Source: a bacterium
GTDB lineage: Bacteria > Zhuqueibacterota > Zhuqueibacteria > Oceanimicrobiales > Oceanimicrobiaceae
Length of the DNA stretch: 18,680 bases
Direction of reading: 5' to 3'
Assembly: GCA_046757025.1 (NCBI GenBank)
Contig: JBHHXN010000102.1
Span: 1 to 18,680, forward strand
A program made the translations under genes and the position numbers. Numbering within the stretch: the stretch's first letter is position 1; every line of letters begins with the position of its first letter. Under the pieces are notes generated by a model. It searched no databases. It had not been told where the DNA came from and was given only the letters and a program-made list of their open reading frames with translations. Shown in pieces: positions 1 through 18,680 of this stretch.

Positions 1-55
1 CAGTTCGAGAAAAACATTTTAAAAACAATTAATTTCACAACTGCGAAACTTGAGT

Positions 56-218
56 TAGTGATTGACCGATTACGGTCTTTTCTTGTCGTTCCTGCCTGTT
101 TTTAGCAGGAATCTCCTGCCTGAAATGAGGCGATCCCAGCACAAAGCTTGTTCCTGCATGTCTTTAACAGGGAGTTCGCTGGAATGACATGAAGAATCGA
201 GTTTTCGGTCAATTACTA
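56..218. mobile_element. MITE-like element (copy A) with 14-bp terminal inverted repeats, carrying an internal REP-like palindrome
   Basis: Left end TAGTGATTGACCGA (56-69); right end TCGGTCAATTACTA (205-218, reverse complement TAGTAATTGACCGA), 13/14 match. Both ends carry a TA dinucleotide. The same ends bound 7884-8067. No ORF inside. Confidence 0.65.
84..189. repeat. REP-like palindromic element of the GTC(A/G)TTCC...GGAATGAC type
   Basis: TGTCGTTCCTGC (84-95) pairs imperfectly with GCTGGAATGACA (178-189). Internal hairpin TTCCTGC (89-95) / GCAGGAA (105-111). Resembles widespread GTCATTCC(C/T)GC...GC(A/G)GGAATC intergenic palindromes. Confidence 0.55.
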
Positions 219-237
219 TTTAATTGGGCGGTACAAA

Positions 238-1098
238 TTAAACCGTTTGACTTTTTACAGCTTCCCAGCCAATGAGCGCTTTTTTCCTTGCAGACCCGCC
301 CTGATAACCGCCGAAGTCGCCGATTTTGCGGATGACCCGGTGGCAGGGGATGATAAAAGGTATGGGGTTGCTGGCCACCGCGTTGGCGACCGCCCGTACC
401 GCCTTCGGGTTGCCGATTTGTGCCGCCACCTTCTCGTATGAAACCAGGGCGCCAGTAGGAATGCGCAGCAGCGCTTCCCAGACTTTTAATTGAAAATTGG
501 TGCCTTTTAAAAAAAGATGCAGCGGTACCGTCTTTCGGCTATTGCCCTGCTTGAAAATATAGTGAATCAATTTTCCAGTTTTTTGAGGATTCTCCTGCAG
601 CCGCGCCTGTCGCCATTTTTTCTGCAACTCCTCCACCTCGAGCTCCTTCGGGTTTTGTTTTAAGAAAGTCAAACCGCAGATTCCGCGCTCCGTTACCGCC
701 AGCAAACATTCGCCAAAAGGGGTTGCGTGCACGCCGTATTCGATCAGCAATTCAGCGCCTTGGCTTTTAAATTCGCCCGGGGTCACGGCTTCGCAATGGA
801 CAAATAAATCGTGCAGCCGGCCGGGGCTGGACAATCCGGCTTCGTAGGTCACATCCAACAAATTTTCCGATTTTTGCAGCAGGATTTTGGCGTATTCTTT
901 CGTAAGATACTGCAAAAATCTTTTGGGACTGATGCCCACCCACTGGCTGAAAATTCGTTGAAAATGATGTTCGCTGAGATGGAGGTTTTTCGCGACCTCT
1001 TGCAGGTTGGGCTGGGATTGAAAATTATCCTCCAGATATTGGATGGCTTTTTCAACGCGAAGGTAATTGTAAGCGGATTGCGTGAAATCGATTGACAT
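238..1098 (-). CDS. Bifunctional AraC-type HTH / methylated-DNA--protein-cysteine (O6-methylguanine) methyltransferase, Ada-like, without the N-terminal Zn-binding domain (286 aa)
   Basis: AraC HTH (PNLQEVAKNLHLSEHHFQRIFSQWVGISPKRFLQ...GLSSPGRLHDLF). The C-terminal MGMT domain has GTNFQLKVWEALLRIP, AVRAVANA and the catalytic IPCHRV. Start moved from 1248 to ATG 1098 because GGAGG (1110-1106) precedes it and the upstream 50 codons cover AT-rich promoter DNA. Confidence 0.9.
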   Translation of the reverse strand: MSIDFTQSAYNYLRVEKAIQYLEDNFQSQPNLQEVAKNLHLSEHHFQRIFSQWVGISPKRFLQYLTKEYAKILLQKSENLLDVTYEAGLSSPGRLHDLFVHCEAVTPGEFKSQGAELLIEYGVHATPFGECLLAVTERGICGLTFLKQNPKELEVEELQKKWRQARLQENPQKTGKLIHYIFKQGNSRKTVPLHLFLKGTNFQLKVWEALLRIPTGALVSYEKVAAQIGNPKAVRAVANAVASNPIPFIIPCHRVIRKIGDFGGYQGGSARKKALIGWEAVKSQTV

Positions 1099-1261
1099 GC
1101 TTTGGCCTCCTATTTTAATTGACACAAAGTAGCCAATCCTTTTTAAAATATCCACCCGATTCTTGCGTAAAGTTGGATACAATACCATGATACCGCGATT
1201 AATTTTTACCGGTGAAACATCAAAAGAATATTGAAAAAAGTTCGACAAAATGAAAAAAATG

Positions 1262-1290
1262 TTGACATTCCTAATACGATGTATTATATT
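1262..1290 (+). promoter_or_regulatory. sigma70-type promoter of the PadR operon
   Basis: TTGACA (1262-1267), 17-nt spacer, TATATT (1285-1290), about 65 nt upstream of the padR ATG. Confidence 0.8.
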
Positions 1291-1295
1291 GAGGT

Positions 1296-1322
1296 TGTTT
1301 ATATAGATTCTCTATATAAACA
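1296..1322. promoter_or_regulatory. Perfect inverted repeat, probable PadR autoregulatory operator
   Basis: TGTTTATATAGA-ttc-TCTATATAAACA (12-bp perfect arms, 3-nt spacer) at the predicted transcription start. Confidence 0.7.
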
Positions 1323-1354
1323 CTATCTACATAAATATATATATTTTAAATAGT

Positions 1355-1702
1355 ATGAAGTTAACGGCTATTGAAATACCCTATTTAACGAAGAATTGTA
1401 ATGAAGCGTTGATCCTGTCTATTCTCTTTAAGGGTAAAAAACATGGTTATCAATTAGCGCTTGAAATTGAGCAAGAGAGTGATGGGTATTTTAAATTTAA
1501 TCATGGTACTCTTTACCCGATATTACACAAGTTAGAAAAAGCGGGTTTGATTAAAGGCACCTGGAAACAGGAAGGACCTAAACGACAAAGAAAATATTAT
1601 GTGCTGACGGCCAGAGGAAGAAAATACGTTATAAACCAGCTCCATGAATGGCGTAGATTTTTTGATCATTTTTTTGATATTTTAGGAGAAATTGAGAAAT
1701 GA
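1355..1702 (+). CDS. PadR-family winged-helix transcriptional regulator (short, subfamily-2-like)
   Basis: LILSIL...HGYQL...GTLYPILHKLEKAGLI...RQRKYYVLTARGR is the PadR signature; 115 aa. Confidence 0.93.
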   Translation: MKLTAIEIPYLTKNCNEALILSILFKGKKHGYQLALEIEQESDGYFKFNHGTLYPILHKLEKAGLIKGTWKQEGPKRQRKYYVLTARGRKYVINQLHEWRRFFDHFFDILGEIEK

Positions 1703-2439
1703 ATCGTTTCGCCCCCTTTTTGAAAGAGGTTAATGAGAAGCTAAATCTGCCCCAACCTACCAAGTCTCGCATTCTTCTTGAGATGGCTGCCGATCTGGAA
1801 GATCTCTTCAATTATTTCCGTGAATCCGGGTTAGATGAAGCGCAAGCTCTGCAAAAAACCGAAGAGATGCTCCGCACGAATGACGAAACTTTGGCGGAAC
1901 TGGTTCAAATTCACGACACGGGATTCAGAAAATTTCTCAACAAATTGTCCGAACAAGCTCAAACACGCTGGGAACGAGTTTGTTTGGTGTTGTTATTTTT
2001 ATTCCTATTTTTCTTTGTGGGCAGGGAGATATTTAGTTTTCGATTTTTCTCCAATGCCAGCCACTTTATCTGGCCGATTTTAGGAATTTCTCTGGCAATG
2101 ACCGTTTTAGCCACTTCGAAAATTTACCGGCTTTTTATTAAGAAGGATCACCGAATTAGAAAGCTGCATTCTGGTTTATCCACTTTTTTGTTTTTGTGTG
2201 GCTCGAGTTTGATGATTGCAGTTGGCGGCTTTCTTGTAGAGCTTTATCAAACAGCGGGTAAAATCATGCGGGATAGTGAGCATGCTTTTCATTATATAAT
2301 TGAATGGTTATCAAAAGGAAGTGCGCTTATTATCGTCAGCGCTTTTATCACCATATTTGCAGCTATTCTGTGGTTTATTTTTCTGATCAGAATTACAAAA
2401 ATCGAGATCGCTGAAATGGCTTATCTGAGTAACGATTGA
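1699..2439 (+). CDS. Membrane protein with an N-terminal HAAS-like helical domain and a C-terminal MotA/TolQ/ExbB-like TM domain
   Basis: ATGA overlap with padR. The N-terminus FLKEVNEKLNLPQPTKSRILLEMAADLEDL...GLDEAQALQK resembles helical domains that partner PadR. About 4 hydrophobic segments; the C-terminal half aligns by eye with 2482..2871. Confidence 0.7.
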   Translation: MNRFAPFLKEVNEKLNLPQPTKSRILLEMAADLEDLFNYFRESGLDEAQALQKTEEMLRTNDETLAELVQIHDTGFRKFLNKLSEQAQTRWERVCLVLLFLFLFFFVGREIFSFRFFSNASHFIWPILGISLAMTVLATSKIYRLFIKKDHRIRKLHSGLSTFLFLCGSSLMIAVGGFLVELYQTAGKIMRDSEHAFHYIIEWLSKGSALIIVSAFITIFAAILWFIFLIRITKIEIAEMAYLSND

Positions 2440-2481
2440 GTTAATTGAATTAGTGGATAATTAAAAATAAAGGAGGATACT

Positions 2482-2871
2482 ATGTTTACCTGGTTTTATG
2501 ATGGTGGGGTGTTTATGTTGCCGTTATTGATATTATCCATAACCGTCCTCACCTTGACGTCAAAAAAAATTATTGAGCTTTATGGTAAAAAAGAACTTGA
2601 TTTCACGCGCCTGGAAGTGGGCCTGAATGCGATTATTTTCTGGGGAGGCTTAAGTGTAGTTATAGGTTTTTTAGGCTCTTTCCTGGGAATCTATATCGCA
2701 GCTGGGCACATTCCGGCCACAGCGGATGACATTTCAGCAAGCATTGTCTGGGGCGGCATCCGCGTGGCCTTAACCACGACCATTTTTGGTTTGATTATTT
2801 TTGCCTTTGCATCGATTGCCTGGTTTATTTTGCGCAGTCAGCTCAAGAAGTTGATGAGAAATACGGTGTGA
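2482..2871 (+). CDS. Small MotA/TolQ/ExbB proton-channel-like membrane protein
   Basis: RBS AAGGAGG (2470-2476). GGVFMLPLLILS ... IGFLGSFLGIY ... ISASIVWGGIRVALTTTIFGLII matches the ExbB/TolQ TM motifs (GLLGTV.G / GI..AL.TT..GL); 3 TMs with a very short cytoplasmic loop. Confidence 0.8.
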   Translation: MFTWFYDGGVFMLPLLILSITVLTLTSKKIIELYGKKELDFTRLEVGLNAIIFWGGLSVVIGFLGSFLGIYIAAGHIPATADDISASIVWGGIRVALTTTIFGLIIFAFASIAWFILRSQLKKLMRNTV

Positions 2872-2901
2872 ATAATTTGAGTTCTACCAATTAATTGGCG
2901 T

Positions 2902-2944
2902 TCCGTGCGGTTTGAACAATTCAAATCGCACGGATTACCTTTAT
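2902..2944 (+). terminator. Stem-loop terminator after the PadR operon, possibly bidirectional
   Basis: TCCGTGCGGTTTGAA-caa-TTCAAATCGCACGGA (15-bp stem with one G-U pair) followed by TTACCTTTT, between convergent genes. Confidence 0.7.
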
Positions 2945-3134
2945 TATCCATTTTTTGTTTTGCGATTTGGATTTTTGCAAAACCCCACCAAATGTGTTTC
3001 AGTTGTATCCAAAAACAACTTGATTTTTATACGATACTATCGTAGAAATTCAAAAGATTTTATACGATAGCAGCTGGTTAATCGAAAACTCGTATTTTCA
3101 TCCAGTAACTAAACGCACAGTTGAAGTGCCTGAA

Positions 3135-5228
3135 TTAAAACCCAGCCCCATACCTTTCCTGTAGCTTTTGAATACCCAACGGCTCTCCAATGAATGTCAG
3201 TCGGTCGTGCTCTTTGAGCACGGTACGGCCTCGGGGAATGATGATCTCTCCACCTCGATGAATGACCGCGATCAGAGCGCCTTCGGGAAGCTTGAGATCC
3301 CGAATGGCTTGCCCAATCATGCTGGCGGTTTTGTTTTTCTGAGATATTCGGAACAGAACGAAATGCTCATCGCGATGCAGAATCTCTTTTAAGTCCATAT
3401 CATGGCTGGCTTTCAACCAGTGTTTCATGAAGCGTTGGTCGTCCGCCTGACCGGCAATTTGCGCCAGTAACCGCAAATGCTGGCCCGGGTCGTTTTCCGG
3501 GCTCACGAGAAAGAAAAAAGCAAAAACCGGTTTATCAGAAGCGTGTTCCCCAAGAAATTCGTCGTCCACATCCACCATCACGCCTTTTTGCGCTCGCACG
3601 ATGACCATTTCCGGGAGTTGGATATCCGGCAGACGCAGATGGGGCAGGGCCACGCCATGGGAAACCGGTGTGGCGCCCACGCGCGTACCCTGCATGAAAC
3701 TCTCCACCAGCAAGTCGGTTGCAACGGGGAGCCGCTGGGACAATTTTTCGGCGGCTTTGTGCACCACTTCTTCAAAAGTGAACTCCGCCGCCAAATCGAT
3801 AACTCCAGCGCGCGCGATGACCATTTCAAACGGATCTTCTTCACGCAACCCTTTTTCCTGTAAAATGCCCCGCAGCTCGCGATCCAGCCCTTTGTAGCTG
3901 CGTTCGCCAAGCCGGGCAAACACATGATAAACCGCGCCTTCTCTTTGCACCTTATTACGAGCGTAATAATGGTACCAGGCAACTCCGGCCAAAATGAGAC
4001 CCGCGGTGAAAACAGAAGGCCATACGCCCATTTCCACGATCAACAGAAGCGGTGCGACAATGCCGGCAATATGCAGCCAGGGGTACAGGGGTGAGCGGTA
4101 ACCGGGATCGTACGACTCGAGCCGACTTTCTCGCATGATGATCACCGCCAGGCAGCTCAGGGCAAACAAAAGCAGTTGAAAGGCGCTGGCTAATTTGGCG
4201 ATTTTAGTCGGGTCGAACAGCAAAAGACAGGCGATGATGAGAACGATTGTAACGTAAATGGCAAATTTCGGTGAGCGGTGTTTGTTCAAAATGCGAAAAA
4301 ATCGCGGCGTCAATTGATCCCGGCTCATGGCCAGCGGATAGCGGGAGGCGCTCAGGATGGCTGAGTTGGCCACCGAAAAGAAGGCTAATACCGCTGCGAT
4401 AGTGATGAAAACCGTCCCTACTAAACCAGCAAACGACTTAGCCGAAGTGGCCACCGGCGTTAAATCGCGATAAAATTCTTGTGGGGGAATGGTGCCAACC
4501 ATGAGTATCGTGCCCAGGCTGTAGATGACGATGGCGGTCACCAGCGCCAACATCATGGCCAGCGGTAGATTTTTTTCTGGATTTTTGACTTCTTCAGAAA
4601 CGCTGGCGATGTTGGTCAGGCCCACGTAACTGATGTACACCAAGCCCGCGGTGCTGTAGATAGGCTGCCAGCCTTTGCTGAAATATTCTAAAAAATGTCT
4701 GGCTTTTAAATGAAAAAAGCCTTGCCCGCAGACGCCTGCCAGGATGAGAAAGAGACCGATCACCAAAAAGATTTGAAATTTGCTGGTTTTTTTTGCGCCG
4801 AATAAATTGAGCACGCCAAAAAGAATCGCAAATCCGATAGCCAACGGCACGATGGGCACTTCGGGCAGAAAGATGCCGATGTACGCGCCCATGCCGATGA
4901 GCGCAAAAGCGGTTTTGAGGATCAGCGCCAGCCAGGTGCCCAGGCCTCCCACGGTTCCGACCATGGGACCCAGGCTGCGATCTAAAAAGTAGTAAATGCC
5001 GCCGGCGCGCGGCATGGCGGTGGAAAGCTCGGCCATGCTCAAAACGGCGGGAATGAGGTGCAGCGCCGCAATCAAATAGCTGATGGTCACCGCAGGGCCG
5101 GCTTGAGCTGCCGCCAGTCCGGGCAGAAGAAAAAAGCCGGAGCTGAGCGTGGCGCCCGTGGCCAGAGCGTAAATATTAAAGAGGGTCAGCTCTTTTTTCA
5201 GGCGCTTGGATTTGGGGATGACAGACAT
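3135..5228 (-). CDS. APC-family amino acid permease fused to PTS EIIA (type 2) and TrkA-C/RCK_C domains
   Basis: N-terminal ~12-TM region (GATLSSGFFLLPG, AELSTAMPRAGGIY, SEEVKNPEKNLP). EIIA motif GATPVSHGVALPHLR plus HLRLLAQIA. RCK_C motif IGQAIRDLKLPEGALIAVIHRGGEIIIPRGRTVLKEHDRLTFIG. Confidence 0.88.
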   Translation of the reverse strand: MSVIPKSKRLKKELTLFNIYALATGATLSSGFFLLPGLAAAQAGPAVTISYLIAALHLIPAVLSMAELSTAMPRAGGIYYFLDRSLGPMVGTVGGLGTWLALILKTAFALIGMGAYIGIFLPEVPIVPLAIGFAILFGVLNLFGAKKTSKFQIFLVIGLFLILAGVCGQGFFHLKARHFLEYFSKGWQPIYSTAGLVYISYVGLTNIASVSEEVKNPEKNLPLAMMLALVTAIVIYSLGTILMVGTIPPQEFYRDLTPVATSAKSFAGLVGTVFITIAAVLAFFSVANSAILSASRYPLAMSRDQLTPRFFRILNKHRSPKFAIYVTIVLIIACLLLFDPTKIAKLASAFQLLLFALSCLAVIIMRESRLESYDPGYRSPLYPWLHIAGIVAPLLLIVEMGVWPSVFTAGLILAGVAWYHYYARNKVQREGAVYHVFARLGERSYKGLDRELRGILQEKGLREEDPFEMVIARAGVIDLAAEFTFEEVVHKAAEKLSQRLPVATDLLVESFMQGTRVGATPVSHGVALPHLRLPDIQLPEMVIVRAQKGVMVDVDDEFLGEHASDKPVFAFFFLVSPENDPGQHLRLLAQIAGQADDQRFMKHWLKASHDMDLKEILHRDEHFVLFRISQKNKTASMIGQAIRDLKLPEGALIAVIHRGGEIIIPRGRTVLKEHDRLTFIGEPLGIQKLQERYGAGF

Positions 5229-5238
5229 CTAATTCAGA

Positions 5239-7806
5239 TTAATGCGTGTAGAGCGCGTTAAATAAGAGTTTAAACGTGCCATACGTTTGCCCGCGGTGCT
5301 GTACACGAAAGCCGTACAGAATAGCTCTGCCTTTGCCAGCGGGAATTTCTGCCAGCGCCACTTTGTTGAAGAGCTTGTCCTCGCCCACCAGCCAACCGCT
5401 TTGCAGAATATTTCGGCTGCCGTAAAAGCCGGTTTCTTTTATCTCGCGGTGGTAGGCATTGAGCTTCAGGGCGAGGGGGGTATTGGCATAAATGGATGCC
5501 TTCTCCTGCATTCCAGCGGTCAGGGAAGAAGTCCGATCCAAATTCACCTCAAACAAACTTCCAGGTGCAAAGTAGTCTTTGCGATTGACATTTTTCAGTG
5601 TGTTTTGTACTGGCAGTTTTAATTTATCCGCGGCAAAGTTGCAGGCGTCTCCCAGAAGCAGTAACGTTCCTCCGTCTTTTAAGAATTGCCGCACTGCGTC
5701 CACGCCGACTTTCCCGATACCGCCGATATACTCGGTACGGGTTTTGGGAGCGCCAAACTGTGGGGCTGAGTCGGTTCTCGAACGACCGTCCACGATGCTG
5801 TTGCTGCTTTGGCTGCCAAAAATCAACACATCATAATGCTCGCTCAATTTGGCCTTTTTCTTGAAATCGGCATTGTGCAGTATTGAATACTCAAATCCAA
5901 AATTATCTAATACCAGACGCAGCCAGCCTTCGTCATAGGATCTGGAAATCCAGGGCTGGTAAACGGCGATGCGCGCCGGTTTCACGCTTTTTTTCGGATG
6001 ATCATTGGTGCTGCTGTGAAAGGCGATAGGAACCTGATATTTCTGGCTTTTGTCTGCCAGCTCCGACAATTTTGATTCGCTCACCTGCACCACAAACGAA
6101 CCCGGCCCCAGGTTATCCCCGGCGGTTTCCAGCTCATAAACTTCGAAATCGGACTGCAAAAGATCGTTCACTAATTTGTAGCTGTGGTTAAATCGCCGTT
6201 CAAAAGCGATCCACCCCGGCTGAATATTTTGGGTGCTGATGGGCAGTTCTGGCTCCACTTTTTTCATGGCCACCGTAAACGGCTGGTTCACTTCCACCAC
6301 CGAAACACCGAACTGCAGCGGCAGAGTCCAGGCAGTGACGTCATACGGACGGCGGGGCGGACCGCCCGGATACTCGCGTAAATTTGGGTAGGCCTGCACT
6401 TCCAGCAGATCTTTTATGTATGCACGGGCGGGTTGCGCCAGCGGAACAATGAACGTGCCTTTCGTAAAAGTCTGATTTTGGGCGGTAAAATCTGCCTGCG
6501 CCTGAAAAACTTCCACATTGGCGATGCGCAGACGGCGCAGCATCTCAACAGCGTTGTTGGGATCGTGCTGCTCCAGCGGGATGAGAAAAGCAAAGGGATT
6601 TCCCGCTTTGCCAGCCTGAATGGCCTCAACATTGAGGCGATAGAAATTGCGTTTGAATTTTTCTTTGTAGGTGGCGGCCAGGTCCAGCATGGAATAGGTG
6701 GCGGCTTTTTCGTATTCGATGATATCCCGCAGGCGCCACCAACCGCCCGGCCAGGGCGCCAGAAAATTCGTTTGCTGGGCATAATCGGGTAAGTCAATTC
6801 CCATGCCTCTTAAACTGGTTTTCGGGAAGAAAATCGGCGAGGCGATACGAGAGCTGGCGGCCTCTGTTAAAATGCCAATGCGGTTGTGCCAGAGCGGCGT
6901 TTTGGACATGGTGCCTTCAAAAAAGGCGTTAAAAATCGTGCCTGTGACCACGCCGGTAAATCCTGCATCGTGCATGTCGGCAACCACGTGTTTGCCCAAC
7001 ATGTTGACGTTGGCCATGAGCGATGCCGGCACATTTGGGTTCACCGGATCGGCGTATGGCGGCAGAAACAGCCGGGCGCCGGCCGAACCCATCTGATGCT
7101 GATCCATGACGATTTCCGGATACCAATCGTGGTACAGCACTTTCGCCACATTCTGACTTTCGACGAGATTAAAGAAGAACCAGTCGCGGTTGTTATCGTG
7201 ACCAGCGTAATGATGATATTTCCAGGGTAAACTGCTGTCTTCGTATTCGGTGTTCAGATTTTGCTGGTACCATTTTGTCACCATGTCCTGGCCATCTGGA
7301 TTTAAGGACGGCACCAATAGAACGATGACGTTTTCCCGAATCTTTTGAATATTTGGTTTGTTGGAGGTGACCAATTCATAAGCCAGCTCCACCGATTCTT
7401 GACTGGAGGCGATTTCGGTGGAATGAATGTTCAGCGTGATGAGGAACACCAATTTCCCATCCCGTATCAATTTTTCTGCCCGGATTTGATCCAGGTCATA
7501 CGGACGTGCGATTTGCTGTTGAATTTGTTGGTATTTGTCGAGATTTTGAATGCTTTCCTTGGAGCCGATGACGGCCATGATCATGGGCTTTTTCAAGGTG
7601 GTTCTTCCGATTTCAATCACTTTGATGCGATTGGACTGTTCATTGAGCATCTGGAAGTAATTCACAATCTGGCTCCAGTTGATCAGTTTTTTGTCCGCCC
7701 CCATTTGAAAGCCAAAAGTTTCTTGCGGCGATTTAAGGCTCTGGGCACTGACTATCTGGAACAGAAATGCAAAGATAATAAAGACCGCTACCGATATTCG
7801 TTTCAT
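5239..7806 (-). CDS. Secreted M14-family zinc carboxypeptidase with a C-terminal class-I glutamine-amidotransferase-like domain
   Basis: Signal peptide MKRISVAVFIIFAFLFQIVSA. Zn ligands IHSTE (HxxE) and DQHQM; PSLNPDG, DNNRD and GILTE motifs. C-terminal DEGWLRLVLD...YDVLIF...FLKDGGTLLLLG. RBS GAGGGAG. Confidence 0.88.
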   Translation of the reverse strand: MKRISVAVFIIFAFLFQIVSAQSLKSPQETFGFQMGADKKLINWSQIVNYFQMLNEQSNRIKVIEIGRTTLKKPMIMAVIGSKESIQNLDKYQQIQQQIARPYDLDQIRAEKLIRDGKLVFLITLNIHSTEIASSQESVELAYELVTSNKPNIQKIRENVIVLLVPSLNPDGQDMVTKWYQQNLNTEYEDSSLPWKYHHYAGHDNNRDWFFFNLVESQNVAKVLYHDWYPEIVMDQHQMGSAGARLFLPPYADPVNPNVPASLMANVNMLGKHVVADMHDAGFTGVVTGTIFNAFFEGTMSKTPLWHNRIGILTEAASSRIASPIFFPKTSLRGMGIDLPDYAQQTNFLAPWPGGWWRLRDIIEYEKAATYSMLDLAATYKEKFKRNFYRLNVEAIQAGKAGNPFAFLIPLEQHDPNNAVEMLRRLRIANVEVFQAQADFTAQNQTFTKGTFIVPLAQPARAYIKDLLEVQAYPNLREYPGGPPRRPYDVTAWTLPLQFGVSVVEVNQPFTVAMKKVEPELPISTQNIQPGWIAFERRFNHSYKLVNDLLQSDFEVYELETAGDNLGPGSFVVQVSESKLSELADKSQKYQVPIAFHSSTNDHPKKSVKPARIAVYQPWISRSYDEGWLRLVLDNFGFEYSILHNADFKKKAKLSEHYDVLIFGSQSSNSIVDGRSRTDSAPQFGAPKTRTEYIGGIGKVGVDAVRQFLKDGGTLLLLGDACNFAADKLKLPVQNTLKNVNRKDYFAPGSLFEVNLDRTSSLTAGMQEKASIYANTPLALKLNAYHREIKETGFYGSRNILQSGWLVGEDKLFNKVALAEIPAGKGRAILYGFRVQHRGQTYGTFKLLFNALYTH

Positions 7807-7883
7807 TTTGCTCCCTCATTTTTTTTAATGGAGATGAAAAGTGGATTAGATTGGTCAAGTTCAACTGACATGCAAGAGATAAA

Positions 7884-8067
7884 TAGTGTTTGAACGAAAA
7901 TTCGAAAAATGCGCGATATAAAAACCTCATTGCGAAGGCGTTCCTTCGACAAAGCTCAGGACTGGCCCCTTAGGCAAAGCTCAGGACCAGCCCCGCAGAA
8001 CCAGGAAGGAATTAATCCTCGACCAGAAGGTCTTCGGGAAGTTCGGGTCGTTTTCGTTCAATCACTA
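7884..8067. mobile_element. MITE-like element (copy B), same TIR family as 56-218, opposite orientation
   Basis: Left TAGTGTTTGAACGAAAA (7884-7900); right TTTTCGTTCAATCACTA (8051-8067, reverse complement TAGTGATTGAACGAAAA), 16/17 match. Confidence 0.7.
7943..7992 (+). repeat. Two tandem 25-bp REP-like units of the CCTTCGACAAAGCTCAGGAC type
   Basis: CCTTCGACAAAGCTCAGGACTGGCC and CCTTAGGCAAAGCTCAGGACCAGCC, 21/25 identical. Resembles the common CTTCGAC(A)AGCTCAG intergenic repeat. Confidence 0.7.
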
Positions 8068-8118
8068 ATTAAAAAAAGTAATCCAAATCCCTTAAAAAAT
8101 CAAGTAATTTGTAGTGAG

Positions 8119-8871
8119 TTATTTTAATATTTCTTTCAAACGGTTATGACCGCTTTTGCTGATGGGAAGGGAATGACCGTTGGTTAAAATCAATTTGTAG
8201 GATTCTTTACCGTACAATTCGATTTGTTTGATCATAGAGATCTTTACGATGTATGAACGGTGAATTCGGATAAATTGCCCGGGGTCTAAATGTTGCTCAA
8301 AATATTTCATGGTTTTTTGTTTGAGGAACTCGCCTTCGCGGGTGTGCAGCATCACGTAGTCGTCCTGGGCTTCCAACCAGTACAAATGCGCCACCGGCAG
8401 AATGGTGATCTTCGAGCCGGTCTTGACCACGATGCGTTCCAGCAGCTCGGTTTGCTGTTCATGGTGGCTGACGATTTTTTGGATGACCCGGTCGTGCTCT
8501 GATTTATTATCAGTCAACTTCAAAGCGCGATGGACCGCTTCGTGAAATCTATCGCGGGTATAAGGTTTGAGCAAATAGTCCGCCGCGCTCACCTCAAAAG
8601 CTTTCAAAGCGTATTGATCGTACGCCGTGGAAAAAATGATCACCGGAGCGTCCTCCAGCAGCTCGAGCATTTCAAAGCCGGTGATTTTGGGCATCTGAAT
8701 GTCCAAAATGATCAGGTCTGGTTTGTGGTCGTGGATGGCTTTGAGCCCTTCGAAGCCGTTGCTGCATTCGGCCCGCACTTCGATGTTTGGGAAATCTGTC
8801 AAATAATTTTTGATGATATCGCGTGCGGGTTGTTCATCTTCGATGATCACCGCTTTGATGCGTACGGCCAT
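8119..8871 (-). CDS. LytTR-family two-component response regulator
   Basis: Receiver domain (IIEDE, LDIQMPKITGFE, FSTAYDQYALKAFE, DYLLKP) plus LytTR domain (LEAQDDYV, FIRIHRSYIV). Confidence 0.95.
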   Translation of the reverse strand: MAVRIKAVIIEDEQPARDIIKNYLTDFPNIEVRAECSNGFEGLKAIHDHKPDLIILDIQMPKITGFEMLELLEDAPVIIFSTAYDQYALKAFEVSAADYLLKPYTRDRFHEAVHRALKLTDNKSEHDRVIQKIVSHHEQQTELLERIVVKTGSKITILPVAHLYWLEAQDDYVMLHTREGEFLKQKTMKYFEQHLDPGQFIRIHRSYIVKISMIKQIELYGKESYKLILTNGHSLPISKSGHNRLKEILK

Positions 8872-8873
8872 AT

Positions 8874-9929
8874 TTACCTCGTATGGATTGGGATAAAAAT
8901 CGTCACTTTGAATTGCCTGCTGCCCTTTTGAATGTGCAGCAAGGATTTTTGTTTGTACAGCAGCTCCAGGCGATTTTCGATGTTTTTCAAACCGATGCCT
9001 TCTCCTTTTTTGGATAAGCCTTCCGGGTCGAAATCGTTTTCAAGGGAAAAAGTCATAAAATTGCCGTTCACAGAACAGGATAATTTGATCTTGATTTTGT
9101 CGATGCTTTCATAAACACCGTGTTTGATGGCATTCTCAAACAACGGTTGCAGCAGCATGTTGGGCACCAGAACATTCAGACATTCCTTTTGGATTTGTTC
9201 TTCAAAATCGAATTTATCTCCAAATCGTATTTTTTCGATATCCAGGTACAAACGGGCGCTGTCCAGCTCTTCTTTGAAGGTACTCTTTTGCTGCTCATTT
9301 TTTGAAAGGGTGTATCTTAAAAAGTCACCCAATTTAGCGGTCATTTCGCCTGCTTTTTTGGGGTCGGAGATGATCAATGAGTTGATGGAATTCAGACTGT
9401 TGAAAATGAAATGCGGATTGATTTGAAATTTCAACGATTTCAGCTCGGCTTCTTTTACTAGCGCCCGCAACTCCGCTTCTTTCAGTCGATGTTCCTGCAG
9501 GTTGGTGGCATATATGTGAACGTAGTAAAAGGTAATGGTGACAAAATAAAATAAAATGCCGATGGGAATGCGCCAGGTGAGCGACGATTGCAGAAAATTT
9601 CTGTAAATGGCGTCAACAGAAATGATTTGCACCAGCATGAAATAGCTGACGCCGATCCAGATGAACGTCACCACGATGGAAGCGGTTGAGTGGTGGAGAA
9701 GGATTTTCTGGAGATTGACTTTTTCCAGCGCAATGTACCGACAGGTGTACCAGAAACTGAGACCCAGCGCCGCAAACAGCAGATTGAAGGTTGCGCTGTC
9801 GAGGAGGCTGCGGTGCCAGGCCAATCCCTGATCCAGGTAAAGCACCAGAAACTGAATGACCGCGACGATGACCCATAAAGAAATATACAAATACAAGTAT
9901 TTGAAATTTCTCAGCAGCGGATTCGTCAT
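8874..9929 (-). CDS. LytS/YehU-type membrane sensor histidine kinase
   Basis: 4 N-terminal TMs; ELKSLKFQINPHFIFNSLNSI (His_kinase), LDIEKIRFG, LQPLFENAIKHG, GEGIGLKNIENRL. Confidence 0.95.
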   Translation of the reverse strand: MTNPLLRNFKYLYLYISLWVIVAVIQFLVLYLDQGLAWHRSLLDSATFNLLFAALGLSFWYTCRYIALEKVNLQKILLHHSTASIVVTFIWIGVSYFMLVQIISVDAIYRNFLQSSLTWRIPIGILFYFVTITFYYVHIYATNLQEHRLKEAELRALVKEAELKSLKFQINPHFIFNSLNSINSLIISDPKKAGEMTAKLGDFLRYTLSKNEQQKSTFKEELDSARLYLDIEKIRFGDKFDFEEQIQKECLNVLVPNMLLQPLFENAIKHGVYESIDKIKIKLSCSVNGNFMTFSLENDFDPEGLSKKGEGIGLKNIENRLELLYKQKSLLHIQKGSRQFKVTIFIPIHTR

Positions 9930-9965
9930 GGTTAACTAAATCCTCTTTTCACCAACAAAATAAGA

Positions 9966-10736
9966 TCAGGCATTCTTGATTTCCAGCCCGCCAAACATGA
10001 CAAATCCTTTTAGAATCAGGGTCTGGTCGTTTGGTTTCAAGCCGGTGGTGACCACGGCTCGGGAATCTTCAAAACCGCCAAAAATTGGCAGGCCTTTGAT
10101 GATAACATTCCAATCCTGTGGGACTTTTATTTCTGTGCCGCCAAACATGGTGAAAACATCTATGACATTTTCCCCATCGGATAATTTTACATTTCTTAAA
10201 TCGATTTCGGTGCCGCCAAACAGGGTCGTGATGGTGCCGCCGACGAAATTGTCCGAAGTCACGATTTTTTCGTTACCGCTAAAAATGGCCACCGCATCGA
10301 TGCGGTTTTCAAAGGTATTGGGCGTTTTTTTACTTGGCTCGGAACCGTATTTGTAGTACTTGTAAATGATGGAGCAGCCGATGCAGATCAAAATCAACGG
10401 CCAAAATTGCCACACGTCTCCCCAATCCAGATAATCCAGATTGAGCAGAAGAAGCAGCGTGCCCACAGCGATGAACATCATCCCGGAGTTGCGATCGTGA
10501 TGATAGGCGTTGCAGCAATAATCGCACGTGCTTTTGTTATGGTCCACTTCGTCTTTTGCGTGCTGAATTGGAGTTCGCAACCGCAACATTCCAACCGCGA
10601 TCAGGATGAGAGGCCACAGATGCCAGACGTCGCTCACATCGATGATGTCGAAGTTGTCCAGGAGAAACAGAAATCCTAACACAATAAGCCCGATTGCGAG
10701 CAGGTAATTTTGACCTTTTTTATGATGGCTGGTCAT
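9966..10736 (-). CDS. LiaF-like membrane protein (two DUF5668-like TM hairpins and a DUF2154-like C-terminal domain)
   Basis: Repeated motif LIxxGxLxLLxN...DVWxxWPLILI (2x). C-terminal AIFSG...TLFGGTEIDLR...TMFGGTEIKVPQDWNV...PIFGG...MFGGLEIKN. RBS AAGGAGA. Confidence 0.85.
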   Translation of the reverse strand: MTSHHKKGQNYLLAIGLIVLGFLFLLDNFDIIDVSDVWHLWPLILIAVGMLRLRTPIQHAKDEVDHNKSTCDYCCNAYHHDRNSGMMFIAVGTLLLLLNLDYLDWGDVWQFWPLILICIGCSIIYKYYKYGSEPSKKTPNTFENRIDAVAIFSGNEKIVTSDNFVGGTITTLFGGTEIDLRNVKLSDGENVIDVFTMFGGTEIKVPQDWNVIIKGLPIFGGFEDSRAVVTTGLKPNDQTLILKGFVMFGGLEIKNA

Positions 10737-10784
10737 GGTGTCTCCTTAAAATCTAATGGCGCACAATTTGGATTGATGTGTCAA

Positions 10785-10991
10785 TTAGAATCCTATCAGG
10801 TTTAACAGCTTTTCAAACACCCCTACGATGGTTGGTAGCACGTGATGAATTTTTTCAAGCGTGATGATTTTGTATTCAACGAGCTGAATGGTAATTCCAC
10901 TGACGATTAAAAACGTCGCAAAGGCGATGTCCAGATTTTTTGAGATAAAATGTTGTGTGTTCACTTTCTTATCATCCATTTTGTGTGCCAT
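10785..10991 (-). CDS. Small membrane protein, stand-alone degenerate DUF5668/LiaF-TM-like module
   Basis: 68 aa with one clear TM. ATFLIVSGITIQLVEYKIITLEKIHHVLP aligns with AIGLIVLGFLFLLDNFDIIDVSDVWHLWP of the downstream gene. First ORF after the LytTR box; no clear RBS. Confidence 0.55.
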   Translation of the reverse strand: MAHKMDDKKVNTQHFISKNLDIAFATFLIVSGITIQLVEYKIITLEKIHHVLPTIVGVFEKLLNLIGF

Positions 10992-11058
10992 GAATTGCCG
11001 TGCTCATGATTTGTTTTGAGCAAACTTACGAAACAAATTTTAATGAGGGTACACAAAA

Positions 11059-11087
11059 TCGGTGAACGCACGAATTGAGTCGGTGAA
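11059..11087 (-). promoter_or_regulatory. LytTR-type direct-repeat binding site
   Basis: On the - strand TTCACCGA-N13-TTCACCGA (21-bp period, two helical turns), upstream of the small-ORF/LiaF-like/LytS/LytTR operon. A TAAGTTTG -10-like element follows at 11028-11021. Confidence 0.7.
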
Positions 11088-11108
11088 ACCGGACTTTTTA
11101 CGAGATAC

Positions 11109-13292
11109 TCAAATTTGATTTAAAATAAAATTCGTCATCAGTGTGTACAGGTGCAGCCGGCCCTTACGAATGCCGTGGTATTCTCCCGGGTAAAACATGG
11201 TTTCAAATTGCTTGTGGTGCTTGATGAGCTCGTTCACTAGTGAAACAGAATTTTGAAAATGCACGTTGTCGTCGTCGGTGCCGTGCACAACCAGGAGTTT
11301 ACCGCGCAGATGTTTGGCATAATTCAGCGGTGCGCTGTCGTGGTAGCCCTGTGGATTCAAATGCGGCGTTTGCATGTAGCGTTCGGTGTAAATGGTGTCG
11401 TAGAATTTCCAGTGGGTGACCGGCGCGCCCGCAATGGCGGCTTTGAAGACGTCGTGACCTTTAAACAGACAAAAGCTGGCCATGTAACCGCCGTAGCTCC
11501 AGCCAAAAATGCCCATGCGCTGCGCGTCAATATACGGCAGCGAGCCTAAATATCGGGCGCCTTCAATTTGATCGTGCACTTCCCAGTAACCCAAATTTTT
11601 ATAGGTAATTTTTTTGAACTCGGTGCCGCGTCCGCCGGTGCCGCGGTTGTCGATGCTGGCGATGAGGTAGCCTTTCTGTGCCAGCAACTGAAACCACAAA
11701 TAGCGGCTGCCATCCCAGCTGTTGCGCACGGTCTGCGAACCCGGACCGCCGTAAACGTACATGAGCACCGGATATTTTTTAGCGGGATTAAAATTCACCG
11801 GTTTGATCATCCAACCATTAAGCTTCACACCGTCCGACGTTTTGAAAGAGAAAAATTCTTTTTTACTGAGAGCGAACTTTTTCAGCGTCTCCATTTCGTT
11901 TTCGATGAGTACGGACTTGAGCTCGCCCTCTGCTGTGAACAAAGCGGTTTTGGCAGCTACGTTCGCTTGTGAATAAGTGTCGATGTAGTGCTGGCGGTCG
12001 GGTGAAAATTGCACCCGGTGCCAGCCAGGTGTTTTTGTAAGACGCGTGATTTTTTCACCGCGAAAATCGACACGGTAGAGGTGGTTTTCCAAGGGCGTAT
12101 CTTTGGCCGCCATAAAATAGATCCATTGTTTTTTTTCATCCACCGCTTCCACTGTGCGCACTTCCCAGGCGCCACGGGTGATCTGTTTGACAGATTGACT
12201 CTTCAAATCGCATAAATAAATGTGTTTGAAGCCGTCTCTTTCGGACGTCCAGATGAATTGATTGGACTTTTTGAGGAAGGTCCAGTTATCGTCCAGCCGA
12301 ATCCACTTTGGGTCTGTGTCCGTAAAAATGATTTGGGTGTTTCCGCTGGAAATATCGCCCACTAAAAGCTCAGCTTTATTTTGCAAGCGATTGAGCCGGA
12401 TCAGCGCGAGCTGGTTTCCTTTTGGCAGCCATTTTATCCGAGGAATATAGATATCGTCAAAATCTCCAATATCCATCAAGACGTTTTTGCCGCTTTTGAC
12501 ATGCACCACGCCGATTTTGACGATGGAGTTGGCATCGCCGGCTTTGGGATAGCGCATGTGGTTCCAGTTCAAATGCAGCGAGTCGTAGTGAGCGATGTTG
12601 AATTCGGGTACGCGGTTTTCATCGAGCTGCCAATAAGCGATGTATTTGCCGTCCGGTGACCAGTGCCAGCCTTCGATGACGCCAAATTCTTCTTCGTACA
12701 CCCAGTCGAAGTGACCGTTTAAAATGTGCTCTTCGCCGTCGAAAGTCAATTGCTTTTCTTCTTTGGTTTTTAAATTGAGCATTACCAAATTGTTATCCCG
12801 CACAAAGGCGATGGCCTGGCCATCCGGCGAGAACTTAACGTTCACCTGATGTCGATCGGTGTCGGTTAACTGGTGCAAATTTTTAGTAGGCAGGTCAAAC
12901 AGATAAAAATTGCCGCTGCTTTTGGTCCTGCGGGCTCTTTGGGTTCCGGTAAATAACAGACTCTCGTGTTTGGGCGACCAGATACTGTTCCTGAACCGAA
13001 AGGGTTTTTTACCGTTGTTCATGGCGGTTATCTGACTGCCGGCGATAATAAGTTGACGCTTACCGGTGGCGATGTCATAGCGCAGGAAATTGGTCAGTTC
13101 GGTTTCTTCATTCCGTTCCTGGTAGATGAAGCTCTTACCGTCGTCCATCCATTCCAGTCCTCTGAGGGATCGTGTGCGAAACTGGTTTGATTTGAAGATA
13201 TCCTCTAAACTGAGCTGCTGGTTCGATTCCTGAGCAGTTACCAGAGTAAAACTGAAGATCATCATCAGCAGAATTTTACAAGTTGATTTCAT
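11109..13292 (-). CDS. Dipeptidyl-peptidase IV-like serine peptidase (S9B), secreted (727 aa)
   Basis: GWSYGG nucleophile, HGTDDDNVH (Asp), C-terminal YPGEYH (His), DWVYEEE motif and DPPIV_N propeller. Start set at ATG 13292, which has RBS GAGGAG (13304-13299) and is followed by signal peptide MKSTCKILLMMIFSFTLVTA. Confidence 0.93.
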   Translation of the reverse strand: MKSTCKILLMMIFSFTLVTAQESNQQLSLEDIFKSNQFRTRSLRGLEWMDDGKSFIYQERNEETELTNFLRYDIATGKRQLIIAGSQITAMNNGKKPFRFRNSIWSPKHESLLFTGTQRARRTKSSGNFYLFDLPTKNLHQLTDTDRHQVNVKFSPDGQAIAFVRDNNLVMLNLKTKEEKQLTFDGEEHILNGHFDWVYEEEFGVIEGWHWSPDGKYIAYWQLDENRVPEFNIAHYDSLHLNWNHMRYPKAGDANSIVKIGVVHVKSGKNVLMDIGDFDDIYIPRIKWLPKGNQLALIRLNRLQNKAELLVGDISSGNTQIIFTDTDPKWIRLDDNWTFLKKSNQFIWTSERDGFKHIYLCDLKSQSVKQITRGAWEVRTVEAVDEKKQWIYFMAAKDTPLENHLYRVDFRGEKITRLTKTPGWHRVQFSPDRQHYIDTYSQANVAAKTALFTAEGELKSVLIENEMETLKKFALSKKEFFSFKTSDGVKLNGWMIKPVNFNPAKKYPVLMYVYGGPGSQTVRNSWDGSRYLWFQLLAQKGYLIASIDNRGTGGRGTEFKKITYKNLGYWEVHDQIEGARYLGSLPYIDAQRMGIFGWSYGGYMASFCLFKGHDVFKAAIAGAPVTHWKFYDTIYTERYMQTPHLNPQGYHDSAPLNYAKHLRGKLLVVHGTDDDNVHFQNSVSLVNELIKHHKQFETMFYPGEYHGIRKGRLHLYTLMTNFILNQI

Positions 13293-13484
13293 ATTCGACT
13301 CCTCGATATGTTGGTTGACTTTGTGGTCAACAATATAATGCAATCGAACAAAAAATCAAGAAATATTTATTTTGAAACATTGAGAATGACGACGATCCGA
13401 TTCCGTGTGTTGCAGTGTCTTGGGCAAGCTCTGCAATCCATTGAGCGGGGATGAAATTGCGCGCAACGCGTGTTCGATTATTTT

Positions 13485-13929
13485 AACCACGGATTTACAC
13501 AACGCGGCTTCAGCCGTAACCAAAATGTAAAACGCAGAGAACGCCGAGTGCGCAAAGCAGCGCAGAGAAAAAGAAATATTCTAAATAATAACAATAATTT
13601 TGGTAGTTTGGGATTGTCTTACTGCTTTTCGCTTATTGAAAACAAAAACTCTGAGAATCCCTGCCGTGCTTCGCTCCTCTGTGTTAATGGCTTTCACGCT
13701 ATACAGATTATTGGCAATCGGAGCCGCTCTGAAACTTTTCAAAAAAAACACCATGTTGCAGGATTGTAGTACGGATAAAATATAGATATTCATTTTTTCT
13801 AATTCAAAAACCCGTTGCTGATTGGGATGGCAAACAAGCTCATCACTACAAAAATCAAAATGTTAACCAATATGTTTATCACTTTATTTATTCATACTAT
13901 TTCGTGCAAATCAGTGTAAATCTGTGGCT
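13485..13929. repeat. Nested palindromic non-coding element (outer CCACGGATTTACAC inverted repeat enclosing an AACGCAGAG-type inverted pair)
   Basis: Outer: AACCACGGATTTACAC (13485-13500) versus GTGTAAATCTGTGGCT (13914-13929), 14/16. Inner: 37-nt AACGCAGAG...CGCAGAG (13531-13567) versus 37-nt CTCTGAG...CTCTGTGTT (13649-13685), matching mainly at the ends. AT-rich fillers. Confidence 0.6.
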
Positions 13930-14008
13930 CAGTGTGGTTGGTTTTCGCTCAAAACCGCTTGCTGATTTCATTAGTGTGATTCCAGCGAGTCATCGACCTT
14001 CAACAAAT

Positions 14009-14040
14009 AAAAAAGGGGCAGGTATTGAATACCCGCCCCT
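14009..14040 (-). terminator. Rho-independent terminator of the large surface-protein gene
   Basis: On the - strand AGGGGCGGGTATT-C-AATACCTGCCCCT followed by TTTTT, about 40 nt after the stop at 14080. Confidence 0.85.
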
Positions 14041-14079
14041 CTTTTGCGTGGAGGCTAAATTTTGGGTCACAAGGAAAGG

Positions 14080-17000
14080 TTAGGGATAGAGCTGAGAACT
14101 ACCTGGAGTCGGAATAGGTACGGAACCCAAAATGCCTGTCGGAATACGCAGAACCATTGGCGAATTGGCTCGCCATTCAAATGCGCCCATATCGATCATA
14201 CCGTTGACCACAGAGCGTGGCAGTCTTTCGAGATCAACGTGCGCGCCCATACCGGCGTCGGCCTGGTCGATGGCAGGCGAATTGGATTGCAAGCGCCAGT
14301 TCAGACTGGCTGGATCCACGAACTGGGGATCGAGATCGAGGTTACCGCCAATTGCCTGGAGATGACCGTTCGTTCCTTTCAGCCCGCTGAATCCAAAACC
14401 GTTGGCGATTTTGTTCCAGTTGAGACCGATGGCGCCGTTTTTCGCAATCGCCAGAATGGGACCGGGAGTCGTGGTTTCGACGACCAGCTCCGGTGCGTAA
14501 ACACCTTCTTTGGAGCTGTACTTCGCGGCATCCGAGGACGCATTCTTGATGGCAAAGCTGTAAGTACCGTTGCCAAAGATCGCGCCGGTGACATCGAATT
14601 CCACCATGTCGCCGGTCGCCATGGCGCCAACCGAGCTGAGAGGCGCACCCGCGATGGGCGGCGCGTTGTTCCAGTTCAGGCTGCCTTCGTCCCAGCCGTT
14701 TTCTACGGTATAAATACCGCCGCCGTCGTTGCTGCCGTTGATGGCTTTCAGACGAACCTTTGCGCTCACCACTGCTCCACCCAATCCGGAAACGTTGAAT
14801 TTCAGAAAAGCGTAGATCTTCTTGGAAGTGATGCGCACGCGCAGTTCGTCGCTGGCTCCGTAGACTTTGGTCGCTTTGTTCGAACGGACAAACGAATCGT
14901 CCGTGGGATTGAACGTATAGGTGCCAGGCACGCCGCCGCCACCCGGATTGACCGTTACAACCACATCGTCGGTGCCGGTGGCGCCTTCGTTGTCTGTCAC
15001 CGTCAAGGTGATGGTGTGGACTCCCAATGCCAGATTAACTGCCGGATTGAGACCGGTAGCGATGCTGCTGCCGCCTTCACTCCAGTCGTAGCTGACAATG
15101 GTGCCGTCGTTGTCAAAAGAGCCGCTGCCGTCCAGGGTGACGCCTTCAGATCCGTTATTGTCTGCGTCCGTCACATCCTGATTGGGTCCGGCATCGGCTA
15201 CTGGTGATTGATTCCCACCTCCAGCTCCGAAATCCACAACCAGCTCGGGTGCGTAAACACCTTCTTTGGAGCTGTACTTCGCGGCATCCGAGGTGGAATT
15301 CTTAATACCAAAGCTATAAGTTCCATCGCCTGCGATGGCTGAGGTCACGTCGAACTCGACCATGTCGCCCAGAGCCACCGGGCCGTTGGAGCTTAATGCG
15401 CTGCCGCCTAAGGCCGGGGCATTGTTCCAATTGACGCTGCCCTCGTCCCAGCCGTTGGCGACCGAGTAAATCTCGCCGCCCTCGCTACTGGCGTTGATGA
15501 CTTTCAGGCGAAGTTTGGCATTCGTAACCGCCCCGCCTACCCCCGCAACATTGAACTTCAAGTAGGTGTAGTATTTGGCGGAAGAAGACCTGCGTACGCG
15601 CAGCTCATCGGAGCCGCCATAATTCTTGGTCGCTTTGTTTGAACGGACAAACGAGTCATCGATGGGATTGAAAGTCAGCGAACCCGCTCCGCCGCCACCG
15701 GGATTGACCGTGACCACCACATCGTCTGTGCCGGTCGCGCCTTGATCATCGGTGACCGTCAGAGTTATGGTATGTACGCCCACAGACAGGCTTACGGTGG
15801 GATTGACGCCGCTGGCGATGGAGCTGCCGCTTTCGCTCCAGTCATAGTTGACGATGGAGCCGTCGGTGTCATAAGAGCCGCTGCCGTTGAGCGTCACATC
15901 TTCATCGCCGCTGCTGTCTCCATCAGACAAAATCTGATTCGGTCCGGCATCCGCGACCGGAGCCTGGTTGCCGCCAGCCATTTCGAATTCTACTAACAGC
16001 TTCGGGGCATACGTGCCTTCTTTCGAGCTGTAGATGGCCGCATCCGAAGAGTTGCTGCTGATGCAGAAACTAAAAGTTCCGTTGCCAGAAATCGCCGAGG
16101 TGACATCAAATTCCACGATCTCGCCGAGGCCTACGGCCCCAACAGAACTCAGGGAACTACCAGTTGTGCCAGGAGCGTTGTTCCAGTTCAAGCTGGCTTC
16201 ATCCCAGCCGTTCCCTGCCGGGTAAATGCTGCCGCCCTGATTGCTGGCGTTGATGACTTTAAGCTGTATCTTTGCGCTGGTGACGTTGCCAAGTAATCCA
16301 TTGACGTTGAACTTCAAGTACGTATGGTACTTAGCTGAATTGGACTTGCGCACGCGCATTTCATACGTATCGCCATAGTTTTTATTGGCCCGATTTGAGC
16401 GCACAAAGGCATCGTCTGTGGGGTTAAAGGAGAGCGGACCGTTTGGAATCACCGTCACGTTCACCAGGTCGGCATGCGATGCGCCCCGTTCGTCATGCAC
16501 CGTCAACGTGAGAGTATGTGCACCCTGAGGCAAATCAATGGTTGGATTTGCTTCATAAGCGAGCGGTGCGCCATTTTCACTCCACAGGTAGCTTACGATG
16601 GTGCCGTCGGTGTCTGAAGAGCCGCTGCCATCGAGGGTCACGGGCTCAGAGCCGCTGTTGTCCAGATCTTTCAGCGCCTGGTTCAAACCGGCATCGGCAG
16701 TGGGCGGCTGGTTGTTGTAATCGTAACCTCCCTGAATGATGTTATTGTGCACATAACTAAAGCTGTTGGTGTTGTTATCGTTTTCCCATTCTTCCTGCAA
16801 GTGGGGGTTGTCCACGTGCAGTTGGTCCGGGGTCCAGACGAAGTTTTTGGACCAGGTGTAATCCAGGTCTTCTTCCTCGCCGCCTTCCATGACCTGATCG
16901 TAATGCACCCGCCAGTTGCCCCAGATGATGTTGTTGAAGATCTTGGGATCACTGTAGCCGGGCGCCATATAGGGACCATCCTGGCCGCTATACTCGTGGC

Positions 17001-18678
17001 CGTGGCGTTCGCTGTCGATGCCGCCGCCGGCTGGATTGAAACTGCCAGAGACCATGTTGCCGACAATGGTATTATTGAATATGTTGGCGTCTCGGACATC
17101 ATCCAGAGCGAGTGCTGCGCCGCGCGCATGGTTCTCGCCGTGATCGTCGGCGATGTTTTCGGCAAAAAGATTGTTGTAGATATTTACATGGGAGAGGGTG
17201 TCGCCCACGTCTTCAAAACTGATGGCGCCGCCGTCGTCGGGCGTCCAGTTGCGCAGGAACACATTGCCGTAGATATCGATGGGGCCGCAGTCCTCAAAGA
17301 ACATGCCGGCGCCGTGATCTTCGGATTTGTTTTCCAGCAAGACATTGCCGTAGAGCTTTAGATGGTCTTTGATTTCATACATGCAGATACCGCCGCCATA
17401 ATCGAAGGACCAGTTGTGAAAGATCAGGTTGTTGTAAATCTCGTAGGTGCCCGGTGGCGGTCCGGGAAGGTAGTCATCCCAGATGTGTTCCGGCTGCCCG
17501 TGTTCTTCGGTGTACTCCGGTTCATCGTTGACGCTGATGCCGCCGCCGTAGCCGCCGTAGTTACCGTTTTCGGCGATAAGATTGGACCAGATATTCACAT
17601 TGTGGTTGGAGAGATGCAACCAGATACCGCCGCCGTAGTAACCACCGTTGCGGTAGATTCGGCAATTGTTGATATCGAGGTCGTGGTTGCCGTAGTCGGC
17701 AAAAATGCCGCAGCCAATATCGTCGCCGTTGACATTCCCGCCGGTGATGGTAAAACTACTGATGTGGATATCGTATTTTGCACCATGGATACCGCCTCTG
17801 CCGATGAAGATCACCGGGCCCGAACCGTTGTTTGGACCTTGCGAAGTCAAATTAAACGATCGCGGAAGCCCATTAATCGTGGTTTCATGGGGGCCGGCGC
17901 CGATGAGATAAACATGGTTCTTATCCAGTTTTATGTTTTCATAATAGGTGCCTGCGGCTACATAGATGTATTTTGGCGAGACCTCTGGCAGGTTGTCGAT
18001 GGCCTCCTGGATGGAATTCCAGGGGTGCGCCTTGCTGCCATCCTCAGGGCCGCTATTGCTGACGTCCACGTAAAAGGAGCGATTGGCCATGGTGGCCGCC
18101 CGCGCAGGCGGGTAGTCGATTTCGACGGCCAGGGCATTGGAGTGGCCGGTGGTGGTGGCCACAACGATTGGGCCGCTGATGGCGTCTTCGGGAATGACGA
18201 CGTCGATGTAGTTGTCGGTCCACTCCAACACTTCCAGCGGCTGGCCAGCCAGGCTGGCTGTTTGATACCCTTGTGCGTCGCCAAAATCAAAACCCTGAAT
18301 GCGATAGGTGTCGCCCGGCGCCAGGATAATGGGCGGGCTCGCTGCGAGCTTGGTCCCTTTACTCTTTCCTCCTGCTCGGCCGAAAATTTGTACGGGTGCG
18401 GCGCCCGGGGCAATAATCGTTGGCTCAGTCATGGTTATGAGCGGGTCGTCGTTACACATCAGGCCCAGCCCCATAAAGGTAGCGGGCATGAGCGACCAAT
18501 CCGCTTCGAACTTGAATTTTCCCTGGCCGAAGGTGTAAGGCAAATCCATCGGCAGGTAGTTTCCGCAATATCCTGGCAGCGCCGGATCATTGCCGCGATA
18601 GATATGCACGCCCGGGGCAAAACGTCGTTCCGCCTCCGGCTTTTGGTCCGGATCTTCACCCGTAGGACATTGGCTTAC
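14080..18678 (-). CDS. Very large extracellular protein, 5'-truncated by the window edge: IPT/TIG-like domain, right-handed parallel beta-helix, 3x(PKD + DNRLRE/CBM96-like), choice-of-anchor-Q-like C-terminus
   Basis: The frame has no stop from the GTG at 18609 to the window end (VSQCPTGEDPDQKPEAERRFAPG), so the true start lies outside. IPT-like (IQGFDFG...WTDNYIDVVIP...GPIVV). DGSKAHPWNSIQEAID...YVAAGTYYENI beta-helix cap and N..YGGGI repeats. P(T/V)ADAG..VTLDGSGS.D.DGTIVSY.W PKD x3; FNP.DD.FVRS...YLKFNV...WDE...WNNAP...YSSKEG.YAP.L x3; DPQFVD...LQSNSPAID...IDMGAFE. Confidence 0.88.
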   Translation of the reverse strand, partial: VSQCPTGEDPDQKPEAERRFAPGVHIYRGNDPALPGYCGNYLPMDLPYTFGQGKFKFEADWSLMPATFMGLGLMCNDDPLITMTEPTIIAPGAAPVQIFGRAGGKSKGTKLAASPPIILAPGDTYRIQGFDFGDAQGYQTASLAGQPLEVLEWTDNYIDVVIPEDAISGPIVVATTTGHSNALAVEIDYPPARAATMANRSFYVDVSNSGPEDGSKAHPWNSIQEAIDNLPEVSPKYIYVAAGTYYENIKLDKNHVYLIGAGPHETTINGLPRSFNLTSQGPNNGSGPVIFIGRGGIHGAKYDIHISSFTITGGNVNGDDIGCGIFADYGNHDLDINNCRIYRNGGYYGGGIWLHLSNHNVNIWSNLIAENGNYGGYGGGISVNDEPEYTEEHGQPEHIWDDYLPGPPPGTYEIYNNLIFHNWSFDYGGGICMYEIKDHLKLYGNVLLENKSEDHGAGMFFEDCGPIDIYGNVFLRNWTPDDGGAISFEDVGDTLSHVNIYNNLFAENIADDHGENHARGAALALDDVRDANIFNNTIVGNMVSGSFNPAGGGIDSERHGHEYSGQDGPYMAPGYSDPKIFNNIIWGNWRVHYDQVMEGGEEEDLDYTWSKNFVWTPDQLHVDNPHLQEEWENDNNTNSFSYVHNNIIQGGYDYNNQPPTADAGLNQALKDLDNSGSEPVTLDGSGSSDTDGTIVSYLWSENGAPLAYEANPTIDLPQGAHTLTLTVHDERGASHADLVNVTVIPNGPLSFNPTDDAFVRSNRANKNYGDTYEMRVRKSNSAKYHTYLKFNVNGLLGNVTSAKIQLKVINASNQGGSIYPAGNGWDEASLNWNNAPGTTGSSLSSVGAVGLGEIVEFDVTSAISGNGTFSFCISSNSSDAAIYSSKEGTYAPKLLVEFEMAGGNQAPVADAGPNQILSDGDSSGDEDVTLNGSGSYDTDGSIVNYDWSESGSSIASGVNPTVSLSVGVHTITLTVTDDQGATGTDDVVVTVNPGGGGAGSLTFNPIDDSFVRSNKATKNYGGSDELRVRRSSSAKYYTYLKFNVAGVGGAVTNAKLRLKVINASSEGGEIYSVANGWDEGSVNWNNAPALGGSALSSNGPVALGDMVEFDVTSAIAGDGTYSFGIKNSTSDAAKYSSKEGVYAPELVVDFGAGGGNQSPVADAGPNQDVTDADNNGSEGVTLDGSGSFDNDGTIVSYDWSEGGSSIATGLNPAVNLALGVHTITLTVTDNEGATGTDDVVVTVNPGGGGVPGTYTFNPTDDSFVRSNKATKVYGASDELRVRITSKKIYAFLKFNVSGLGGAVVSAKVRLKAINGSNDGGGIYTVENGWDEGSLNWNNAPPIAGAPLSSVGAMATGDMVEFDVTGAIFGNGTYSFAIKNASSDAAKYSSKEGVYAPELVVETTTPGPILAIAKNGAIGLNWNKIANGFGFSGLKGTNGHLQAIGGNLDLDPQFVDPASLNWRLQSNSPAIDQADAGMGAHVDLERLPRSVVNGMIDMGAFEWRANSPMVLRIPTGILGSVPIPTPGSSQLYP
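14473..16710 (-). repeat. Intragenic tandem triplication of a ~250-aa PKD+DNRLRE module
   Basis: Units start near 16710, 15966 and 15210 (periods 744 and 756 bp), with strongly similar protein sequences. Confidence 0.9.
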
Positions 18679-18680
18679 CC

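Follow-up and report, generated by a model that had tools for sequence, protein, structure and literature searches.

A padR operon encoding two cut-down, gate-less ExbB/TolQ derivatives, a plausible HAAS-PadR-type envelope-signaling switch

ExbB/ExbD, TolQ/TolR, and MotA/MotB are 5:2 motors. In the window studied here (the whole stretch of 18,680 nucleotides that was analyzed, from contig JBHHXN010000102.1), a padR gene is followed by two genes for ExbB/TolQ-like membrane proteins, and there is no exbD or motB within the window. What do two such proteins do under a PadR regulator? Since the partner gene of the motor and its proton-gate residues are both missing, the membrane pair is likely a signaling switch rather than a motor. 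Specifically, we favor, with moderate confidence, the reading that this padR operon with two cut-down, gate-less ExbB/TolQ derivatives is an envelope-signaling switch of the HAAS-PadR type and not a proton motor.

Layout of the operon and its operator array

An earlier interpretation, made from the sequence alone (here called the sequence-only reading), had described a complete unit of promoter, perfect operator, padR, a 246-aa gene, a 129-aa gene, and terminator. We found every one of these elements where that reading had placed it, in this order on the + strand:

1262..1290, + strand, promoter-like site of the sigma-70 type (TTGACA at 1262-1267, 17 nt, TATATT at 1285-1290; 11/12 consensus matches)
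1283..1335, no strand assigned, operator array of three overlapping sites (1283, 1298, 1313), the top three matrix sites genome-wide
1355..1702, + strand, padR, short PadR-family winged-helix regulator, 115 aa (PF03551, E 1.4e-24)
1699..2439, + strand, fused gene, 246 aa (open reading frame)
1699..1926, + strand, HAAS-like (perm_prefix_1-like) cytoplasmic helical domain, residues 1-76 of the 246-aa protein
1966..2031, + strand, TM0, extra predicted transmembrane helix, residues 90-111 of the 246-aa protein
2038..2439, + strand, degenerate mini-ExbB unit, residues 114-246 of the 246-aa protein
2482..2871, + strand, plain mini-ExbB, 129 aa, three predicted transmembrane (TM) helices (PF01618, E 3e-9)
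2902..2934, + strand, terminator-like hairpin, 15 pairs, 3-nt loop, weak T tail

The stop codon of padR overlaps the start of the 246-aa gene (ATGA at 1699-1702). The G+C content of positions 1100-3100 is 37%, versus 47% genome-wide, and the distribution of the cassette is patchy; it may have been transferred horizontally. Chance open reading frames were ruled out by strong conservation. A pseudogene or split exbB was rejected as each part is kept as a family of its own with conserved start codons, and an ordinary exbB with an overlooked exbD was also rejected.

The promoter-like site draws its weight from conservation and not from the promoter scan, because the scan found 5 promoter-like sites versus 7.2 in shuffled sequences. 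TTGAC occurs at a similar distance 5′ of the operons of many relatives, as judged by eye. The palindrome at 1296-1322 is perfect, with 12-bp arms and a 3-nt spacer, and its 25-nt core has a single occurrence in the 5.96-Mb genome, even when 3 mismatches are allowed. It is the middle one of the three overlapping operator sites, the first of which covers the −10 box. The sites follow the pattern ATAT[ACT]GA-N3-TC[AGT]ATAT at a 15-bp period, and 15 bp was also the commonest spacing between sites in the 83 distinct upstream regions that we compared. Within 200 bases upstream of padR, and with no more than 2 mismatches, the pattern was present in 72 of these 83 regions, compared to a mean of 1.7 and a maximum of 4 in 50 dinucleotide shuffles; the pattern was derived from the same regions in which it was counted, and the sampled genomes are kin and not independent. 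The operator noticed in the single sequence is thus real, as part of a conserved array.

A matrix scan of the organism's own genome detected no second strong operator (best score outside the array, 16.3, versus 29.6). Since the three best sites in the genome are those at 1283, 1298, and 1313, and the first lies over the −10 box, PadR likely autorepresses a regulon of one operon. Listeria LltR and LstR autorepress their operons ~150-fold, and no inducer is known for LltR (Hauf et al., PMC6624303). The proposal that PadR governs the plain subunit proved too narrow: the operator does lie upstream of that gene, but it sits on the sole promoter of all three genes, so that PadR would control itself and both subunits.

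Sequence descent of the two membrane proteins

The 129-aa protein scores 37.2 bits against PF01618 (curated cutoff, 22.9), with homology in the TM2-TM3 hairpin, and 33 of 37 family members match this model at E 0.01 or better. When compared with proteins of known structure in the PDB, the small-protein profile matched TolQ (E 2.8e-7), ExbB (1.5e-5), and MotA (0.012). Against two full-length ExbB-type proteins (P0062 and P0064), the small protein aligned end to end with one gap of ~58 to 61 residues, which is the cytoplasmic domain between TM1 and TM2. Its predicted topology is N-out/C-in (hydropathy and K+R charge bias), and its AF2 model consists of three long helices (pLDDT, 90.8). In a Foldseek search with this model, TolQ was the best match (TM-score by query, 0.74; E 0.01), and all of the matches listed were members of the family. 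No match in the Foldseek and VIA structure searches reached E 0.001, and helical bundles such as CorA tied with TolQ, ExbB, and ZorA. Because unrelated bundles tie structurally and no structural match reaches E 0.001, the argument for ExbB/TolQ ancestry is built on sequence profiles.

The near-gapless alignment of the C-terminal half of the 246-aa protein with the 129-aa protein, a central observation of the sequence-only reading, was borne out. BLASTP aligned residues 114-227 of the former with residues 2-116 of the latter (36/116 identities [31%], E 9e-11, 3 gap positions), and the profiles of the fused and small families matched each other with a profile-profile probability of 99.2 to 99.3%. 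By itself, the window's 246-aa protein had no PF01618 match; the fused-family profile matched TolQ at E 0.0019. Canonical proteins are more distant from the fused family (E 5e-10) than the small family is (E 2e-20), consistent with a duplication within the mini-ExbB branch. The fused family is also sizeable, with 268 representatives at E 1e-30 or better. We concluded from these profile matches that both membrane proteins derive from ExbB/TolQ, as had been claimed for them. They belong to a mini-ExbB branch of the MotA/TolQ/ExbB family that lies within PF01618 by descent and outside the 5:2 motors. The annotation "biopolymer transport protein ExbB/TolQ" is routine for such genes and is misleading.

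Loss of the working parts of the proton motor

In TolQ, T145 and T178 form a proton gate with TolR D23, and the T145A substitution causes severe defects (PMC12965293). These positions were compared in a joint alignment of canonical (11), small (146), and fused (194) proteins; the small set leaves out proteins of >160 aa, and the fused set leaves out those outside 230 to 280 aa. At the T145 position, the small proteins have mostly Gln (114), with His (17), Thr (10), and Ser (5), and the fused proteins have mostly Tyr (70), Phe (53), and Ala (15); Thr is present in all 11 canonical proteins. The T178 position is occupied by Thr (70), Pro (47), and Ile (13) in the small family and by Met (66) and Leu (49) in the fused family, versus Thr in the 11 canonical proteins. 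Both gate threonines are kept in 5/146 small, 1/194 fused, and 11/11 canonical proteins; the 129-aa protein of the window has S66 and T100 at the gate positions. The columns of P138 and P187 hold Pro in 7/11 canonical proteins, and Pro is not among the commonest residues there in the small proteins. Hence, the small protein falls short of a complete stator subunit: ~58 to 60 cytoplasmic residues are gone, and Thr is rare at the T145 position. By this alignment, the gate threonines are lost in both subunits and not in the fused one alone.

The glycine skeleton has fared differently in the two families. Five glycine positions are almost invariant among the small proteins (143 to 146 of 146), whereas in the fused family several skeleton glycines are replaced by Glu, Trp, Ser, or Cys and the gate threonines largely by bulky residues. 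The ALTTT motif, said to be kept in the small protein and lost in the fused copy, is real in the 129-aa protein but occurs in only 6/146 members of its family. A looser pattern, G...[AS]LxT...G[L], separates the families better (111/146 small versus 2/194 fused proteins). The position of E173 is Glu in 85/146 small proteins. The conserved Gln/His at the T145 position, the Glu at the E173 position, and Glu92 in the fused protein would be compatible with conduction of an ion or solute.

Conservation of the trio and the search for exbD

A search with the fused profile yielded 45 loci in GTDB genomes titled KSB1, Gemmatimonadota, Acidobacteriota, Krumholzibacteriia, and Planctomycetaceae, and all three genes were together in 41 of them. 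Overall, 174 loci were collected, of which 7 without an anchor and 33 duplicates were removed, leaving 134 distinct loci. The complete trio was found in 102 of these, and many of the misses were contig ends; the three-gene unit is thus conserved in several phyla. The N-terminal domain of the fused protein (N-domain) was present in 110 distinct loci, 106 of them with padR and 105 with the small gene. Of the 33 loci in L001-L036 that could be read, 27 had a 4-nt overlap between the padR stop and the fused start. When the small gene served as the query, 27 loci were obtained from 26 of the 251 Gemmatimonadota genomes sampled; padR adjoined in 27/27, and a fused gene was detectable in 25/27. In Acidobacteriota (301 genomes sampled), 8 genomes contributed 8 loci, each including the fused gene, and a fused-type gene lay upstream of the small gene in 42/44 metagenome loci. 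In the organism's own phylum, the fused gene was present, whole or in part, in 22 of 167 genomes, and 20 other genomes of its own family had nothing beyond a weak ExbB-type match. Atlas clusters of the small protein were most frequent in Bacteroidota, where other gene layouts may occur. Plasmid searches returned a single match, a canonical ExbB with two exbD genes, and further queries returned nothing. Flanking genes were mostly unrelated from locus to locus.

No exbD was detected in any of the 134 distinct loci with a home-made ExbD profile, which as a control recovered only 4/6 canonical loci. Pfam models for ExbD, MotB/OmpA, and TonB_C found none among 103 hand-picked neighboring open reading frames. 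Together with the window itself, these results agree with the sequence-only reading that an exbD/motB partner is absent. In the organism's own genome, we counted 8 full-length PF01618 loci and 13 ExbD matches, and one exbD away from the operon is unpaired; because of this unpaired gene, cross-talk with ExbD in trans is possible.

The small gene also occurs under another regulator. In 6 loci (L076-L080 and L173), it stands alone and divergent from genes for a LytS-type kinase and a LytTR regulator, so that the regulator is exchangeable. We found no convincing shared direct repeat of the LytTR type in the upstream regions of these six small genes. The small subunit thus occurs without a fused partner, and so the mixed oligomer of both subunits that had been proposed is not obligatory. 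At the other extreme, some operons encode as many as four related subunits. Copies that have TM0 but no N-domain were found in L132, L140, and L149, where they are extras behind a full fused gene.

The N-terminal domain and TM0 of the fused protein

Beyond its mini-ExbB unit, the 246-aa protein has a helical N-domain (AF2 model) and one extra predicted TM helix, TM0. No part of the fused protein is better conserved than the N-domain, in which E28 is present in 194/194 and D32 in 193/194 proteins and L68 and H72 are nearly invariant. Against NF038403 (perm_prefix_1), 51/53 members matched at E 0.3 or better (best, 2e-7); scanned singly, 1/11 family sequences passed the cutoff, and the window's own N-domain matched at E 0.058. 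The Pfam HAAS cutoff was not reached in any of 33 N-domain fragments, 4 of which matched this model below the cutoff at E 0.07 to 0.22. Atlas structure neighbors of the N-domain include HAAS clusters with TM-scores under 0.5. The GxP motif, which marks the helix 3 kink in HAAS, was found in 0/194 fused proteins. We infer that perm_prefix_1 belongs with HAAS. The label HAAS-like, given in the sequence-only reading, fits this domain: it resembles NF038403, but it falls below the Pfam HAAS cutoff and lacks GxP.

HAAS-PadR dyads were defined by Ravi et al. (bioRxiv 10.1101/2020.09.24.301986; PMC11237479), who propose from genomic context, and not from measurement, that HAAS passes a signal from the membrane on to PadR by release. 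In their account the dyad replaces kinase-receiver pairs, and the GxP motif is placed at the PadR-binding groove. A preprint on the Lipocone restates the relay proposal. ExbB, MotA, and TolQ are absent from the main text and one supplement of Ravi et al. The idea that HAAS holds PadR had been put forward for this locus as part of an uncharacterized layout. As that idea is already a published proposal, only the membrane part is new.

A proposed switch and the alternatives to it

From the layout and conservation described above, we infer the following switch. PadR dimers would bind the operator array and repress all three genes. The 246-aa protein would be the sensor, its four-helix membrane part answering a cue at the envelope, probably a compound that acts on the membrane or wall. 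Upon the cue, the HAAS-like cytoplasmic domain would likely capture PadR, and the operon would be derepressed; the position of the operator suggests capture, and not release as in Ravi et al. The induced 129-aa subunit would be the output or an accessory subunit and could assemble into rings of the ExbB type by means of its invariant glycines, either on its own or together with its fused paralogue. In other lineages, a LytS/LytTR two-component pair would drive the small gene instead. A complex prediction with three small and two fused chains (residues 76-246) gave ipSAE values of 0.05 and 0.03, versus a mark of 0.32, and weighs neither for nor against such a ring.

The membrane proteins could instead both be effectors, with PadR sensing a small ligand directly and the N-domain being structural and not a signal relay. 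The effector would then be a plugless ExbB-type ring acting as a gated pore, an efflux aid, or an immunity-type protein. ExbB is reported to oligomerize without ExbD (PMC7014051), and LmrR and LftR are precedents for ligand-controlled PadRs, both placed over pumps (PMC6624303). The invariant glycine skeleton of the small family, its conserved lumen-facing Gln/His, the small genes that lack a fused partner under LytS/LytTR, and the absence of GxP from the N-domain would also fit. However, the strong conservation of the N-domain and its company with padR in 106 of 110 loci, mostly with the 4-nt overlap, speak against this, and the copies that lack it in L132, L140, and L149 are only extras behind a full fused gene. 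We consider this alternative rather unlikely.

Alternatively, the small subunit could be a decoy or brake that joins canonical rings or titrates ExbD/TolR, stopping TonB-dependent uptake by ordinary ExbBD/TolQR motors when the sensor fires. Targets are at hand: in addition to the full-length PF01618 loci and ExbD matches of the organism's own genome, canonical ExbBD genes were present in 5/5 other trio genomes checked. A dominant-negative subunit might be expected to keep the ring-packing glycines and lose the gate and cytoplasmic domain, as here. However, F53-W54 and W114 are invariant in the small family (W114 in 146/146) and missing in canonical subunits, and such family-specific aromatics suggest distinct interfaces. 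Nor was there a genomic link to tonB, receptors, or tol-pal among the neighbors scanned. This makes the decoy improbable.

More improbable still is an ion-coupled 5:2 machine that carries its own plug, a ring of three plain and two fused mini-ExbB subunits in which TM0 with Glu92 replaces the ExbD Asp helix. The HAAS-like domain would then shift with ion flux or membrane potential and so inform PadR of the energy state; if true, such a membrane-energy sensor would couple proton-motive force directly to transcription through capture or freeing of PadR. ExbD/MotB helices have an N-in orientation, and by charge bias TM0 is N-in as well. TM0 opens with a conserved W91-E92-R93, Glu being kept in 179/194 proteins, and there are the extra TM0-bearing paralogues of L132, L140, and L149. 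Moreover, 26/28 ExbD matches in five single-contig trio genomes adjoin a full-length exbB, and 4 of these 5 genomes lack an unpaired exbD from which a plug could come in trans. However, neither TM0 nor any other segment aligned with a profile of the own genome's ExbD helices, the gate threonines and the P138/P187 prolines are lost, Glu92 sits at the predicted membrane edge, and no TM0 partner accompanies the small genes that are linked to LytS/LytTR.

Relation to known systems

The envelope-signaling switch that we favor resembles HAAS-PadR dyads in having a standalone short PadR directly 5′ of a multi-TM protein with an N-terminal helical domain, an autoregulated layout, a two-component system as interchangeable regulator, and tight coupling of padR to the N-domain gene. 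A Listeria example of such a dyad is lltR-lmo0600-lmo0601 (PMC6624303). Unlike those dyads, the operon studied here has an ExbB/TolQ-derived membrane module, no GxP motif in its N-domain, and, downstream of the sensor gene, a gene for its plain paralogue. Systems of the padR_acidobact type (TIGR03433) are also similar; the PadR described here scores 92 bits against a cutoff of 101.8, and the N-domain matches NF038403. However, their prefix domain is described as heading MacB/FtsX-type permeases, whereas here it heads a mini-ExbB.

With the 5:2 motors, the operon shares the three-helix membrane unit and glycine skeleton. It differs from them in the deletion of the cytoplasmic residues, in the loss of the T145/T178 pair and of both prolines in most members, in the lack of exbD/tolR/motB or a force transducer nearby, in its control by PadR or LytTR, and in having a second paralogue that is degenerate and fused to a domain. 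ZorA of the Zorya anti-phage system likewise uses a compact ExbB-type membrane unit for signaling, and the small-protein model superimposed on type II ZorA with Z 11.1 (rmsd, 2.5; 99 residues), tied with unrelated helical bundles. In contrast to Zorya, there is no ZorB and no long cytoplasmic tail, and the output is a transcription factor. The ZorA2 model scored 18.6 bits against a cutoff of 700, and neither Zorya nuclease effectors nor ZorB was found among the neighbors scanned against Pfam.

PadR, HAAS, and orphan subunits did not turn up in a term search of PMC12204202. We found no description of this operon layout or of a mini-ExbB family in a literature search that largely covered papers outside subscription. 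The mini-ExbB proteins thus appear to be a widespread, undescribed MotA/TolQ/ExbB branch without partner gene or proton gate that is used in gene regulation, which widens the known uses of the ExbB scaffold. Because it comprises just three small genes, its operator array is defined, and nature offers a two-component counterpart, the operon would also be a convenient model in which to test the direction and signal of the HAAS-PadR relay.

Serine hydrolase genes beside the trio

Genes for serine hydrolases of the beta-lactamase family adjoin the trio in 6 distinct loci. In two of these, the hydrolase is fused behind the small protein (L031, and L033, which is frameshifted). The organism's own genome has 2 matches to the serine hydrolase query in 5.96 Mb. 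The hydrolases are not a conserved fourth gene; they give a faint hint of envelope-active compounds.

Variants of the small protein and of its locus

The plain mini-ExbB protein occurs in several altered forms among its relatives. At L031 (4781-6565), a small ExbB-like unit runs on, via a signal-peptide-like stretch, into an exported hydrolase domain of the beta-lactamase family; the same three parts are present, frameshifted, at L033 (4792-6564). A third locus, L096 (1495-3003), has the unit and signal-peptide-like stretch joined to an exported domain without family assignment. In versions of 186 to 194 aa (P0066, P0067, P0072, and L012:3145-3729), the first helix-loop-helix stretch is tandemly duplicated. 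L081 (4784-5817) encodes a C-terminal unit of the fused type plus the small gene; neither padR nor the N-domain was detected at this locus, and the gene pair is possibly a remnant. In several loci of one lineage, a DUF4837 gene lies directly 3′ on the same strand (L002:2845-3900, L082:3848-4903, and L088:3537-4721).

Surroundings of the operon

Features around the operon in the window
238-1248, minus: Ada-like AraC/O6-methylguanine methyltransferase, divergent from padR
3025-3036 and 3058-3069: exact 12-nt direct repeat, two copies, downstream of the operon's hairpin
3135-5228, minus: single fusion of APC-type amino acid permease, PTS EIIA-like domain, and TrkA-C domain
8119-10736, minus: one run encoding a LiaF-like membrane protein, a LytS-type kinase (PF06580), and a LytTR regulator
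14080-18609, minus: protein of at least 1,509 aa with three PKD and three CBM96 repeats and a weak pectinesterase-like match

The methyltransferase gene is not conserved as a neighbor at the relatives' loci. The permease fusion gene is convergent on the operon's hairpin. The two copies of the direct repeat lie 33 nt apart and enclose an inverted repeat. The LiaF-like/LytS/LytTR run lies 5 kb from the operon, a nearness that is probably coincidental; its kinase and regulator are of the same types as those next to the small gene where it stands alone in other genomes. The gene for the large repeat protein may run off the contig end. Elsewhere in the window's own genome, an exbD gene without exbB upstream (G000:C133:1082-1585) is a close relative of the exbD on contig C3.
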